This document shows, piece by piece, positions 1 through 64,000 of a stretch of DNA of 64,000 bases; positions within the stretch are counted from its first letter, which is position 1; the number at the start of each line of letters is the position of its first letter. The notes beneath the pieces are model-generated. The model saw nothing but the letters and a program-made list of their open reading frames with translations. It searched no databases and had not been told where the DNA came from. The stretch spans positions 124,001-188,000 of the IMG/VR virus record IMGVR_UViG_3300035181_000357. One strand, 5' to 3'. Both the position numbers and the translations under genes were made by a program.

Positions 1-182
1 GTAACTTCAATCTCCCATCTCTCCCATCTATTCCTAATTTCTTCGGGAACTTCACATTTGATGGGTTCAAATTCCCTAAAGGGCAGTTCACTTTTAAACT
101 ATCTTTCGATAAGAATTTTGCGTTTGGACAATGCCGTCTTCGTGGTGGAGATATAGACATCTTCAGAAATTATCCAAAGACG

Positions 183-2333
183 ATGGATTGGAATGGTATC
201 CCATGCACTATCCCAGTCTACAGACCACCCCTTAGTGGTTATATCTATGTCAACGGGACTCCACAAAATGTTGGAACCATAAAAGATACCCCATACTATA
301 CAGATTTTGACCCAAATACAGATTTCTATTCTGGATCAGGGTTCCCTGATCCTACTAAGATTGTTAGTGACTACCATATGGCAGTCGATCTCTATATTGA
401 GAGGTTGGCTTCTCTAACAGAAATAATTTTCCCGATCCAGAATGTAGTAGATTCAAACTATGACCCAAATCTAATGGCTGGGTGGTTGATCTTAATCTCT
501 AAGAACAGAAGTTTAAGACAAGGGCAGTGGCTACCTAGATTTCAAGAGTGTTATGACCAGTTTGTAGCTCCGTCTATCGCATACATAGAAACCAATGGTA
601 TCGTCTGGAATAACAAACTAAATGGCCCTGGTCCTCGTGCTGGAGACATAAATATTCCACTGATTCCAATCTTGAAGAGTGGGAATGCTACAAGAGTAGG
701 ACAGATACTCTGGATGTTGACGTTCCTGGAAACAGGGCTGATTGGGTATAATAGAAACAAGAATTTTGATATTTATCAGCTACAGACTGGTACAGATTTA
801 GACTCTATGGTCAAGAACTACCTAGATCCTATAACAGGGGAGTCCACAGATTATGTACAGTACACAAGCAGCATCTCTGAGACTCTCGTTATCGCTTTAG
901 ATTCTGGAGGCAAAGCACAGTATCCAACATCTATAGCAGTACCAAGACCACTATACAATACACTAGTATCTGTCATAACTAAGCTATCTGTTAAAATAGA
1001 TCAGGTTCCAACCTTCATAAGTCAGAGGCCAAAGTACAGATATGTGTATAGTAATTTCGGTGAACAAATAATCCTAGACAAATACTCTCAATACTGGAGG
1101 GAATTGGCTGATAACTGGAACACTCTAATAAGTTCAAATGATTATAATTCTAAATTCTTATTATCATATGAACAAGCTATTGAAGAGACGATAGATCCGC
1201 TGGGTACCAGGGTACTAGCTGCTACTATAAATCTAGATTGTGATACAAGATCCCATACCTGGACTCCAGCAACATACAAGCTACCAATTTTCATACAAGA
1301 TCCCCTAGAATTATACCCACCAACCAATGTAGTACCCAACGATGCAGCCTGGATCGGGGATGAACTTATAGAGGATAAGTATCTGTTGAGAGCGGATATT
1401 CAAGGTCTAGATCTAAATACAAAAATGACTATGATGCAGCTTAATAGAGCGTATAGTGTTCTACGCTCAAATACACAACAGATGATACAAGCGATCGATG
1501 CAACCATATCTGGAGCGAGTACGAGTTCTGTATCTGGGTTTAGTTATTCCCTTGAAACTCAGATAAATGATATACCACAGATAGGTTCAGATCTAGAATT
1601 TACAGTGATGGATTTTGATCAGAGTAACTACTATACGAATGGTGTTTCTTTCAAAATCACTAATCCAGGTGCCTACTCCTTGTCTACAAGTGTTACATTC
1701 CCAAATACAGATGTGGGAGTTAGAACTGTAACTGTGATCAAGAATGGTACTCAAATTCTAGATACAAAGCAATCCACACCAGGATCTGGTCCTGTAACAA
1801 TAGATCTTAATTTCACAGCTGATCTGCTAACAAATGATCAAATAAAAGTCAGAGTAACACATAGTTGCTTGGTACCACAAGATATTTCTGTTGCCTCATT
1901 TATAGGAACTCTGATTGGATCTGTTGGGGCAGTATCTCCAGGTCCTGGAACGACTACTACAACAGCTACTCAATTCACCATAATCACAACATCTACAATA
2001 TCGTCTGGTACATGCTTTAAATTTAATTCAGATGGTACTACAGCAACCAAGTTAGATCCAGCTAACTCAGCTGTTCTACCATTCATAGATGGTGTTGCCT
2101 TGGCTGGAGCGAATTCTGGGACAGCTGTAGCAACAGCTAAGATTCATGGTGAAGTATATACTATTCCAGGCTCCACCTTTACAGCTGGTCCTATATTCTT
2201 GGGTCTAGATGGGCGTCTTACTCAAGTTCAGCCTCTCGCGGCCACAGGATATGCTTGGTATGTTCAGGTAGGTAGAGCATTGAATGCTACCACGGTCATC
2301 ATGGATTCTCAACTTCCTATCTCACTTTTGTAA
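183..2333 (+). CDS. Probable virion structural protein with C1q/TNF-like beta domain and C-terminal capsid-cement-like domain
   Basis: 716-aa ORF; GAYSLSTSVTF...VIKNG...DQIKVRV resembles C1q-like jelly roll; Thr/Gly-rich C-terminus; structural gene context. Confidence 0.45.
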   Translation: MDWNGIPCTIPVYRPPLSGYIYVNGTPQNVGTIKDTPYYTDFDPNTDFYSGSGFPDPTKIVSDYHMAVDLYIERLASLTEIIFPIQNVVDSNYDPNLMAGWLILISKNRSLRQGQWLPRFQECYDQFVAPSIAYIETNGIVWNNKLNGPGPRAGDINIPLIPILKSGNATRVGQILWMLTFLETGLIGYNRNKNFDIYQLQTGTDLDSMVKNYLDPITGESTDYVQYTSSISETLVIALDSGGKAQYPTSIAVPRPLYNTLVSVITKLSVKIDQVPTFISQRPKYRYVYSNFGEQIILDKYSQYWRELADNWNTLISSNDYNSKFLLSYEQAIEETIDPLGTRVLAATINLDCDTRSHTWTPATYKLPIFIQDPLELYPPTNVVPNDAAWIGDELIEDKYLLRADIQGLDLNTKMTMMQLNRAYSVLRSNTQQMIQAIDATISGASTSSVSGFSYSLETQINDIPQIGSDLEFTVMDFDQSNYYTNGVSFKITNPGAYSLSTSVTFPNTDVGVRTVTVIKNGTQILDTKQSTPGSGPVTIDLNFTADLLTNDQIKVRVTHSCLVPQDISVASFIGTLIGSVGAVSPGPGTTTTTATQFTIITTSTISSGTCFKFNSDGTTATKLDPANSAVLPFIDGVALAGANSGTAVATAKIHGEVYTIPGSTFTAGPIFLGLDGRLTQVQPLAATGYAWYVQVGRALNATTVIMDSQLPISLL

Positions 2334-2379
2334 CTTCGTAATCTATTAATGGACTAGTTGGTTAAGGTCTCTTGGGTGT

Positions 2380-2411
2380 AATGAGGTGTGGCGTATGTGT
2401 CACACCTCATT
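2380..2411 (+). terminator. Strong hairpin, possible terminator or processing site
   Basis: AATGAGGTGTG / CACACCTCATT 11-bp inverted repeat in intergenic gap; weak U-tail. Confidence 0.4.
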
Positions 2412-2445
2412 CTATTTAAGGTATTAATATCTCATAGGAGGAAAA

Positions 2446-3111
2446 ATGAAGATATGCAGATATGTACTAGCAGTATCACTTTTTCTAAATGTAGTACTGG
2501 GCTTTTACTGGTTTCAGCTCAGGGAAGAAAATAAAGCATTGAAGGCTCACATCCTTAGCACTGTGAGTTCTGTTGGATCAGTAGAAAGTAAGATTATGTC
2601 TATGGATAAGTCAAGTGTTCAGGTAACGGCATATACGGCTACAGAAGGTCAAAGGTTTGCGAATGGGGTACCAGTAGCAGCTGCCATATCTCCGATGATC
2701 GAGAAGAGCTACAAGATCAAGATGGGAGATACCATAGTTCTGTTTGATAGGAATAAGAAGGCAAATTTCCTATGCAGAGTTGTGGACAGGACATCACAAG
2801 ATGAGACTAGACCTGTAGTAGATCTATTATTCCGGGACAAGAAAGAAGCTGTAAACTTCGGAAGAAAGAATCTTCTAATATCAAAGATAGAGAAGAAAGA
2901 TCTGAAAGAAGCCACCTATGTCTTAGTAACTATGGATGCTAAGACATGGCTGTACTCAAAGGAATTGTTTACGAGAAGTATGGAAGAGGGGATTATTACC
3001 CCTGATGAACTTCCCCTTGCTACAGCGTACTGGTTGAATCTGAATAGAGCTATAGGTTATAACCATGATAAAGAATCACCAAAGCCAAAGAAACAGAATA
3101 TGAAAACTTAG
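2446..3111 (+). CDS. Membrane-anchored protein with 3D-domain-like (double-psi barrel) cell-wall module
   Basis: N-terminal hydrophobic helix and coiled coil; VTAYT...GDTIVL...VVDRT...VVDLLF...EAVNFGRK resembles 3D domains; GGAGG RBS. Confidence 0.5.
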   Translation: MKICRYVLAVSLFLNVVLGFYWFQLREENKALKAHILSTVSSVGSVESKIMSMDKSSVQVTAYTATEGQRFANGVPVAAAISPMIEKSYKIKMGDTIVLFDRNKKANFLCRVVDRTSQDETRPVVDLLFRDKKEAVNFGRKNLLISKIEKKDLKEATYVLVTMDAKTWLYSKELFTRSMEEGIITPDELPLATAYWLNLNRAIGYNHDKESPKPKKQNMKT

Positions 3112-3116
3112 TTTAA

Positions 3117-3231
3117 AGGCATTGATGACTTGGGTCCACGGCACCCATGCTTAACAGCGGGTCATCTCCAGGGTAGGAACAACCATACTAAACCAGCTTG
3201 TTTCGGGAAAGTTCGAATCTTTCAGTGCCTA
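3117..3231 (+). ncRNA. Orphan tRNA-like structured RNA (acceptor stem plus T arm, multibranch core)
   Basis: AGGCATT/AGTGCCT 7-bp stem, GAAAG-TTCGAAT-CTTTC T arm, inner GATGACT/GGTCATC stem with two hairpins; no recognisable anticodon arm, no CCA. Confidence 0.5.
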
Positions 3232-3270
3232 CTATAAAATTATTAACGACAACTCATATAGAGGTACGAT

Positions 3271-4080
3271 ATGGAATATACACAAGAGCAAATTGCTAGT
3301 CATTTAGATACATGCCTATCCATTAGTGGATTCTTTGAAGGAAGTAACTTCAATCCCAGATATGATAATGCTACAGACAATTTTGATGGGGCAGGGATCA
3401 GTTGTGGATGCTTACAATGGGCTGCAGGCCCAGGATCTCTATCAACATTTCTAAAACACTGCTTACACAATATGGATGAGGCAAAAGCCAATGCATACTT
3501 CAGTGAATTTGGTGATTCTGTAGTCACAAATATGTCCAATATGAATGGAGACCAGGCTAAGAACTATAGCCTCGCGAATTTTTTAGATGGTGCAGGGAAA
3601 TGGTTACCAAATGCAAAGGCAGCATGGAAAACCTTCCTAGTAGATGAAGATGTTATCAAGACTCAAAGACAAGTCGCACAAGATGATATTCTGATGAAAG
3701 CATATAGTCTAGTCTCAAAGTTCACACCAGGTGAAGAACTAAATTTGAGAGCTATTGCCTTCTTCTTTGATATCGTAGTACAGTCTGGTGGTATGAAGAA
3801 CAGCCGTGGAAGTGTTGAACCAGTTAAGAAAGAGAATGCTGGATCATATGTTAAGGCTGTTGATGAGGCTAGGGCACAAGGCAAGCAATGGACCGCAGAT
3901 CGTTGGGCTAATTCTACAGATGAACCTATTAGCCGCTGGCTTCTACACTACGCATATGAGAGAGCTCAATTAAGCCTCCCTCAGTGGCGTTGGAATGCCT
4001 TAGCCAGAAGAGGTACTATTGCGACCAGATGGGGTTATGTAAATAGTACGAAGATAGATTTAACTAATAAACTGCCTTAA
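3271..4080 (+). CDS. Putative endolysin, lysozyme/chitosanase-like fold
   Basis: FEGS...NFDGAGISCGCLQW motif typical of phage lysozyme-like muramidases. Confidence 0.6.
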   Translation: MEYTQEQIASHLDTCLSISGFFEGSNFNPRYDNATDNFDGAGISCGCLQWAAGPGSLSTFLKHCLHNMDEAKANAYFSEFGDSVVTNMSNMNGDQAKNYSLANFLDGAGKWLPNAKAAWKTFLVDEDVIKTQRQVAQDDILMKAYSLVSKFTPGEELNLRAIAFFFDIVVQSGGMKNSRGSVEPVKKENAGSYVKAVDEARAQGKQWTADRWANSTDEPISRWLLHYAYERAQLSLPQWRWNALARRGTIATRWGYVNSTKIDLTNKLP

Positions 4081-5705
4081 ACTCCTGGGACTTTAGTAAA
4101 TTCTGCTGTTATAGTATCTCTGACCAGATCAATAATAATTACATATATACCAGCATCATTACTCTCCGCTGTTGGATTAATTATATATGTACAATATATG
4201 TTTCCCCTCGAATAATGAATAGACAGAGGATCTAGATCAGCAGCCACACCGATTGGATGGAGTCTAAAAGCTAGATATTGCCCAACCATAAAGGTCATCC
4301 ACATATCTAGACGGGAATCCTGATCTAAAATTGAGACACTGGTTCTATTCATTAGAATGAGACTGTTATCTGGGAATTTCTTTAAAGATCCTCTATGATC
4401 AGATGTGTCTTCCAGATACCAAGAAGCATAATTGCTACTCGTGACTGGGAGAGTATATATAACATCTGTGGCTTTCTCTAATCCATCGGAACTTCCTAAA
4501 ACATAGTAAAATGCATCAAACTTTATAACAGGATTGAACCATCTTCTAGCAGTGATAGCTCCTAAATTAGTTACAATATCTCCTGATATTGAGTATGATA
4601 ATAATGTTGTAGATGCTGAGGTTCCAAAATCTTCGCCAGCAAATATCAGGAGATTTCCACTCTCTTCCTGAATACCATATCCTGCTCTCCAATTTCCTGT
4701 CGATAGAGGAAGGGATGAGACACCGCCCGTCTTCGTTACTTTTTGTAGAAGTAGGGAGACGCTGTCGGTTGAGTCATATCCACCCCAAATATAGAACTCA
4801 TTATTATATTCTATTCCTGTAACCCCATGAACACCAGATACTAGGGTAGGACCGTCATAAACAGTATATGTTGCTAGATTAAAGATCCTACCTGTCTTAG
4901 TATCAGCACCTGTTACGACAGTATCCTGACCTCCAAGAACCCAAACCTCATTGTTGTTCGGTTGCCATACAGCTGCATCAGTACGTGACATTCTAACTGG
5001 AATTATAATTAGAGTATCATTAACAGGATCAAATATATAGGTGTTCGGATTAGGGGTCAAAACAGTCTTACCCTCATACCCACCGAATATCAGGAATGTT
5101 CCATCTCCTAGAGGGTGTACAATCAATTCAGATAACTCTCTGTCGAAATATGAGACGTAAGTGAACCACTGGTTTGTAGTAGGATTGAAACCATGGATGG
5201 TTGTGTCCTTTGCACCAACTACTCCACCTACTAAGGTTCCTCCAAAAGAAATCACAACATTGTTAATATTCTTAACCAATCTAACAGTTTTATCTATAGC
5301 TGTCGGGTAGTCATTAATGTAGTTCGTCACAGAATACTCTAGAACCCGGTCATATGGATTTAAGGTTCCACATATATTTGGAGTAGCAGTAGAAGTATTT
5401 TCTATAAATAGAATTCTCCCATCCTGTAGAAGTACACTAGCTACGATAGCGTTGTTGGTTAGGTCTTGAGTAACTCTATTAACACTAAAATTAGCAACAT
5501 AAGGAACTTCTATCCCATTCTCATAATATTTACCAGAAGCGGCGTATCCGCTGAAAGAAGGGTCGGGGCTAAAGAATGGATCCAAGATAGATTTTTCTAT
5601 TGTACAAGAGACAATAGAAGTGTCACCAACGATCTGATGTTTCCCAGCCTGATCATAAGACCTGCTACTAATGAGTGGGGGGAAAGTATTTACGGTTTGA
5701 TCCAT
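4077..5705 (-). CDS. Kelch-repeat beta-propeller protein
   Basis: Repeated IFGGY, VLGGQ, IWGGY, IFAGE motifs followed by Y/F-D/N-P turns at about 45-aa spacing. Confidence 0.7.
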   Translation of the reverse strand: MDQTVNTFPPLISSRSYDQAGKHQIVGDTSIVSCTIEKSILDPFFSPDPSFSGYAASGKYYENGIEVPYVANFSVNRVTQDLTNNAIVASVLLQDGRILFIENTSTATPNICGTLNPYDRVLEYSVTNYINDYPTAIDKTVRLVKNINNVVISFGGTLVGGVVGAKDTTIHGFNPTTNQWFTYVSYFDRELSELIVHPLGDGTFLIFGGYEGKTVLTPNPNTYIFDPVNDTLIIIPVRMSRTDAAVWQPNNNEVWVLGGQDTVVTGADTKTGRIFNLATYTVYDGPTLVSGVHGVTGIEYNNEFYIWGGYDSTDSVSLLLQKVTKTGGVSSLPLSTGNWRAGYGIQEESGNLLIFAGEDFGTSASTTLLSYSISGDIVTNLGAITARRWFNPVIKFDAFYYVLGSSDGLEKATDVIYTLPVTSSNYASWYLEDTSDHRGSLKKFPDNSLILMNRTSVSILDQDSRLDMWMTFMVGQYLAFRLHPIGVAADLDPLSIHYSRGNIYCTYIINPTAESNDAGIYVIIIDLVRDTITAEFTKVPGV

Positions 5706-5784
5706 CGGCTTCTCGATCTTATAATGAGTAACATTTTAGAGATTTCCTATTTTTATAATGTAGAAAGATTCTTTCGGTGACATA

Positions 5785-8700
5785 ATGAAGACATATCCAA
5801 GTACAGTTTCAAGAACCCTCACTCCTGAGAATAAAAGTCTTGTAACGGTAATAGGTAGACACGATAAACGTTTGACAGACTCTGAGTTAAACTTAATCCA
5901 AGACATTCAAGATCTTAAGAGAACTAAGGTTCTTGAGAATACAACATTCTCTGGTTGTCTCTCGGCTAGCCCTTTTATGTTTGACAACCAGAAACCACTC
6001 AGTCTTCAGATCCCAGCATTTGATGTCTTATTCTCTGGAAATGTAGTAAGAGTTGGTGGGAACCTGATTAATAATCTTGGGTTAAATAATGTATATATTC
6101 CAAGACCAAATCAGTGGGATGGGGGATCTGCGGCAGATGATGCAAAGATTCTAGTAGTCTATCTGGAATTATGGTTCAAAGCCCTAGAATCAGAATCTGG
6201 AGAAGGTTATGCTGTATCTGGGTCCAATAAATACTTCTATCCCAACGGATGTATCGATGCTGATCCAAGCAATTATATCCTAGACGACACGGTTGATCCA
6301 TACCAGGGCGTCGCCACCTCAGCTAGAGCACAAGTACAATGGGCTATCAGAACAGCATCTGTCCCCCTAGCCTATAACTTTGATACTTTCAGATTTGGGC
6401 TAGATCCATCTCCAGGTGTGGGTGAAGTCTTTGCTCGTGGTGCTGCAGAATCCTTAGGTGATCCTTCAGCCTTTAGTTTCTCTAATATGGGTCCAGTCAA
6501 TGGAGATTCTGGTCTGTGGCGTGCTGGAGATGGGAACATCTACAATTCCCTACGATCAATGGATGGTTATTCCTATGCCATGCCTCTCGCCGTTCTATTC
6601 CAGAGAAATACAGGGTACTACTCTCTTGACCAGAATCCTTTTGGGTCGGCAGATCTCCACGCTGGTGGTGGTACTTATGTGTCTGGTATTAGCGGTAGAG
6701 TAGATGGTAAGTTCAGTGACATTGTATATGCAGACGATCTAGTAGACACTAGACTGACTGTATCATTGACTGGATATGATTATGATAAGATTCTGAAGCA
6801 GAGTTTTCATGATATAATCTCTGGTGAGACTAATATAAAGATCTGCAGAGGGGAATCCCCAGGTTCTAAATCAACCTTCTTAGGGTCAAGATTAGAGTAC
6901 GCTGTTACTTTCGGACAATTGTCAGTGAATAATACCGATAGGGTCGGTTCGTTTGATGGCTTTAGATCTGGATTCTCTAGTGATCAGAGGATATATAGAG
7001 TAACCGAAACACGAACGATAAATCAGAAGATAGATGGAACTCAGGGAGCAGCCTGGGTACTAAATGATACTGTAACTCTTCAACTACCTGCTGAGGTTAA
7101 TCCTGCTGCATCCATTGAATCTCTGGTAGTACAGTCTCTAGTGAGACAAACAGATGGATCTCTAAAGCCAATAAATCTATTCGGTGGACAGGTTCTACTA
7201 ACTGGTATTGGATCTAGATCTGTCATCATTAAGATAAATCAGAATTTAACTGGTTCAAACTTTGATCCAGGATTGAATCCTCTCGTGATAACTGCCTCTG
7301 TTAAGTATCCCTCAGGTCTCGGAGAAGATCTAAAGAAAACCTTGAATAAGATTCAAGGTGGGCTTCTTCATGACTCCACTAAGAATGTGGATCTCAGAAC
7401 CTTCGGAATTTCAGATTATGAGATAAGCAGTCTTCAGAATAAGCAGACCATTGATTCACTCATATCATATAATCCCTCGTATTCAAGTACCATATTTGGA
7501 ACTCGTGCTATTATTCAGATCCCAACTTCCCAGGCAGTCATCTCTGGGGGATTTACAACCTTCTCCGTTCCTAAAAATAATATAGATGGAAGATATACAG
7601 GAATGTATATCTTCAATATCGAGGATTCTGGTGGTGGTAATATATTTACTATTACTAGTAGAAAGACCACGTCTGATAGAATGTTCATCACTATAAATGG
7701 TGATATCACAGGTATGGGAACTACTCAAGTAAGGATTACAGTATTATTAAATAATACAGCACAAATCAGCTTCAATCCATCAGTAAAGGGATTAACTTCG
7801 ATAGAAGAGACTGTAGTAGTTGGGAACAGTACATCTACCACAGATCAGAGAGTTAGAATACTTAGTATCCGAAAATTTGCAGATAGAAATGAACTAATTT
7901 TAGTATCCAACAAATCAATGATCAAGGGTATAGGAGGTAATGACGTTGATAGATTTATCTTCGTTGCTTCTTTATCTGAACCTGGGTCCTTTGATGCCTA
8001 TAAGATAACTTCTATATCACTGAATCTAGGTATTTTAAAGATAGTGGTTCCACCAACCGTAAACTTGGAATCACAAACCTTCTGGATCCCAATGTCTTTA
8101 ATCGTATCTCTAGATAAGACATCAACTATGACCTTAGTAGGTACATACACACCATATCAAGGTGAGGGAATTCAGAATAGAGAATATAGTGTTATAAACG
8201 CAGAAGAAATGGCATTTATATCCACTAATGGAACAGGATCTGCCCCAGTAGTGGGGATCAGGGATATATATCCCTACAATAGAGAACTACCTATCTCGAC
8301 CATCCTCCCAGCCCTAGTATCTTGGTCTGATTCTGACCTAGCTAATCAATCTCTATCCAGTGATCATGCTAGTAACTATGAGACTAAACAAGCTTCAAAC
8401 GTAGAACACACCATCCCAACACAGTTATACACTAATGACTTCATCGATCCAGTAGCAAGCTTTAAGAGAAGAAAACTAAGGCTCTTATCCAAATCAGGAT
8501 CCAGAGGATTCAATAAGACCGCACCAAACGTAGGGTTTGGTATAAAGAAACCAAAGGTACGATCAGTTCTCGGTGATAGTCTCCAAGCTACAGTATCTTC
8601 TGTTACTATGTATGTAGATAACAGATATGGTTCAGATATTAGAGACGGTCTGACTAAAACAACAGCTAAGAAAACCATCTCTGGTGCTATTAAAGCTCTC

Positions 8701-9501
8701 CCTCCTGTATTGAAACATCCGGTATCCGTCGTACTCTTAGCAACTGGAAATAATTATGCTCTAAAGGATATGGTAACATCTGAGTACCAGGTCTCTTTAT
8801 ATGGAGATAACGAGACTAGACCACAGAAGTACTATACATTAGCTAATGTATCCTTCACTATGCAGGAATCCGGAAGATTAACGATTACCAAAGAATCTAC
8901 AAATCCTAATAGAATTGTAATCGATGGGGATCAGGCTCAGTTCGGAGACGGTTCTGTCAGTGCCTTTGTAATATCTGATTCTCGAGTGATATTGAATGGT
9001 CTAGAGATTAAGAATTTTAGAACACCAGCTATCGTATGTGTTGATTCCGATCTTGAATTACTAGACTGTCACATGAATCTAAACCAACAGACTCTTGCAG
9101 CCACACAAGGATCCAATGTTATTATAAACAAAGGAATAATCACCCTCGGAGAATTAGCATCAGGAATTGTAGTGTCGTCAAGTAATCTTCTTGTTAGTGG
9201 GTCTGTTAAGTTAGTAGCTACAAGCACAAAGGTAGATTCATTCTTTAATGCAGATAGGATTTCTAATATAACATTAGAAAAGCATGATTCACAGACGACA
9301 ACCTCTCTAGAAGAAGGAATAACATCTGGGACTGTAGTCTTGAAGGTCAACATGAACTCTACAGCATCATGCTCCAGCACCTGGATATCAAACGGTAAAG
9401 CCATTCTGACAACCAATTCTGTGTTGACCAGATCCATCCTAAAGAATCCATTCCTTGGCAATTCTGAATTCGACAGCAGTTCGAATGTAATAACTAATTA
9501 A
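5785..9501 (+). CDS. Tail/baseplate fibre-like protein with C-terminal beta-helix-like region
   Basis: 1238 aa; N-terminal LTDSELNLIQD typical of baseplate/fibre N-termini; YVDNRYGSD.DG....AKKTISGAI motif typical of beta-helix leaders. Confidence 0.55.
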   Translation: MKTYPSTVSRTLTPENKSLVTVIGRHDKRLTDSELNLIQDIQDLKRTKVLENTTFSGCLSASPFMFDNQKPLSLQIPAFDVLFSGNVVRVGGNLINNLGLNNVYIPRPNQWDGGSAADDAKILVVYLELWFKALESESGEGYAVSGSNKYFYPNGCIDADPSNYILDDTVDPYQGVATSARAQVQWAIRTASVPLAYNFDTFRFGLDPSPGVGEVFARGAAESLGDPSAFSFSNMGPVNGDSGLWRAGDGNIYNSLRSMDGYSYAMPLAVLFQRNTGYYSLDQNPFGSADLHAGGGTYVSGISGRVDGKFSDIVYADDLVDTRLTVSLTGYDYDKILKQSFHDIISGETNIKICRGESPGSKSTFLGSRLEYAVTFGQLSVNNTDRVGSFDGFRSGFSSDQRIYRVTETRTINQKIDGTQGAAWVLNDTVTLQLPAEVNPAASIESLVVQSLVRQTDGSLKPINLFGGQVLLTGIGSRSVIIKINQNLTGSNFDPGLNPLVITASVKYPSGLGEDLKKTLNKIQGGLLHDSTKNVDLRTFGISDYEISSLQNKQTIDSLISYNPSYSSTIFGTRAIIQIPTSQAVISGGFTTFSVPKNNIDGRYTGMYIFNIEDSGGGNIFTITSRKTTSDRMFITINGDITGMGTTQVRITVLLNNTAQISFNPSVKGLTSIEETVVVGNSTSTTDQRVRILSIRKFADRNELILVSNKSMIKGIGGNDVDRFIFVASLSEPGSFDAYKITSISLNLGILKIVVPPTVNLESQTFWIPMSLIVSLDKTSTMTLVGTYTPYQGEGIQNREYSVINAEEMAFISTNGTGSAPVVGIRDIYPYNRELPISTILPALVSWSDSDLANQSLSSDHASNYETKQASNVEHTIPTQLYTNDFIDPVASFKRRKLRLLSKSGSRGFNKTAPNVGFGIKKPKVRSVLGDSLQATVSSVTMYVDNRYGSDIRDGLTKTTAKKTISGAIKALPPVLKHPVSVVLLATGNNYALKDMVTSEYQVSLYGDNETRPQKYYTLANVSFTMQESGRLTITKESTNPNRIVIDGDQAQFGDGSVSAFVISDSRVILNGLEIKNFRTPAIVCVDSDLELLDCHMNLNQQTLAATQGSNVIINKGIITLGELASGIVVSSSNLLVSGSVKLVATSTKVDSFFNADRISNITLEKHDSQTTTSLEEGITSGTVVLKVNMNSTASCSSTWISNGKAILTTNSVLTRSILKNPFLGNSEFDSSSNVITN

Positions 9502-9530
9502 AGAGCATATAGAAACTTATAGCATCTATA

Positions 9531-12500
9531 GTGGTAGGAACAACTATGGCGATAACATTTACTCTAAATTTTAATTCCGTACAGAACCTAGTATATACAC
9601 TGAGTAACAGTGTAGCTAGGATAGCTGCTGTTACAGCGGGTTCTAGTGGCCAGTTAGCCACTATATCTGGAGCTACTGGTGCCTCGGGGACTATAAACTG
9701 GTCTCTATCCAATGCCCCAACATGGCTTACTATCAATAGTTCTGGGATAGTCTCATTCGCTGGAGTAGATGTCCCAAAGATTGGGATATACAACATCTCA
9801 ATCCTGGCAACAGATTCTGGAAATCCAACCAATTTTTCTCTGTATCCTATCACCTTGGAAGTTCTACCAGCTTTCGACCTAAGAGAGTCTGGGAGTTTAA
9901 CAGCAATAACAGCAACAGCCTTGGATGCTTCTCTATCCAACGACATCTTGGCATATGGTGCGGATGGTGTAACTCCTCTGACAGATGTAGAGATTTTGGT
10001 CGTTGGGTCTCTGCCAAGCGGATTAAATCTAAGAACTACTAAAGATTCGGCCACATTATATGGTGATCTGAGTTCATTAACCGATCTTCGTGGTGGTATT
10101 AAATCTGTCGGGTTAAGTCAGAATGTTCAGTTAAGGGCTTTTAAACCTGGAACCTTTTATGATCACCCAGATAGAGCAGCTCTACTAACACTAACTTATA
10201 ATGTATCTGATGCAACACCGGGGTCGATAGAAACTGCAATCTCTGGATACGTAGATTCTGTTTCTAGTCCCTTCATTAGATTACATGCTAGACCAGAAAT
10301 TAAACTAGGTAAGGGAACTGTCACCACATACGCTTGGACAGCTTCTGGAACTGCAACTGGTTCATTCTTAGATTCTGCAAATGCTGCTACTACAACATGG
10401 TCCCCAACCAGTACAGGCCAAGTAATCTTCAATCTCGTTGTCGGTGCTACTGGGGCCTCTGCTCCATCGTTTGCTGCTGATAGCTTAACCTTAGATATAG
10501 CAACTGGAACCAATTGGACATCAACTGGGAAACTTAAGATTGTACCAGCAGATACCACTAAGTTGGAGACTCAAGGGTATTCATCTGAAGTAACTATCTT
10601 TGGAACCAAGTTAACCGATCTTCAGACAGGACAGACTGCAACATTGACTCCAACCGTAGTCGCTGTTGGTACTGCCCCTGTAGCATCTGCTCCTGTGATC
10701 TCGATTCTTGGGACACCAGATAACACTTATACTGATACTAATTCCACCAACGGGGATATTGCTGAAGTAGCTTTCACAATACCAGCTGGTGCCATCATCG
10801 GTGATAAATATGTTATCACTATCGCAGCCGATACTGGTGCAGGTCGTGTTGGAACTTTAGTATACTACGTCCTGTGTACAGGAAATCAAAAGATAGTAAT
10901 CACCCCATCCACCTCTACGATCTCTATAAATAATGGTGTTACGTATACTTCTCTGGCTCCTATTGTCACTATGACAAGCTCCCAATCTGGTGTTTCATTC
11001 GCTTTAGTAAATGCACCAGCAGGATTGTACATTGATGCAAATGGGAATATCCTAGGAAAAGCTTATAAGGGTGGTACAGGTGTAATGCGGGTTTACTATG
11101 GTAAATCCTCATTCTTATATGAAGATTATATTACTATCTCATATACTGTAACAGAGGTAGTTGGTCTCATTAGTCCAACATTATCTACCCCAACCCCTAC
11201 TATCGCAGCTGGTACAAACCTAAAAATTGATTGGGGATTCACTGGTACAGCTACAAATTTCTATATCAAGAGAGATAATGATACAGAGATTACCCTAGCT
11301 GGTAATATTACTACCTATACATTCAATGCCGTAACCACAAACACCGTTATTGGTCTACGTGCTGTATCTGCTGTAGGAGAATCCTTTGCTGCTCCTCTTG
11401 AGGTATTAGTAGGGGCCACTACTGTCACTAGAATACCACAGTCTCCAACTATTGCATATTTATACCAAGACAACATCCTGGAACTCAACTGGTCTCCAAC
11501 CCAGATTGGAGCCGATACAACATATAGTTTATATTCTAATTGGGCTATCTGGACTAGATATAATTCTGGTGGTATTGAGAATCTCGTCGCTACTCTTACT
11601 GGTAAAGAATCTGGTGGTACAGACACTGCTAGAAATGCAACTCTATCACTAGTAACCAATCCCCCAGGAGCTCTGGATACTGTATATGTTGATATGCAGG
11701 CCATTTCCAGCAGCCCAACATCTGTTCTGAGTTCTTTTAGATGGAATAAATCTGATGGAAATGCTCCCTTTGGGATGTTATCATTCCCAAGATTTGGAAC
11801 TGTCGTACTAGATAAGAACACTGCATCCAAAGCAGAACCAATCAAAGTCACTATAGCTGGATTTACTGGTGATAAATGGCGTGTGGTATTTGCTGATGGC
11901 TCTACTACATCTTTTCTACCTATGTCTGCAACCTCTACAGTAATCTCTTTCGTTACTGGTGGGACAAATGAAAATATCAGAATTGAAGTAGAATCTGATT
12001 ACTCCTCAAGTCTACCAAGCGTTAGATTACGAAGCGTCGTTAAAAAGAGTGTGTTCGTTATCGATCAAGATTATGTAGTACCATCTTCTACTGATCCTCT
12101 CGGGAATGTTGGATTTGGTGGTGATGCAGGATTTGAAATAACAGATGCGAACTCTGGATTAGTGACACTACAACCCTATATATCCATCGTTAGATCGTTG
12201 GTAAAGGATGAAGTAACCAATGAATTGAAATTGATGGTAGCTACTTCTAGAACCCAGGATAGTTCAAGTTCAATGGGTACTATGGCTATCGATGTGTTTC
12301 CAATCTTGGGAAGACCCCATATCAAGGACTTGATCAAGCCTCTACCAAGTATCACATATGATGCTCAGATCTTAAATCCTGTAAAGATTTCGACAGATTT
12401 GATTCAAGATATCATCATCGGCCAATTCGTAGAAATCAAGATGGTAGCTTCTGGTGGTACAGGACCGTTCAGTTGGTATGCAGATTCTCTCCCTACAGGA

Positions 12501-15500
12501 TTGAGTATTAGTACAGATGGTACTATCTATGGTTCTGTTTTCCAACTTGGGACATTCACAATTACTGTTTCTATTGCTGACAGTTCAGATCCAGCATTCA
12601 TTGATGAGAAGATATTCAATCTCGTTGTCAAGAGTGATTTAGCTGTCCAGACTTCTAGTGTACCAGCTGCTGCAACTAATTCAATGTACAGTCAGGTTCT
12701 TCTACCATCTGGTGGGGTAGGACCATTCCAATGGTCTCTAGTAGGTGGAGAGCTCCCTCTAGGGTTGACTGTAAATGTTGAAACTGGTGAAATAAGAGGA
12801 CGTGCCACTACATATAATAGTGTTTCAGATTTCTTAAAGACCTACACCTTTGTAGTACAGGTAGTAGATTCTGTCGGAGCAAAAGCAAGTAGACAACTAA
12901 CGATGGTTCTAAATCCATCTGTCTTGACAGTATCTGATCTCGATCAGCCTGTTATTTATCGAGGTGAGAAATTCAGACTGACTTCTAATATCTATGGTGG
13001 AAAAGCACCATACACAAATCTAACTGTGACAGATGGTACTGGGGTTTTAACTACTGTAAATAGTCATATTCACGATGGTGTGATTGAATTCGATGTCCCT
13101 GAAACCGTTACTACTGGGAACTACACTTTCTCTGTATCTGTAACAGACGATCTGGGTACTGTATTATCCAAGACTCTCCTATACTCAGTACGACCATATA
13201 TTGGAGAATTCAGAGTTGTCGGTTCATACATTGATAACACCTACAACACTACAGAAAGTGCTGATCATTTCATCCCTGTTACCACAGTAGCAGGTGCAGT
13301 AACCACGCTGACCGCTCCAGCTGCTCCTTTATCGAATGGGTTAACAGTCACATATAATGACACTACAAAACAGATAAATGTAAAGGGTCCCATAACAGTT
13401 GGTGGGAATCTCGAATTCCCTGTAGCATTTTCTATCACAGGAACAGCCTTCGATGGTGCACTGACTAAAGTGTTCACAATGAATGGTTCTACAGGCCTTG
13501 GAACAAAGGCAAGTCCAACAACTCAGACTATAACACCAAAGCCATATAAGGTAGGATCGTTAGTAACCCTAGATGCCAACCGTCCATACTACAATTCCTC
13601 AACAAACTCTGGAAATTCTCTATTATATACTAGAGTTCAACCAGGACAAACTCTTCCAGCAGGTCTCTCTCTAGATATGAAGACCGGACTCGTATATGGA
13701 ATCGTTGAAAACAATTTAGTTACCTCTACCATCCTTGAAAGGGTTGTCATCACTACGAATGATGTGGTTGGTGTAATAACCATCAATTTCAATATCAAGG
13801 ACGATAAGTCTCTCATCTTAGATACCAGCAATTTGGGTGTTGCGAAAAGAGGATTACCATATACAGGTTCGATCGTTGCTCAAGCTCCTGCAACTGGTCC
13901 TCTTACTCTCACTATTATTAAGGGACAACTTCCAGCAGGTATCTCAACTTCTATCACTGGTACTACGATCAATTTCTCAGGAACACCAACTGTCGGTGGA
14001 TATACAGACATCTGGATGGAGGTTCAGGATCTCTTAGGAGATAAGGAACTCTTGTATAAGAGATTTGAAGTAAGCTATTCTAACGCTGTAAGTCTTCAGA
14101 CATCTAGTATACCCCTCATCATCCAGAATACAGCATATAGTTTCCAACTATCTGCGATCGGTGGTACTACCCCATATACATATGCTACAACATCTGGAAC
14201 TCTCCCAGCAGGTATAACCATATCCTCTACTGGTCTAATTTCTGGTACTACTACAGTAGTAGATTATAACTCAGATATAACTTTCCAGGTGACAGATAGT
14301 AGTTTATCTACAGATTCTAAGATCTTTAATGTTAAAACAGATCCTGGCTATACCATCACTACGGTAACAGGAACAAGTTCTGTAGGTAACTGGCCACAAG
14401 ATCAGCAGGATCTATCGACGATCCAAAGAGTTAATCTTCCGATAGTACCTACATTGCCTGGTGTTCCTATTCCTGTAAATCAGCTATTGCTGGCCTTTAC
14501 AGTTAGGATTGTCGGACTTGATAGTGTAAATACTAATGTGTCCGTTGATGATCCCAACTTGACTGCAACTCTAGTTACAACTCAGATAGAGAATGGTGGT
14601 CTAGTAGGATATGCTAGAATCACAAATCCTGCTAAGACTGCTCCAACTACACTAGGAATATCTGGAACAAGAAATTTCAATCTGACTGTATCAAACCCAT
14701 TAACAGGAAGATCTAAGACACAAACTCTTACCTATGTGGTCCTTCCAGTCAGTGGTACTACTGGCATGTTGGAGGTAACTACCAATGATGGATATAATGT
14801 CGTAACTCCAAGAACAGGTCAGAATGAATTAGCATTCATGGAAACCTACCCTGTAAATGTAAATATACAGACTAATAATGTATCTACATATACGACATTT
14901 ATCGCTGGGTTAGACCTTACTACGTATCCAATGGATGTAGTATCCCTAGGTCTCATCTCCGTAGTAGATAGTACGCCTGGACTATCTGGGAGATTCTCCT
15001 TTGAATACTTCGGGGTAACAGGGGGACAAGCCCAGATAAAGATGAATTACCTTGGATCAGAGTTTGGAACACCAACTCCTGGCCAATACTTAAAACTAAG
15101 AGTTAATGATGTAGCATTCTTAGATACTACATCTGGCCCAAATTATGTGATGGATGTTTTTACAGGGACTCTAAGTGTCGTAGCTCCTAGAGAGATAACT
15201 CTCAATGTCCTACAACTTGTAAAAGTATCTCCAATATCCACTACTACCAGTATATTCCTAAATGAACCATATACTTTCCAGGTCAATTTTGACGCCCCAT
15301 TAAATATAGCTCAGAACCCAACATTCACTTGGAGTGGATTGCAGGGTGTGTCTAGTGAATCTTTTATCTTGAATGCTAGTGGACAGAAAATAGGGTATAA
15401 GATTCAAGGTCTCTGGCCTAAGAACAATGCAGAAACATATCCTAAGTTGTATAACATCGGAATCATGATGGGTGAGACTCTCAAGTTTACTAATGGATTT

Positions 15501-17567
15501 GGGAATGCTGCTCCTGTTGCTATGGTACATTTCAATAGTTTGATCTCAACCACAGTTCTAGAAAATAATAATGCGCTAAATGTGACACTCAATCCTTGGG
15601 ATACGTCATCTCAACTCGTAGGAAACTTTAATATTTATGCTTCTGGTGCTTCTTATAATTATGACCCTGGTATTATTCCAACCCCACCAACTGTCATAGT
15701 AGGAAATGGTATAAGCTCAGGTAACTATAAATTAAAGTTATATGGTACAGACACAACAAATCCTATCTGTGGATACAGTCTCTTAAATCTCCCCAATAAT
15801 CTTCAATTCTATATCAACGGTTCATATTTCACTGAACAGCAAATGGCAACAGCAATCCCAACTGGAGGCTTAGCAGCTACTGCATCTCCATCTTTAGGAT
15901 CTTTGGCATCTCTCTGGTCAACCCCAGTTCCAGGATTCTCGAATGGGTTGAATATGTATACATTCCCAACACCTTCTGTCCCAGTTGCTACTGATTACTC
16001 GACAATAGATAATATCATTACTAATGCTATTCCAATACAAAAATATACGATACCAGTTAAGATGGAAGTACAAGAATTGACTTCTGATAAATTGGCAACT
16101 GGGTATGGGAATTTAATACTAGAACCAAGCTGCTCTTATGATCACTGGCGTAGTAGTTATATGGTAGTTCGTCATATAGCTTCTGGTGTTGCTACCACTC
16201 CTGATACTTTTGAAGTCCTGGGATACTATTATGATGCTAATAATCCAACCGATTATGTATCTGCTACATTCCCTGTAGATGGGAGAACTTATTTCTCCTT
16301 GTCTGAAACTACGAAGATCTATATTATAGGACAAATTCCATATCTGGCTACTCCTACAGAAAGATTCTCTAGAGTAACTTGGACAGGTGGTGGTGCAGCT
16401 TGTACTGTAACGCATGATACTATCACGAATGATCCAGTGTTCACTAAGATCAACAACTATGGTCTGTACCTGAAGGATCCTCATACAGGAGTCCTATATA
16501 CAGAGGGTAGATTCTATACCAACAATTATAACAGTTATACAGTAACATTAGGGGATCTTAACCAATATATCCTAACTTACGATTTATTCACAGGATCAGC
16601 AACTGACCCAACCTTTGCTACCTGGCACACTGGTGGTGTTGGAAGGAAACAAGGAAGGATGAAGTTCAAGCCTCTTCATTCTGTAATCTCTACTGTTGGT
16701 GGAGGTGGAGGTGGAGGTGGTTGCGTCCCTGGGTCTGCTCTGATCACAATGTCGGACAAATCCAAGAAGAAAGCCTCTGAGATAGTAGTTGGAGACATAG
16801 TTCTGTCTTATAACTCTCTGTCTAAACAGAATGAGGACAAGAAAGTAACAGATGTGATTCATAAGGGTTTACAGAAGATCTATGAACTAGTATGTAGCAC
16901 ACAGATCTCTAAGGTTTCAGAACACCACAGAGTGTTTGAAGTTGAAACCGAGACATTCTTTGAAGCCAGATCAATGGTACAGGGTAACATCCTTAAGACT
17001 GAAGATTCTTCTATGGTCTTATTGGATTCTGTCGATACTGGGAAATATGAAGATGTGATGACTTTTACTGTTGAAGACAACCATAATTACTATGCAGATA
17101 GTATCTTAGCACATAATAAGATTGTACTTGATTGTGTTCCTAGTGGCTCTAGAGTAACTATGGGGGATGGATCCTATAAGAACATCGAAGAACTTGAGAT
17201 TGGGGATCAGGTAATGTCCCTGAATCAGAAGACTAAGAAGTTCGAAGTAGATACTGTAGATTCTAAGTTTAAGACTGTGACCCCCAATCTGATAAATGTC
17301 GTTACAGAAGATGGAGATCACCTATCAATGACTCCTAATCACTCTCTATATACTGGGTCTGGTTGGGTCTTTGCTTCTAATCTCGTCGTCGGTTCAGATA
17401 TTTATAAAGCCAAGGATGGTACAGAAAAGGTAGTCAAGGTAACTAGTCTCAAAACTGCTGAAGCCAAGGATCCTTGGGTATATCTCTGTGAGATCAAGAA
17501 GAATCACACTTTAGTAGTCGATGATTTCGTATGCCATAACATTAAATACAAAGACTACACCCTATAA
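9531..17567 (+). CDS. Giant Ig-like-repeat (He_PIG-like) virion adhesin/fibre with two tandem C-terminal Hint domains
   Basis: About eight LP(A/T/S/L)G(L/I)...G.I.G repeats; poly-Gly linker then CVPGSAL...LAHN (16722-17117) and CVPSGSR...VCHN (17133-17540); likely start ATG 9546. Confidence 0.8.
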   Translation: MVGTTMAITFTLNFNSVQNLVYTLSNSVARIAAVTAGSSGQLATISGATGASGTINWSLSNAPTWLTINSSGIVSFAGVDVPKIGIYNISILATDSGNPTNFSLYPITLEVLPAFDLRESGSLTAITATALDASLSNDILAYGADGVTPLTDVEILVVGSLPSGLNLRTTKDSATLYGDLSSLTDLRGGIKSVGLSQNVQLRAFKPGTFYDHPDRAALLTLTYNVSDATPGSIETAISGYVDSVSSPFIRLHARPEIKLGKGTVTTYAWTASGTATGSFLDSANAATTTWSPTSTGQVIFNLVVGATGASAPSFAADSLTLDIATGTNWTSTGKLKIVPADTTKLETQGYSSEVTIFGTKLTDLQTGQTATLTPTVVAVGTAPVASAPVISILGTPDNTYTDTNSTNGDIAEVAFTIPAGAIIGDKYVITIAADTGAGRVGTLVYYVLCTGNQKIVITPSTSTISINNGVTYTSLAPIVTMTSSQSGVSFALVNAPAGLYIDANGNILGKAYKGGTGVMRVYYGKSSFLYEDYITISYTVTEVVGLISPTLSTPTPTIAAGTNLKIDWGFTGTATNFYIKRDNDTEITLAGNITTYTFNAVTTNTVIGLRAVSAVGESFAAPLEVLVGATTVTRIPQSPTIAYLYQDNILELNWSPTQIGADTTYSLYSNWAIWTRYNSGGIENLVATLTGKESGGTDTARNATLSLVTNPPGALDTVYVDMQAISSSPTSVLSSFRWNKSDGNAPFGMLSFPRFGTVVLDKNTASKAEPIKVTIAGFTGDKWRVVFADGSTTSFLPMSATSTVISFVTGGTNENIRIEVESDYSSSLPSVRLRSVVKKSVFVIDQDYVVPSSTDPLGNVGFGGDAGFEITDANSGLVTLQPYISIVRSLVKDEVTNELKLMVATSRTQDSSSSMGTMAIDVFPILGRPHIKDLIKPLPSITYDAQILNPVKISTDLIQDIIIGQFVEIKMVASGGTGPFSWYADSLPTGLSISTDGTIYGSVFQLGTFTITVSIADSSDPAFIDEKIFNLVVKSDLAVQTSSVPAAATNSMYSQVLLPSGGVGPFQWSLVGGELPLGLTVNVETGEIRGRATTYNSVSDFLKTYTFVVQVVDSVGAKASRQLTMVLNPSVLTVSDLDQPVIYRGEKFRLTSNIYGGKAPYTNLTVTDGTGVLTTVNSHIHDGVIEFDVPETVTTGNYTFSVSVTDDLGTVLSKTLLYSVRPYIGEFRVVGSYIDNTYNTTESADHFIPVTTVAGAVTTLTAPAAPLSNGLTVTYNDTTKQINVKGPITVGGNLEFPVAFSITGTAFDGALTKVFTMNGSTGLGTKASPTTQTITPKPYKVGSLVTLDANRPYYNSSTNSGNSLLYTRVQPGQTLPAGLSLDMKTGLVYGIVENNLVTSTILERVVITTNDVVGVITINFNIKDDKSLILDTSNLGVAKRGLPYTGSIVAQAPATGPLTLTIIKGQLPAGISTSITGTTINFSGTPTVGGYTDIWMEVQDLLGDKELLYKRFEVSYSNAVSLQTSSIPLIIQNTAYSFQLSAIGGTTPYTYATTSGTLPAGITISSTGLISGTTTVVDYNSDITFQVTDSSLSTDSKIFNVKTDPGYTITTVTGTSSVGNWPQDQQDLSTIQRVNLPIVPTLPGVPIPVNQLLLAFTVRIVGLDSVNTNVSVDDPNLTATLVTTQIENGGLVGYARITNPAKTAPTTLGISGTRNFNLTVSNPLTGRSKTQTLTYVVLPVSGTTGMLEVTTNDGYNVVTPRTGQNELAFMETYPVNVNIQTNNVSTYTTFIAGLDLTTYPMDVVSLGLISVVDSTPGLSGRFSFEYFGVTGGQAQIKMNYLGSEFGTPTPGQYLKLRVNDVAFLDTTSGPNYVMDVFTGTLSVVAPREITLNVLQLVKVSPISTTTSIFLNEPYTFQVNFDAPLNIAQNPTFTWSGLQGVSSESFILNASGQKIGYKIQGLWPKNNAETYPKLYNIGIMMGETLKFTNGFGNAAPVAMVHFNSLISTTVLENNNALNVTLNPWDTSSQLVGNFNIYASGASYNYDPGIIPTPPTVIVGNGISSGNYKLKLYGTDTTNPICGYSLLNLPNNLQFYINGSYFTEQQMATAIPTGGLAATASPSLGSLASLWSTPVPGFSNGLNMYTFPTPSVPVATDYSTIDNIITNAIPIQKYTIPVKMEVQELTSDKLATGYGNLILEPSCSYDHWRSSYMVVRHIASGVATTPDTFEVLGYYYDANNPTDYVSATFPVDGRTYFSLSETTKIYIIGQIPYLATPTERFSRVTWTGGGAACTVTHDTITNDPVFTKINNYGLYLKDPHTGVLYTEGRFYTNNYNSYTVTLGDLNQYILTYDLFTGSATDPTFATWHTGGVGRKQGRMKFKPLHSVISTVGGGGGGGGCVPGSALITMSDKSKKKASEIVVGDIVLSYNSLSKQNEDKKVTDVIHKGLQKIYELVCSTQISKVSEHHRVFEVETETFFEARSMVQGNILKTEDSSMVLLDSVDTGKYEDVMTFTVEDNHNYYADSILAHNKIVLDCVPSGSRVTMGDGSYKNIEELEIGDQVMSLNQKTKKFEVDTVDSKFKTVTPNLINVVTEDGDHLSMTPNHSLYTGSGWVFASNLVVGSDIYKAKDGTEKVVKVTSLKTAEAKDPWVYLCEIKKNHTLVVDDFVCHNIKYKDYTL

Positions 17568-17576
17568 GAGATAAAT

Positions 17577-18146
17577 ATGCCATTTAATTTTCTAGGAACG
17601 ATGACAGAGAAGGATAAGAGAGATCTCAATACCTGGGTCGTCGCTAGATATAAATATTTAGCAGATATAAAAATGTTCTATCAGAATAGAGCAGCCCAGT
17701 TACGTAGAAGTTCTGGGCTGCTAAATAAGGTTCTAGTTTCTCGAGGATTCAATCAAACCTTTAAGAAAGAAGCTATGACTGAACCTAAGGGTGGTATTCG
17801 ACTATTATCTGATAGAGATGATCGATTACCAGCTCTTCTAGTATCTAAAGTAAAAGAAAATTTCAGAGATATGCTTCAGGTAGAAGACGAAGCTACCTTT
17901 CAAATGAACAATCTGTGTGTACTAATCGAGAAGATGGAAGATAAGGCTTATATGACCTCCATCTCTGAAAAAGATACTAAAGACGTCTTGGTGGAGTTAG
18001 ATAAACTATTCTCTGATCCAAGGTTTAGGGACGTCCTGTTGGCAGAGAATGATAAATATGAAGGAGAGGCTAGATTCAGAATTGACAGTCTACAGCCTAG
18101 AACTGCATATGAAAAATATCTATCTGAATCTCTGAAGGACGAGTAA
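17577..18146 (+). CDS. Hypothetical protein (baseplate operon)
   Basis: 189-aa ORF tightly packed between structural genes. Confidence 0.6.
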   Translation: MPFNFLGTMTEKDKRDLNTWVVARYKYLADIKMFYQNRAAQLRRSSGLLNKVLVSRGFNQTFKKEAMTEPKGGIRLLSDRDDRLPALLVSKVKENFRDMLQVEDEATFQMNNLCVLIEKMEDKAYMTSISEKDTKDVLVELDKLFSDPRFRDVLLAENDKYEGEARFRIDSLQPRTAYEKYLSESLKDE

Positions 18147-18895
18147 TGAGTTTCGATTTCGATACAATGCCCACATCATGTGACCATTATCAGATCAAAG
18201 AACGAATGCTGATAGATGACACCGATCTTCGAACTCTGGTAGGGTTGAAGATTGGAAGCAGAATGAGAGCGCCGATTAATGGTAAGAGTACTTTTAAACT
18301 TAGGATTAATGGTAAGAATATCCCTGCTAGTCACGATCTGTATGGTTGGACCATATCTGACGATGAACTAAGTATATATCCAGAAAAGAAATCTAAGATT
18401 GTATTCAATAAGCAGGTTCGGTTGAACAACGCATTAATTGAATTAGAATATGTGACTATTAAGGCTTATTGTAGGAAGTGTATCGGGAAAGATCAAGTGG
18501 TAGATATTAAAAAATCTGTCTCTGGGTCTATCCAGAAGATCAAAGATCAAAGAAAATTAGTACAGAGAGTATACAAATATGTCTTAACTTCAAGATGTTA
18601 TTTCTATCCTGAATTGACATGCCAGATAAAAGAATTCGTGGGAAGAAAATTTGGACTATCTCTCACCAATGATGACATTTCTTACGAGATAACAAATTCT
18701 TTATCTAAGATGAAGAAGGTCCAAGAACAACAAGCTCAGATACAAAAGCTAACACAATTAGAAGTTCTCAGAGATATCAGATCTGTAGATGTTCAGAGAT
18801 CTGAAACAAATCCAACACTAGTTTCAGTAGGTCTAGAGGTATTAAATTTTAGTAACGAGACTTCTAAGTTAAATTTTGGAATAAAGGTTCAATAA
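18146..18895 (+). CDS. Probable baseplate wedge subunit, gp25-like C-terminal domain
   Basis: C-terminal IRSVDVQRSETNPTLVSVGLEV pattern; lies directly upstream of baseplate J-like gene. Confidence 0.5.
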   Translation: MSFDFDTMPTSCDHYQIKERMLIDDTDLRTLVGLKIGSRMRAPINGKSTFKLRINGKNIPASHDLYGWTISDDELSIYPEKKSKIVFNKQVRLNNALIELEYVTIKAYCRKCIGKDQVVDIKKSVSGSIQKIKDQRKLVQRVYKYVLTSRCYFYPELTCQIKEFVGRKFGLSLTNDDISYEITNSLSKMKKVQEQQAQIQKLTQLEVLRDIRSVDVQRSETNPTLVSVGLEVLNFSNETSKLNFGIKVQ

Positions 18896-18896
18896 C

Positions 18897-21800
18897 ATGG
18901 CTCAGCTACAAGATATCACAATTCTGTCACCAAGTGTATTGGGTACATCAATCTCTACAGAGGCTGAATTCCTTACCCTAACTCTTAGCTGTGATATAGA
19001 TGCTGATCGTTTAAATATCAAATTTAACAATGTATCTTCTATCCTAGTCTCTGGGGTAATCGTTGGCCCCAATCGCGTATTTGATGTCCCACTAGTCCTA
19101 CCAACAATAGAAGGTTCTTATTCTCTAATAGTACAAGCCATCAACACTACAACTGGTGACCAATCTGCCTTTAAGATCCTCGATATTGTAGTTGCAAAGA
19201 ATCTCGATGGTATAAGATGTCTACCACCATCTGGAGTATCTGTCTCCAGGAGAAAGAATACATGTAAGATCTCCTGGGTAACTCCTGACTATCCTGGATT
19301 CCTTGGTGTGCGAGTGGCTAAAGCCGATTCTGATATCGGACCATTCATAACTATTGGAAATCTAGTAACTAGAGTAACTTCTGTCGTAAAAGATATCATA
19401 AACTCAGAAGTATCTGTGGTGGACAATATCTCATCCGTTATCACTACTACTGTAGATCTTATCTCCAATACTTCTAAATCTGAGATTGAAATCCAGAGGC
19501 TGACTACAGATACTGATACATTCTATGTCGTATTATCCACCCTGGTCCAAGACCCAGACTCCAAACATATCTTTGAGTCACAGTATAACGGTCCTATTAA
19601 ATGTGGGTATGTGGATCTTAAGAAGGTATCTCCACAAGATTTTCTAGCCCTTCAGAATCAAGAAGACATCGCCACCAGAATGATCTCACAGATAAATACA
19701 ACTAACCCAGACCTAGATCTTAGTCCTAGATCTGAGATTCGAGATCTGATGATAGATCCATTATCTGCTGAGTTATCTAATGCCAGTATTCGAGTTTGGT
19801 TTGATCAAATTTCTAGATCGATCTCAGCATTGGCTCAGATTGATGACATGGATAATGATGGTGTATCTGATCCTGTGGCTTCAAGTGATGTTAAACAAAG
19901 TATAGCTAATGCCTTCTCACTCCCAATCGACAGTGTTCAACCATATATTGATTCTCAGTTTGATATATTCGCCGATTCAAAGGGTACACCACGGCTTGCT
20001 GCTACTACTGCTATCGGATCTGTTAAAATTTATTCTGTATACAAACCAACTCAGAGAGTTGAGATCCTAGTTAATGGACTAGTTGCCACTGTGAAGGATG
20101 AACAAACCCCTTCTGTCAACTTTATTCTAAGAGGGTCAGCTGTAATAGATCCCTCGAATGCTGATGCCCTTTATAATCAAGCTAAGAATCGTTGGGAAGT
20201 AAGTATCCCAATTGAATGTGATTCTGCTGGATCCATAGGAAATGTTGGAGCTGGTACGATTCGTCGTGTCATTTCTGGTGTTCCGAGTGGTTGGCAAGTC
20301 ATCAATGATGAGGCTACTGATTTTGGTTGGGATCAAGAGACTAACTCAAATCTCGCAGCAAGAATAATGGATAGAATGATCGTAGGAGTAGACTCTGGAA
20401 CCAAGATGGGTCTTAAGTCTGTTTCTAAGGCCATTCCTGGTATTCTAGATGTTAAAATAGTGGGAGCCAACGATCAAGAAATGCTACGAGACTGGGATCC
20501 CATCAGAGACAAGCATATCTATGGTTCCGTTGATGTCTATGTGAAGGGTATTACGAAATCGGAAATAGTGAATAAAACACCCTTTGGATTTGGAAATAGT
20601 ACCTCTGTATCTGGATTATTCTCTTCATATGTTGCAATGACAAGGGATTCCCTAGGAGATGGGATCCTACCTATAAGGTATAGAATATCAAATCCAGAAC
20701 ACTATGCTAATAAAGCTCTCGCTATAGTAGAACTGTATATGGACAAGGGTAGCTCATCCAGTTTCTACCTAGATGTATCAAATTCTACTGTAGATGAGAA
20801 CGGTGTATTCTCCATCGATCCAATGGGAACACCATTTAAGATGGTTGGTGGCGAACCTCAAAATATGTCTGGAACCAACTACGGTGTTCTGTCCAGCAAT
20901 ACTGGTGCTATCGCAAGAGGGTTCTTAAGATTCAAGACAGGAGTAGATCATACTCCAGCTACACAGCCCGTATATTCTGTATCCTCTATATCTGGCGAGA
21001 CTGGTAAGATCGGAGTAATCGATAGTAGAAAATATAGAGTAGTGAAATCCTCAGATCCTCTATTATCTGGGAACTCAGATGCTTCTTCTGATCGAATCGT
21101 AGTAGATCAGACATTAGTACCAGATTATAAGGTCCTGCAATTCGTATCAGACAATGAATCCAAGTTAGTAGACACTGGAATATTCTTAACTAATGAGGAT
21201 TTCCTCATCGTAAAAGATAGTGCTGATCCCTCTATTAAATATGTAAAAGGAACCCACTATAATATCGTACCATCTGGTAGATATAATACATATAATATCG
21301 TAAGATTAACAGGAGCCACCACTCCTATCCCACTAAATACAGACTTCGTGGTAGGATATAATAGGCTAAACTTAAGAGAATCTATCACAAAGGTAACAGA
21401 GACTCATACTGTATCCCTGAATCCTGTCTATTTTGATAACAACGGATTCATAGATAATATCTGGCTACCAGAAACTTACAAGTTAACCGACTTGATCACA
21501 GATGTTAATTTAGTATCTATCCCAAGAGCAAAGCGTTATATCAAAGTTATGTATGATAACGGTTCCGGTGCTGTAGCTATGAGAGAAGGTACTGACTTCG
21601 CTATACAGACCTTTGCTGATGGTAGTTGTAGTATTTACAGACTAGCAGGTATAGGATCTAGTCTTCCAGAGAATTCTATTGTGACTATAACATTCTATCG
21701 AATCGAGATGTTAGACATCAGATATCTGTACCCAGCGTATGTCACAATGCTTAAGAACAAAATCGAAGACATGAGACATGCCGGATCTGATGTGGTAGTA

Positions 21801-22478
21801 AAAGATATGATGGATACAAAGGTTGACCTGTCGATTAGCGTTGAGGTCGATTCATATTCAAATGTAGGAAATATCGATTCAAAGATCCGTACTGCAATCT
21901 CGATTGCTATGGACAATGCCAAGGATAGATTGACTCAAGCAGAATTAGTAAAACAGATAAAGAATATCAGTGGAGTGACCAATATCACACTACCATTCAC
22001 CAAATTTACTAAATCAGATGGTGCCTATGAGGTTGGTACAGTAATCCCAGCCGGAACATCCTGGCTTAATGCGAAGGCAACGAATCCTAGTCTCCCAGCC
22101 AATGCCTGGATAACAGAATTTCCTGTACTACCAACACTTACTATCCCTTCTGGTGGTCGCCAGGACGCCTTCGTAGGTCTCCTATATGGTGGAGAACTGA
22201 TGACGAGAGTGTTGAGCATCGGTGCTTTGACTGGTAAGATTGGAACTGAAAGTACAGGATGGTTTTATATCATAGGTGTTGGTGACATCGATCCATATAA
22301 TGCTGCAGGATCCGGAAGAATAATCTTCATTCCACCTACCAAGATAGTGGATCCAGCAAATAAAGCGTATAAGGTGACATATCAGGTATTTAATGAGATA
22401 GGGTCGAAGGATATAAGTATGTCATCCACAGAATATCTAAGACCTGGGACATTGGTCCTAGATTATAAGACGAGATAA
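18897..22478 (+). CDS. Baseplate wedge protein, baseplate J/gp6-like
   Basis: RLAATTAIG, CDSAGSIGNVGAGTI, GWDQETNSNLAARI, GSVDVYVKG motifs typical of baseplate J family. Confidence 0.7.
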   Translation: MAQLQDITILSPSVLGTSISTEAEFLTLTLSCDIDADRLNIKFNNVSSILVSGVIVGPNRVFDVPLVLPTIEGSYSLIVQAINTTTGDQSAFKILDIVVAKNLDGIRCLPPSGVSVSRRKNTCKISWVTPDYPGFLGVRVAKADSDIGPFITIGNLVTRVTSVVKDIINSEVSVVDNISSVITTTVDLISNTSKSEIEIQRLTTDTDTFYVVLSTLVQDPDSKHIFESQYNGPIKCGYVDLKKVSPQDFLALQNQEDIATRMISQINTTNPDLDLSPRSEIRDLMIDPLSAELSNASIRVWFDQISRSISALAQIDDMDNDGVSDPVASSDVKQSIANAFSLPIDSVQPYIDSQFDIFADSKGTPRLAATTAIGSVKIYSVYKPTQRVEILVNGLVATVKDEQTPSVNFILRGSAVIDPSNADALYNQAKNRWEVSIPIECDSAGSIGNVGAGTIRRVISGVPSGWQVINDEATDFGWDQETNSNLAARIMDRMIVGVDSGTKMGLKSVSKAIPGILDVKIVGANDQEMLRDWDPIRDKHIYGSVDVYVKGITKSEIVNKTPFGFGNSTSVSGLFSSYVAMTRDSLGDGILPIRYRISNPEHYANKALAIVELYMDKGSSSSFYLDVSNSTVDENGVFSIDPMGTPFKMVGGEPQNMSGTNYGVLSSNTGAIARGFLRFKTGVDHTPATQPVYSVSSISGETGKIGVIDSRKYRVVKSSDPLLSGNSDASSDRIVVDQTLVPDYKVLQFVSDNESKLVDTGIFLTNEDFLIVKDSADPSIKYVKGTHYNIVPSGRYNTYNIVRLTGATTPIPLNTDFVVGYNRLNLRESITKVTETHTVSLNPVYFDNNGFIDNIWLPETYKLTDLITDVNLVSIPRAKRYIKVMYDNGSGAVAMREGTDFAIQTFADGSCSIYRLAGIGSSLPENSIVTITFYRIEMLDIRYLYPAYVTMLKNKIEDMRHAGSDVVVKDMMDTKVDLSISVEVDSYSNVGNIDSKIRTAISIAMDNAKDRLTQAELVKQIKNISGVTNITLPFTKFTKSDGAYEVGTVIPAGTSWLNAKATNPSLPANAWITEFPVLPTLTIPSGGRQDAFVGLLYGGELMTRVLSIGALTGKIGTESTGWFYIIGVGDIDPYNAAGSGRIIFIPPTKIVDPANKAYKVTYQVFNEIGSKDISMSSTEYLRPGTLVLDYKTR

Positions 22479-22479
22479 T

Positions 22480-23307
22480 ATGCAACATCCTGATTATGTC
22501 TATGATAGAACCCGATTAGAACTCCTACCCTACGAGGATACAGAGTTCTTAAATCTTCTATCGTTCGTTCCAAATTATTACCTGTCCCCAAATGAACAGA
22601 CTCTCTATGGTACCTTTCTTCAGTCTCTCGCTCGGGAGCTCGGGAGGCTTGAGTACAGGGTGAATTATTCTTTAGTAGCCAAAGATACTCAATATCTAAC
22701 ACCTTCTGATGTTAAGAGAATATATGAAGATCCAGCATATATTAACAAAGAATATCCAACAGCAGATCAGTATGATAATGACTACAAGAACTTGGTGCTA
22801 AGGGTTGTGTCAGCCCACGCCCTCGGATCCACTACTAAGTCTGTCGAGGGTATTATACAAGCATACACTGGGTATGCCACAGAAGTTAAGGAATTATTTA
22901 AGGTAGTGGGCCAGGGGATATATGACATCTCTGACAAGAACTCCATAAATATTAGTATATCTACTCCTTCTGGCGATTTATCGAAGGCTATCCAGATTAT
23001 CACTAAAGATTTGATAGCAAGCATCATGCTTGCTAAGCCAGCTCATATCGGGATAAATCTATCGACTGTCTTCACAGAAGGTCCTGATACAATTACCAGT
23101 AATATAACTGATGAACTGACTATATACTTTAAGTTACCGGAGGATGATCAATTGGAGAACGAATTCATTGTTGGACCATTCATTGACAAGGCACAAGAAG
23201 AATCTCTACTGGCTGGTGGAGCATTAGGTCAAGGTCTGCTGACACCTCGTCAGAATACAGTCTGGGAAATCAAGTCTGACACATTGATCGGGTTGGATAT
23301 AGACTAA
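22480..23307 (+). CDS. Probable baseplate wedge protein (tail protein I/gp7-like)
   Basis: Follows J-like gene; YKNLVL...GSTTKSVEGII...KPAHIG pattern. Confidence 0.5.
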   Translation: MQHPDYVYDRTRLELLPYEDTEFLNLLSFVPNYYLSPNEQTLYGTFLQSLARELGRLEYRVNYSLVAKDTQYLTPSDVKRIYEDPAYINKEYPTADQYDNDYKNLVLRVVSAHALGSTTKSVEGIIQAYTGYATEVKELFKVVGQGIYDISDKNSINISISTPSGDLSKAIQIITKDLIASIMLAKPAHIGINLSTVFTEGPDTITSNITDELTIYFKLPEDDQLENEFIVGPFIDKAQEESLLAGGALGQGLLTPRQNTVWEIKSDTLIGLDID

Positions 23308-23334
23308 CTTTTCTGTCTATTAATAGAGGATTGT

Positions 23335-24006
23335 ATGAAGATTGGATATGTGGCTAGTAGAAAAGGAGAGATATCCCTGTTCTTAGACATGGGTGGTTCT
23401 CCTTATATCCAGGTGTCTCTCGATCCATCTATTCCTCAGATCCCCGGAGTAAGTATCAGGGTCCAGGTTAAGGATGACTCAGAGTTTCTAGTAATATCAA
23501 AAATGGCAGTAACCACTCTTTTAGAGGAAGTAACTGCATTTCTAGTTGGTCAGAACGTATCTATGGATGTGGTAAAAGAATTTAGTGCTAATGCATTAAA
23601 GGCCCTAGATAAGAATTTTGAGGAAAAAGATGCAAAACCTATACCTGAGAGCGCAGTTCTTCTTAATAAAATATTGGAATCTGAATCCTCTAAATTATTT
23701 GAGATAGAATTTGATCTTCCTGAAGCTTTCTTTGACGATGTTTACAAGAATGTAGTCACAGCGTCAGGGACTGAATATCGTAGAACGGATCGAGCCAAGC
23801 CCTATAAGCGAGAGCATGGTATAAAGATGGAAGATATCCCAGATAGTATAGATCCTAAGAAGGTTATAAAGAAGTATCGAAATAATATTTATAAGCACAC
23901 ACCATCTAAGAACTATATCCTAACTTATGATATAAATGGTCGTCCAACAGGGATGGTTGAAGCACCCAAATCTCCTATGAGATTTAAATCTAAACTACTG
24001 AAATAA
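23335..24006 (+). CDS. Hypothetical protein
   Basis: 223-aa ORF with AGAGG RBS; ends in MRFKSKLLK motif. Confidence 0.6.
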   Translation: MKIGYVASRKGEISLFLDMGGSPYIQVSLDPSIPQIPGVSIRVQVKDDSEFLVISKMAVTTLLEEVTAFLVGQNVSMDVVKEFSANALKALDKNFEEKDAKPIPESAVLLNKILESESSKLFEIEFDLPEAFFDDVYKNVVTASGTEYRRTDRAKPYKREHGIKMEDIPDSIDPKKVIKKYRNNIYKHTPSKNYILTYDINGRPTGMVEAPKSPMRFKSKLLK

Positions 24007-24015
24007 AGGATTGAT

Positions 24016-24576
24016 ATGAAAGAGAACATGACAATAGAACTCCATGGCCACATTAAGATCTTTCATAAGAACGATCCATCTGTCGTACTCTTCGACGACC
24101 ATAATACGATCGTCGTTGGTGTCAAGAGTTTGTTCTCTAGATTAATGGCAGATAGCCTTGAACCCGCCTATGGGATATGGGGATTAGCTATTGGATCAGG
24201 TAACAGTGCATGGGGAGATAATCCTGGTGCTGCTACCGGAACGGAATGGCAGTTAGAGAATGAGACGAAGCGTAAGAGACGCCTCGTTACTAGATTCTTG
24301 GACACGAATATGAATCCTGTAGTAGGATTCACAGATACAGTAGAAGTTCAGACACTATATAACGCTACTGATGATGGGATTACCACTCCTATTAGAGAGA
24401 TGGGATTGATTGGTGGTGGCTCTACCTCTGGGGCAACAAATATGTTAACAGCCCCATATTGGGATCCATCCACAAAGTTAGCTAACTCTGTTACGTTGAT
24501 CAACTATAAGAAGCTACCAACCTTTAATATGCCTTCTGGTATTGATTTGGTCTTCTCCTGGATAATTCAATTCTAA
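24016..24576 (+). CDS. Probable tail/baseplate structural protein
   Basis: HIKIF...HNTIVV...GLAIGSG...REMGLIGG pattern seen in tail-fibre attachment proteins. Confidence 0.45.
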   Translation: MKENMTIELHGHIKIFHKNDPSVVLFDDHNTIVVGVKSLFSRLMADSLEPAYGIWGLAIGSGNSAWGDNPGAATGTEWQLENETKRKRRLVTRFLDTNMNPVVGFTDTVEVQTLYNATDDGITTPIREMGLIGGGSTSGATNMLTAPYWDPSTKLANSVTLINYKKLPTFNMPSGIDLVFSWIIQF

Positions 24577-24682
24577 GAACAGTTACTTCCTAGATCTAAG
24601 TGAATCCTCTTATCGAGTATAATATGAGTATCGAAATAAGACCCTAGAAATATTACACTTTTGTATATTTCTAGGAGAGATT

Positions 24683-25108
24683 ATGAAGAAGCAAGATGAA
24701 GTTTTTCGTCAAGTTCAAACAGAAATTTCTAGTATGTTAAAGAGAGATGGTGTCCTCGATAAAACACCCTACGTTGTACTAGAAATCATAGATAGACTTA
24801 AGACGGTAACAGATTGGGAAGATCGAGATCGAACCAAGACTATAGCCAAGTCTATCAGAGAAATAGTAGAGATATGTATTAAAAATCCCAAGGCGAAGCC
24901 ACCATCCAAACCTGTGGCACTTAAATCTATATACGAGGATGCTGAATCGTTCGGAGATGAATTCGATGTTCATCCAGAATTAGAAGTAGATTGGGATAGA
25001 TCCAAGTCTGTGGAGAAATACTCTAATACAGAACTCGGGTCTGCGAAGAAGAATCTCATCAGATCAGCTCGAAGAGAAGAGAAGAAGAAATTAAGAAAAG
25101 CTGGTTAA
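24683..25108 (+). CDS. Hypothetical protein
   Basis: 141-aa ORF with AGGAG RBS. Confidence 0.6.
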   Translation: MKKQDEVFRQVQTEISSMLKRDGVLDKTPYVVLEIIDRLKTVTDWEDRDRTKTIAKSIREIVEICIKNPKAKPPSKPVALKSIYEDAESFGDEFDVHPELEVDWDRSKSVEKYSNTELGSAKKNLIRSARREEKKKLRKAG

Positions 25109-25956
25109 CCTTTGTGAATGTGCATCTGCCTAAGATGTTCTTTAGCCTCAGCTTCTGTTCTATGGCTGGAGATTATCTTATCAGTCTCATGTGATTTAAC
25201 ACACCATTCAGCTAGTTCACCTTTCGAATTTTTATGGCCAGGGCATTTCGTAACAAAAGATAATTTTATCTTAGCCTGTAGTAACTTAGATGCAAACTTC
25301 TTTCTTAGTTCTTTCATGTGCTTCTTACGAGCTAGTAGCTTTCTGAGTATCTCTTGTTTATTTGATGGTCCAATCTCAAGGACAATCTTCCTTATCGAAG
25401 CATCTGGAAGAGATAGGACTTTATCGATTGAGTCCCTGATCTCGTGTTTACTCATCCCGTTGAATACACTATGTGCTGTCTCATTGATATCAGCGTCTCG
25501 TAACGATTCTATCTCTATTACCTGGTCTCCAAATGCTGGGCCCTTTTTCTGACCCTGTGCTCTATAGTCAAGAGAACCACCTGGGTCGATTCTGTGGACT
25601 ACTCCGAGTTCCTTGTCTAGAAGCATGTTGTCATAATCGAGACCAACAACATCCCAATTAGCTAACCATGCATCTACAGCGAAGGCGTCCTTGCCAGAAG
25701 CGAGTTCAGATACATCGTAACTAGGTGCTAGGTTTGAATTCCATTTTGATGCAATACCAAGTTGCCCACTTATCTGAACTAACTTAGCTTCTGGGACATG
25801 GACACCAGCAAGCTCGTATAGCTTGTAGGCCAATAACTCATTCCTCATCCTATCTTCATTAGATAGAAATTTTATGTACCACTTCATACCTTCTTCATCC
25901 TGGTATAATCCACCAGGATTAGAACCCATCTGGTCCTTTAACTTCTTCCAGGCCAT
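25105..25956 (-). CDS. Atypical kinase, PI3/PI4-kinase or HipA-like fold
   Basis: GSNPGG loop, WYIK lysine, NELLAYKLY helix, DAWLANWD..G...DN catalytic loop, RIDPGG. Confidence 0.65.
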   Translation of the reverse strand: MAWKKLKDQMGSNPGGLYQDEEGMKWYIKFLSNEDRMRNELLAYKLYELAGVHVPEAKLVQISGQLGIASKWNSNLAPSYDVSELASGKDAFAVDAWLANWDVVGLDYDNMLLDKELGVVHRIDPGGSLDYRAQGQKKGPAFGDQVIEIESLRDADINETAHSVFNGMSKHEIRDSIDKVLSLPDASIRKIVLEIGPSNKQEILRKLLARKKHMKELRKKFASKLLQAKIKLSFVTKCPGHKNSKGELAEWCVKSHETDKIISSHRTEAEAKEHLRQMHIHKG

Positions 25957-26089
25957 ATCTACCTCTATAATAGGAGATAGAAATCTATTTTAAAGATATA
26001 TCCTGAGTGTGATAATGTAGAAGTCCTGGTTGAGCTCCGATTAGAATATAGGAGTACTAATCTATACCCTAAGTCCCTGAAAATATGGC

Positions 26090-26665
26090 TTACTCAAGAT
26101 TTAATGCTAGGAGGATTATTAAATAACCAGTAATGTCTTTCAATGTGTCTTCTAAAGGCTCATAATCAGAACTGATATTCTTCGCTGACATACTAAAATA
26201 TCTACTAATCTTCTCCCAGATCCTAAATTTAATACCAGGATAGCCTGAATTTCTAAAGGCCTGTCCATAATCCTCACTCTTCGACACTAAAATCTGCATC
26301 ATATTATCCAATCCAATATCTTTACCGAATTGAAGACTGTATAGCTCCTGCACATCTTTGATATAACTGAATAGGAATCTCTGACCAGGAAGTTCATCGC
26401 TAGCTTCCATGACTTTGAATCGTTCTAGGATAATCAGAGATAGGGTCTCTTCTCGGGTAGAAGGATTGGGTAGAGTAACAAGACTAGATATATTGGCACC
26501 ACCAATGAACCCTCTTGATATGATTAGACCAGTACACCCCATAGGCTTGTAATAATCATCTTTCTGGTTGTCAACGAAACTTCTAGTCATAGATAGAGTA
26601 AGTTTCCAATCATGGGAAATCTTCTGCATCGTGTTGTAAACTTGCTTATAAAATCCCTGATTCAT
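26090..26665 (-). CDS. DUF1599-like (nucleotide-modification-associated) protein
   Basis: KSEDYG.AF...RIWEKISR...LEDTLKDITGY pattern. Confidence 0.55.
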   Translation of the reverse strand: MNQGFYKQVYNTMQKISHDWKLTLSMTRSFVDNQKDDYYKPMGCTGLIISRGFIGGANISSLVTLPNPSTREETLSLIILERFKVMEASDELPGQRFLFSYIKDVQELYSLQFGKDIGLDNMMQILVSKSEDYGQAFRNSGYPGIKFRIWEKISRYFSMSAKNISSDYEPLEDTLKDITGYLIILLALNLE

Positions 26666-26687
26666 ATATCTCTCCTCATCTATGATA

Positions 26688-28625
26688 CTATTTTATAACG
26701 CCAGTCTCGAAAAGAAATCTACTAGGAGTTACGGTCATATAAGATTGTCCTCGTTTGATTGTAAGAGGTACGCATATGACGAGATTGTCTCTAGCTCTTG
26801 TAACAGCAACGTAGAACAGACGTCGTTCTTCTTCAATCTCAGATTCAGATTGACTCCACATATGGGGGATAGACATCTCATAAACGTTAGCTATATATAC
26901 TTGAGCCCATTCTAATCCCTTACTACTGTGAATAGTAGAGATCGTAACCTTACCATCACCATTATGTTGTTCTGGGACCATATCTTTGTCATTCATGGTC
27001 ATCTGAAATACCACATCTTCCATGGTAATACCTGGACTAGACTCTTCTAAACCAGCAAAAATATCTTCCAGTCTCTGAATGTTAGTAAGTTTCCACTCGC
27101 ATTGATTCTTATCCTTCTTATATCGTTCTTTCACAATCTCATGATATTTAGTAAATTTAATGATAGCATGGAAAGCAGCAAGCGGTTTCATTTCGACGCT
27201 TAGAGTGTGCTCTAGAAAATCCAGGTACATACCCATCTTTGCATGATTATACTTACGAGCACCTAGGATCATATTCCCATCAAAATGTTCAACAGCTACT
27301 TTTCTCATCTTTTCTATAGCAGAATCTCCGATCCCACGCTTAGGAACTGAGACTGATCTAGTCATAGCCTGAACATCCTTAGGATTTACCAGGAGTCGCA
27401 TAAAACTTAGAATTTCTCTAGCTTCTAGGGATTGAAGAAGACCTCTCCCACCTTTGATCGTGTATGGTACACGACATCTAACCAATTCTGCTTCAATATC
27501 GTCTATCTGAGATGCTGATCGGACTAGGATCGCAGTATCCTTGTAGGCTACTTTTCCTTTTAGTAACTGATTACGTCCCCATATCTGTTCTGCCATCTTG
27601 GATGCGTTCTCTCGAGCACTTATCTCAGACATAAGTCGGATAGTACCTGTCTCACCCTTCTCACCACGATCACTCTCCATTTTAAGAGGAATGGTATCGA
27701 TCATCTTGCTTTGGATCAGGTTGGCATACTTAACTACCTGAGGTACAGATCTGTGGTTACGCTGTAGTTTATAGAGAGATGGGACTAATCCTCTCCAGTT
27801 CCTGGAAAATTCTAACAAGATCCCAGGACTAGCACCAGAGAAACCATAGATGGATTGGCTAATATCTCCAACCACATATATGTTCTTGTTGTCTTCTCGA
27901 ACCAGGAGGTTGACGAAAGCCCACTGAACTATGTTGGTATCCTGTGACTCATCCATTAAGATGTGATCGAACTGAAGCCCGAGCTTTCTGGCCCAATCCT
28001 TATCTGTCTTTCCTCGTTGAACCACGAGATGCAGCATATCATCAAAATCTACTACAGACTGAACAGTTTTCTCTTTCTCGTATTCTTCCCAGACTCGCAT
28101 CTCTAGGTCACCAACTGCGTGATAACCACCATGGGCTATTTTAGCCCTTTCTCGAACTTCGTCTGTATACTCGGAAGCAAACCCAACACCTCGTGCTCTA
28201 TGGTATTGAATCTTTTCTATTACTTCCCAGTTTTTAATCACTTCTCCTAGTTCCAACCGGAGAACGATCTTGTTGATCATCTCCTTCTGGTTCCACTCGT
28301 CTAATGGGGATACTTTATCTGACAACCCGAACCCAGTTGGATCCTTCCTAATAGCAGATAATGCTAGACCATGGATCGTAGAAACTCTAGGCTGTACAAT
28401 ATGGACATGTTTTGGATCATATCCAAGACGATCCTTTAACTCAGTAGCAGCTTTATTTGTAAAGGTGATAACCAGAATCTTATTAGCAGGTATTCCTTGA
28501 TCTATTAGATGTTTTACACGAGCTGTTAAGACTCTCGTCTTACCAGAACCCGCACCACTATTAATACAAGCTGGGACATCTAAAGGATGCTCTACAGCTT
28601 GCTTTTGTTCGTCATTCAACTTCAC
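26688..28625 (-). CDS. uvrD: UvrD/PcrA/Rep superfamily 1 DNA helicase
   Basis: SGAGSGKTRVL, ITFTNKAA, MDESQDTN, VGDISQSIYGF, QRNHRS, STIHSSKGLEW, EERRLFYVAVTRA. Confidence 0.95.
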   Translation of the reverse strand: MKLNDEQKQAVEHPLDVPACINSGAGSGKTRVLTARVKHLIDQGIPANKILVITFTNKAATELKDRLGYDPKHVHIVQPRVSTIHGLALSAIRKDPTGFGLSDKVSPLDEWNQKEMINKIVLRLELGEVIKNWEVIEKIQYHRARGVGFASEYTDEVRERAKIAHGGYHAVGDLEMRVWEEYEKEKTVQSVVDFDDMLHLVVQRGKTDKDWARKLGLQFDHILMDESQDTNIVQWAFVNLLVREDNKNIYVVGDISQSIYGFSGASPGILLEFSRNWRGLVPSLYKLQRNHRSVPQVVKYANLIQSKMIDTIPLKMESDRGEKGETGTIRLMSEISARENASKMAEQIWGRNQLLKGKVAYKDTAILVRSASQIDDIEAELVRCRVPYTIKGGRGLLQSLEAREILSFMRLLVNPKDVQAMTRSVSVPKRGIGDSAIEKMRKVAVEHFDGNMILGARKYNHAKMGMYLDFLEHTLSVEMKPLAAFHAIIKFTKYHEIVKERYKKDKNQCEWKLTNIQRLEDIFAGLEESSPGITMEDVVFQMTMNDKDMVPEQHNGDGKVTISTIHSSKGLEWAQVYIANVYEMSIPHMWSQSESEIEEERRLFYVAVTRARDNLVICVPLTIKRGQSYMTVTPSRFLFETGVIK

Positions 28626-28675
28626 ATGAACTCCATTATCAGAACTTCTTACCTTTATGTTAGTGAGGTAGTTTA

Positions 28676-29527
28676 ATGATAGCCTTCTCAGTCGGGAAAC
28701 AGCTTGGAAATGGTGATTTGAGTATCAGTGTCAGAGACACAGAGGGAAAACCACAAGTCCCTTCTTATATATCATACTCAATTTTCAACGTTTCTGGGAA
28801 ACAACCTTCTCTTGTCTCTGATCCTAAAGCAACTCCTGCTCCTGGTGTAGGGACTGGCCAGTATTGGGTTAACATGACTATTCCAACCTCGTGGGTCGCG
28901 GGGGATTACAGGCTTGTTTGGTACCTTCAACAGAACCCTGATACCATTGAAGTCTCCATATATGAAGACTTCTCTATTGTACAAACCAATGCTATCTCCT
29001 CCTCATTAGAAGCACCAAGTGTGTTCATGAGTAAACGTCTTGGAATAACAGAAAACTCTGCAAATCTAGTGATGATGGTCAGAGAATTACTATCTGATAC
29101 TAACCCTGACAGAAATTACCACTTTAGACCACCAACAGCTGGTAAAGTAGTAGCAGGGTTCACCCAGAGAGTTGGATATATCTGGACAGATCAAGCTATC
29201 CTAAGATTCTTAAATCTAGCAATAGCTAAGATAAACAGTGGGAACCCAAAGAATTTTTACAGCTTCACCATTGATAACATCCCCGATAACTGGTATCAGG
29301 CTGCTGCATTAGGTGCTGCTGCTAGTGCCTTGATGGCCGAAGCTATTAGATGGAATGCAGAAGAATTCAGCTACTCTCTGAACGGGGTCAGCTTGGATAT
29401 CAATAAAGCATCCAGCTATCAAGGCCTAGCTGAATCTTTCAGAACGGAATTCAACGAATGGATAATCCCACTCACTGCAAATCGCCCAACAAGTATGGGT
29501 CTACGTCAACCTCGATGGCTAATATAA
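28676..29527 (+). CDS. Probable virion neck/head-tail adaptor protein
   Basis: 283 aa, structural-type composition; FSYSLNGVSL motif resembles adaptor proteins. Confidence 0.4.
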   Translation: MIAFSVGKQLGNGDLSISVRDTEGKPQVPSYISYSIFNVSGKQPSLVSDPKATPAPGVGTGQYWVNMTIPTSWVAGDYRLVWYLQQNPDTIEVSIYEDFSIVQTNAISSSLEAPSVFMSKRLGITENSANLVMMVRELLSDTNPDRNYHFRPPTAGKVVAGFTQRVGYIWTDQAILRFLNLAIAKINSGNPKNFYSFTIDNIPDNWYQAAALGAAASALMAEAIRWNAEEFSYSLNGVSLDINKASSYQGLAESFRTEFNEWIIPLTANRPTSMGLRQPRWLI

Positions 29528-29538
29528 AGAGGAGTACA

Positions 29539-29628
29539 ATGTCATACATAAAATTAGTAGCCGTCATATTATCTCTTCTAGTTTTAATTGGGATGTCAAT
29601 ACTACATGGTGTCTTTAAGAGAAAGTAA
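29539..29628 (+). CDS. 29-aa membrane peptide MSYIKLVAVILSLLVLIGMSILHGVFKRK
   Basis: AGAGGAG RBS; one hydrophobic helix with basic tail; below ORF-track cutoff. Confidence 0.5.
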   Translation: MSYIKLVAVILSLLVLIGMSILHGVFKRK

Positions 29629-29821
29629 ACGCTGGCAAGACCAGACTGGCTGAAATAATCTAAAGGTTAATATGTGTAGAACGAATGAAAATTGTACTCC
29701 TGATACTACTCGTAGTAATACTATACTCGAAGCTAATGGATTATATCTGGCCACCTGGTTCCAGAATGCTCGTCAGGTCTAGAAAGAAACGATTTAAGAA
29801 GTCTACTTTAAGGTATAAACG

Positions 29822-31045
29822 ATGGCGGCTCAAGGCCTAATGGTTCTAAATTCAGCATTCTTCGGATCTAGAGATCTATTTTGGATCGATGATCCAGATC
29901 CAGATGTTAGTGGATATAATGTTTATAGAGCACAAGATTCTGTTGGGCCATGGACTAGAATCAATATAGAGATCGTCCCTGGTCATACATATAGGGATGA
30001 AACAACACTCCTTAAAATCTCATATAAAGTTAAGGCAGAGGATTGGGTAGAATTCGGTGAATATGGAAGATATGGATTTCGTGTACCAGAAAAGTCAATC
30101 TATTCAGACATAGCTAAGGGTCGTGCATTCTTAGCCACATCTCCTGATGATGTAGAACTGACAATAGCTGGTGAGAAGATCAGACCATCACAGGTAGAAG
30201 GTTTGGATGGAACTGTATGGATGCCTCAGACTTCCGTTCTTAAAAGAGATGGTGGAAGAACAGAAACTAAATTAGGCCCAGCTCTTACAAAAGATCTAGA
30301 TATCCAGGTTGTATATAGGACTCTACAAAATTATGTAGATATCTATCAAGATATGACTAGAACGTACTACTGTGTCGTTCCAATAAATTCATTAGGACAA
30401 GAGACTGAATTCCCTGGTGATCATGAAATAGTCAATACCATGGAAATCGATAAGATGGACTATATGCAAGCAGAGATGGTCAGGAGAAATGCCTGGCTAT
30501 TTGAGCAGGTAGCAGAACCTGCTTATCTGATGCTTCGTAGAACGAAGGGTCTTCCTTGTGGTTGTACAGATGTAGATACTAAGCAACCTAGAACTGGCTG
30601 TAAAGTATGTTATGAAACAGGTATTCAAGGTGGTTACTATGGACCTATTGATATTCTGTTTGTTGACCCAGACACTGAAATCAGTAGAATGATTGATGAG
30701 AATGGTGTTAAAGTAGAGAGGAAATCAAGGTCATACCTAGGACCTTCACCGATTGTCCAGAATGGTGACCTGATCATCAGAAGAAATGGTGAGAGAATGA
30801 CGATAGGTAATGTCACATATAAGTCACCAAGAGGTGTTTTACTTCAACAAGAATTCGATGCCATATTACTTCCTTCCAGAGATACTAGGTACTTTATTCC
30901 AGTTTATAAGGATTATGAACAAGTAATATACGATCCGTCTACGGATGCAAAGGGTAATGAGCCTGTCACTTTACCAGACACTGGGTGGGAGAATCCAACT
31001 ATCCCAGCAGGTAGAACTGTCACCTTTAAGAGGATTCAAGCATGA
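29822..31045 (+). CDS. Probable neck/head-closure protein with Cys motif
   Basis: PCGC...GCKVCYETG and FN3-like N-terminal VSGYNVYRA; LQQEFD C-terminus. Confidence 0.45.
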   Translation: MAAQGLMVLNSAFFGSRDLFWIDDPDPDVSGYNVYRAQDSVGPWTRINIEIVPGHTYRDETTLLKISYKVKAEDWVEFGEYGRYGFRVPEKSIYSDIAKGRAFLATSPDDVELTIAGEKIRPSQVEGLDGTVWMPQTSVLKRDGGRTETKLGPALTKDLDIQVVYRTLQNYVDIYQDMTRTYYCVVPINSLGQETEFPGDHEIVNTMEIDKMDYMQAEMVRRNAWLFEQVAEPAYLMLRRTKGLPCGCTDVDTKQPRTGCKVCYETGIQGGYYGPIDILFVDPDTEISRMIDENGVKVERKSRSYLGPSPIVQNGDLIIRRNGERMTIGNVTYKSPRGVLLQQEFDAILLPSRDTRYFIPVYKDYEQVIYDPSTDAKGNEPVTLPDTGWENPTIPAGRTVTFKRIQA

Positions 31046-31569
31046 TAGATTTCGGAAATATATGTGAGGGAGATGTTCTCCTATTCAAGAAGAATATTAA
31101 ATATAAGATATCCTTAGTATCCAAGGTTATACGCTTGATACAGGGAAATGAATATGTACATGCCGCTATAGTAGTTTCAGTAGTTCCAGGGCTTACACCG
31201 TTAGTAGCTGAGGTTGATTCTGATTTTAAGTCTAGGGTAGTACCTGTCTCCGTTTCTATGGAACGAGGAACTCCTGATGTTTATAGACTATCTACAACAT
31301 ATACTTTCAGATCGAAGTCTGCATACACTTACGCTCTAGACACTGTAGGTCAAAAGTATGGATATTCTAGAATCGTGGATTCTGCTATAAACCACTTCTT
31401 AGGGAGATTCGATCATGCTTATAATTACAGAGCGTGGTTCTCACCCGATACTAAAGATATCTGTTCTACACTAGTATCTAAGATACTAAATATAGGATTT
31501 GGTGCTAAATATGATAGATTTAGTGAGCCTGATGACTACTGTAAGTCACCATTTATAAGAATATCCTAG
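31042..31569 (+). CDS. Permuted papain-like NlpC/P60 amidase (YaeF/YiiX-like)
   Basis: GDVLLF, YVHAAIV (His) precedes ICSTLV (Cys). Confidence 0.75.
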   Translation: MIDFGNICEGDVLLFKKNIKYKISLVSKVIRLIQGNEYVHAAIVVSVVPGLTPLVAEVDSDFKSRVVPVSVSMERGTPDVYRLSTTYTFRSKSAYTYALDTVGQKYGYSRIVDSAINHFLGRFDHAYNYRAWFSPDTKDICSTLVSKILNIGFGAKYDRFSEPDDYCKSPFIRIS

Positions 31570-31614
31570 CATAGAACGAGGTCTAGAGTATTACCTTAAA
31601 GGGGAAGATATACT

Positions 31615-32169
31615 ATGACTTGTATTGTCGGGATGGTAAAAGATAACAAGGTATGGATCGGTGGTGATTCCGCAGGGTCAGACAACTCATCTATCTGTAT
31701 TCGTAGAGACCCAAAAGTGTTTAAAAATGGCCATTTCTTAATCGGTTTCTGTGGAAGTTTCAGATTTGGTCAGTTACTACATTATAAGTTCACCCCACCA
31801 TTAAACTCTGAAGAGAAAGATGCTTTCAGCTTCATGGTGACCGATTTTGCTGATGCAGTTAGAGAATTAGCGAAAGAACATGGTATCTTGAAGATAGAAG
31901 ATAATGTAGAAGAGTTAGAAGATATCCAACTCTTAATAGGATATCAAGGAAGATTATTCACTCTCGAAGAAGATTTTCAGATTGGTGAAGTAGAGAATGA
32001 ATACTATGCGGTTGGTGAAGGTATGGATCTGGCATTGGGATCTATGTATACTACCAGTAGACAGAAACGTGGATATACACCAAGGAAGAGGCTCGAGATG
32101 GCATTAGAAGCTTCAGCACTCTTCTGTAAGAGCGTGGCTCCCCCGTTCGTTATATTAGGATTACAATAA
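31615..32169 (+). CDS. Ntn-hydrolase, HslV/proteasome-beta-like peptidase
   Basis: MTCIVG N-terminal Thr nucleophile, GGDS, AVGEG..LALGS. Confidence 0.75.
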   Translation: MTCIVGMVKDNKVWIGGDSAGSDNSSICIRRDPKVFKNGHFLIGFCGSFRFGQLLHYKFTPPLNSEEKDAFSFMVTDFADAVRELAKEHGILKIEDNVEELEDIQLLIGYQGRLFTLEEDFQIGEVENEYYAVGEGMDLALGSMYTTSRQKRGYTPRKRLEMALEASALFCKSVAPPFVILGLQ

Positions 32170-32399
32170 TGAAAACTATGAGTTTCTATGAAATTTCCAT
32201 AAGATTTATAAAGAGTTACTTTGATGGGATAACTGTTGAAGTAGGTCAAACATGGAGAGATCCAGAAATAGATACATTCAATCTAGATTTTGTTATTGCC
32301 GAGATAGATAAGAATAGAGTATATCTAAGAAGTTCGTCATTCGTGAGAACTAATAAATCTATCCGACATCTAAAGACATTTTATGATTTCGTGAAGTAA
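32169..32399 (+). CDS. Hypothetical protein
   Basis: 76-aa ORF translationally coupled to upstream gene. Confidence 0.5.
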   Translation: MKTMSFYEISIRFIKSYFDGITVEVGQTWRDPEIDTFNLDFVIAEIDKNRVYLRSSSFVRTNKSIRHLKTFYDFVK

Positions 32400-32457
32400 T
32401 AATGAACTGAAGGACTTTGAACCCTTCTAATCCGTCGCCTCCGGGGACAAAACAAAT

Positions 32458-32477
32458 ACTCGCTTAACGAAAGGAGT
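32458..32477 (+). promoter_or_regulatory. ROSE-like RNA thermometer hairpin over hsp20 SD
   Basis: ACTC(G)CTT pairs with AAGGAGT with bulged G; contains U(U/C)GCU motif. Confidence 0.55.
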
Positions 32478-32481
32478 CATT

Positions 32482-32904
32482 ATGACCAGATACCGAGTAG
32501 ATATCTTTAACCAACTCGATCCCTTCTTCCTAGGTTTCGAATCCATGTTTGACCGCTTCGATCATTTCTTTGGAGCAAAGCAAGGTAGCTATCCACCTCA
32601 CAATGTTGTAGAGGTTGGAGCTAACAAGTTCGATATTGAGATCGCTTTAGCTGGCTTTAAAAAGTCAGATATTGATATCTCTGTCTTTGAACACAATTTA
32701 ACCATTAAACACGTCAAGACAGAGAAAACTGAGGATGACGGTGTACGATATCGTGGGATCGCTAAACGCGAATTCACCAAGATCTTCACCCTATCTGATG
32801 CGATCAATGTTATTGGTGCTGAATTAGAAGATGGTCTGTTAAAGATTCATCTCGAGAAGATTGATCCTACGAAAACTGCTGCTGTAAAAATTAACATCAA
32901 GTAA
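32482..32904 (+). CDS. ibpA: Small heat-shock protein Hsp20/IbpA family
   Basis: YPPHNVVE, IEIALAGF, YRGIAKREF, AELEDGLLKI. Confidence 0.9.
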   Translation: MTRYRVDIFNQLDPFFLGFESMFDRFDHFFGAKQGSYPPHNVVEVGANKFDIEIALAGFKKSDIDISVFEHNLTIKHVKTEKTEDDGVRYRGIAKREFTKIFTLSDAINVIGAELEDGLLKIHLEKIDPTKTAAVKINIK

Positions 32905-32923
32905 CTTCGAAGGGTTCAAAGTC

Positions 32924-32949
32924 AAAGGCCACCAATTGGTGGCCTTTTT
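32924..32949 (+). terminator. Intrinsic (probably bidirectional) terminator
   Basis: AAAGGCCACC-AATT-GGTGGCCTTT followed by T run, between convergent genes. Confidence 0.85.
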
Positions 32950-32977
32950 CATTACTAATTTTCAAGAAGATCCATTA

Positions 32978-34183
32978 CTAACTTCTTACGTAATATTTCC
33001 CACCTGCCACAGTCATGTTATCTGAGAAGATGACGTGCTCTGGGATAGCTTGCTTTAAGAATGTATCGACATGCCAGACACAGAAGCTTTGATGACTCTT
33101 ATTCATTCTCTCTTGATATTCAAAGTCAATCTTAGCCATACAACCCATGACGACCCAGTGAATAGGTCCCATAGTAAGGTTGGCAGTTGATCTCATATCA
33201 GTACGATGTGTATGACCACTGCATCCAGACATTCCGAATCCGTTATCACCATGATGATCAACCACAACAGTGTTGTAGTATACTTTGAAGTTGTTCTTGA
33301 TCTCAGTACGAACATCAGCTGGTTTGAAAGCTGCAAAGTCGATTCTGGATACTAGGTTGATTTCAAATTCGTCTAGGCCTAGGACCTTGGAAAGTGAAAT
33401 ACCCATTAGATCCATGAGGGGTCTGATTTGAGGGCTACGATCAGCCATATACTTCATAATCCTGAGATCATGGTTCCCGATTACAAAATCGATTTGAGTG
33501 TTCGGACAAACCTTACGCAGTGGCTTGAAGATGTGATCCCTGACATAGTCAAAGGCTTCTTTCAAGTTCATCTGTCTTGGATCATTCGTAAATCTGCTAA
33601 ATTCAATCTCATCAAATACGTCGCCAGCAAGAACGATAGTATCTGGTTTCAATCTGGCAGCAACATCCAAGAACGTCTTCCAACAGAATGTATCTAGTTG
33701 CTTATCATGTAAGTCACTACATACCATTACCGTCTTATATCTCTCAGAATCTTCGGGACGCTCGTACTTGCCCAGGTAAGGTTGAACTTCCATTTCGAAG
33801 AAACCTCGATATCTGTCAGTAGCCGCATGACGAGCTATATCTTTCTCGATCTGAGCTGCACCTCTATGTAAATCCAACCCGGCCTTACGTCTAAATTCTT
33901 GGAAGGTTCCAAACTTGTTGGACCAACAACGATCACTATACTTTCCATGAATTCGATAGAAATCTCGAGTTATGTACTTGTATGGATTCTCGTCTTTTAC
34001 TTTTCTAAGATCTTCGATCAGATCCTCGGACTTTGCAGTCGGATCATATTTCTTAGAAAGTTCAGATAGAAGAGCTTGATGTGATTGGGATCTTTTGGAT
34101 TCAGCGTCTACACGCTTCTGTTCTAGTTTCTCTGGTACAATCTTTTTTGATGCCACTCTCGTTCTCCGTGAAAGACTTCTCAT
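32978..34183 (-). CDS. Calcineurin-like metallophosphoesterase with N-terminal extension
   Basis: SDLH, AGDVFD, GNHD, GHTHR motifs. Confidence 0.8.
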   Translation of the reverse strand: MRSLSRRTRVASKKIVPEKLEQKRVDAESKRSQSHQALLSELSKKYDPTAKSEDLIEDLRKVKDENPYKYITRDFYRIHGKYSDRCWSNKFGTFQEFRRKAGLDLHRGAAQIEKDIARHAATDRYRGFFEMEVQPYLGKYERPEDSERYKTVMVCSDLHDKQLDTFCWKTFLDVAARLKPDTIVLAGDVFDEIEFSRFTNDPRQMNLKEAFDYVRDHIFKPLRKVCPNTQIDFVIGNHDLRIMKYMADRSPQIRPLMDLMGISLSKVLGLDEFEINLVSRIDFAAFKPADVRTEIKNNFKVYYNTVVVDHHGDNGFGMSGCSGHTHRTDMRSTANLTMGPIHWVVMGCMAKIDFEYQERMNKSHQSFCVWHVDTFLKQAIPEHVIFSDNMTVAGGKYYVRS

Positions 34184-34297
34184 AGGACCTTGAAGTTAGG
34201 AAATAGTTCGTGGTCCCCAGTTAGAAGACTAATAGCTCAAGGCAGTGGATTCTGGGATAAATAATCTGCTAGGACTATAGGAAATAGACTTAATAGA

Positions 34298-34330
34298 TTG
34301 TCCATTATTAAGATTGTTTGGTAATCTAGT
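34298..34330 (+). promoter_or_regulatory. Conserved phage promoter motif, copy 1
   Basis: TTGTCC-N18-TAATCT-AGT upstream of GGAGG RBS. Confidence 0.7.
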
Positions 34331-34342
34331 TTGGAGGTAACT

Positions 34343-34990
34343 GTGCTCAGAGATTCTCTCAAACCCAGAATTGAAGAGGCTTCGGCTTCTAAATCCTATG
34401 GTCCAGAGATTCTCCACGGTCTCATCGAGAAAGAATCCACGTACCGACCCGATGCTGTGTCAGAGACTGGTGTTCGAGGTCTATGTCAATTGACCGAGGC
34501 TACAGCGAAGGAAGTCATCCAAAAACATGGTCTGAAAATGCCGATATCAGCTATCTTAAAACCTGAAAATCAGGTGTTGTTAGCAAGTTTGCGTTTAGAA
34601 GAGATGATTGGACGAGTGGAAGCCAGGTATCCCAAGCTGTCTGAAGAAAAACAACTGGAACTCGCTCTTCATGCCTACAACGCTGGTTACTCAGCCGTTA
34701 CAACGGCAGTATCTAAAGGTGGGATAAAGGGTTTCAAGCAGTTCTTGCCTAAGACTGCTGATAAGAAATATGCGATGAAAGTAATGTTCCACAGTAAATC
34801 CTGGAAAGTAGGAAAGGTCCAGACCCAGGTTCCCACACCAAGGATTACGATCGCTCCTGAATTTTACCACTTCCTCCCATTCTTGACATTTTTATTTTTA
34901 GTATTCTACTTTGCTAAGAAGTATCAGACTACTGGTATCTTCGAGGTCGAGCCATGGGATTTGAAACAGGATGTGTTGAAGACGCTATAA
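34343..34990 (+). CDS. Soluble lytic transglycosylase (SLT domain) with C-terminal membrane helix
   Basis: LIEKES, GVRGLCQL, AYNAG motifs; GTG start at 34343 after GGAGG (track start 34331). Confidence 0.85.
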   Translation: MLRDSLKPRIEEASASKSYGPEILHGLIEKESTYRPDAVSETGVRGLCQLTEATAKEVIQKHGLKMPISAILKPENQVLLASLRLEEMIGRVEARYPKLSEEKQLELALHAYNAGYSAVTTAVSKGGIKGFKQFLPKTADKKYAMKVMFHSKSWKVGKVQTQVPTPRITIAPEFYHFLPFLTFLFLVFYFAKKYQTTGIFEVEPWDLKQDVLKTL

Positions 34991-35256
34991 TCCTCATCCA
35001 TCAGATGAAGAGTGAGTTTCTCGGTGATCTGGAAGGGCATAATAAGTTAGCTAACGAGGTGATCGCTACTCTCCGAGTAGAAGGCCCACGTATAGAGAAA
35101 AATAGAGATGTATTAGGGATCATAAACTTCCAATTGGTGAGATTGGCTGTATGTATACCAGATGAATTTGATGATCATCCACTGGTAGAGAAATTCAAGG
35201 ACAAGGTGCAGGATCTCTGCAATTGTTATGATGGTGGATTGGATTCCGGGGACTAA
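34954..35256 (+). CDS. Hypothetical protein
   Basis: 100-aa ORF overlapping the end of the SLT gene. Confidence 0.5.
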   Translation: MGFETGCVEDAIILIHQMKSEFLGDLEGHNKLANEVIATLRVEGPRIEKNRDVLGIINFQLVRLAVCIPDEFDDHPLVEKFKDKVQDLCNCYDGGLDSGD

Positions 35257-35285
35257 AGAACTTTAGATCTCTTATGTAGAGAGTT

Positions 35286-36110
35286 TTGATGTTCAAATCC
35301 CAGTTACTTAAGACAGCTGCTCCACCAGATCTTAATCCTAAGATCAGATATGTCTATCTCGGTGCGGAAGCTGCCAAGCTGATTCGTGATCTGGAGAAAT
35401 GTAAGGGTAAATTCCTAATACTTGAAGGTGTAGCAGGAGTATCCTCCAGCGCAGGTATCTTCCACAGCTTTGGAAATATAGATGTCACAATTCCATATAG
35501 AGAATTCCTATCGTTAAATAACGTGGAAAGAGTAGACTATAAGGATCATGACGACATAGTAAAGAATACAGCTATGTTCTACTCCAGGATTGTTGATGGT
35601 GAGTTGGTCGAAGCAAATTATTATGTCATCAGGGGAATTATATCATCTGTCCTATATGATAAGATGGATTCAGGAAAATTAAAATATCTAGCTAGTAAAG
35701 ATTTCGATGAATGGCATGAAGTATCTAATGGATATCGCTGGACAGACCACCATCAATCTACTCTACAAAAGATGCTCCGGAAGACTTCATTCGACAGTGT
35801 TAATGAATTGGTATGGTTTATTTTGATGTTCCTAGAACGAACTCTAAAATGTTGGGATCAATTTACAGACAAAGATATCAACAAGATTGAAGAAGTGTTG
35901 AGATCTGGGGTAAAGGATAAGATAAGACAGAGTACTGGATATACAGGTGAAAAAGAACTGATCATTATGGATAAGAGATTGGTGTTACCTCATGGGACTT
36001 CAATACACCATCTATATAATAAGATCATAGCACAGGATGGTAGTGGATATCTATTCGAGAAACTAAGAAAATTTGGAATAACCATGCCTGACGGTGACGA
36101 CGATGTTTAG
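35286..36110 (+). CDS. Hypothetical protein, paralog A of tandem pair
   Basis: Shares IRYVYLG, ILEGVAGVS, LNNVERVDY, TSFDSVNELVWF with next ORF. Confidence 0.7.
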   Translation: MMFKSQLLKTAAPPDLNPKIRYVYLGAEAAKLIRDLEKCKGKFLILEGVAGVSSSAGIFHSFGNIDVTIPYREFLSLNNVERVDYKDHDDIVKNTAMFYSRIVDGELVEANYYVIRGIISSVLYDKMDSGKLKYLASKDFDEWHEVSNGYRWTDHHQSTLQKMLRKTSFDSVNELVWFILMFLERTLKCWDQFTDKDINKIEEVLRSGVKDKIRQSTGYTGEKELIIMDKRLVLPHGTSIHHLYNKIIAQDGSGYLFEKLRKFGITMPDGDDDV

Positions 36111-36984
36111 ATCTAGTCTCTTAAAATCAGCTGCTCCTCCTAAGATGGATAAGAGGATAAAGTACGTATACCTAGGTCCAGATCATAGAAAATTTCTTAG
36201 AGATCTTCTAGAATCCAAGGGACGAAATCTCATCCTAAAGGGTGTAGTAGGGGTTTCCACAAACAAGAATATACTACATGAGTTCGGTGACTTTGGTATG
36301 ACAATGCCATATCAAGATTTTCTGAGACTCAACAATGTTGAGAGAATCGACTACAATAATCACAATGAGATAGTAAAGAACACGAACATGTTCTATAACA
36401 GAATGATCCATGGGTTCTTACAAGAGGCTAGTCCGAGTATCCTTAGCAATATCATGTATAGTATCCTAGGTGGTCTAGCTAGAGCATCTGAGATGAAAGA
36501 CCTATATAAGGTATTAAATCCACGAAAACTTATCCCGCCATTTGCTGAATCCGGGTATTACATTCAGACCTTCTATAAAGATTTCTGTGAACTGGTTGAT
36601 ACCACATCATTCGATAGTATAAATGAACTCGTATGGTTCACCATGATGTTCTTGGAGAAGACGTGGTCAGCATGGAAGAAACTAACTCAGAAAGATATAA
36701 ATCTTATAGAAAAGACCATAAGATACATAGTCAAGAAAAAGATAAAGGATGACGCTGATGCGTTCGCTCACGAGGAAGAAATTTTGATCATGGATCAGAA
36801 GCTCGTAGTACCTCGCGGTACGAAGATAGAAAATGGCCTCGGATACATCTTGGGTGGTAGGAAAGATCTAGATATTTTGATGGCAAAATTGAAGCAATTT
36901 GATCTCGTCTTAGAAGAAGGTGAGATGCTTGAACTCGAGATCCGAGTAGAGAATAATAAGAAGACATTGTCTTTAGCCAAATAG
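36094..36984 (+). CDS. Hypothetical protein, paralog B of tandem pair
   Basis: IKYVYLG, ILKGVVGVS, LNNVERIDY, TSFDSINELVWF; likely start ATG 36103. Confidence 0.7.
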   Translation: MTTMFRSSLLKSAAPPKMDKRIKYVYLGPDHRKFLRDLLESKGRNLILKGVVGVSTNKNILHEFGDFGMTMPYQDFLRLNNVERIDYNNHNEIVKNTNMFYNRMIHGFLQEASPSILSNIMYSILGGLARASEMKDLYKVLNPRKLIPPFAESGYYIQTFYKDFCELVDTTSFDSINELVWFTMMFLEKTWSAWKKLTQKDINLIEKTIRYIVKKKIKDDADAFAHEEEILIMDQKLVVPRGTKIENGLGYILGGRKDLDILMAKLKQFDLVLEEGEMLELEIRVENNKKTLSLAK

Positions 36985-37012
36985 CCTCTGGTAATTACTA
37001 TCTGAGGTATAT

Positions 37013-37408
37013 GTGTGTAAATGGTCTAGAGGGTTTGACGTAGCATCTGCTGCAGCTAAGCATTCTAATGCTCCATTCACTCGTGTACGTATGGGTGCCG
37101 CACTGTTTAGTGGTTCAAGATTGGTGAGTCTTGGATTCAATACCTATTACAAATCACATCCAGATCACCATGCACATGGTAGGGTAGGCCGTTGTTTCGA
37201 GAACATCCATGCAGAACAAGGTGCTCTGATCAAGAGAAAGCACTATGAGGATACTAACCTTATTATGTATGTGTGGCGGGAACTTGAATCTGGTCAGGCG
37301 GCTAGTTCCAAGCCTTGCCCGATGTGTATGACCTTAATGACTAAGGCTGGTGTGAAAAAGGTTAGATTTATGGAAATTGACGGTTCCTGGGCTGAAATCA
37401 AACTTTAG
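37013..37408 (+). CDS. Cytidine/dCMP deaminase-family Zn enzyme
   Basis: HAE and PCPMC zinc motifs; GTG start. Confidence 0.85.
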   Translation: MCKWSRGFDVASAAAKHSNAPFTRVRMGAALFSGSRLVSLGFNTYYKSHPDHHAHGRVGRCFENIHAEQGALIKRKHYEDTNLIMYVWRELESGQAASSKPCPMCMTLMTKAGVKKVRFMEIDGSWAEIKL

Positions 37409-37441
37409 TTACCCAGAACAGTAATTCTTACGTAATCTATT
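37409..37441 (+). promoter_or_regulatory. Conserved phage promoter motif, copy 2
   Basis: TTACCC-N18-TAATCT-ATT. Confidence 0.6.
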
Positions 37442-37449
37442 CCAGAGCG

Positions 37450-37713
37450 ATGATGCTCATCTCCACGAGGAATCCCATGCAGAAGCTGGTCAATCCTATC
37501 CTGATCGCCAACAAGCCTGAGACCTTCACTCCCTACCAGGTTCGCCAGGTCCAGAAGTTGTCTGAGAAGTTCCAGATGGTTTCGATCCCTGAAGCCGACC
37601 TGAACCGTACCCAGAAGGCTCCCCTGTCGGTCCTGTTCTACGACTGCAATGGGAAGCTGAACCTGTACCGCATCGGCCAGCATAACGTCCTCGGGAAGCG
37701 GGTTACTCGGTAA
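37450..37713 (+). CDS. Hypothetical protein
   Basis: 87 aa, C-ending codon bias like neighbours, downstream of promoter motif. Confidence 0.6.
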   Translation: MMLISTRNPMQKLVNPILIANKPETFTPYQVRQVQKLSEKFQMVSIPEADLNRTQKAPLSVLFYDCNGKLNLYRIGQHNVLGKRVTR

Positions 37714-37738
37714 ATCTACTGTTCAGAACCCCAATTCA

Positions 37739-37771
37739 TTGTCCAAAACGGTAAGAATCGCGTAATCTAGT
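37739..37771 (+). promoter_or_regulatory. Conserved phage promoter motif, copy 3
   Basis: TTGTCC-N18-TAATCT-AGT. Confidence 0.75.
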
Positions 37772-37787
37772 GTTCTGGAGGTGTTAA

Positions 37788-38474
37788 ATGGCTAAGACTG
37801 CCGTGATCGACGTGTTCGGTGCTGCCCCTGTGGTGCCCAGCAAGAGGAAGGCTGAAAAGGGTGAAAAGCCTGGTATCGAGTCCGGTGTGGCTCTCGCCAA
37901 GGTCGCCGCCATCGACTTCATCATGAAGTCTCTGAAGGGTGTTCGCGAGACCTACGAAGGCATGCTCAAAGACGAGATGCTGGACAAGTTCGTGGAAACT
38001 GGCCTGGCTGGTCAGAAGCGTCCAGACAACTACCGTGGTGTGAACGGTAAGGGTGAAGCTAGCTGCGAGATGCGCAAGCGTTCCACGGCATCACCTCTGT
38101 CGGATGATGAAGTGTCTGAGCTTGCGAAGCTCGGCATCGAAATCAAGCTGGAAACCGTGCAGGAAGAGATGTTCGTGTTCAACGCTGAAGTGCTGAAGAA
38201 CCCTGAACTTCGGGCCAAGATCTCGGCAGCTTTCGCCAAGATCGACTTCGGTGACATCCAGCCCATCTCCAAGATCGAAGCCCAGCAGAAGTACGTGGCC
38301 TCTGAGGAAGCGATCGAGGAAGTGTTCAAGAAGTCCAAGACCCAGGCGATCGGCTCCAAGTTGCTGTCGATGCTCACGACCCTGGCGGTCAAGAGCAAGT
38401 GGAATGGTAATAAGTCTGATGCCTACGCTCTCCTCGCGGAAGAGGACAGCATCACCTCGGTCACTCTGTCCTAA
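37788..38474 (+). CDS. Hypothetical protein
   Basis: 228 aa, GGAGG RBS, strong codon bias. Confidence 0.7.
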   Translation: MAKTAVIDVFGAAPVVPSKRKAEKGEKPGIESGVALAKVAAIDFIMKSLKGVRETYEGMLKDEMLDKFVETGLAGQKRPDNYRGVNGKGEASCEMRKRSTASPLSDDEVSELAKLGIEIKLETVQEEMFVFNAEVLKNPELRAKISAAFAKIDFGDIQPISKIEAQQKYVASEEAIEEVFKKSKTQAIGSKLLSMLTTLAVKSKWNGNKSDAYALLAEEDSITSVTLS

Positions 38475-39058
38475 TGTTCTACCCTCCTCGTCCAGAGAAG
38501 GCTGTCGATCCATCCGAGTTGGGGCGATTTGAATCACTCGGATGGATCGGTCAGTTCAAGAAGAATGGTACGTACACTGTACCGGATAGAGAGAAGGTCT
38601 ACACGAGGCATCTCGAACCTCACAAGTTGTGGAACCCAAACGACAGCAAGGCGATGACAGAGATCCGAAAGATTCCTGGGATCACTCTCTGTTCCGAACT
38701 CCTTCATAAGAAGGTTAGTGGTGGAAGCCAGGATACTCTGTACATACATGACATCCTCGTCATCAACAACGAAGATCTCGTTGGAGTATCCTACGAAGAC
38801 AGGTACAAGATGCTGTTGAATTTGTTCGTATGGAAAGATGAAGGAAACCCTGACTATTTTGTCGTAAACAAGAATCTATGGATCAGCAAGTGGATCTACA
38901 AAGGTTTCCTGAAAACGTTCAATGCCATGACCAATCCTGAAGATGAAGGTTTGGTTCTGAAGAATCCCAAAGCCAAACTGGCTTTCTGTGGTAAACCAGG
39001 AAGTAACAGTAGTTGGCAGATTAAGTGTCGCCGACCCCATAAGAATTACAGCTTCTGA
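38474..39058 (+). CDS. Minimal ATP-dependent ligase/nucleotidyltransferase (adenylation domain only)
   Basis: Motif I QFKKNG, III SELL, IIIa YIHDIL, IV EGLVLK, V WQIKCR; no OB domain. Confidence 0.7.
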   Translation: MFYPPRPEKAVDPSELGRFESLGWIGQFKKNGTYTVPDREKVYTRHLEPHKLWNPNDSKAMTEIRKIPGITLCSELLHKKVSGGSQDTLYIHDILVINNEDLVGVSYEDRYKMLLNLFVWKDEGNPDYFVVNKNLWISKWIYKGFLKTFNAMTNPEDEGLVLKNPKAKLAFCGKPGSNSSWQIKCRRPHKNYSF

Positions 39059-39073
39059 ATTGACCATTAAAAG

Positions 39074-39106
39074 TTACCTATTAGAGAAATGACCAAGTAA
39101 TCTAGT
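39074..39106 (+). promoter_or_regulatory. Conserved phage promoter motif, copy 4
   Basis: TTACCT-N18-TAATCT-AGT. Confidence 0.7.
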
Positions 39107-39123
39107 GGGTCGAGGAGGAAATA

Positions 39124-41271
39124 ATGAAGCTGAGTGGCGTGCAGGAAGCGGGTTCGGTTCAGGTGATGGCACCTGGTGTCCAGAGAACCTTCCAGATCCA
39201 CAATAACATCAAGTCCTTCAGGATCCTGTCTGATGGCCTTTACAGTGATAAAATCACTGCGGTTATCCGGGAACTGTCCTGCAATGCCTGGGATTCTCAT
39301 GTGGCAGCTGGTAAGAAGACCGTGCCATTCGAGGTCCATTTCCCCACTGGCCTGGAACCCTGGTTCAGCGTCCGTGACTTCGGGATCGGTCTTTGTGAAG
39401 AGGACATCTACGACCTCTACACCACGTACTTCAGTTCCAGCAAGGACCAGTCGAACGAGTTCATCGGTGCACTCGGTCTCGGTTCCAAGTCTCCCTTCTC
39501 GTACTGTGAGACTTTCACGGTAACTTCGAACTTCAATGGTTCGAAGCAGATCTTCAGTGCTTTCATCAGCGAAGAAGGTCTCCCGACCATCATCAAGATG
39601 CACGAAGAGACTACGACTGAAGGCAATGGCCTGGAAGTCAAGTTCCCGGTGAAGCGTGATGACATCAGCAACTTCCACTACAAGGGTGCCAATGTCTTCG
39701 AGTTCTTCGAAGTCGCTCCCAAGCATAATCTCAGTGGACAGCGTATTCCCAAGAACGACTACATCCTTAAGGGTATCGTGGATGGGTGCTGGTGGGGGAT
39801 TCGTGCTGGTGCTGGCAACGTTCGTGCCGTCATGGGATCCATCTCCTATCCTCTCGATCTGAGTGGGCATGGTCTCAGCTCTGAAGAGCAGACTGTCGCC
39901 GCCTGTGGTATCGATATCCAGTTCAATCTTGGGGATCTCGAGATCGCTGCCAGCCGTGAAAAGCTGTCCTTCAACAAGATCACGATCGCCAACGTGACCA
40001 AGCGTTATCGTGCCATTTTCGAGCAGATGAACAAAGAGATCCACGACAAGCTCGATGCCGCTACCACTGTGTGGGATGCTCGCAAGGCTCTCTTCTTGAT
40101 GACGAATGACCAGTCGGTTGGTCGCATCGTTCGCAACCTGATCCAGACCAACTCGATCAAGGGCAAATACACCAACTTCGAGTTCGATGGTAGTACCTCT
40201 GGATCTTTCAAGGCCACGGAGTATCCGGAACTGAATGTCATCGGTGTCTCTCCTGCTTCTGGGATCTGGGCCAAGAAGAATCTGTATTCCAGTGACTACA
40301 AGGTTAAGATCGAAGCCTCTAGCAGTCAGCGATTCATCCTGAACGATATGTTCCGTGGTCACAACCAGATCCTCGCTGAACTGGTCAAGGATGGTAGTCG
40401 CTTCATCATGCTGACTCCTCGCAAACTCAAGGATCTCTCGGATGACGAGAAGGTCGAGGCTGCAAAGCTGGCTGCTGAACAGGTCGAGAAGTTCATGGCG
40501 AACTTCGAAGGTGCCAAGCTCGAGAAGATCAGCGACTACCATGATCTGCTTGAAAAGCGTGTCCCAGGTGAAAAGAAGACCCGGATTCGCAAGAACTACT
40601 TCCACTACGTCGGTAATAAGACCTGGGGTGGTTCGTTTGAGCACATCCCCGACGCCGAGTTCGATACGGCTACCGATGGCGATGTCTTGTTCTTCCCAAT
40701 TCACAACATGAAGCCAGCCCAGGACCGTATGGAGCAGGAAAGTGCCGAGGATTTCAGCACCTTCATCTATCGGCTTCGTCAGGCCGGGATCATAGGCAAG
40801 GATACCAAGCTGGTCGCCTACAAGGTTCGGGAAGAGTTCGAGATCTCTGAGCCTGAGAAGGATCTGCTCACTTTCGTGGACGAGACTATCGCCAAGAAGC
40901 TGACCGATCCCAAGATCGCTAGCTACTACAACGATGACAATTCCTTCACTGTCCCCGATCTCTTCAACTCCTATGAGATCTGGAACACTCGCAAGGGCAC
41001 AAAGGGTCAGGCTTTCTTCGCTACCAAGTTCGGTGCCTTGATGGCCGAATACCGAGAGTACAAGGATGGCCGGGACAAGAATTCTGAATTCATTCGTATG
41101 TGCTACACCCTTGGTATCAAGAAGCAGAAGAGTATGTTCACCAAGGATCTGGCCGATAAGTGCAAGAAAGTTGCCACCAAGTATCCCATGCTCAGTCTTC
41201 TCCAAACCTACTACATCGCCAACAACCTTGAAATTCTAACCGATTACCTGAATCTCGTTGATTCTCAGTAA
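39124..41271 (+). CDS. rIIA: RIIA-like protein (N-terminal GHKL ATPase)
   Basis: LYSDKITAVIRELSCNAWDSH, VRDFGIGL, GALGLGSKSPF; followed by rIIB-like gene. Confidence 0.8.
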   Translation: MKLSGVQEAGSVQVMAPGVQRTFQIHNNIKSFRILSDGLYSDKITAVIRELSCNAWDSHVAAGKKTVPFEVHFPTGLEPWFSVRDFGIGLCEEDIYDLYTTYFSSSKDQSNEFIGALGLGSKSPFSYCETFTVTSNFNGSKQIFSAFISEEGLPTIIKMHEETTTEGNGLEVKFPVKRDDISNFHYKGANVFEFFEVAPKHNLSGQRIPKNDYILKGIVDGCWWGIRAGAGNVRAVMGSISYPLDLSGHGLSSEEQTVAACGIDIQFNLGDLEIAASREKLSFNKITIANVTKRYRAIFEQMNKEIHDKLDAATTVWDARKALFLMTNDQSVGRIVRNLIQTNSIKGKYTNFEFDGSTSGSFKATEYPELNVIGVSPASGIWAKKNLYSSDYKVKIEASSSQRFILNDMFRGHNQILAELVKDGSRFIMLTPRKLKDLSDDEKVEAAKLAAEQVEKFMANFEGAKLEKISDYHDLLEKRVPGEKKTRIRKNYFHYVGNKTWGGSFEHIPDAEFDTATDGDVLFFPIHNMKPAQDRMEQESAEDFSTFIYRLRQAGIIGKDTKLVAYKVREEFEISEPEKDLLTFVDETIAKKLTDPKIASYYNDDNSFTVPDLFNSYEIWNTRKGTKGQAFFATKFGALMAEYREYKDGRDKNSEFIRMCYTLGIKKQKSMFTKDLADKCKKVATKYPMLSLLQTYYIANNLEILTDYLNLVDSQ

Positions 41272-41292
41272 TCCAACCCAGAAGGAGATACC

Positions 41293-42408
41293 ATGTTTCC
41301 AATGATCATCACCAAGTCGTATATCAATCTCGTGATTGGTGGACGCTCTCGAACGGTGGAAGCTTCCAACAAGTTCTTCCCTCAGCTTCTTGATGCAGTC
41401 AAGAACCAGGCTTGGGAGGCTGTTGATACGCTCTCCGATCTGGCCCAGGCCATCAACAAGGCTGGTGCTGGCAAGGTCGTGGTCGAAGACGGTGTTGTCT
41501 TCTACGATGGTATGCCTGTCCACAACATCGTCGCCACCAGAATCCTGGACATGCTGGCCGAGGGTTGGACTGTGGATCCTATGATCAAGTTCTTGGAGAA
41601 CCTGCTCCAGAACCCTGTGGCATCTGCCATCGATGAGCTCTATCTCTTCATGGAAGCCAATTCCCTGCCTCTGACTCCGGATGGACATTTCCTGGCCTAC
41701 AAGGTGGTCACTTCCAACTTCAAGGACAAGCAGACCAAGACCTTTGACAATTCGGTCGGTGCTGTCCTGGATATGGATCGTGCCAAGTGCGATCTGGATC
41801 GGAACAACCATTGCAGTAGTGGTTTCCACTTCTGTGGCTTCAGCTATCTCTGTCACTTCGGTTCTGCCGATGACCAGATCATGATCGTCAAAGTGAATCC
41901 CAAGGATGTCACCAGCATTCCTAGCGACTACCAGAATGCCAAGGGTCGTGCCTGTCACTATGTGATCCAGGAGCACTACGGCAAGTTCAGTGACTTCTTC
42001 GAAGTCGATCGTCTGGCCACTGCGGCTGTCACCGAGACCAGTGAGATCGAGTTCCTTGCTGTCGAAGGCAATCCCATTCGTAGCCTTCGTGAGCTTCTCG
42101 GATTCAGCCAGCGCGAAGTGGCCGAGTATGCTGGCTACAGCAAGTCAACGCTGTGGAATGCCGAGCAGATCTCCAACACTCCCAAGGTCGAGACGATGGA
42201 TCGCTGGGCCCAGGCCATGACCGATCTTCGCAACGAGCGAGACGAGACGAGTGTTCGTAAGTACACCTTCAAGATCGATGAAGCCATTCGCATCATGATC
42301 GAGACCCTCCCAAGCGAGGACGAGGCTGAATTCGAAACCTCCTTGAGTGACTTCGAGCCTGAATACTGCGAGGACTGTGATCAGGATCTCGACGACTGCG
42401 ACTGTTAA
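41293..42408 (+). CDS. rIIB: RIIB-like protein with C-terminal XRE-type HTH
   Basis: LTPDGHFLAYK, CSSGFHFC, VKVNPKDV, KGRAC; then LRELLGFSQREVAEYAGYSKSTLWNAE. Confidence 0.8.
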   Translation: MFPMIITKSYINLVIGGRSRTVEASNKFFPQLLDAVKNQAWEAVDTLSDLAQAINKAGAGKVVVEDGVVFYDGMPVHNIVATRILDMLAEGWTVDPMIKFLENLLQNPVASAIDELYLFMEANSLPLTPDGHFLAYKVVTSNFKDKQTKTFDNSVGAVLDMDRAKCDLDRNNHCSSGFHFCGFSYLCHFGSADDQIMIVKVNPKDVTSIPSDYQNAKGRACHYVIQEHYGKFSDFFEVDRLATAAVTETSEIEFLAVEGNPIRSLRELLGFSQREVAEYAGYSKSTLWNAEQISNTPKVETMDRWAQAMTDLRNERDETSVRKYTFKIDEAIRIMIETLPSEDEAEFETSLSDFEPEYCEDCDQDLDDCDC

Positions 42409-42432
42409 GTCCTACAATCCCAATGACTTCCG

Positions 42433-42456
42433 ATGGGGCCTTAAGTGGCCCCATTT
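42433..42456 (+). terminator. Intrinsic terminator
   Basis: ATGGGGCC-TTAAGT-GGCCCCAT-TT. Confidence 0.7.
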
Positions 42457-42470
42457 CATTGGTTAAGAAA

Positions 42471-42503
42471 TTATCCTGAATGGTAAGAACCCAGTAATAT
42501 AGT
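42471..42503 (+). promoter_or_regulatory. Conserved phage promoter motif, copy 5
   Basis: TTATCC-N18-TAATAT-AGT directly after terminator. Confidence 0.7.
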
Positions 42504-42521
42504 TTCTTGAGGAGAATCGCC

Positions 42522-42923
42522 ATGATCACCACCATCAGCCGTTCTGACATGTCTGTCCTTCGTTCCGAGGTCAATGCGGCCATCGCCGCTGTCGCCACCA
42601 AACATGGTCTGGTGATGGCCCTGGGATCCGGGAAGTTCAATGAAAAGAACGCTTCCTTCAAGCTCGAGATCTCCACCAAGGATCAGAATACTGGGATGGT
42701 GAAGAGCAGGGAAGCCACCAGCTTCGAAGTCAATGCCCATTTCTACGGCTTCAAGGCCGAGGATCTCGGTACCACCTTCAAATCGAATGGTCGGACTTTC
42801 AAGATCACGGGTCTCAACACTCGTCGTCCCAAGTTCCCTCTCCTGGCTGTCTGTGTGGAAGATGGGCGAACCTACAAGTTCCCTGACACGACCGTCCTGG
42901 CCTACCTTGGCCGAAAGAAGTAA
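42522..42923 (+). CDS. Hypothetical protein
   Basis: GAGGAG RBS before ATG 42522 (track start 42507). Confidence 0.65.
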   Translation: MITTISRSDMSVLRSEVNAAIAAVATKHGLVMALGSGKFNEKNASFKLEISTKDQNTGMVKSREATSFEVNAHFYGFKAEDLGTTFKSNGRTFKITGLNTRRPKFPLLAVCVEDGRTYKFPDTTVLAYLGRKK

Positions 42924-42925
42924 CG

Positions 42926-43282
42926 ATGCTCAAGGTCCTGTTCATCGACGATCAGATCGAGCGTGTGGAAGCTGCTAAAGCGTATCTGACCAGAGAGGGG
43001 GACGAATTCACCTGGGCTACTGAAGTCCCCAACAACCTCGAAGACTACGACATCATCTCTTTCGATAACGATCTCGGTGTTGCTCCTGAAAAGGATGTCG
43101 TGATCCAGTTGGGTAAGCGTCTGTTCTGTGGTAACTGTTCTCTCGCGAACAAGATCATCACGGTCCATTCTATGAACCCTGTGGCCGCTGCCCGTATTGG
43201 AAGCTTGTGTGAAGGTTTGGGTGCCACCAATGTGGCCATCGTTCCCTTCTCTCGTATGTTGTTAGGTCCCAACCAGTTGTAG
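42926..43282 (+). CDS. Standalone receiver-like domain, cyclic-phosphate-processing receiver (cREC) type
   Basis: VLFIDD, IISFDNDLG, ITVHSMNP..A..I motif set. Confidence 0.65.
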   Translation: MLKVLFIDDQIERVEAAKAYLTREGDEFTWATEVPNNLEDYDIISFDNDLGVAPEKDVVIQLGKRLFCGNCSLANKIITVHSMNPVAAARIGSLCEGLGATNVAIVPFSRMLLGPNQL

Positions 43283-43287
43283 GAGTT

Positions 43288-44091
43288 GTGGTGCACAAGT
43301 TCTATTCTGACCGTTCCGATAACGATGACCACGCCGATCAGAACGGCTGGAACCATGGTCTTGGTAAGGTTGTTCGCAAGGCCGTTCAGGATCCTGAGGC
43401 TACTGCCTACGATAGCTTGGATTCCCTTCCGAAGCACGAAAACAACCACAAACGCCTTGGGTACTGGGGACATCGTCGTCCCAACATCCACTGGCGAAAG
43501 GTCAATCGTTGGGTTCTGGCCCAGGTTGGTAGGCATATCGACGATGTCCGTTCTGAGTTCATCAAACTGGCCAACGAAGGTGATCCCTACATCCGTGAAC
43601 GCCTCGTCTCAGCTTTCGAATCCAATGTCCCGACCATCCGTGGGCAGATTGAAATCTGCATCAGCAAAGAGGGTGGATGGCCATACCTTGGTCTGGTTAC
43701 TGAAACCGGGCACATCGAAAAGAGCTACTACCGTCGTCGAGATCTGTACATCAATCTCTCTGGGATCATCTGTCAGGTTTCCAACAAGACGTACAAGGAG
43801 CTTGAACGCCTTCAGGAGAAGCAGCGGAAGGAAAGCAACAACAAGGTTATCTGGGTTAATGATGTCCGAGGTTTCATCTGTCTCCGGGATCAGTGGTTCG
43901 AAGTCATCTATGCTAAGTTGAACTCTGATTTCAATCGCAATCTTCTTAGCCTTGACTGTCTTCTGTGTCGGAAGCTGAAGAAGAGCTGGTATAACTCGCA
44001 CCTCGAAGTCTTCGGTCATCTCCACGGTAATATCTACTGTGTCGCCCTTCGGTCTGTGTCTTATCGAGATATCGAAAAACTTCTTGTGTAG
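43288..44091 (+). CDS. Hypothetical protein
   Basis: 267 aa, GTG start after AGGAG. Confidence 0.65.
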   Translation: MVHKFYSDRSDNDDHADQNGWNHGLGKVVRKAVQDPEATAYDSLDSLPKHENNHKRLGYWGHRRPNIHWRKVNRWVLAQVGRHIDDVRSEFIKLANEGDPYIRERLVSAFESNVPTIRGQIEICISKEGGWPYLGLVTETGHIEKSYYRRRDLYINLSGIICQVSNKTYKELERLQEKQRKESNNKVIWVNDVRGFICLRDQWFEVIYAKLNSDFNRNLLSLDCLLCRKLKKSWYNSHLEVFGHLHGNIYCVALRSVSYRDIEKLLV

Positions 44092-44412
44092 TTCTTTTAA
44101 ATCAAAGACGATTCTTTTAAGTTTGCTATGATTGCTGATGAACTTAACTTAACAAGGTGAAGTAATGTATCGTGAACATGATGAAAAAGAATGTAAGAGC
44201 TGTAATTGCCCTGAGCATGGTAAGCCAAATGGTGGGGCAGGAGAGATTACCCTCCTGTTTGTAATCATTGTTGTTGTTGTTCTCTTGTATTGGAGATAAC
44301 ATGGCTGAATGTAGGCAATGTCAAAATCCTCATCTCAAAAGTCTTCGGATCTCTACATGGTAATGTCTACTACATTATCGAGATATCGAAAAACTTCTTG
44401 TGTAGTTCTTTT
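44061..44412 (+). repeat. 38-bp exact direct repeat with degenerate upstream extension
   Basis: TTATCGAGATATCGAAAAACTTCTTGTGTAGTTCTTTT at 44061-44098 and 44375-44412. Confidence 0.9.
44165..44299 (+). CDS. 44-aa Cys-containing membrane peptide
   Basis: MYREHDEKECKSCNCPEHGKPNGGAGEITLLFVIIVVVVLLYWR; AAGGTG RBS. Confidence 0.5.
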   Translation: MYREHDEKECKSCNCPEHGKPNGGAGEITLLFVIIVVVVLLYWR

Positions 44413-44494
44413 GACTTCGAGTAATAATTATGTAGAACCAAACGGTTCTCTTCCCACAGAGAGTGGGTCGTATTAAAAATACACGGAGAGTGTC

Positions 44495-45508
44495 ATGCAT
44501 GAATATGCGATCGTCATCGGAAGATTTCAACCCTTCCATCTGGCCCACAAGCAACTGCTCGAGAAAGCGTTCGAGGTTGCGAGTAGGGTCATAATTATTT
44601 TAGGTAGCCATGCAGCTGCCCAAACTTCCAAGAATCCCTGGACTAGTCAAGAACGAATCAAGATGATCGAGTCGGCTCTGACACAAGAGCAGAGTGATCG
44701 CATTACATTCCTTCCAGTCCGCGACTATCTTTACAATGAGAATGTCTGGTTGTCTGAAATTCAGCAGAAGGTTAAGGTGGTCACCAACAACTCCAAATCG
44801 GTCGTGTTGATTGGTCACATGAAGGATGAGTCAAGCAGTTATCTCAAGACTTTCCCTCAGTGGGAATTCATTGAGACCAAGGCCGCTTTTGATCTGTCTG
44901 CTACTGATATTCGCCATTCTCTGTTCACCACTGAAGGATGGGCTGACTCAGCTCAAAAAGTTCCTCAGAAGGTGCAAAACTATCTGGTCAACTGGTGCCG
45001 AACTTCGGACTATGTTCGCCTGAAGGAAGAGTACACCTACCTCCAGAAGTATAAGGCTTCTTGGGCTGTGGCTCCTTATCCTGTGACCTTCGTGACTGCT
45101 GACGCTGTCGTGATCAAGTCTGGTCACGTCCTAGTGGTCAAGCGTGGTGGAAATCCTGGCAAGGGCTTGATCGCTCTCCCTGGTGGATTCGTAAATCAGA
45201 ATGAAAGCCTTGATGTGGCTTGCCTTCGAGAGCTCAAGGAAGAGACCAAGATAAAGGTCAGCATGGATAAGCTGACCTCTGCTCGTCAAACCAACCACGT
45301 GTTCGACCACCCACAGCGTAGTCTCCGTGGTCGTACTATCACTTATGCCTACCTGTTCGACTTGGGTAAAGAGGGAGACCTCCCAACCGTCAAGGGTTCA
45401 GATGATGCCGAGACTGCTTTCTGGATGCCTATTGGAGATGTATATTCCAATGAGGCTACCTTCTTCGAAGATCATCGCGACATCATTCTCTATTTCCTCG
45501 GCCGATAG
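44495..45508 (+). CDS. nadM: Bifunctional NMN adenylyltransferase / Nudix hydrolase (NadM-Nudix)
   Basis: IGRFQPFHLAH (HxxH), SATDIR, ALPGGF...RELKEET Nudix box. Confidence 0.95.
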   Translation: MHEYAIVIGRFQPFHLAHKQLLEKAFEVASRVIIILGSHAAAQTSKNPWTSQERIKMIESALTQEQSDRITFLPVRDYLYNENVWLSEIQQKVKVVTNNSKSVVLIGHMKDESSSYLKTFPQWEFIETKAAFDLSATDIRHSLFTTEGWADSAQKVPQKVQNYLVNWCRTSDYVRLKEEYTYLQKYKASWAVAPYPVTFVTADAVVIKSGHVLVVKRGGNPGKGLIALPGGFVNQNESLDVACLRELKEETKIKVSMDKLTSARQTNHVFDHPQRSLRGRTITYAYLFDLGKEGDLPTVKGSDDAETAFWMPIGDVYSNEATFFEDHRDIILYFLGR

Positions 45509-45514
45509 GCTACC

Positions 45515-45826
45515 ATGAATTCTCACAAACCTACTCCAACCATTTCCTACAAGGACAACTGGTACCATCACGAATACTATGTCGATGGGAAACAACTCAA
45601 GGACATTAGACGAGTTGAGATCGGAAAAGAATTAAAGTCATTCGTAGTTCCTGTCAACTCGTTCAAGGATGCTGTGACCTATAACGATATGGGTCATGAA
45701 TATACGTCATATTCAACTCAGTTTACCGTGACCATGCGCGACGAGATGCTTCTGATTCCAAACGAAATCCCTCTATCACGTCTTCTCAGTCTTGGCTTCT
45801 TCGTCAAACTCGTTGATGGTGAATAA
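45515..45826 (+). CDS. Hypothetical protein
   Basis: 103-aa ORF between the NAD genes. Confidence 0.55.
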   Translation: MNSHKPTPTISYKDNWYHHEYYVDGKQLKDIRRVEIGKELKSFVVPVNSFKDAVTYNDMGHEYTSYSTQFTVTMRDEMLLIPNEIPLSRLLSLGFFVKLVDGE

Positions 45827-45848
45827 ACTTTCCTAAAGGAGAAATACC

Positions 45849-47261
45849 ATGTATAATTATAACTTGATACTAGATTCGGATAGTTACAAAATGTCTCACT
45901 GGGTACAATACCCACATGGAGATAACTTCAAGACCACTTCCATGTTCTCCTATCTGGAGAGTCGTGGTGGTAAATATGATTTCACCCTTTGGTTCGGACT
46001 CCAGTATCTCTTGAAAGAATACTTGTCCCAGCCCATCACGATGGAGATGGTCGAAGAAGCCAAGGAGATCACTGAACTCCACGGTACTCCCTTCAATTAT
46101 GATGGTTGGAAGTACATTGTCGAGAAGCTTGGTGGTCGTATTCCTGTTCGTATCCGTGCCGTCCCTGAAGGAACTAAGGTTCCTATCCACAATATCCTGA
46201 TGTCCGTCGAATCCACTGATGGGAATGTGCCATGGATCGCCAGCCATGTGGAAACCATGCTTATGCGTTGTTGGTATCCTACTACTGTAGCCACTCAATC
46301 CAAGACCATCAAGGATCTTATCCTCAGCTATCTCACAAAGACATCAGAAGATCCTCAAGATGAGATCGCTTTCAAGCTTCACGACTTCGGTAGCCGTGGT
46401 GTCAGCTCCTTTGAATCTGCTGGCTGGGGTGGTGCTGCCCATCTGGTAAACTTCATGGGAACTGATACGATTGCTGGTCTTCTCCTAGCTCGTAAGTTCT
46501 ATCATGAACCTATGGCTGGTTACTCTATCCCTGCTGCCGAGCACAGTACTATCACTAGCTGGGGTCGTGAGAACGAAGTCCAAGCATATCGTAACATGCT
46601 CAAGCAGTATGCTAAGCCTGGTGCATTACTGGCTGTGGTCTCTGATTCCTACGATATCTACAACGCTTGTGAGAATCTCTGGGGTGGAGAGCTTCGCCAG
46701 GAAGTCATTAACTCCGGCGCTACCGTGGTTATCCGCCCTGACTCTGGTCATCCTGCTACTGTGGTTCTCAAGTGCCTCGAGCTTCTCGGTTCAAAATTCG
46801 GCTACACCATTAATTCTAAGAACTACCGCGTACTCAATAACGTTCGTGTTATCCAGGGTGACGGTGTGAATTACGACTCCATCCTGGAGATCTTGGAAGT
46901 TGCCACTCAACATGGTTGGTCTGCCACCAACATCGCCTTTGGTATGGGTGGTGCTCTTCTTCAAATCGTCAACCGTGATACTCAGCAGTTCGCCTATAAG
47001 TGCAGCAGCATGACTCGTACCTACACTGATGGGCACGAAGAGCAGATTGATGTCTACAAGCAGCCTAAGACCGACTCTATGAAGAACTCTAAGCGTGGTC
47101 GGCTGGATCTGATCTTGACTGAGACTGGGTATCACACTGTCAAACTCCTTCTTGGTGAACAGGCCCATCCTGCCTCTGCAATGCAGACCGTCTATGAAAA
47201 TGGTGAGATCCTGGTTGATGACACCTTTGATATTATTCGTGAGAGGTCCAACCATGTCTAG
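45849..47261 (+). CDS. nadV: Nicotinamide phosphoribosyltransferase
   Basis: DSYKMSH, KLHDFGSRG, IPAAEHSTI, VSDSYD, VIRPDSG, IQGDG, KSKRG-like C-terminus. Confidence 0.95.
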   Translation: MYNYNLILDSDSYKMSHWVQYPHGDNFKTTSMFSYLESRGGKYDFTLWFGLQYLLKEYLSQPITMEMVEEAKEITELHGTPFNYDGWKYIVEKLGGRIPVRIRAVPEGTKVPIHNILMSVESTDGNVPWIASHVETMLMRCWYPTTVATQSKTIKDLILSYLTKTSEDPQDEIAFKLHDFGSRGVSSFESAGWGGAAHLVNFMGTDTIAGLLLARKFYHEPMAGYSIPAAEHSTITSWGRENEVQAYRNMLKQYAKPGALLAVVSDSYDIYNACENLWGGELRQEVINSGATVVIRPDSGHPATVVLKCLELLGSKFGYTINSKNYRVLNNVRVIQGDGVNYDSILEILEVATQHGWSATNIAFGMGGALLQIVNRDTQQFAYKCSSMTRTYTDGHEEQIDVYKQPKTDSMKNSKRGRLDLILTETGYHTVKLLLGEQAHPASAMQTVYENGEILVDDTFDIIRERSNHV

Positions 47262-48159
47262 TTGGAATAAGATCGAGATCAAAGAATCGTCTGAGGGTAA
47301 TGTCTGGAAGTTTGTATTCACCAAGGACGATGCCATTGTTGAGGCAGTTCTTTATCGCTATGAGTCATTTGAAGAGAGAACTGTCATTTGTTTTTCTGTT
47401 CAATCGGGTTGTCCCGTTGGTTGTAAATTCTGTGGAACCGGGGGTCACTATGTAAGAAATCTAACAGCAAACGAAATTGCATCCCAAGTTTGGCACATCA
47501 TCCGTCTAATGAAGATTGACCCATTTAAGGTCAAAAAATTTCAATTGATGGGAATGTCGATGGGTGAGCCGATGCTCAATTGGGAGAATCTAAAGGAAGC
47601 AATTACCCTCCTAAAAGAGTTCGGATACACTCATGCTCAATACCTAATCAGCACAGTAGGTATCGCAGATCTCGATACATTCAATGACATCATCGGATTT
47701 TCTAGAGAGAATCCCCAGATCGGTCTTCAATTCTCTATCCACAAGTCTACAGATGAACAGCGAAATAGACTTATTCCATACAAGAATAAGCTGACCTTAT
47801 ATGAACTCATGGTAGCTGGTGTCAACTGGCATTCTGCAACAGGACGTCCAGTATATCTCAACTATTGTATCGATGGTACCAATAACACAGAAGATGATTT
47901 CAATAACTTGAGGGGTATGTTCAATCCTGAAGTATTTAATTTGACATTTTCTGTGATCTGTGCTAAGAATGAATCTATCAAAGATGCGGCATATCGTAAT
48001 CTCGATGTCATCAATGCTTTCAGTCAGAAATTCCTGGAAGATGGATACAACGTCCGTGTCTTCAATCCAGCAGGTCAGGACGACATCGGTGGTGGATGTG
48101 GCCAGTTATTCGCTGTTCAGAACTGGTTCGAAAATCATAAACACCGTGGGGAGGTTTGA
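47254..48159 (+). CDS. RlmN/Cfr-family class A radical SAM RNA methyltransferase-like protein
   Basis: ICFSVQSGCPVGCKFC (CxxxCxxC plus upstream Cys), MGEP, STVG, SIH, GGCGQL; ATG 47254 overlaps nadV end. Confidence 0.85.
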   Translation: MSSWNKIEIKESSEGNVWKFVFTKDDAIVEAVLYRYESFEERTVICFSVQSGCPVGCKFCGTGGHYVRNLTANEIASQVWHIIRLMKIDPFKVKKFQLMGMSMGEPMLNWENLKEAITLLKEFGYTHAQYLISTVGIADLDTFNDIIGFSRENPQIGLQFSIHKSTDEQRNRLIPYKNKLTLYELMVAGVNWHSATGRPVYLNYCIDGTNNTEDDFNNLRGMFNPEVFNLTFSVICAKNESIKDAAYRNLDVINAFSQKFLEDGYNVRVFNPAGQDDIGGGCGQLFAVQNWFENHKHRGEV

Positions 48160-48190
48160 GTATAACCTAGTTAGTTCCCAGGAGATATCC

Positions 48191-48838
48191 TTGTCAAAAA
48201 ATGATGAACCTATCCTAATCCCTATCTCCATGGAAAAAGACGAAGAGACATGTAGAGAAGTCTTGTGTAAGTATACTCCCACTATCTACGTCCGTGGTGA
48301 GTTTAATGATGAGATGGTTGAGTCGTTTAGAAAAGCGGTCAACACTATTAAGTATGAACGAAATATTGACATCGCTACCGTAGATATCAGTAGCCCAGGT
48401 GGTTCAGTTCTGTCTCTGTTCGAGATGCTTGGAACCATGCAACAGTCTGGGTTAAAGTATCTCACATACTGTAGTGGACAAGCAGCATCCTGTGCAGCGA
48501 TCTTGTTATCGGCTGGTGAACCAGGACAACGATGGATTTCACCGATGGGATCTACCATGATCCATGGTGTTAGTAATTTCTTGGGATATGCACCGTTTGA
48601 AGAGCATGTAGTAGAACAGGAATTTATTGCAAAGACTAACGAGAAGTTGATGCACCTGTTAGCTAAAAATTGTAAGATGCCGTATAAGGGTTTGATGAAG
48701 AAGATCAAGGATTCTGGTGCTCGTTCTCTATGGCTACTGGCCGAGGATACACTACAACTTGGTCTCGTAGATAAGATCGGGTATCCTGTCGTCATCAAAG
48801 AAAATCAGTACGCAGTAAAGAATGCTTTAGATAAGTAA
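48191..48838 (+). CDS. clpP: ClpP-like serine protease
   Basis: ISSPGGSV, GQAASCAAILLSAG, MIHGV, ALQLGLVD-like tail; TTG start after GGAG. Confidence 0.85.
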   Translation: MSKNDEPILIPISMEKDEETCREVLCKYTPTIYVRGEFNDEMVESFRKAVNTIKYERNIDIATVDISSPGGSVLSLFEMLGTMQQSGLKYLTYCSGQAASCAAILLSAGEPGQRWISPMGSTMIHGVSNFLGYAPFEEHVVEQEFIAKTNEKLMHLLAKNCKMPYKGLMKKIKDSGARSLWLLAEDTLQLGLVDKIGYPVVIKENQYAVKNALDK

Positions 48839-48913
48839 ATTCCTTGTTATACAATTGTATAAAGTAATAACTTAGGACCTACTCAGGTATTTCGATCAAA
48901 CAGGAGATCGCCA

Positions 48914-50434
48914 ATGAGATTCATAAACGAATACACCCAGAAATCAGCTAATACCCCAGAGATCAAGGTCTTCACTGATAAGAGCACATATCACAAGCTA
49001 GCGAAAGTAGCTTTGACTGGTGTACTAAACGGTCAGTACTACAAATCTGAGGACAAGATAGTCAGTGAACTAACTTCTGTAGTTGAGAAGATGGCAATCG
49101 AAGATCCTATCTTCTTGCTAAAGGCAGCTAAGGCTAGCCGTGCCCTCAACATGAAGTTGTTCCCTAAGCTAGCTGTCGCTGCTGTCCTATCGAAGTCACA
49201 GGACAAGTCTGTAGATCCAGAGATCGAAAAGATTCTGGCTACCTACAACCCAAACCAGCTTTTAGAGTTCATCTTGATGTTGAAGAACCGTCAGTATGGT
49301 TCTGGCCTGGGGTCTAGATCACAGAAGCTCGTCGCTCGTGGACTAGCTCGTGTCTCAGCTAAGCGTCTAGAGGATTGGACTCTGTCCGAAGGTTCTAGCC
49401 TTAACAGAATCCTACGTCTCGTTCACCCAACACTTAATCCAGTCGTCAAGTACGTCCTGAAGGCTGATAAGGAAGCAGAGTGGACTGATCGTCAGCGTGC
49501 ACTCGAGACCATCAAGATGCTTCAGCAGAAGAGAGAAGGGGATTACGAGGCTGAGGTAGCAGCATTAATCAAAGTCTACAATCTTCCATTCAATTCTTTG
49601 AAGGGTGTAATCTCAGCTACCAACAAAGCTGCCTGGGACGAGATCGCAGAGAACATGTCTGTGATCCAGCTCCTAATCAACCTCAAGTCCCTTGACAATA
49701 TGGGTGTGATGACCACTTCTAGACTTCGTCGTCTTCTAGATGCCAAGTTTGTAAAGGGCAAGACCAGGATTCTTCCTTTTGACATCATGCGGCCAATGGC
49801 TAATGCAGATGCTAAGTACAGGGATGTCTTGATCGAGTTCTTGGAGAAGCTAGTCCTAGATCCTATTCCATCCCTTGAGGGTAAGACCGTCGGTCTAATC
49901 TTTGACGGTAGTGGATCAATGGGTGGTCCTAACTATGCTGGTAGCCCATGGATGACTTCTATGGCCTTGGGTCTGCCTCTTATGTCCAGCTGTAATGTAG
50001 CTGAGTCCATCATCTATTCTACCACTGTCCGAAAGGCTCCAGAGTTCAGAAAGTATGATGGTGCAGAGAACTTCAAGCGTATCTCCGAGGCATTCCCATC
50101 TGGTGGAACCAACACCGATATGGCGATTGACCACTTCACCAAGAACAACATCGTTGTTGATGTTCTTGTTCTCATCACTGATGAGCAGCAGAACGGCTAC
50201 AGGTGTGGTGGATTCCAGAACGCCTGGGCAAGATACAGAAAGCTTCACCCAGAAGCAGAACTACTTATCGTAAACGCTACTCCATATGAGTGGCACATGA
50301 CAGAGACTGGAACCAATGGTGTCACCATCGTCCAGACTCTGACCCCAGCTGTTTACCAGATGATCCAGTACCAGGGTCAGGATATGGTAGACGTCATTTC
50401 CAACATGGAACTAGGAGACAGCAATGAAGATTAA
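48914..50434 (+). CDS. Ro60/TROVE-like ribonucleoprotein with C-terminal vWA domain
   Basis: Helical N-terminus, QLLINLKSL, MIDAS DGSGSM, GGTNT, LITDEQ. Confidence 0.7.
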   Translation: MRFINEYTQKSANTPEIKVFTDKSTYHKLAKVALTGVLNGQYYKSEDKIVSELTSVVEKMAIEDPIFLLKAAKASRALNMKLFPKLAVAAVLSKSQDKSVDPEIEKILATYNPNQLLEFILMLKNRQYGSGLGSRSQKLVARGLARVSAKRLEDWTLSEGSSLNRILRLVHPTLNPVVKYVLKADKEAEWTDRQRALETIKMLQQKREGDYEAEVAALIKVYNLPFNSLKGVISATNKAAWDEIAENMSVIQLLINLKSLDNMGVMTTSRLRRLLDAKFVKGKTRILPFDIMRPMANADAKYRDVLIEFLEKLVLDPIPSLEGKTVGLIFDGSGSMGGPNYAGSPWMTSMALGLPLMSSCNVAESIIYSTTVRKAPEFRKYDGAENFKRISEAFPSGGTNTDMAIDHFTKNNIVVDVLVLITDEQQNGYRCGGFQNAWARYRKLHPEAELLIVNATPYEWHMTETGTNGVTIVQTLTPAVYQMIQYQGQDMVDVISNMELGDSNED

Positions 50435-50903
50435 TATCGACTGTGGTGTAGAGAAGTATGTCATCAAGATTGATGATGGCGCTGTTTCTTTCAAGAATGG
50501 AGATCTGTTCTTGAAGTCTGATAGTGTCACCATCAATAGGAGTGTCTTCGAACCAACGAAGATCCTAGTAGTTCCAGATGCTGTCAAGACTAAGGGTCAG
50601 CAACTGAGAGAGCTCCGTGTTCAGTATGGCCTGACTCAGAAGGAACTTGCAAAGAAGCTATCACCAAATCCTAGCAGGTTTAGTAATGGTCTCACGGATA
50701 AAGACATCTCAAACTATGAAACAGGTAGGAAAGATGTTCCATTCTGGTTGCTACCACATGCTAAGGAATTGTTAGAAGCTGAGAAAGAGCAATGGGAACT
50801 CCGATCAGACGCGGATGGGTTATTATGTCGTGGGCGCCATTCTCGTCGTGTTCTGTCCAAGGCAGAGATTGGAAAGGCACTAGAGACTTCGAAGAAGCGA
50901 TGA
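50424..50903 (+). CDS. XRE-family HTH protein
   Basis: LRELRVQYGLTQKELA...ISNYETG. Confidence 0.7.
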   Translation: MKINIDCGVEKYVIKIDDGAVSFKNGDLFLKSDSVTINRSVFEPTKILVVPDAVKTKGQQLRELRVQYGLTQKELAKKLSPNPSRFSNGLTDKDISNYETGRKDVPFWLLPHAKELLEAEKEQWELRSDADGLLCRGRHSRRVLSKAEIGKALETSKKR

Positions 50904-51145
50904 GTTGGTGGATTAAGTTTAAGAAGCTGCTAGGTTTGGAAACGCTAATAGTTCATGGAATGTTCCCGGACGAATATGAACTATTAGCGTACCATATATC
51001 CTTCGAATCCACTAGAGGGGTATCTAGAAATAGTGCTATTAGAACTTGGGTTCTATCTAGGAACGAGTATTTAAGGAGAAAGAGAACTAACTTTGATTTT
51101 GTCGATGCAGATTCGAAGAGAAGGATATGGATAGAGGAACGATAA
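50900..51145 (+). CDS. Hypothetical protein
   Basis: ATGA overlap with upstream stop; 81 aa. Confidence 0.4.
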   Translation: MSWWIKFKKLLGLETLIVHGMFPDEYELLAYHISFESTRGVSRNSAIRTWVLSRNEYLRRKRTNFDFVDADSKRRIWIEER

Positions 51146-51243
51146 TAATGGATAGATAACTAAAAAGAAAATAGCTATTATCAAGAGAAAATTACTATAT
51201 CCTGCCTTTCATTTCGCTGATCCTGTGAGCACTGGGGGATGAT

Positions 51244-51429
51244 ATGACCAGAGATCCTAATGGTAATCTCGAACCACATACTTATCCTGAGTTAGTTGCT
51301 ATCATCAACGATCTAGATAAGAGAGTCCTCGCTCTAGAAACTGAACTCACAGAAGTCAAAAAGATAACTATTTCAGGTGCACGAGAAGCACATGATGTGA
51401 GAGTGATGGGTCCTATGAGGTTCAAATGA
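51244..51429 (+). CDS. Hypothetical coiled-coil protein
   Basis: 61 aa, coupled to next ORF. Confidence 0.5.
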   Translation: MTRDPNGNLEPHTYPELVAIINDLDKRVLALETELTEVKKITISGAREAHDVRVMGPMRFK

Positions 51430-51776
51430 GTTGGTCATTTATTTCTTCTCCTCCTGGTTGGTGGGCTATCTATTGTCGAGATGGTAATCGAATGGCTATG
51501 CCTATCGTCGCCTGGAGAATGGATACAGATAACCGTGATCCAGAGGATATTTTAAATAATCCTGAGGCAGCTTCTCCATACGGAGAGCCTATGATCCAAT
51601 CTGGTGATGGTATGCTAGAATCAGCGTTTGGTCAAGGTGGATATATTGGCCATGAACTGAAACAGCGATCTGATTTTCGAGATGGTTGGATGTTCGAATA
51701 TGCAGACTTCATTCCTAAAACCAAAGGCATTCTCCGTAGACCTAAGGGTGACTGTATCTGGTGGGAGCTAGTATGA
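51426..51776 (+). CDS. Hypothetical protein
   Basis: 116 aa, ATGA overlap. Confidence 0.55.
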   Translation: MSWSFISSPPGWWAIYCRDGNRMAMPIVAWRMDTDNRDPEDILNNPEAASPYGEPMIQSGDGMLESAFGQGGYIGHELKQRSDFRDGWMFEYADFIPKTKGILRRPKGDCIWWELV

Positions 51777-52108
51777 GAATCTTCGATGTCGTTGCATTCT
51801 CAATCATAGGTATTATCATGTACTTCATGGTCGCATGGGCTTTATCTGACATGTGCCTGATGCTCTTTGAGAAGTATGATATCAAGGTTCGTAAAACTAT
51901 ACATGTAGCTTGCTTTGCTGCAATGCCTCTCATGCTAGTTATAGTTACTATCTACGTCATGTATCTGATGATCGTAGGATTTGTGAATATCCTATATATC
52001 ATTGAAAAGAAATATGGCTATTTGATCTTGGTAAATAAGTTCCTTCGATGGATTAAGAGAAAGATCGTTAACTTCTTCAGATTTAGAGGTGAAGATGAAC
52101 AGGTATGA
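51761..52108 (+). CDS. Hypothetical membrane protein
   Basis: Two hydrophobic segments; likely start ATG 51773. Confidence 0.5.
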   Translation: MGASMRIFDVVAFSIIGIIMYFMVAWALSDMCLMLFEKYDIKVRKTIHVACFAAMPLMLVIVTIYVMYLMIVGFVNILYIIEKKYGYLILVNKFLRWIKRKIVNFFRFRGEDEQV

Positions 52109-52310
52109 ACAAACTAGCTACTAGATATGGATTTGGTGGTCATTTCAGATATGTAAAGAATGAAAATCCATCTAATGATCTACCATATCATAACATGTGT
52201 ACAGTTATCGAACTTTCTAACTGTAATATACATAACTAAGTATCCTTTGTCTGGTCTTCAAGGGAGAGTACTACGGTACCGGAGAAAGACCTAAATAATT
52301 ATTGGATGGG

Positions 52311-52336
52311 TAAGAGCCTGGGTTTCCAGGCTCTTA
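52311..52336 (+). terminator. Hairpin/terminator
   Basis: TAAGAGCCTGG-GTTT-CCAGGCTCTTA. Confidence 0.6.
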
Positions 52337-52354
52337 TTATAGAGGTTCATATCT

Positions 52355-52612
52355 ATGATTCAAGAATGGGTTCTACAAACCGTCCTATGTGATGATCCAG
52401 GAGCTATGGCAGTAGATTGGGACACTTTTAATATCGGTGTGGTAGAAGATGGGGTATTCAGGTCGATATACAGTTGCTGGTGTCTCCCTGATGCAGAACA
52501 TCTGTTATCAGCATTGCGTTGGTATTCCACATTCTCTAAAGATGGTATCATAAAAGAACCTGTACAACCTGTTCCTCAAACAAAGAAACGAAAGAAAGTA
52601 TCTGATGTATAA
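52355..52612 (+). CDS. Hypothetical protein
   Basis: 85 aa, AGAGG RBS. Confidence 0.55.
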   Translation: MIQEWVLQTVLCDDPGAMAVDWDTFNIGVVEDGVFRSIYSCWCLPDAEHLLSALRWYSTFSKDGIIKEPVQPVPQTKKRKKVSDV

Positions 52613-55052
52613 TCCTTTAACTGGTTTCGAAAATGATCCAAAGGTATCGAATTGTATTCGTGCTTTCGCTGAACATCCAGAGATTGCTGAAGAGATTAAA
52701 GCATACTATATCCTAGAAAAGGTAGACGATGATGGATATACAGAAGACCGTCATCTCATAGCAGAAACCACCTGGAAGACTGGTGATTTCATTCATTTCA
52801 CACATAAGATTGTAGGTAGAGACTTTCAAGATCCATATGAAGGTCACGAAGGTCCTACTGATGGTAGAGATTTTGAAGGTCAGTTTGCTATAATCCCAAA
52901 GAAGAGAGCAAAGAAGATCATAGATTTTCAGAAAGCTTTAGGAAAAGTTACTAAATATAGAAATCTTGAAGATATCCCAAAGAGAGAAGACATGAAGAAG
53001 AAATCTAGACTAGTGACTAAAAAATCTACCGGACCTACTTTGTATTCAAAGTTAGAAGATATCAAAAATGAAATCGATAAATATCTGAAGTGGGATCATG
53101 TCAATGACGACACAAATGAAGATATTCCAGAAGACAATATCACTGCCTCCTATAGACTGTATACAAAAGAAGGAATCATCATATTCTCTGTATCAGTCTT
53201 TGATAAGACGAAGAATGGAAATGAGATCTTCACCGGATTCTCTAAGCCAGGATCCGAACAATTTGAGAACACTGGTCTATATAATTTCAACAACGTGAAC
53301 AAGATGCTGAAGAATGTAGCTAATGTCGCAGCTACAAAATATCATATCGAGGAAGCACCTGTCGAAGATCTTCCAGAGATGGGTAACGATGATGACAAAG
53401 AATTCCTAAAGTCGATCGGGATTCGTTCTAGTCAGAAGAAGGCATATGCTCCTAATGTAGCTCAGGCAGCTAACACTTTTTTAGAGAAATACATTGGAAA
53501 GATTCTGTCTCCGAGTGAGTTGAAGGAAGCTATATCTTCCGTATCTAGTTCCTGGAAAGATGTAGTAAACTACATGAAAGATTTCAGTTTGATAGTACCT
53601 GATGGGAATAATTTTAAGATCTTAAATAGAGATATGGTGGATGACATGAAGATTCGTACTGGTTCAAAACATGCAGCAACTAGCCCAACTCCTCCTGGAG
53701 CTGCGTTGGTATCAGCGATCAAAAATCGTAAACAGAACCCTGAAGATTTCGAGACATTCAAGGCCTTGTTTAATGCCTTTAAAGAAGATTTCAGTGCAAC
53801 CAGCGGTCAGGAAGGATGCTACTACATCATGGAGCGTCTAGGATTCTTAGAGAAGGATATAAATCCTCTCTTAGGTTTGGGTAGTACTGGAACTCCTGAA
53901 GAGAAGTTCGTCAGAAATTATTGGGATGAAGTGAACCGTCAGTATGATGAAAAGAAGAATCAAGATCGTACTACCAAGTATGGCCCAGACTTAGTGGCTC
54001 TCTGTAAGGAAGTTTATGCCTACGCAAACCAGCCTGAGAATTACGAGAATGGCTGGGACACGGTTGCAGAAGCTTGGGACCTAGAAGAACTGGCTGAAGA
54101 GATTAAGGACTGCAAGACCTTGGATGAAGCTCTCTCGATTATGAAGCAATACAAGACAGCATCCTCAAAGACTGGTAAGCAGAAACGCTCGAGATTGATG
54201 AAGCGCAGAGCAGGGATCGAGTTAGATTGGGATCCAGCTACCAGAAGAGACATAGGTAGAGAAGAAGCCAGAGCTAGTGACAAGATCCTAAGAGATCTCG
54301 GCACATATGTAGAGAAATTAAAATCTAGCCTGATACAAAATGGTGTATCTCTTGGCCAAGCTCTATCAAACATGAATCTGAAAGAGTTATTCACCTCTAC
54401 TGACTATACAAAGAGATCGCTCGGTAACAAGTTGAGATCACAGACAGAACAGTTCCTAAAGAACTATCCAGAGAAGGAACAGAACTTCTTTAAAGAGAAT
54501 TATGGACAGAACATTTCAGATATTCTAAGAAAAGTGGTAAAGACTAGTAATATAGATCCACAGATGTATGATATCAAACCTGATATCTCTCAAGATGTAT
54601 TGGAGAAGAAGTCCATGGATGCAGATCGTTACTATGGTGGACCTGACGAGAGTGGTCCAGATCCCGACGAAGTTACACAAGCACTAGTCTCTAAGTTCCC
54701 AATGGCTTTAGGGTTCATTTCTCAGAAGATAGATCCTCAGAGTCCTGACTGGGATATCATGAATAAAGTCAGTGACGAGATGTATCCAAAGGAATTTATC
54801 GACAGAGTAGAGGTTGATCTTTGGGATGGTGATGACGTATACTATTTCGATTATGATGTAGACGCTTCTGAGATTGAGCAGATCAATGCCAATTTCTTGA
54901 AGAGACAACATGAGTTGGGTTCTACGAATCCTGAACCTCTCTGCAAGCTCGAACTCGTCCCATATCACGAGCTACCCAATAAGGTCATTGAGAAGCTAGA
55001 AGAAGACTTCGAAGACTATGTGGACCTGGATCCTGAACCATGGGTTGATTAA
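52605..55052 (+). CDS. Large acidic multi-segment hypothetical protein (candidate internal virion protein)
   Basis: 815 aa; acidic blocks separated by short basic linkers. Confidence 0.65.
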   Translation: MYNPLTGFENDPKVSNCIRAFAEHPEIAEEIKAYYILEKVDDDGYTEDRHLIAETTWKTGDFIHFTHKIVGRDFQDPYEGHEGPTDGRDFEGQFAIIPKKRAKKIIDFQKALGKVTKYRNLEDIPKREDMKKKSRLVTKKSTGPTLYSKLEDIKNEIDKYLKWDHVNDDTNEDIPEDNITASYRLYTKEGIIIFSVSVFDKTKNGNEIFTGFSKPGSEQFENTGLYNFNNVNKMLKNVANVAATKYHIEEAPVEDLPEMGNDDDKEFLKSIGIRSSQKKAYAPNVAQAANTFLEKYIGKILSPSELKEAISSVSSSWKDVVNYMKDFSLIVPDGNNFKILNRDMVDDMKIRTGSKHAATSPTPPGAALVSAIKNRKQNPEDFETFKALFNAFKEDFSATSGQEGCYYIMERLGFLEKDINPLLGLGSTGTPEEKFVRNYWDEVNRQYDEKKNQDRTTKYGPDLVALCKEVYAYANQPENYENGWDTVAEAWDLEELAEEIKDCKTLDEALSIMKQYKTASSKTGKQKRSRLMKRRAGIELDWDPATRRDIGREEARASDKILRDLGTYVEKLKSSLIQNGVSLGQALSNMNLKELFTSTDYTKRSLGNKLRSQTEQFLKNYPEKEQNFFKENYGQNISDILRKVVKTSNIDPQMYDIKPDISQDVLEKKSMDADRYYGGPDESGPDPDEVTQALVSKFPMALGFISQKIDPQSPDWDIMNKVSDEMYPKEFIDRVEVDLWDGDDVYYFDYDVDASEIEQINANFLKRQHELGSTNPEPLCKLELVPYHELPNKVIEKLEEDFEDYVDLDPEPWVD

Positions 55053-55078
55053 GTCCACTATCTATAGTAAATAGTAAA

Positions 55079-55111
55079 TTGTCTCCTGGTACCATAAAAC
55101 GGTAATCTAGT
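55079..55111 (+). promoter_or_regulatory. Conserved phage promoter motif, copy 6
   Basis: TTGTCT-N18-TAATCT-AGT. Confidence 0.75.
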
Positions 55112-55134
55112 CTAGTTCCTTTCTGGAGGTAGAC

Positions 55135-55641
55135 ATGCTGTTAATCAACCAGTGTCCAGTTTGTGGTGCTAGCACTCGTGAACATAAGCCTGGTGGAGAA
55201 TATCCTGGATACAAGGAGACTAGGAACCAGTGTCTTGGTTGTGAACCTGGTCGTCCCAAGCAGATCACGATGCTCTATACCACAAGCGATGCTGGCAACA
55301 AGCCTTGCTACACCCATTTCAAGGCGTCTTCTGACTATCGAGAGATCCAGAAGCATCTCCGAGAGAACAGCACAACGATGGGTTTCTCCATCCAGTACGC
55401 CTACAATCCTGATACCAAGCACGTGGTATCAATCATGGTTAAGGGTAAGATGGGCTTGAAGCTTACCAAGAAATTCGTGGAACTCGGATACAGTGAATGG
55501 TTCTATTCTCATTCTTTCAGTACCAAGAAATTCCTGCTTCCCAGTGGTGAAGTCGTAACCTTGAAGCCTGAGGACGACCTCGACCTCGTGTCAACAACCG
55601 ACATAATGCCCTGGGCACGTGCCTTCGGATATGTCAACTAG
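55135..55641 (+). CDS. Hypothetical protein with N-terminal Cys pairs
   Basis: CPVC...CLGC; GGAGG RBS. Confidence 0.65.
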   Translation: MLLINQCPVCGASTREHKPGGEYPGYKETRNQCLGCEPGRPKQITMLYTTSDAGNKPCYTHFKASSDYREIQKHLRENSTTMGFSIQYAYNPDTKHVVSIMVKGKMGLKLTKKFVELGYSEWFYSHSFSTKKFLLPSGEVVTLKPEDDLDLVSTTDIMPWARAFGYVN

Positions 55642-55652
55642 GAGAAGAACAA

Positions 55653-55982
55653 ATGTCTGATTACGATGGAAACGATCTCAGTGTCCTCGCTGTCCTCGGA
55701 GTGATCGTCGCTATCCCCCTAACCATTATCACCACAGGATATACTCTTTCTGTGTTGTGGGGATGGTTCGTCCTTCGACTCTTCCCAAGCCTTCCTCCTC
55801 TCTCGATTCCTCTGGCTGTCGGGTTGTCGATGACAGTTCGCTATGTCACCAACCAGAGCTTCGATTGTGCCAAGGACGATAGCAAGAGTCCAGTCGAAAA
55901 GCTGATCTACGCTATCTTCACTCCCTTCGCCACATGTGGATTCGTACTGTTGTTTGGTTGGATCCTCCTCAAGTTCATGTAA
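55653..55982 (+). CDS. Hypothetical membrane protein
   Basis: Several hydrophobic helices; AGGAG RBS. Confidence 0.6.
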   Translation: MSDYDGNDLSVLAVLGVIVAIPLTIITTGYTLSVLWGWFVLRLFPSLPPLSIPLAVGLSMTVRYVTNQSFDCAKDDSKSPVEKLIYAIFTPFATCGFVLLFGWILLKFM

Positions 55983-55991
55983 GAGGCTACC

Positions 55992-56246
55992 ATGTTCCAT
56001 GGAAGTACCAGGAGTGATTTTGCTCTGAGTATGATTCAGGCTCGAGAGATGAACGTGGATCCTGAGATCATGCGATTGCTCGAAGATTTCGAAGCTGCGT
56101 ACGAACGAGCTTTCAAGTTTGCGATCGAACTCAAGAAACATAAGAATTTTGAAGACATCGGTGAACTACTCCGGCTTGAACTTTTCGGAGACAAAGAAGC
56201 TATCGATGATCTCTATAAAGAAATCAAAAACCGAAAGAGGGTGTAG
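55992..56246 (+). CDS. Hypothetical protein
   Basis: 84 aa. Confidence 0.55.
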   Translation: MFHGSTRSDFALSMIQAREMNVDPEIMRLLEDFEAAYERAFKFAIELKKHKNFEDIGELLRLELFGDKEAIDDLYKEIKNRKRV

Positions 56247-56247
56247 T

Positions 56248-56742
56248 TTGAAGAAGTCGCATAAGGTCATCATCCTGGCTGGTATCCCTGGTTCTGGAAA
56301 ATCCACCTATATTGAAGGTCTGATGAAGACTTTCAGTGAAGACATCTCGGTATCTATCGTGTCTGCCGATCACTATTTCATCAAGTACGGTACGTACAAG
56401 TATGTGGCACATGATATCCCACATGCTCACAAGCAGTGTCAGAACAGGTTCTCTGACGCTCTGGACATGGACGTTGACGTTATCTTTGTAGACAACACCA
56501 ACATCCTGAGTAAGCATCGCAAGCCATACGTCCAGGAGGCTCTGGATTGTGGCTATGAGGTTGAGATTCATGCTCTTCCTGCAGATGTCGAGGCTAGTGC
56601 AAGTAGGAACATTCACGGTGTGGACCTGGATGTCTGTCAGCGAATGTTCGATTCTTTCGATCTGGAGTTTGGAACTATCTACGACCATAAGCGTCAGAAG
56701 ATTGGGACTATCACCAAGGAACAGGTAGGCTTGAGTGGCTAA
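56248..56742 (+). CDS. Polynucleotide 5'-kinase-like P-loop protein (AAA_33 type), no phosphatase domain
   Basis: ILAGIPGSGKST, VSADHY, VDNTN, RNIHGV; TTG start after AGAGG (track start 56119). Confidence 0.8.
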   Translation: MKKSHKVIILAGIPGSGKSTYIEGLMKTFSEDISVSIVSADHYFIKYGTYKYVAHDIPHAHKQCQNRFSDALDMDVDVIFVDNTNILSKHRKPYVQEALDCGYEVEIHALPADVEASASRNIHGVDLDVCQRMFDSFDLEFGTIYDHKRQKIGTITKEQVGLSG

Positions 56743-57130
56743 ACAGCTATCATGTGGTGTCCTGGTTACACACAAGAATTCACTTCTTCTATGTCATGTA
56801 ACTGGGACTTACAATCGTTGGGATATTCCTAAAGGAATGCCTAATGATGGAGAAGATCACGTAGCTGCTGCTGTTCGAGAACTCAACGAAGAAACAGGGA
56901 TTGTACTCGGTGTTAACTACAGAGAGTTGGGTTACACCGAGTACACCAAGACGAAGGATTTGTTCCTTCTCTACCATGAAGGTCTGTACGAAGTATCGGA
57001 TATGACCTGTTTGTCGTTCTTTGAAGATGATCGTCCAGAGATGGATGGTTTTAGGTATTTTGATTTTAATGAAATTGTTGGCCACGTCACACCTAATCTG
57101 TATAAGGTATTGACTAAGTTCTTAGGGTGA
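56735..57130 (+). CDS. Nudix hydrolase
   Basis: PKG...GEDHVAAAVRELNEETGI Nudix box. Confidence 0.9.
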   Translation: MAKQLSCGVLVTHKNSLLLCHVTGTYNRWDIPKGMPNDGEDHVAAAVRELNEETGIVLGVNYRELGYTEYTKTKDLFLLYHEGLYEVSDMTCLSFFEDDRPEMDGFRYFDFNEIVGHVTPNLYKVLTKFLG

Positions 57131-57133
57131 GTT

Positions 57134-58225
57134 ATGGAAAGAAAGCTAGTAACTATTAGAGAGATCGCTGCAGTGAATCCTATCCCCGATGCAGATGCCA
57201 TCGAGGTGGTAACTGTAGATGGATGGAAAGTGGTCTCCAAGAAAAATGAGTTCAAGCCAGGAGATCTCTGCCTATACTTCGAGATCGACAGCTTCCTACC
57301 TATCAAGCCAGAGTATGAGTTTCTGCGTAAGAGTAGCTACAAGAAGGTCATCGATGGTACGGAAGGATTCAGACTCAAGACCGTAAAACTGCGTGGTCAG
57401 ATCAGCCAAGGTCTGGTTATGCCTATCTCAGAAGATATTCTGAAGACTCTGGCTCCAGTAGCTAGTTCGGATCTCAGGACTCTTCTGGACCAAGATCTCA
57501 CCGAGTTGTTTGGTGTGACCAAGTGGGAGCCACCTCTGTCTGCCTGTCTTTCTGGGTTGGTTAAGGGTAACTTCCCATCACATACTCCGAAGTCTGGCCA
57601 GGAGCGTATCCAGAATCTGAAATACTTCTTCGAACTCTATAAAGATGAAGAGTTCGAGATGAGTCTGAAACTCGATGGAAGTTCATGCACTATGTATTTG
57701 GATCGAGAGGATGTCTTTGGAGTCTGTTCACGTAATCTGGATCTGAAACCAGACGAGAGCAATAGCTTCTGGAAACAAGCCTATATTCATGGTGTTGAAG
57801 ACAGACTCAAGATAATTCATTCTGTATCTGGGTTGAATCTCAGTATCCAAGCTGAATTGGTTGGGGAAGGAATTCAGGAGAACCACGAGAAGATCAAGGG
57901 CCAAGATCTGTATGTCTTCAATATCTGGGACCAACACCTCGGACGATCCTTGACCCCATCTGAACGACATGCTACACTGGATGCTCTAAACGATCTCCAG
58001 GTCTTAGGTTCCAAGCCACTTAAACATGTCCCTGTAATTGGGTATGAGAAGGTCTTCACCAAGTATCAGACACTAGAAGCTCTCTTTGAATTCGTGGAAA
58101 GCCTAGCTGGGATGAATCCTGGTGTAATCCTCGAAGGCGTAGTGTTCAAGAGTGTAAGACCTATAAATGGTAGCATTGTAAGCTTTAAGATCGTCAGCAA
58201 TAAGTACCTTCTTTCCAAGAAATAA
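57134..58225 (+). CDS. ATP-dependent RNA ligase, Rnl2-related DRB0094-type
   Basis: N-terminal RKLVTIREI...DAIE, motif I KLDGSS, AELVGEGIQ, FNIW, EGVVFK, SFKIVSNKYL. Confidence 0.9.
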   Translation: MERKLVTIREIAAVNPIPDADAIEVVTVDGWKVVSKKNEFKPGDLCLYFEIDSFLPIKPEYEFLRKSSYKKVIDGTEGFRLKTVKLRGQISQGLVMPISEDILKTLAPVASSDLRTLLDQDLTELFGVTKWEPPLSACLSGLVKGNFPSHTPKSGQERIQNLKYFFELYKDEEFEMSLKLDGSSCTMYLDREDVFGVCSRNLDLKPDESNSFWKQAYIHGVEDRLKIIHSVSGLNLSIQAELVGEGIQENHEKIKGQDLYVFNIWDQHLGRSLTPSERHATLDALNDLQVLGSKPLKHVPVIGYEKVFTKYQTLEALFEFVESLAGMNPGVILEGVVFKSVRPINGSIVSFKIVSNKYLLSKK

Positions 58226-58228
58226 GAA

Positions 58229-58261
58229 TTGTCTGATTTACGAATTATTAAGTAACCTAAT
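58229..58261 (+). promoter_or_regulatory. Conserved phage promoter motif, copy 7, heading the RNA-gene island
   Basis: TTGTCT-N18-TAACCT-AAT. Confidence 0.6.
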
Positions 58262-58596
58262 AATGCCCGACGAAGTTTGCCCTGAAACCAAGTTAGAAAT
58301 TTCTTGTTCAGAGCCTGGTTGGTTGGGTAATAAGTGAAGTGAAGCGGCTGAGGCCACCCTGCTCTCTGAAAAATCAATAACTTAATGGTATCGAACGCAT
58401 CCGAGATTCAGGTCTCCGATGCTGAGATGAAACCACTACCTTTCCTGAATCTTAGAAATAAGGCTGTCGTGAGACTGCCTGTTTCCGTATGATTGCAGGA
58501 GGTTCCAACAAAATGTGGTCGCAGTTTATGGATGAAACTGCAGATATCTAGTATATGCCTGGTTCTCGATGATCCTATAAAATCGAAAACGAATTT

Positions 58597-58712
58597 GATC
58601 CCATAGCTCAGTTGGACAGAGCAACAGCCTTATCGCACTCCTGACCAGGTGGGTTTGGAACTGCATGGCTCTAAGCTGTAGGTCGCTGGTTCGAGCCCAG
58701 CTGGGATCACCA
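58597..58712 (+). tRNA. tRNA-Arg(UCU) interrupted by 39-nt insertion in the anticodon loop
   Basis: GATCCCA/TGGGATC acceptor, A20, ACAGC/GCTGT stem, T arm, ACCA; removing 58631-58669 restores loop CTTCTAA. Confidence 0.8.
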
Positions 58713-58744
58713 AATTGGTTTCTGGATAGTGTGGCAATGCTGAT

Positions 58745-59045
58745 ACTGTTGGTTAGACCTGATACCAACAAAATACCGCTTCTAAGTAGTTGTAGCGGGT
58801 AGTCGGATAACTACTAGACTCCGACATGTTAACGCTGTTGAAGAGTCCATAACACTTGGTAGCATTACCTAAGTGGCGCGGAGTTTGGACACTGTTAGCT
58901 AAACCGCCTAATGCTAACAAATACATCTTGGGGAATACTCTCCAGTTCATAATGAAAGATGGTAGTAGGATAGAAACGGGCTAACTCCTACATGTTAACG
59001 CTGTTGAGTCTATCTTGGTGGGCATCGCTCCCACCAAGATAGACT
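58745..59045 (+). ncRNA. Two tandem copies of an unidentified ~150-nt structured RNA motif
   Basis: Shared ATGTTAACGCTGTTGA linker and three helices with compensatory changes between copies. Confidence 0.7.
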
Positions 59046-59200
59046 GTTTTACCTCCTGTCTGAATCGCCCTGATCTCGTGGTACCTGAACTTTATGTCCA
59101 TCTATATCCTGCAAATGAACTGTAGACATGGCTACCATCAGGGTTTCGAGACTCAGATCATAGGTATAGAATACTGTATTCAGTGGAGTACCACGATCCT

Positions 59201-59275
59201 GTGGCCTTAGCTCAACGGTAGAGCATCGCCCTTTTAAGGCGAGGGTTGTGGGTTCGAGTCCCACAGGCCACACCA
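59201..59275 (+). tRNA. tRNA-Lys(UUU)
   Basis: Canonical cloverleaf, loop CTTTTAA, encoded CCA. Confidence 0.95.
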
Positions 59276-59643
59276 TCCGAGGTGGGTTAAGCGTCACTGT
59301 GATGGCAGTACGGATACCCACAGCATAAACTGCATGATGCTGGTCTTTACCTCCCGATAGTAGAATCTCGAAAGAGACTACTATTATACCCGACAAACCA
59401 TTCCACTACTGACATAGTGGAAACATAAATCGGAGCCGTGTCAGCGGTAATGCGGAACATGAACTATTTGTTGCGATAGTCGTGAGTTCGCCGGGAGTTA
59501 TTAAATCCCCATGTGATGGCTCGTATTAGAGCGAAGGATGCGTAAGCACCCAACAGGCTGAAGATAACACAGCGTATCATATGTTTTTGTTTTAGGAGAG
59601 CCCTGTCAGAACTCTTCGGAGGAGGGTTAGACTCCCTATTAAT

Positions 59644-59719
59644 AGCCCTATAGCTCAGCGGTCAGAGCTGACGGCTCATAACCGTCTGGTCCTAGGTTCG
59701 AACCCTAGTGGGGCTACCA
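59644..59719 (+). tRNA. tRNA-CAU, most likely Ile2 (lysidine type); elongator Met not excluded
   Basis: GACGG-CTCATAA-CCGTC arm resembles bacterial Ile2; CCA encoded. Confidence 0.85.
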
Positions 59720-60179
59720 AATCGTTTACTAGTTCGATTCTAATAAAAACTAGTCGAGGGGGATGGGTGAAGAATGCTGGTCTCAGGATAGAGACTATTC
59801 CCATCGGGTGAGACCTTATCCAATCTCTTCCTGCAGGAGCCGCGTAAAAAAGTCAAAAGAACCTTGGTGCTACACTATGCGCGAGTTATTGATAAAATCA
59901 ATAGCGTCTCCTTTATGGATAGCGGTAGGAATTCGCTGCAAAATCCAAGGCTACCCTACTTAGGCATGCGGTAGGGTAAATTTCTCGAAATCTCAGGTTT
60001 CGTTGAACTACGAAGTAACTGTACCGTAGTGAGGAATCTGTGACAGCGACATGGGTCGGGCCATGGCTGGCGACACCAGCTAAAAAGATGTTCCTGTGGG
60101 AAGGGTAACGTATACTTTCTTCAGAAGACGTGCCAGTCCGGCTGGTGTCCAGCATGTATCTACCTCTACTGGACTTAAA

Positions 60180-60264
60180 GCTCCCATGGCGGAATTGGTA
60201 GACGCTACGGACTTAAAATCCGTCGCCTATGGGCATCCCGGTTCGACTCCGGGTGGGAGCACCA
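60180..60264 (+). tRNA. tRNA-Leu(UAA)
   Basis: Loop CTTAAAA, long variable arm, A73, CCA. Confidence 0.95.
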
Positions 60265-60443
60265 AACTGTTCTCTGTTACAGTCTTAACAGAGTGGTCCA
60301 GGCGGGGAAATTCCCCATCCGTAGTCCCTATGCTACAGAAGGTCATAGGGTGGTGGAGGCGGTGTGACCTCGGTCATGCTTCTAGGTGTCGGGTGCGTAA
60401 GCAACATGACTCGAGTCAGATCCTCTAAGTCTGACATATTTCT

Positions 60444-60781
60444 GGGCCTGACAAGGTTTCGACAGGTTGTTAGCTTGGGATTGCGGTGCAGGGACTGGTT
60501 GATCAGCAGGCCAGTATAAAAGCAGATCAAACTTTAATTGCCGAGCCACAGCTCGCACTAGCAGCTTAAACACTGCTACGAGGAACCGCGAGAGGACAGT
60601 AGCGGGGAATCGTCACCACCGTCCTAGTTTCTACTAAGAGTTCGGGTAAGTAGGAGCGAAACTACGCGATCAAACGATAGTAGGCTGTCAGTCGCCGACC
60701 TATCGAGACCAGACTGACTAACCCTGTGAATGACTTCAATACAACTCTTCTTGGACGTGGGTTCGAATCCCACCAGGTCCA
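60444..60781 (+). ncRNA. ssrA: tmRNA with tag (A)AEPQLALAA
   Basis: GGGCCTG/CAGGTCC acceptor with G3-U70, TTCGAC D-loop analogue, T arm; tag ORF GCC...TAA at 60540-60569. Confidence 0.95.
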
Positions 60782-60925
60782 CATCGGTAGACTTCCTAGT
60801 TCTTACGGAGAATAGGAACATGGAAGTCTACCATACAACCCTCTAAGATAATGGATGGACAAGAGGTAGGAAATTCCCTAGCGATAGGGATTAAGATCGG
60901 CGAGTGCCGATATACGGAGGTAGTT

Positions 60926-61024
60926 ATGGCTACTGAACCAGAGGACAACGACGGTCTACTCGGGACCGAGCGTGAATCAGATGAAGAAGGTTGTCCAGAT
61001 TATGACAAGGACGACGACGAGTAA
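60926..61024 (+). CDS. 32-aa highly acidic peptide
   Basis: GGAGGT RBS; MATEPEDNDGLLGTERESDEEGCPDYDKDDDE (15 D/E). Confidence 0.6.
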   Translation: MATEPEDNDGLLGTERESDEEGCPDYDKDDDE

Positions 61025-61287
61025 CACTGTACCATAATACCGGGGATGGGGACGACAGGCCCATACAAAGCAGATCCATAGTGTAAAAACTATGGGTGAT
61101 GAAAGTCTGCCATGTCAGTTGATTCTCTAGACTGACAAACCTTAAGTTGGATGCAAACGGAAGACGACTCGCCATCGACCCCAGGCACATGGGGAACCAC
61201 GGCCTTTCCCAGATAGCGTAGTGGCCCTACGACGATGCGTGGAAGGTGGGATTATTCCCTTAAAAGCACTGTGTCATCCAACTACTT

Positions 61288-61365
61288 GATCCCATCGTCT
61301 AAACTGGTTTAGGACAGTAGCCTCTCAAGCTGCAGATCCGGGTTCGAATCCCGGTGGGACCACCA
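61288..61365 (+). tRNA. tRNA-Glu(CUC)
   Basis: Loop CTCTCAA; one acceptor mismatch; CCA. Confidence 0.9.
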
Positions 61366-61367
61366 AG

Positions 61368-61454
61368 GCCGAGGTGCCAGAGTGATTGAATGGGCAGGTT
61401 TTGTAATCCTGTAGAGAAATCTCGTCATGGGTTTGAATCCCATCCTCGGCTCCA
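61368..61454 (+). tRNA. tRNA-Thr(UGU) with atypical long variable arm
   Basis: GCCGAGG/CCTCGGC acceptor, loop TTTGTAA, U31-U39 mismatch, 15-nt variable region. Confidence 0.75.
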
Positions 61455-61622
61455 ATCAAAATTTATTTCATAAAAGTTATCTTCCAGAGATTGTAGTTCG
61501 TAATTAATGAATTATGTGGTCATGGCCACGCGAATTCCCTTTGACAATTTCATAGAGATCAAGCACACGAGCTCTGCTGTAGAGTCTAACGATTCTGGCA
61601 CACATGCCGTGTGTATTTATTA

Positions 61623-61707
61623 GGTAGGGTGGACAATGGTCGTCAAGCGGCTTTGAATACCGTCGCTCCGAGAGGAGTTGCAGGTTCGAATCCTGTCCCT
61701 ACCGCCA
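61623..61707 (+). tRNA. tRNA-Ser(UGA)
   Basis: Loop TTTGAAT, C31-A39 mismatch, long variable arm, G73, CCA. Confidence 0.85.
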
Positions 61708-61716
61708 ATCTTTAAT

Positions 61717-61794
61717 GGCCCAGTACGCTAATTGGCAGATGCGGTAAGTTTCAAAAACTTGTGGTTGTCGGTTCGAATCCGACTTGGGCTACCA
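61717..61794 (+). tRNA. tRNA-Leu(CAA) with short variable loop
   Basis: Loop TTCAAAA, 5-nt variable region, A73, CCA. Confidence 0.85.
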
Positions 61795-61796
61795 AT

Positions 61797-61885
61797 GGAA
61801 GATCGGCACAGTTGGAGAGGTGCGCCAGTTTGCTAAACTGGTAGATGTAACAGTCTAGAGGGTTCGATTCCCTTATCTTCCGCCA
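61797..61885 (+). tRNA. tRNA-Ser(GCU)
   Basis: Loop TTGCTAA, long variable arm, G73, CCA. Confidence 0.95.
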
Positions 61886-62078
61886 AAGTCGTCGCTCGCA
61901 AAGCGGAGAGAGGTAAGTAAGACAGATTAATGGTCTAGAACATCCTGTCAGAGAATACCTTGTAGGTTCAAATCCTACCTTGACAACAATACGCAACGCC
62001 ATAGAAAAGCCTTCATCTTAATAGGGATGGGGGGGAAACCCTCGCTGGCTTTTCACCACTTTCGTTGCATTCTTATTA

Positions 62079-62152
62079 CGGTCACTGGCGCAGCCTGGTA
62101 GCGCACCTGCTTTGGGAGCAGGGGGTCGAGTGTTCGAATCACTCGTGGCCGA
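62079..62152 (+). tRNA. tRNA-Pro(UGG), CCA not encoded
   Basis: C1-G72, loop TTTGGGA. Confidence 0.92.
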
Positions 62153-62191
62153 CATCGTGATCTAGACTTAGGTTTAGATCACACAATATCT

Positions 62192-62268
62192 CGGGGTGAA
62201 AGTGAGCCTGGTACACGGTCTGGTTTGGAACCAGAAGATCGTCGGTTCAAATCCGACCTCCCCGACCA
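62192..62268 (+). tRNA. tRNA-Pro(UGG), second copy, A37
   Basis: Loop TTTGGAA, one acceptor mismatch, CCA. Confidence 0.88.
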
Positions 62269-62303
62269 ATATCAAACTTTATAATTATATGTAGAGGACT
62301 ATC

Positions 62304-62660
62304 ATGTTCAAAGCTAAACTACTAAAGACTGCATCAAGTCCACAATTGACTCTGGCTCAACAAGTCTATGCTCAACATAAGGCAGAGATAGATCCTAAGA
62401 TTTTCAAGGCTGCTGACTATGTAGTTGATAATGCTATCGATCTAGATTCTGAAACTGCAGATAATCATCTATTTGGTGATGCTATATTTGAGCCATGGTT
62501 TGAAGCCAGCCCAGAATATCTCAGTATGACAGAAGAATCTGGGAACGAAGATGACGAGACCGATTATATTGGTGGTGTCTGGGAACAAGTTCTGTCTACA
62601 AATCCAAAGTATAAAGATGTCGTAGCTAAATTTGCTGACATCAGAATCAATGGATATTAA
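62304..62660 (+). CDS. Acidic hypothetical protein inside the tRNA island
   Basis: 118 aa, AGAGG RBS, N-terminal MFKAKLLKTASS. Confidence 0.7.
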   Translation: MFKAKLLKTASSPQLTLAQQVYAQHKAEIDPKIFKAADYVVDNAIDLDSETADNHLFGDAIFEPWFEASPEYLSMTEESGNEDDETDYIGGVWEQVLSTNPKYKDVVAKFADIRINGY

Positions 62661-62666
62661 TATCAT

Positions 62667-62745
62667 GGAGTGCTAGGGGAGTCAGGCCGTCCCCAGTTGC
62701 TTGTCACGCAACAGATCACGGGTTCGAATCCCGTGCACTCCGCCA
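62667..62745 (+). tRNA. tRNA-Asp(GUC)
   Basis: Loop TTGTCAC, G73, CCA. Confidence 0.95.
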
Positions 62746-62865
62746 TTCTCTCTAGAAATAGAGGATCATGAGTTGGGTAGAATCCACGTCTGAGGGACGT
62801 TAGGTGTCTGCTGTGCTGCAGCGAGAAACCCCACTAGCAGACCCTGTCTCATGATCAAATATCAT

Positions 62866-62942
62866 GCTCCGTATGCTGAAGTTGTCGAGGCGTTGGTCTG
62901 CAAAACCAATCTTAGCCAGTTCAAGTCTGGCACGGAGCTCCA
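62866..62942 (+). tRNA. tRNA-Cys(GCA)
   Basis: Loop CTGCAAA, U73, CCA. Confidence 0.95.
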
Positions 62943-62959
62943 AATTCGTAATGCCCTTT

Positions 62960-63078
62960 AGAAGCTTTCATCCACTATAAGGACGTTATCGGAGGTTCGA
63001 ATCCTCCTCCCGGAACCAATATCTTATTTTTCATTCCGGGATAGCTTAGTGGCCTAAAGCACGTAAAAGAGCTTTTTT
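62960..63078 (+). ncRNA. Circularly permuted tRNA-like RNA (T arm - acceptor stem - D arm); YrlA-like Y RNA or permuted tRNA
   Basis: T arm 62991-63007, TCCCGGA+ACCA 63008-63018, 16-nt linker, TCCGGGA 63035-63041, D arm 63044-63060, terminal helix and T run. Confidence 0.75.
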
Positions 63079-63104
63079 ACTATTTTCATTGCGAAGCCTA
63101 TTAT

Positions 63105-63190
63105 GGTCCAGGAGTCCAACGGTTGAGACAGCACGCTGTTAACGTGCCGCTGTAAAAGCACATAGGGTTCAACTCCCTACTGGATCGCCA
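63105..63190 (+). tRNA. tRNA-Asn(GUU) with atypical long variable arm
   Basis: Loop CTGTTAA, 15-nt variable region with GCT/AGC stem, G73, CCA. Confidence 0.85.
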
Positions 63191-63241
63191 TCGGGTAATG
63201 ATCCCAAGAGATATATCAAAGAAGCAAATGAATTTATCCAT

Positions 63242-63329
63242 GCATCAGCGGCAGAGTTGGAGGGCTGCAACGGTCTGTAAAACCGTCGGGTTGATCCCCT
63301 AGTAGGTTCGAGTCCTACCTGATGCACCA
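63242..63329 (+). tRNA. tRNA-Tyr(GUA)
   Basis: Loop CTGTAAA, long variable arm, A73, CCA. Confidence 0.95.
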
Positions 63330-63331
63330 AA

Positions 63332-63406
63332 GTCGATAGTGGACGAGGGACGTCCGGGAGTCTTCTAAACTCCATTCTCCGGGTTCGAGTCCTGGTATCG
63401 ACACCA
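63332..63406 (+). tRNA. tRNA-Arg(UCU), uninterrupted
   Basis: Loop CTTCTAA, CCA. Confidence 0.9.
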
Positions 63407-63410
63407 ATTT

Positions 63411-63502
63411 CCCGGTGTGATGTACGGTTGCATAGGTGGCTTTATACCCCACTCGCGCCAGATTAGCGCCTTGTTAGGGTTCGACTCCCTACGCCGGGAC
63501 CA
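63411..63502 (+). tRNA. tRNA with probable UAU (Ile) anticodon and 22-nt variable arm
   Basis: CCCGGTG/CGCCGGG acceptor, GTGG/CCAC stem with C31-C39 mismatch, loop TTTATAC; alternative UUA register pairs worse. Confidence 0.65.
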
Positions 63503-63580
63503 ATTCTTGATAACGCCTTCGAATCAGGTTTCATCCATTAAATGAAAAGCCTGTTCATCCTGTTCTTCGTTATCATCCAC

Positions 63581-63654
63581 TGCGCTGTCGTCTAGTGATA
63601 AGGCAAGAGACTTTGACTCTCTGAACGTAGGTTTGATTCCTGCCAGCGTAACCA
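63581..63654 (+). tRNA. tRNA-Gln(UUG)
   Basis: U1-A72, loop CTTTGAC, CCA. Confidence 0.92.
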
Positions 63655-63776
63655 TCGATTAACTTTCTTTTGAGAGTTCATCAAAATATCATCATCAGTA
63701 TACTTCCAACCTGTTGGTAAAATAGAAGGGCTGTTGATGTTAGCACGACTGTTCGACTCAGCCTCGTGCGAAATAT

Positions 63777-63851
63777 GGGCTATAGGAATTAAAGGTTGTT
63801 CGCATGACTGAAAATCATGAGGAGGCGGTTCGATACCGTCATAGCCCACCA
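63777..63851 (+). tRNA. tRNA-Phe(GAA)
   Basis: CATGA-CTGAAAA-TCATG, CCA; weak D arm. Confidence 0.88.
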
Positions 63852-63853
63852 AC

Positions 63854-63933
63854 GTCCGGGTACGCAAATCTGGCAAAGCGACTATCCTCAGAAGGTAGTG
63901 ACTCTGTGGGTTCGACTCCCACCTCGGACACCA
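63854..63933 (+). tRNA. tRNA-Leu(CAG) with reduced (7-nt) variable region
   Basis: Loop CTCAGAA, A73, CCA. Confidence 0.9.
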
Positions 63934-63939
63934 ATCAAT

Positions 63940-64000
63940 GCAGATGTACGCTATCTGGTATCTCGGAAATCCTGAAAAGGTTGTGTTTTTAGCACACCGT
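63940..64000 (+). tRNA. Possible further tRNA (GAA anticodon, long variable arm) cut by window end
   Basis: AATC-CTGAAAA-GGTT arm then GTGT/ACAC hairpin; T arm and 3' strand outside window. Confidence 0.35.

What the first reader, a model, noticed from the sequence alone, without database searches (positions are those of the whole stretch)
58745..59045. Tandem pair of a ~150-nt RNA motif with compensatory base changes: candidate new ncRNA or ribozyme class
Seen in both copies (about 58745-58890 and 58891-59045), in order: helix TGTTGG/CCAACA vs TGTTAG/CTAACA; an A-rich linker; helix TAC-CGCT/AGCG-(G)-GTA vs TAC-ATCTT/AAGAT-(G)-GTA with the same bulged G; helix GTCGGA/TCCGAC vs GTAGGA/TCCTAC; invariant ATGTTAACGCTGTTGA; then a variable long stem (16 bp perfect in copy 2). 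Loops differ completely while pairing is kept. I could not fit hammerhead, HDV, pistol, twister or hatchet consensus, and no CDS lies downstream for a riboswitch. Inference: a catalytic or protein/ligand-binding RNA repeated among tRNAs.
Basis: partly seen in the sequence, partly recalled or inferred. Interest (0 to 1): 0.85.

Follow-up and report, generated by a model that had tools for sequence, protein, structure and literature searches.

The report
New two-hairpin phage RNA family
Two tandem ~150-nt non-coding RNA units inside a jumbo phage's tRNA gene cluster are real, and their two-hairpin core recurs in about a dozen other uncultured phage contigs yet matches no catalogued RNA family; what it does is still unknown.

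Summary
Window 58745-58890 and 58891-59045 are two tandem paralogues with the same hairpins. A covariance model built from copy 2 alone finds copy 1 at E~1e-11. All 21 modelled pairs are kept, 5 of them through double changes. Identical copies sit in a second, independent assembly. Rfam 15 has no match. It is not a tRNA or tmRNA, has no Y RNA (YrlA) features, and does not match T4 species 1/2 RNAs or HK022 put RNA. Homologues exist, but only of the middle part. That core reads (A)AUAC-stem-loop-stem-bulged G-GUA, abutting a hairpin G-NNN-GA/UC-NNN-C with a UA...UGAC or UAAC loop, then A. It occurs in at least 13 further IMG/VR and JGI phage contigs: three in tRNA arrays on the tRNA strand, one 600 nt from a Hatchet ribozyme, most in short spacers between genes. 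Covariation is strong. Helix 1, the 'invariant' 16-mer and the long 3' stem are specific to this phage. No neighbouring gene is shared between members, and relatives carrying the Ro60 cassette lack the motif in the flanks available. Verdict: a real, uncatalogued structured phage RNA family of unknown function. A ribozyme role or Ro60 binding is possible but unsupported.

The parts
58745..58890 (+). Unit 1 (146 nt): H1, core (H2+H3), 16-mer, irregular 3' stem
   Evidence: Read. Matched by the copy-2-only model R1 over 58745-58841 at 57.3 bits.
58891..59045 (+). Unit 2 (155 nt): H1, core (H2+H3), 16-mer, perfect 16-bp 3' stem
   Evidence: MFE -52.3 kcal/mol, z -4.49. It is the seed of R1.
58771..58826 (+). 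Conserved two-hairpin core, copy 1 (AAAUAC, H2 with bulged G 58798, H3, trailing A)
   Evidence: R3 56.3 bits, E 1.7e-10. Pairs counted.
58919..58992 (+). Conserved two-hairpin core, copy 2 (bulged G 58961; H2 carries an extra inner hairpin)
   Evidence: R3 53.2 bits, E 9e-10. Pairs counted.
58826..58841 (+). 16-mer, copy 1. It is lineage-specific. It holds UGUUA and UGUUG, near-repeats of the 5' strands of the two H1 helices.
   Evidence: Exact only twice in the window. Absent next to the core in L076, L080, L089 and L125.
58992..59007 (+). 16-mer, copy 2
59007..59052 (+). Terminator-like hairpin (16 pairs, 8 G-C, 7-nt loop) plus GTTTTAC tail. It is the probable 3' end of the transcript carrying tRNA-Arg and both units.
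   Evidence: Terminator scan; fold. Termination itself is inferred.
58597..58709 (+). tRNA-Arg(UCU) with a 39-nt insertion in the anticodon loop, 35 nt upstream of unit 1. It is context: same strand, presumably the same transcript.
   Evidence: Rfam tRNA 58.1 bits. Its exons are 100% identical to the uninterrupted tRNA-Arg at L077:12061-12137.

Best explanation
The two units are tandem paralogues of a non-coding structured RNA, read from the + strand together with the phage's tRNA genes.

Shown:
- The functional heart is a 56-74-nt two-hairpin core. It has an A-rich lead. H2 has an invariant UAC/GUA base and a bulged G. H3 follows with no spacer, as G-NNN-GA paired to UC-NNN-C, with a loop that starts UA and ends UGAC or UAAC. 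A trailing A closes it.
- This core defines an RNA family absent from Rfam 15. The family is scattered through unrelated uncultured phages.

Inferred:
- The transcript runs from just after the RNA ligase gene, through the conserved leader RNAs, tRNA-Arg, unit 1 and unit 2, to the terminator-like hairpin at 59007-59052.
- tRNA-processing nucleases then release the units as stable small RNAs, as happens for T4 species 1 and 2 RNAs.

Most likely mode of action (inferred, about 35-40%):
- The sequence-invariant junction and H3 loop form a docking surface for a factor that every host supplies, such as a ribonuclease, RNA polymerase or another RNA-binding protein.
- The element would then mark, protect or hand over transcript ends in polycistronic phage RNA.
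- H1, the 16-mer (which can pair with the 3' strand of H1 in place of its normal partner) and the 3' stem would be local additions of this phage.

Confidence that it is a real structured RNA family is about 0.9. The figure below is for the whole statement, including the mode of action.
For: Structure in the window:
- A model from one copy finds the other at E~1e-11.
- 21 of 21 pairs are kept, with 5 double changes.
- The copies are identical in a second assembly.

Family:
- A partial hit to H2+H3 lies in the tRNA array of L076, a related phage whose ligase is 65% identical.
- Pattern scans plus pairing filters give L080, L089, L125, L134, L146/L153/L167, L151, L178, L179/L187, L202 and L166.
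- The model R3 found a second copy, L080:488-593, that no pattern had selected. Its H3 is newly compensated, GACCGA/UCGGUC.
- On 17 distinct sequences, 95% of cells pair, 50 cells have double changes, and 0 of 500 shuffles reach the covariation score. Slid controls give 21-42% pairing.
- Among distinct pattern hits, 9 of 41 have all free H3 pairs complementary, against 2.2 expected (P=2e-4).

Context:
- In the window, L076 and L125 the core lies on the tRNA strand inside tRNA arrays.
- Most others lie in short spacers with a gene on the same strand downstream.
- No protein family is shared between member loci, which points to a host-supplied partner or a self-contained RNA.
- A terminator-like hairpin follows unit 2.
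- T4 has an annotated tandem pair of stable RNAs (119 and 139 nt) at the end of its tRNA cluster.
Against: - No expression, processing or binding data exist.
- The host is unknown.
- The pattern scans fixed the 'invariant' letters, and I filtered hits for pairing, so part of the conservation and covariation is circular. Only L076 and L080:488-593 were found by a model alone.
- G-U against A-C counts (5 against 4) do not fix the strand.
- In L089 the motif lies antisense to both neighbouring genes.
- In L219-L221 the H2 base pairs differently.
- The close relative L077 has no unit after its tRNA-Arg, so the element is dispensable.
- Promoter-like sites near 58237 are no more frequent than in shuffles.
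- A docking role is a default guess, not something the data single out.
Confidence: 0.45

Rival explanations
1. A new class of small self-cleaving ribozyme that cuts polycistronic phage and tRNA precursor transcripts. H2 and H3 with their invariant junction and loop nucleotides would form the catalytic core.
For: The distribution resembles that of known phage ribozymes (my own knowledge of those classes):
- It is patchy among relatives.
- It is multi-copy (window x2, L080 x2).
- It lies in spacers, mostly with a gene on the same strand downstream, with no associated gene family.
- It lies in or beside tRNA arrays. In L125 it ends 4 nt before a tRNA. In L179 it starts a few nt after a T-arm-like hairpin.
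- In L080 it lies 600 nt from a Hatchet ribozyme (68.6 bits).

The core is small, with sequence-invariant paired and unpaired positions.
Against: - No known class matches.
- No conserved pseudoknot, loop-loop contact or closing helix was found. Known small ribozymes usually have such contacts.
- Few unpaired nucleotides are conserved.
- Many orphan phage motifs tested by others do not cleave (my own knowledge).
- Nothing here tests cleavage.
Confidence: 0.15
2. Y-RNA-like partners of the phage Ro60 homologue (48914-50434). The RNAs would bind the Ro60 ring and tether it to a nuclease.
For: - The ORF is a real Ro60/Rsr relative. A profile of it and 7 homologues hits D. radiodurans Rsr at E 1e-16 over nearly full length, and also animal Ro60 and phage phiLo Ro60.
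- The RNAs are on the same strand, 8.3 kb downstream, in an RNA-repair cassette of kinase, NUDIX and RNA ligase.
- Two Y-like RNAs per locus are usual (PMC4201824, PMC12135203).
Against: - There is no GNCGAA motif in or near the units.
- There is no stem joining the 5' and 3' ends, and no tRNA-like domain.
- Rfam YrlA does not match.
- The units lie beyond the 4 kb usual for YrlA (PMC4201824).
- Relatives with the same Ro60 cassette (L071, L077, L072-L075) show no copy in the flanks available.
- No ORF in the other member loci resembles the Ro60 gene.
- A better candidate exists at 58431-58519, with a closing stem conserved in all cassette-bearing relatives.
Confidence: 0.08
3. A cis-acting transcription or translation control element. 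It could be an attenuator or riboswitch, or a put-like RNA that modifies RNA polymerase. It would govern read-through into the tRNA array or the downstream gene.
For: - Unit 2 ends in a terminator-like hairpin.
- The 16-mer can pair with the 3' strand of H1 as an alternative.
- In about half of the other members H3 is followed by A plus a U-run, and a start codon lies 15-60 nt further on.
- HK022 put RNA is likewise about 70 nt with two stem-loops and needs no phage protein (PMC9378689).
Against: - The downstream genes are unrelated, which argues against a riboswitch.
- In tRNA arrays no U-run follows the core.
- Unit 1 has no terminator.
- HK022 putL and putR share no sequence with the core, and R3 does not hit HK022.
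- The alternative pairing is seen only in this phage.
Confidence: 0.15
4. A small mobile or selfish repeat, or a DNA-level signal whose hairpins matter in single-stranded DNA. It would have no role as RNA.
For: - It is patchy among relatives and multi-copy, and it lies in varied spacers of unrelated phages.
- Wobble counts do not prove an RNA strand.
- L089 is antisense to its neighbours.
Against: - No terminal repeats or target duplications were seen around the units.
- The copies differ by compensatory changes rather than being near-identical as in recent transposition.
- The orientation matches the tRNAs in all three arrays.
Confidence: 0.05
5. A functionless recent duplication, or a protein-coding repeat on the minus strand (ORFs 58526-58771 and 58753-58950).
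For: Mechanical minus-strand ORFs of 65-81 aa overlap the units. Gene callers placed small minus-strand genes there in L079.
Against: - Unit lengths of 146 and 155 nt are not multiples of three, so the two copies fall in different frames of any ORF.
- The differences between copies are paired changes in stems.
- The core recurs in unrelated contigs with covariation.
- The ORFs also run across tRNA genes.
Confidence: 0.02

Closest known systems
Phage T4 species 1 and species 2 RNAs (rnaC, rnaD)
   Same: They form a tandem pair of small RNAs (139 and 119 nt) on the tRNA strand, directly inside or at the end of a phage tRNA cluster. Their function is unknown (my own knowledge). The phage here also carries rIIA and rIIB.
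   Different: There is no sequence or structure similarity. R3 with filters off finds nothing better than 9.7 bits in the T4 region. T4 rnaC carries a T-arm-like GGTTCGAATCC segment that the units lack.
Bacterial and phage Y RNAs (YrlA/YrlB, Rfam RF02553; phiLo Yrl1/Yrl2)
   Same: They are small structured RNAs, often two per locus, on the same strand as a Ro60 gene. A Ro60 homologue is present in the window.
   Different: The units have no GNCGAA or CGAA motif, no 5'/3' stem and no tRNA-like module. They lie 8.3 kb from the gene, and Rfam gives no hit (PMC4201824, PMC12135203).
HK022 put RNA
   Same: It is about 70 nt, has two stem-loops, acts without any phage protein and is read as part of a longer transcript (PMC9378689).
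   Different: No sequence is shared, and there is no R3 hit in the HK022 genome. put lies just downstream of early promoters, whereas these units lie in a tRNA array.
Small self-cleaving ribozymes of phages (hatchet, pistol, twister, hammerhead, HDV-like)
   Same: The genomic habits are alike: patchy, multi-copy, intergenic and near tRNAs. One family member lies 600 nt from a Hatchet ribozyme.
   Different: No model of any of these classes matches, even at E up to 10. No conserved pseudoknot was found. The H2 loop of copy 1 (13 nt) is too short for an HDV-like nested fold.

Membership tests
Any Rfam 15 family (4227 models) | Covariance-model score at or near the gathering threshold | tested here: not met
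   In the window 58300-59700 at E up to 10, only tRNAs and three junk miRNA or viral matches of 15-17 bits appear. No hit lies on the motif in L076, L080, L077 or in 8 further member loci.
Y RNA / YrlA | GNCGAA(N0-1)G Ro60-binding motif near the 5' end | tested here: not met
   None of the 13 window matches lies within 58226-59200, and the count is at chance level. H3 reads GTCGGA and GTAGGA instead.
Y RNA / YrlA | Long stem formed by the 5' and 3' ends | tested here: not met
   Each unit is a row of local hairpins. No conserved closing helix exists in the family (permutation p 0.27).
Y RNA / YrlA | tRNA-like domain (D and T arms) | tested here: not met
   ARAGORN and Rfam tRNA and YrlA models find nothing in 58745-59045.
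Y RNA / YrlA | Encoded within about 4 kb of the Ro60 gene on the same strand | tested here: not met
   The strand is the same, but unit 1 starts 8.3 kb after the end of the Ro60 gene at 50434.
Y RNA / YrlA | Binds Ro60 | not testable with these tools
   This needs a gel shift or pull-down with the recombinant protein.
T4-type stable RNAs of tRNA clusters (rnaC/rnaD) | Tandem small RNA genes on the tRNA strand within the cluster | tested here: met
   The units lie between tRNA-Arg (58597-58709) and tRNA-Lys (59201-59275) on the + strand.
T4-type stable RNAs of tRNA clusters (rnaC/rnaD) | Sequence or structure homology to rnaC/rnaD | tested here: not met
   R3 with filters off on the T4 region: the best score is 9.7 bits and lies elsewhere.
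T4-type stable RNAs of tRNA clusters (rnaC/rnaD) | Accumulates as a stable processed RNA | not testable with these tools
   No transcript data are available.
HK022 put RNA | About 70 nt with two stem-loops | tested here: met
   The core is 56-74 nt here, with two hairpins (PMC9378689). This is a resemblance of shape only.
HK022 put RNA | Homology to putL/putR | tested here: not met
   The put regions were read. There is no R3 hit in HK022 at E up to 0.05.
HK022 put RNA | Binds the RNA polymerase beta' zinc-binding domain and suppresses termination | not testable with these tools
   This needs transcription assays.
Known self-cleaving ribozyme classes | Match to the class consensus | tested here: not met
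   The same search does find a Hatchet ribozyme in L080 at 68.6 bits, so the method works.
Self-cleaving ribozyme (any, including new) | Site-specific self-cleavage | not testable with these tools
   This needs in vitro transcription.
Intrinsic terminator (3' stem of unit 2) | G+C-rich hairpin followed by a T-run | tested here: met
   59007-59045 has 16 pairs, 8 of them G-C, and the tail GTTTTACCTC. It is a consensus match only. The 3' stem of unit 1 has no T-run.
Proposed new two-hairpin core family | AUAC lead; H2 with UAC/GUA base and bulged G; H3 as G-NNN-GA/UC-NNN-C abutting H2; H3 loop UA...(U)RAC; trailing A | tested here: met
   Both window copies score 53-56 bits with R3. The features are seen in 17 distinct sequences. 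The letters were partly fixed by the search patterns.

The most novel reading that the evidence does not exclude
The H2-H3 core is a new class of small self-cleaving ribozyme that phages use to cut tRNA-array and polycistronic transcripts. The tandem pair in this window would be two active copies.
Probability: 0.15. Interest if true: 0.85.

Novelty: new variant of a known kind. Interest (0 to 1): 0.6.

Why it matters
Phage tRNA clusters are known to carry extra stable RNAs; the T4 species 1 and 2 RNAs have been known for decades without a function.

- Here is a second, unrelated RNA of that kind. It turns out to belong to a family spread over unrelated uncultured phages. The family has enough covariation to define a compact 56-nt core that can be synthesised and tested.
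- If the core binds a host factor, it would point to a general way in which phages handle their transcripts.
- If it cleaves itself, it would be a new ribozyme class.
- Either way, it gives annotators a model for stretches that gene callers now fill with spurious minus-strand ORFs.
- The locus also joins a Ro60 homologue, an RNA-repair cassette, an interrupted tRNA and several conserved RNAs. That makes it a good system for phage RNA biology.

Tried and rejected
1. Exact searches for the 16-mer and an 18-mer found only chance matches. In IMG/VR (54 loci) and the metagenome collection (10 loci), everything except the phage's own contig was chance, largely ankyrin-repeat coding sequence such as L039.
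2. GenBank phages gave no blastn match for the region or for other family members.
4. Relatives reached through the Ro60-like and RNA ligase proteins were checked. L071, L072-L075, L077 and L078 carry no copy in the flanks held. Only L076 does, at another place in its array. L079 is the same phage.
5. The bacterial and archaeal genome scan gave 12 hits. Only L212 scored (26.7 bits), and it lies inside a long opposite-strand ORF, so it is probably chance.
6. Y RNA was rejected on the defining features that could be tested here.
7. The T4 rnaC/rnaD and HK022 put RNAs do not match.
8. A conserved loop-loop kissing contact is seen only in copy 1.
9. A conserved closing helix making a three-way junction is not supported.
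10. An HDV-like nested fold, a hammerhead core, a K-turn and a T-loop were considered by eye and dropped. The H2 loop is too short in copy 1 and in L125, and the needed consensus letters are missing.
11. No shared neighbouring genes were found.
12. A wobble-pair strand test was uninformative.

Full report
SETTING. The window comes from an uncultured jumbo phage, IMG/VR contig 3300035181_000357 of 210,611 bp. The phage carries rIIA, rIIB, a Dda-like helicase and a nicotinamide phosphoribosyltransferase. From 58597 onward there is a long + strand array of tRNA genes with a tmRNA. ARAGORN finds 20 RNA genes inside the window and 35 in the extended locus. Just upstream, on the same strand, lies an RNA-handling cassette. 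It holds a Ro60/Rsr homologue at 48914-50434, an AAA_33 kinase, a NUDIX hydrolase and an RNA ligase at 57134-58225. A profile of the Ro60 homologue and its relatives hits D. radiodurans Rsr at E 1e-16. GenBank phages hold nothing similar at the DNA level.

OBSERVATION.
- The two units align at 71% mean column identity with MAFFT, with the stems partly out of register.
It finds copy 1 at 57.3 bits (E about 1e-11) with every helix in place, and nothing else in the window or the 4 kb beyond it.
- On the resulting alignment all 21 pairs are standard in both copies, and five differ on both sides. Sliding the 3' partners gives 31-55% pairing and no double change.
- Both units fold better than shuffles, with z of -2.4 and -4.5.
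- The shared structure is not the minimum-energy fold of copy 1. In that copy the loops of H2 and H3 are complementary over 8 bp.
- Contig L079 from another sample carries both copies unchanged.
- Unit lengths of 146 and 155 nt, and changes confined to paired positions, rule out the overlapping minus-strand ORFs.

NOT A KNOWN FAMILY.
- Rfam 15 gives only tRNAs and tmRNA at gathering thresholds. At E up to 10 it gives nothing meaningful on the units.
- YrlA is in that library; it gave a weak false hit on a tRNA pair in L076. It does not match here or anywhere between the Ro60 gene and the units.
- The Y RNA hallmarks described by Chen et al. (PMC4201824) and used for phage phiLo (PMC12135203) are absent. 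These are the GNCGAA or CGAA motif, a stem joining the two ends, a tRNA-like module and a position within 4 kb of the gene.

THE 16-MER IS NOT A FAMILY SIGNATURE. Exact searches of IMG/VR and of the metagenome collection returned the phage's own contig plus chance matches. Rescoring with the full-length model showed that nothing but the selected letters matched. The apparent tandem array in L039 is an ankyrin-repeat gene in which the 16-mer encodes N-V-N-A-V-D.

HOMOLOGUES OF THE CORE.
- Relatives were reached through the neighbouring proteins. L076 has a ligase 65% identical. It gave a local hit covering only H2 and H3, between tRNA-Glu and tRNA-Asn on the tRNA strand. The hit has the same AAUAC lead, the same bulged G and an H3 changed on both sides, GUCUGA/UCAGAC.
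- Patterns built on the letters shared by these three copies, followed by filters for pairing, found further contigs: L080, L089, L125, L134, L146/L153/L167, L151, L178, L179/L187, L202 and L166.
- A six-sequence model then found, without any pattern, a second copy in L080 at 488-593. It scores 30.8 bits and has yet another compensated H3.
- On 17 distinct sequences, 95% of cells pair and seven of 13 pairs show double changes, 50 cells in all. No shuffle of 500 reaches the covariation score, and slid controls pair at 21-42%.
- Much of this set was selected by pattern and by pairing, so the numbers overstate independence. An unbiased count is that 9 of 41 distinct pattern hits have all three free H3 pairs complementary, against 2.2 expected (P 2e-4).
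- In L219-L221 the H3 hairpin and the GGUAG letters are kept, but the base of H2 pairs differently.

WHAT IS AND IS NOT CONSERVED.
- Conserved: an A-rich lead; the UAC/GUA base of H2 with a bulged G; H3 abutting it as G-NNN-GA/UC-NNN-C; an H3 loop that begins UA and ends UGAC, UAAC or AGAC; and a trailing A.
- Variable: the interior of H2 (12-65 nt) and everything outside the core.
- H1, the 16-mer and the 3' stem occur only in this phage.
- No loop-loop contact and no closing helix is conserved.
- The 16-mer contains UGUUA and UGUUG, copies of the 5' strands of the two H1 helices. It could therefore compete for the 3' strand of H1. This is seen in two paralogues only and remains a lead.

CONTEXT.
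- In the window, L076 and L125 the core lies inside tRNA arrays on the tRNA strand. L125 is a 314-kb phage that also has a tmRNA. There the core ends 4 nt before tRNA-Leu.
- In L179 the core starts a few nucleotides after a T-arm-like hairpin.
- In L080 two copies lie in a 1.1-kb non-coding stretch, 600 nt upstream of a Hatchet ribozyme.
- Most others lie in short spacers with a gene on the same strand downstream, about half of them followed by A plus a U-run.
- L089 is the exception. It is antisense to both neighbours and has its own terminator-like hairpin.
- An all-against-all comparison of ORFs in the member loci finds no shared family beyond two pairs of related phages.
- The close relative L077 has an uninterrupted tRNA-Arg followed after about 190 nt by tRNA-Leu, with no unit between. 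The element is therefore gained and lost among relatives.
- No locus carrying the Ro60 homologue, other than the window's own phage, shows the core in the flanks available.

MECHANISM.
- Shown: a structured RNA family, its core and its habits.
- Inferred: in this phage the units are read with tRNA-Arg and end at the terminator-like hairpin 59007-59052. They would be freed by tRNA processing, as the annotated T4 rnaD-rnaC pair is taken to be (my own knowledge).
- No phage gene travels with the core, and paired positions are conserved in sequence, not just in pairing. I therefore favour a docking surface for a host-supplied factor acting on transcript ends, at about 35-40%.
- A new self-cleaving ribozyme fits the genomic habits equally well. 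It has no direct support and no conserved tertiary contact, so I put it at about 15%.
- A cis-acting attenuator or put-like element is also about 15%. HK022 put RNAs are about 70 nt with two stem-loops (PMC9378689) but share nothing with the core.
- A Ro60 partner is about 8%.

VERDICT. The unit as drawn is a lineage-specific elaboration of a smaller, more widespread two-hairpin core. Function is open and testable with a 56-nt RNA.

Noticed in passing
window 58597-58709: tRNA-Arg(UCU) is interrupted by a 39-nt insertion between U33 and U34 of the anticodon loop. Both exons are 100% identical to the uninterrupted tRNA-Arg of relative L077:12061-12137. ARAGORN misses the gene; Rfam scores it at 58 bits. 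L076:5412-5524 has a tRNA with a similar insertion starting UxUCGC(A)CUCC. L080:8207-8312 has a long tRNA (106 nt) that I did not examine. The insertion is too short for a group I intron, and it sits next to an RNA ligase and a kinase.
   Followed up: partly
window 58431-58519 (and 58226-58560 as a whole): This is a second conserved RNA. Invariant AACCACUACCUU and AAAAUGUGGU ends form a 5'/3' closing stem with a 10-nt asymmetric loop and a covarying upper stem. It occurs once here, twice in L071, and once in each of L076, L077 and L078. It is always just after the RNA ligase gene of the cassette (the Ro60 gene is visible in L071 and L077). It looks a better Y-RNA-like candidate than the finding. 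The whole 330-nt leader is about 75-79% identical to L071 and L077.
   Followed up: partly
L071:11490-11670, L076:4908-5075, L077 (same region): Relatives carry a tRNA-like domain, with a T arm and acceptor-like stem and a long insertion. It is enclosed by a 9-bp stem, GAGCUCAAU...AUUGAGC-like. That is the YrlA architecture, though Rfam YrlA does not score it. The window has no counterpart. In its place come the interrupted tRNA-Arg and the two units.
   Followed up: partly
window 48914-58225: This is an RNA-repair-like cassette on one strand. It holds a Ro60/Rsr homologue (profile E 1e-16 to PDB 2nvo), an HTH protein, an 815-aa protein of unknown family, an AAA_33 kinase, a NUDIX hydrolase and an RNA ligase with the PHA02142 OB domain. 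In L077 and L078 the ligase gene is split by a GIY-YIG homing endonuclease gene.
   Followed up: partly
window 60444-60782: A phage-encoded tmRNA (tag AEPQLALAA) sits inside the tRNA array, which holds 34 tRNA genes in L055. L125, another motif-bearing jumbo phage, also has a tmRNA in its array.
   Followed up: no
L080:1620-1705: A Hatchet ribozyme (RF02678, 68.6 bits) lies 600 nt downstream of the second of two copies of the core, in a 19.6-kb IMG/VR contig.
   Followed up: no
window 58781-58793 with 58808-58819: In copy 1 only, the H2 loop (AGUAGUUG) and the H3 loop (UAACUACU) are complementary over 8 bp; 0 of 300 loop shuffles do as well. This drives an alternative minimum-energy fold. It is not conserved in the family.
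   Followed up: yes
window 59046-59200: The 155-nt spacer between unit 2 and tRNA-Lys has a long-range stem, CGTGGTAC at about 59077 with GTACCACG at about 59188, enclosing about 100 nt. Other spacers of 370-500 nt in the array (59276-59643, 59720-60179, 60783-61287) were not examined.
   Followed up: no
window 62304-62660: A 118-aa ORF exactly fills the gap between tRNA-Pro and tRNA-Asp. It has no Pfam match. It is also called as a gene in L079.
   Followed up: no
L039:7860-8700; window 3848-3863: The 16-mer is the DNA of the ankyrin-repeat consensus G-A-N-V-N-A-V-D, which explains most database matches. The one-mismatch match at window 3848 lies inside ORF 3271-4080 and looks like chance.
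   Followed up: yes
L179:8940-9040 (- strand), L146:60-130: T-arm-like hairpins with acceptor-like tails (GCGGGGTTCGAATCCCCGC..., TGCAGGTTCAAATCCTGC...) lie just upstream of the core. Neither ARAGORN nor Rfam calls them tRNA.
   Followed up: no

Follow-up and report, generated by a model that had tools for sequence, protein, structure and literature searches.

In this large phage the long variable arm is found on tRNAs for Thr, Asn and Lys and on the AUA-reading tRNA(UAU), while it is missing from two tRNAs for Leu. Each of these swapped tRNAs is a member of a sequence family found in unrelated phages, in which the arm is conserved or covaries, and the acceptor ends retain the marks of the corresponding isoacceptors. 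Judging from the sequences, we consider it probable (about 0.6) that these are working phage tRNAs which have changed structural class with their amino-acid identity still residing with the anticodon, the long-arm tRNAs most likely still carrying the amino acid that the anticodon specifies. As to the reason for the arms, the leading candidate, by inference, is evasion of host defences that cut tRNAs.

Structure of the swapped tRNAs

The genes are listed in Table 1. ARAGORN gives a variable region of 15 nt for Thr(UGU) (61412-61426, UAGAGAAAUCUCGUC) and for Asn(GUU) (63148-63162, CGCUGUAAAAGCACA; discriminator G73) and of 22 nt for tRNA(UAU) (63453-63474), in agreement with the initial annotation, which had also described the Ser-like D loop of Thr(UGU) (3-bp stem, loop GAGUGAUUGAA, of the class II Ser/Leu/Tyr type) and the short arms of Leu(CAA) and Leu(CAG); all of these were recovered by ARAGORN. 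A further long-arm tRNA, a possible Phe at 63940, received no support: ARAGORN, run with introns permitted and a loosened threshold, did not call it, and neither did Rfam. The real Phe gene is the class I tRNA at 63777-63851. The fourth long-arm tRNA is Lys(CUU), which lies just beyond the window.

Table 1. Features of the tRNA cluster and its surroundings. Coordinates are those of the window, the whole stretch of 64,000 nt that was analysed (positions 124,001 to 188,000 of IMG/VR record IMGVR_UViG_3300035181_000357), unless stated otherwise.
Feature	Coordinates	Strand	Basis and remarks
P-loop kinase, AAA_33/Zeta_toxin-like	56206-56742	+	PHROGs, Pfam
NUDIX protein	56837-57130	+	PHROGs, Pfam
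RNA ligase, PF09414	57134-58225	+	PHROGs, Pfam
tRNA-Thr(UGU), long variable arm	61368..61454	+	ARAGORN, 87 nt; Rfam; RNAfold
tRNA-Ser(UGA)	61623-61707	+	ARAGORN; ordinary class II
tRNA-Leu(CAA), short 5-nt variable loop	61717..61794	+	ARAGORN, 78 nt; Rfam 52.9 bits
tRNA-Ser(GCU)	61797-61885	+	ARAGORN; ordinary class II
tRNA-Asn(GUU), long variable arm	63105..63190	+	ARAGORN, 86 nt; Rfam; RNAfold
tRNA-Tyr(GUA), ordinary class II	63242..63329	+	ARAGORN; Rfam 45 bits; internal reference for arm geometry
tRNA(UAU), AUA-reading, tRNA-Ile(tat)	63411..63502	+	ARAGORN, 92 nt; RNAfold; weak tRNA-Sec match
tRNA-Phe(gaa)	63777-63851		75 nt, class I
tRNA-Leu(CAG), short 7-nt variable loop	63854..63933	+	ARAGORN, 80 nt; Rfam 46.4 bits
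tRNA-Lys(CUU), long variable arm	genome 188367-188452		86 nt; 367 nt past the window end

The Rfam tRNA model placed an 11-nt insertion in the variable region of Thr(UGU) (50.8 bits) and Asn(GUU) (40.5 bits), as it did for the phage tRNA-Tyr, and unconstrained RNAfold returned a five-arm cloverleaf as both minimum free energy and centroid structure for Thr(UGU), Asn(GUU), Lys(CUU) and tRNA(UAU) (4/4); the three independent methods concur on the arms. Better alternative folds with normal arms had been named as the result that would speak against the swap; none appeared with unconstrained RNAfold for any of the four, and hence the long arms stand. The long-arm cloverleaves are intact, with canonical T loops, U33 and A37, and CCA is encoded in all these tRNAs as in the neighbouring tRNA genes; a mismatch at 31:39 is present in the UAU and Thr tRNAs. 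The arm of tRNA(UAU) consists of a 4-bp stem (GCGC/GCGC) and the 7-nt loop CAGAUUA (63459-63465), with GAU at 63461-63463. Its D arm is compact (5 bp and the tetraloop CGGU), its discriminator is A73 and its best Rfam match is tRNA-Sec, at 30.8 bits and thus under the family threshold of 47. The arm tips of the Thr, Asn and Lys tRNAs are small GNRA-like loops without anticodon mimicry.

Leu(CAA) displays a Leu-type D loop (A14, A15, G18G19), U48 and A73, and its D arm is closest to that of Leu(CAG), which likewise has a Leu-type D loop and A73. The other class II tRNAs of the phage, namely Leu(taa), Leu(gag), Leu(tag), three Ser and one Tyr, are ordinary. Ser(UGA) and Ser(GCU), which flank the short Leu(CAA), have G1-C72, G2-C71, G73, arm stems of 4-5 bp and, 3' of the arm, a single unpaired base.

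Recurrence and conservation of the arms

We scanned IMG/VR by pattern for long-arm Asn(GUU) tRNAs and, without specifying the arm itself, for long-arm UAU tRNAs, with 80 loci listed in each case; both surveys being pattern-selected, the frequencies given here hold among the matches listed and are not population estimates. ARAGORN called a tRNA-Asn of 82-94 nt in 54 of the 80 Asn loci listed (at least 54 distinct long-arm tRNA-Asn), and long-arm UAU tRNAs, again at least 54 distinct ones, were found in 54 of the 80 UAU loci listed. Long-arm tRNAs for Cys, Ile(GAU), Met, Thr(UGU), His, Trp and Lys(CUU) occur in these survey loci as well; in the loci chosen by UAU, long-arm Asn (1/16), Thr (2/23) and Lys (1/30) are rare among the matches listed. 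Short-arm Leu tRNAs account for 26 of 71 Leu tRNAs among the matches of the Asn survey and for 26 of 57 among those of the UAU survey. Such genes are also present, without comment, in the GenBank phages S-CRM01 and CcrColossus: homologs of tRNA(UAU) occur in S-CRM01 and IMG/VR contigs, short-arm Leu(CAA) in S-CRM01 and many IMG/VR loci, and Leu(CAG) has a homolog in a jumbo-phage contig (L057). Long-arm tRNAs of normally class I isoacceptors and short-arm Leu tRNAs thus recur in IMG/VR, S-CRM01 and CcrColossus, and the feature is not private to the present phage. The premise that long arms in bacteria are restricted to Leu, Ser, Tyr and Sec was too strong, in view of allo-tRNAs (PMC5389517) and of the many phage and few cellular cases in the surveys. 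We found no published description of the swapped arms or of the GAU arm loop in the literature.

The arms are at least as conserved as the acceptor strands, with identities to homologs of 12/15 against 9/14 for Thr, 13/15 against 5/14 for Asn and 10/14 against 10/14 for Lys. The Thr(UGU) arm core AGAGAAAUCU is identical in its homolog at L077. The Asn values refer to the homolog at L061, where, as in L039, a long-arm and a class I Asn(GUU) are adjacent. In the Asn tRNA of a relative (run X5) the sole change is C4>U, which keeps the pair, and the flank has indels; close relatives carrying the cluster are 99.9-100% identical and carry no covariation information. Across the long-arm families all helices covary, and the UAU family is a 7/5 cloverleaf in which pair 49:65 is standard in every member (48 of 48) and is formed by four different pair types.

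Conservation is sharpest in the UAU arm. Among the 54 long-arm UAU tRNAs listed, 50 form a variable-region hairpin with a 7-nt loop, 46 place GAU at positions 3-5 of that loop and 53 have A73; the loop consensus in these matches is YAGAUUA, with GAU central, on 22 distinct covarying stems, typically with 2 unpaired bases before and 5-6 after. No such loop was present in the 296 other long arms among the matches listed (77 Ser, 70 Leu, 53 Asn, 31 Tyr and others). These observations favour an alternative that is possible, if on the whole unlikely, namely that the arms are not a shield but a handle by which a synthetase, a modification enzyme or a phage factor binds or identifies the tRNA. In its sharpest case, tRNA(UAU), the arm may mimic an anticodon stem-loop and show the GAU of the major tRNA-Ile, which could make the host IleRS accept a U34 tRNA reading AUA. 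Host IleRS normally requires G34 or lysidine-34, its C-terminal domain being the part that reads G34, and a UAU anticodon is rare among natural tRNA-Ile (PMC13752280); besides, the tip of the tRNA-Leu long arm is read by archaeal LeuRS, a paralog of IleRS (PMC9976931), and engineered variable-arm pseudo-anticodons have been used to recruit synthetases (PMC7590224). However, a 4-bp arm cannot reach the normal anticodon pocket with the acceptor end in the active site, so another binding mode would be required, and loop positions 2 and 6 are A and U where a real anticodon loop has U33 and A37. Since the Thr, Asn and Lys loops are without mimicry, a handle based on GAU cannot cover the whole set. 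Within the preferred reading of reshaped tRNAs that keep their identity, the UAU arm loop may be a second handle for IleRS, its anticodon-like GAU being recognised by a protein that reads the Ile anticodon.

We consider it quite unlikely that the arms are a neutral, functionless by-product of tRNA gene turnover, in clusters that duplicate and remould genes so that a class II body comes to bear another anticodon and another discriminator, or the arm of a Leu gene is lost, the products being tolerated because the relevant synthetases are indifferent to it. The isoacceptors with long arms (Thr, Asn, Lys, Ile, Cys, Met, Trp, His) do correspond to synthetases relying on anticodon and discriminator, and E. 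coli LeuRS requires A73 and the elbow, with the arm dispensable (PMC9976931); several long-arm tRNAs have class II-like D arms, and Lys(CUU) has acceptor and D stems similar to those of Tyr(GUA) (stem identity 0.63). Yet the arms are kept in distant phages, by sequence or by compensatory change, no less than the main stems, and the UAU loop is near-invariant across divergent members of the matches listed (46/54). Moreover, Thr(UGU) has its closest match in stem sequence in the class I Thr(GGU) of the same phage, at an identity of 0.66 that exceeds the 99th percentile across all pairs, and not in any of the phage's class II tRNAs, and long-arm and class I Asn copies are retained side by side.

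Amino-acid identity of the long-arm tRNAs

Acceptor ends were read by identity rules established in model bacteria (PMC9976931), which may not be those of the phage's host. Thr(UGU) has G1-C72, C2-G71 and U73, in common with the phage's class I Thr(GGU) and with every other long-arm phage Thr tRNA listed (6/6), and lacks the G2-C71 and G73 of tRNA-Ser. Asn(GUU) has G1-C72, G2-U71 and G73, in partial overlap with the Ser set; G73 is the normal AsnRS determinant (PMC9976931). Among the matches listed, long-arm and short-arm phage tRNAs respectively have Asn G73 in 42/54 and 21/24, Cys U73 in 11/11 and 15/15, Thr C2-G71 in 6/6 and 27/35, Thr U73 in 6/6 and 31/35, Ile A73 in 11/11 and 32/32, and His C73 in 4/5 and 21/23; A73 is the own-isoacceptor mark of the long-arm Ile and Lys tRNAs. 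Phage Ser tRNAs have G1-C72 and G2-C71, with exactly one unpaired base 3' of the arm in 37 of the 42 listed, while 40 of the 54 long-arm Asn tRNAs listed have 3-4. The arms in question, with stems of 3-4 bp and 3-5 unpaired bases on the 3' side, have a geometry unlike that of tRNA-Ser. The codons concerned are heavily used (AUA makes up 27% of the codons for Ile, AAG 61% of those for Lys and ACA 29% of those for Thr), so a proteome-wide substitution would be costly. The phage record yielded no tRNA-Asn other than the long-arm Asn(GUU), none of class I, and no second AUA reader.

These data bear on the proposal of the initial annotation that the tRNAs deliberately place Ser at Asn and Thr codons. 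In its wider form, deliberate or tolerated, the long arm would recruit SerRS, TyrRS or LeuRS and bring Ser, Tyr or Leu to Thr, Asn, Lys and Ile codons, for protein diversification or host harm. SerRS is indeed anticodon-blind and charges long-arm allo-tRNAs with non-Ser anticodons, including in E. coli (PMC5389517, PMC7609411), those with G73 or U73 being charged regardless of anticodon (PMC5389517); the G73 and G1-C72 of Asn(GUU) and the U73 and Ser-like D arm of Thr(UGU) would suit it. The anticodon of the partly Tyr-like Lys(CUU) is one base from CUA, that of the amber suppressor accepted by TyrRS, and in at least one cellular MAG (L322) a GUU anticodon does sit on a tRNA with a genuine Ser body. 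tRNA(UAU) combines A73 with a long arm, as does the nematode nev-tRNA-Ile(UAU), which is reportedly charged with Leu. Over dozens of independent long-arm tRNAs, however, the end marks track the amino acid of the anticodon and not Ser; G2-C71, near-universal in bacterial tRNA-Ser, is missing from Thr, Ile and Lys and is replaced by G-U in Asn, and the arms are unlike those of all the phage's own Ser tRNAs. With a sole tRNA-Asn and abundant AAY, AAG, ACA and AUA codons, mistranslation would reach every phage protein. Altogether, the own-isoacceptor end marks, the non-Ser arm geometry and the heavy codon use disfavour deliberate Ser missense, and missense in any form appears improbable. Pseudogenes or non-decoding tRNA-like RNAs (nuclease decoys, primers, regulatory RNAs) are more improbable still: allo-tRNA(UAU) species, once recoded to CUA, failed to suppress amber codons in E. 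coli and non-translational roles were proposed (Mukai et al., PMC5389517), and the 31:39 mismatches and the sub-threshold Rfam score of tRNA(UAU) point the same way, but the cloverleaves are intact and covary within families, Thr and Asn score comfortably above the Rfam tRNA threshold, and the codons are relied on with no other tRNA-Asn or AUA reader found in the record.

Host defence and known systems

The other proposal of the initial annotation was that reshaped bodies escape host tRNases while keeping anticodon-based identity; the retained identity fits all the sequence evidence, and the escape we infer more weakly. Thr(UGU), Asn(GUU), Lys(CUU) and tRNA(UAU) are 7/5 cloverleaves with an extra variable-arm hairpin, and the two Leu tRNAs have lost the arm and kept the Leu-type D loop, U48 and A73. 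Host synthetases would charge them with Thr, Asn, Lys, Ile and Leu, reading mainly the anticodon, discriminator and first acceptor pairs or, in the case of Leu, A73 and the elbow. Streptomyces coelicolor has a natural type I tRNA-Leu(CAA) that its own LeuRS charges and the E. coli enzyme rejects (PMC6614811), so the short-arm Leu tRNAs could lack activity in certain hosts. The phage might keep the altered hinge and variable region because host defence nucleases, which cut beside or within it, would act poorly on the phage copies; these could then keep feeding heavily used codons once host tRNAs are destroyed. PARIS AriB cleaves three tRNAs of E. coli, Lys(UUU), Thr(UGU) and Asn(GUU), with the cut falling between positions 40 and 41, and infection is rescued by the T5 copies of precisely these tRNAs (PMC12409363). 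Retron-Eco7 and Septu PtuAB cut tRNA-Tyr within its variable loop, and the longer variable loop of SP15 tRNA-Tyr is required for evasion (PMC12673091, PMC13096335). Counting against a role in defence, Thr(UGU) and Lys(CUU) retain the U36-A-A-U-C recognised by AriB, so any protection must come from shape alone.

The tRNA-Lys/Thr/Asn of T5 (against PARIS AriB) and the tRNA-Tyr of T5 and SP15 (against Retron-Eco7 PtuAB) are the nearest in kind: they include phage versions of isoacceptors that are also affected here (Thr UGU, Asn GUU, Lys), keep cognate identity and differ from the host near the cut site, by a longer variable loop in tRNA-Tyr (PMC12409363, PMC12673091, PMC10264068). RNA-repair genes (kinase, NUDIX, ligase) likewise adjoin the cluster here, directly upstream. 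Those cases, however, amount to point substitutions within the anticodon stem-loop or to a difference of 5 nt in length in an already class II tRNA, whereas here a whole hairpin arm sits on normally class I isoacceptors and is missing from Leu. The type I tRNA-Leu of S. coelicolor and animal mitochondria resembles the short-arm Leu tRNAs in its Leu anticodon (CAA in S. coelicolor), A73, short loop and coexistence with class II Leu isoacceptors in one compartment (PMC6614811); the present ones differ in being phage-encoded and recurrent in the tRNA clusters of many phages. Allo-tRNAs (Mukai et al. 2017, PMC5389517) share the long arm on non-Ser anticodons, with UAU the commonest, and are metagenome-derived and in part phage-borne; the abundant allo-tRNA(UAU) group and the UAU family here both have a compact Sec-like D arm (stem and tetraloop). 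By their published description, allo-tRNAs have 8/4 or 9/3 acceptor/T stems and mostly G73 or U73 (Ser identity), against 7/5 and A73 in the UAU family. With tRNA-Sec (Rfam RF01852) the UAU tRNA shares the long arm and compact D arm. Apart from its low score, it differs in having anticodon UAU and not UCA, 7/5 and not 8/5 stems, and A73 and not G73. The nev- and nov-tRNAs of Hamashima et al. are said to be eukaryotic (nematode) nuclear genes, class II-shaped with class I anticodons, notably Ile(UAU) as in the phage, and to be charged with Leu, hence missense tRNAs. We know of no GAU arm loop among them, and, unlike them, the phage tRNAs keep acceptor marks that match the anticodon.

Variable arms in the phage tRNA cluster

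A long variable arm belongs, by the textbook rule, to the tRNAs for Leu, Ser, Tyr and Sec; the present phage breaks this rule both ways, as do many other phage tRNA clusters. The source record, of which the window covers bases 124001-188000, is a 210,611-base IMG/VR virus from a JGI metagenome of sediment or microbial mat, with an estimated completeness of 69%, and represents a jumbo-type phage encoding a baseplate wedge protein, rIIA and NAMPT. ARAGORN places 40 tRNA genes and a tmRNA gene between window position 58.6 kb and a point 7.6 kb beyond the window end. A tRNA counted as class II if its variable region exceeded 10 nt and folded into a stem-loop lying between anticodon arm and T arm. 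Such a region, with a hairpin of 3-4 bp, is found in the tRNAs Thr(UGU) and Asn(GUU), in the AUA-reading tRNA(UAU) and in tRNA-Lys(CUU) (ARAGORN, Infernal, RNAfold), and it is missing from tRNA-Leu(CAA) and tRNA-Leu(CAG). The initial annotation had reported long arms on the Thr, Asn and UAU tRNAs and short variable loops on these two Leu tRNAs; ARAGORN bears out the length of each, together with the G73 of tRNA-Asn, while a 'possible Phe at 63940' finds no support from relaxed-threshold ARAGORN or from Rfam.

Both tRNA-Thr (50.8 bits) and tRNA-Asn (40.5 bits) pass the Rfam tRNA model, which places their extra bases in the variable region as it does for phage tRNA-Tyr. When folded by RNAfold without constraints, every long-arm tRNA keeps a five-arm cloverleaf as its MFE and centroid structure, and no better fold with a normal arm appeared. 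Shifting the UAU and Thr tRNAs to another anticodon register (UUA, AUA or GUA) leaves no paired stem. We hold with high confidence that the structures are real and recurrent.

Features of the tRNA cluster and its surroundings (window positions unless stated; variable regions by ARAGORN for the first five entries)
Feature	Position	Length (nt)	Variable region (nt)	Remark
tRNA-Thr(UGU)	61368-61454	87	15	long arm
tRNA-Asn(GUU)	63105-63190	86	15	long arm; G73
tRNA(UAU)	63411-63502	92	22	long arm
tRNA-Leu(CAA)	61717-61794	78	5	short arm
tRNA-Leu(CAG)	63854-63933	80	7	short arm
tRNA-Lys(CUU)	367 nt past window end	86	14	fourth long-arm case
Arm of tRNA(UAU)	63455-63469			GCGC-CAGAUUA-GCGC
tmRNA	60444-60782			phage-encoded; Rfam 93.4 bits; tag peptide AEPQLALAA; mid tRNA cluster
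P-loop kinase, NUDIX protein, RNA ligase	56206-58225			immediately upstream of tRNA cluster
Ro60-like RNA-binding protein	48914-50434			farther upstream
tRNA-like gene	58597-58712			Rfam tRNA 58.1 bits
T-arm or minihelix-like element	61897-61987			between Ser(GCU) and Pro(UGG)
tRNA-Pro(UGG), two copies	62079-62268			
tRNA halves	62975-63058			3' half first
Amber-suppressor tRNA (CUA)	genome 192253-192328 (locus L003, 4253-4328)	76		outside window, same cluster

Taken with the Ro60-like protein, the kinase, NUDIX protein and RNA ligase resemble a module for RNA repair and quality control. The idea that the phage encodes a synthetase to partner the odd tRNAs was dropped, since the 210-kb record (69% complete) has no match to PF00587, PF00152 or PF00133, covering the Ser/Thr/Pro, Asp/Asn/Lys and Ile/Leu/Val families. 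In searches for relatives, the RNA ligase retrieved from IMG/VR and JGI metagenomes only homologs of 29-56% identity without tRNAs nearby, rIIA retrieved one 89%-identical contig that stops short of the cluster, and the tmRNA tag pattern matched an unrelated phage. A 118-aa ORF within the cluster is an orphan. Exact-protein look-up returned only sister-sample contigs of 99.9-100% identity; neither an exact 27-mer of the Thr tRNA nor BLAST of this tRNA against GenBank phages gave a match.

Other elements of the cluster are also unusual. The tRNA-like gene carries a 39-nt insertion in its anticodon loop and is called Arg(UCU) with an 'intron' by relaxed ARAGORN; a group I intron would need far more length than this insert has, and because the RNA ligase lies 370 nt upstream, protein-catalysed splicing is conceivable. 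Elsewhere a T arm with 3' acceptor strand and ACCA (GGAGGTTCGAATCCTCC-TCCCGGA-A-CCA) is followed after 15 nt by a perfectly matching 5' acceptor strand and D arm (TCCGGGA-TA-GCTT...AAGC), and thus the 3' half of a tRNA precedes its 5' half; no anticodon arm was found for these halves, which would be either a permuted or split tRNA gene or a rearrangement scar. The minihelix-like element (GTAGGTTCAAATCCTAC) is called only by relaxed ARAGORN, which takes it for a poor Leu(UAA) bearing an insert of 12 nt. The first of the two tRNA-Pro(UGG) copies has no encoded CCA and the second has acceptor- and D-stem mismatches; metagenome depth over the first is hundreds of times above its flanks because it is so similar to cellular tRNA-Pro. 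Finally, the amber-suppressor tRNA hints at possible TAG recoding.

Amino-acid identity of the reshaped tRNAs

The initial annotation had proposed that the long arms might serve missense decoding by Ser. Ser identity depends on arm geometry, with G1-C72 and G2-C71 conserved (PMC9976931), and the set that we looked for comprised these two pairs, G73, and a long arm stem separated from the T stem by one unpaired base. None of the four long-arm tRNAs has both pairs: the first two pairs are G1-C72 and C2-G71 in Thr and Lys, G1-C72 and G2-U71 in Asn, and C1-G72 and C2-G71 in UAU; the three Ser tRNAs of the phage all start with GG. The discriminator is U73 in Thr, A73 in UAU and Lys, and G73 in Asn, where it is also an AsnRS determinant. 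Nor is the arm geometry of the Ser type, the long-arm tRNAs of the window having stems of 3-4 bp and 3-5 unpaired 3' bases. Among the matches listed in our survey, phage Ser tRNAs have G1-C72 and G2-C71, and 37 of 42 leave exactly one base unpaired on the 3' side of the arm; in 40 of 54 long-arm Asn tRNAs, 3-4 bases are unpaired there.

The cognate marks are largely in place. Asn and Lys identity lies in anticodon and discriminator, Thr identity in the first acceptor pairs and anticodon, and Ile identity in anticodon and A73 (PMC9976931). Thr(UGU) combines its anticodon with G1-C72, C2-G71 and U73, Asn carries GUU together with G73, Lys CUU together with A73, and tRNA(UAU) has the A35, U36 and A73 of Ile, the sole departure from the Ile determinants being U34 instead of G34 or lysidine-34. 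The class I sister Thr(GGU) carries the same first pairs and U73 as Thr(UGU), whose stems are nearest to it (0.66 identity, >99th percentile of all pairs). In the survey, discriminator and first pairs are common to the long- and short-arm versions of each isoacceptor among the matches listed.

Identity marks in long- and short-arm versions of phage tRNAs (survey, matches listed)
Mark	Long-arm	Short-arm
Asn G73	42/54	21/24
Cys U73	11/11	15/15
Thr C2-G71	6/6	27/35
Thr U73	6/6	31/35
Ile A73	11/11	32/32
His C73	4/5	21/23

The codons concerned are heavily used by the phage (27% of Ile codons are AUA, 61% of Lys codons are AAG and 29% of Thr codons are ACA), and no second tRNA-Asn was found in its record. 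Altogether, acceptor-end marks that follow the anticodon, an arm geometry foreign to Ser, the published identity rules and codon use make Ser missense unlikely and cognate decoding the probable function, and we hold with fairly high confidence that the long-arm tRNAs would be charged in accordance with their anticodons. Leu identity lies in A73 and the elbow and does not need the arm (PMC9976931). Leu(CAA) and Leu(CAG) retain A14, A15:U48, G18G19 and A73 as read from the sequence, so that both would fit type I tRNA-Leu by sequence criteria; in S. coelicolor, a natural short-arm tRNA-Leu(CAA) is charged (PMC6614811).

If the long-arm tRNAs are cognately charged, AsnRS, ThrRS, LysRS and IleRS would tolerate a class II body in nature, and the arms would provide a natural chassis for orthogonal tRNA design as well as a concrete and testable structural means for phage tRNAs to evade, possibly, a lengthening list of tRNA-cutting defences (PARIS, retron/Septu PtuAB, PrrC, VapC, Schlafen).

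Recurrence of the arms and the GAU loop of the UAU family

Such genes are sometimes missed in annotation and sometimes named without comment. BLAST identified in Synechococcus phage S-CRM01 an unannotated homolog of tRNA(UAU) with 78.5% identity, and all three Leu tRNAs of this phage are short-armed. In Caulobacter phage CcrColossus, the tRNAs for Trp, Lys(CUU), Asn(GUU), Cys and Met have long arms; GenBank lists the Asn gene as an 89-nt tRNA-Asn, which the genome paper passes over. Structural patterns were then run on IMG/VR and on cellular genomes, and as these scans are pattern-selected, the counts that follow speak for recurrence and not for frequency. The long-arm Asn(GUU) pattern recovered from IMG/VR at least 54 ARAGORN tRNA-Asn of 82-94 nt (54 of 80 loci among the matches listed). 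The same listed loci have long-arm Cys (11/26), Ile(GAU) (9/38) and Thr(UGU) (6/26), as well as Met, His, Trp and Lys(CUU), and short-arm Leu (26/71). The long-arm UAU pattern gave at least 54 distinct tRNAs (54 of 80 loci among the matches listed), with short-arm Leu in 26/57.

On cellular genomes the Asn pattern yielded only 10 real cases in 80 loci among the matches listed. Three of them are lone tRNA-Asn(GUU) genes with U1-A72 and G73 in Solirubrobacterales genomes (L325, L351, L352), and the shape is therefore not purely viral. The alphaproteobacterial MAG L322 carries a GUU-anticodon tRNA with a full Ser body (starting with GG, with a 5-bp arm, a single unpaired base and G73), a real candidate for missense. 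No match to the T-arm and arm pattern of the UAU family was found in 185,579 cellular species genomes. Two regularities of the window were tried and dropped: adjacency of Arg(UCU) and tRNA(UAU) is seen here and in the comparison loci L035/L036, but in 2/58 overall, and a bias of long arms to readers of A-starting codons (4/4 here, chance about 0.012, post hoc) is not pressed, the proportion being ~44% in the wider survey.

The individual tRNAs have homologs in other loci. The arm core AGAGAAAUCU of Thr(UGU) is identical in the comparison locus L077; the arm of Asn(GUU) agrees at 13/15 positions with its homolog in locus L061, as against 5/14 in the acceptor strands; and Lys(CUU) shares with its homolog in L057, a 314-kb phage contig, the D arm and the arm stem UCC/GGA. 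In a relative from the freshwater run X5, the Asn tRNA has one pair-preserving change and its flanking spacer has indels. Long-arm and class I Asn(GUU) genes are kept close together in two other phage contigs, L061 (2134-2294, 3 nt apart) and L039 (4972-5525). Conservation of the arms is no lower than that of the main helices, or else the arms covary, and neutral relics are therefore unlikely.

The UAU family has an arm of its own kind, with a 3-5 bp stem (at least 22 distinct stem sequences) preceded by 2 and followed by 5-6 unpaired bases, and a 7-nt loop of consensus Y-A-G-A-U-U-A, with which the window copy agrees. GAU stands at loop positions 3-5 in 46/54 listed members, from a scan whose pattern left the arm unspecified, whereas 296 other long arms all lack it. 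The major tRNA-Ile has GAU as its anticodon, and the triplet is placed here as an anticodon is in a 7-nt loop. As IleRS is strongly dependent on G34 or lysidine-34, and tRNA-Ile with UAU is a rarity in nature (PMC13752280), an arm offering GAU to IleRS is an attractive idea, although geometry counts against simple use of the normal IleRS anticodon pocket. Our boldest reading, to which we give a probability of about 0.3, is that the arm of a widespread phage tRNA(UAU) acts as a pseudo-anticodon stem-loop, so that IleRS of the host, or some other protein reading the Ile anticodon, would take a U34 tRNA that decodes AUA; more broadly, phages would systematically add arms (Asn, Thr, Lys, Cys, Ile) and remove them (Leu) as counter-defence against tRNA-targeting immunity. 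The GAU arm would then be the first natural anticodon mimic in a variable arm, and it bears on the old question of how AUA is read, and its tRNA charged, without lysidine.

Contigs of the metagenome runs X1 and X2 join window 63406 to 63501 and therefore omit exactly the UAU tRNA; with only 30 nt of flank at the joint and ACCAATT at both ends, this may reflect either presence/absence variation or a fault of assembly.

Host defences and known noncanonical tRNAs

The PARIS nuclease AriB cleaves three tRNAs, Lys(UUU), Thr(UGU) and Asn(GUU), its cut falling between positions 40 and 41, and infection is rescued by the copies of these three that T5 itself encodes (PMC12409363). Retron-Eco7 and Septu PtuAB cleave tRNA-Tyr within its variable loop, and evasion needs the longer variable loop of a phage tRNA-Tyr (PMC12673091, PMC13096335). 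The AriB targets are isoacceptors that recur in the long-arm set of the phage (Thr(UGU), Asn(GUU) and Lys), and RNA-repair genes adjoin the cluster here. By analogy, the arms might spare phage tRNAs from host nucleases that act beside or inside the variable region, the second explanation offered in the initial annotation. Against this, Thr(UGU) and Lys(CUU) retain the UAAUC read by AriB, and our confidence in defence as the selective reason for the arms is low to moderate.

No paper turned up in the open-access literature that describes Asn, Thr, Lys or Ile tRNAs of class II shape, or a GAU arm loop, in phages. The D arm of the UAU family is compact and Sec-like, and A73 occurs in 53/54 listed members and in the window copy. 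tRNA-Sec identity was rejected for the UAU tRNA, which scores 30.8 bits against a threshold of 47 with the Sec model (RF01852) and has the anticodon UAU rather than UCA. Allo-tRNAs share the long arm, but they mostly combine it with G73 or U73 (Ser identity), and have an acceptor/T-stem architecture of 8/4 or 9/3. RNAfold alone gives 8/4 for the window copy, whereas covariation supports 7/5: pair 49:65 is standard in 48/48 UAU-family members, with 4 pair types, and an 8:65 pair forms in only 42%. Being 7/5 and not 8/4, the family lacks the feature that defines allo-tRNAs, although it may overlap the 'allo-tRNA(UAU)' group left unexplained by Mukai et al. (PMC5389517). The nearest known kinds are noncanonical variable-arm tRNAs and defence-evading phage tRNAs.
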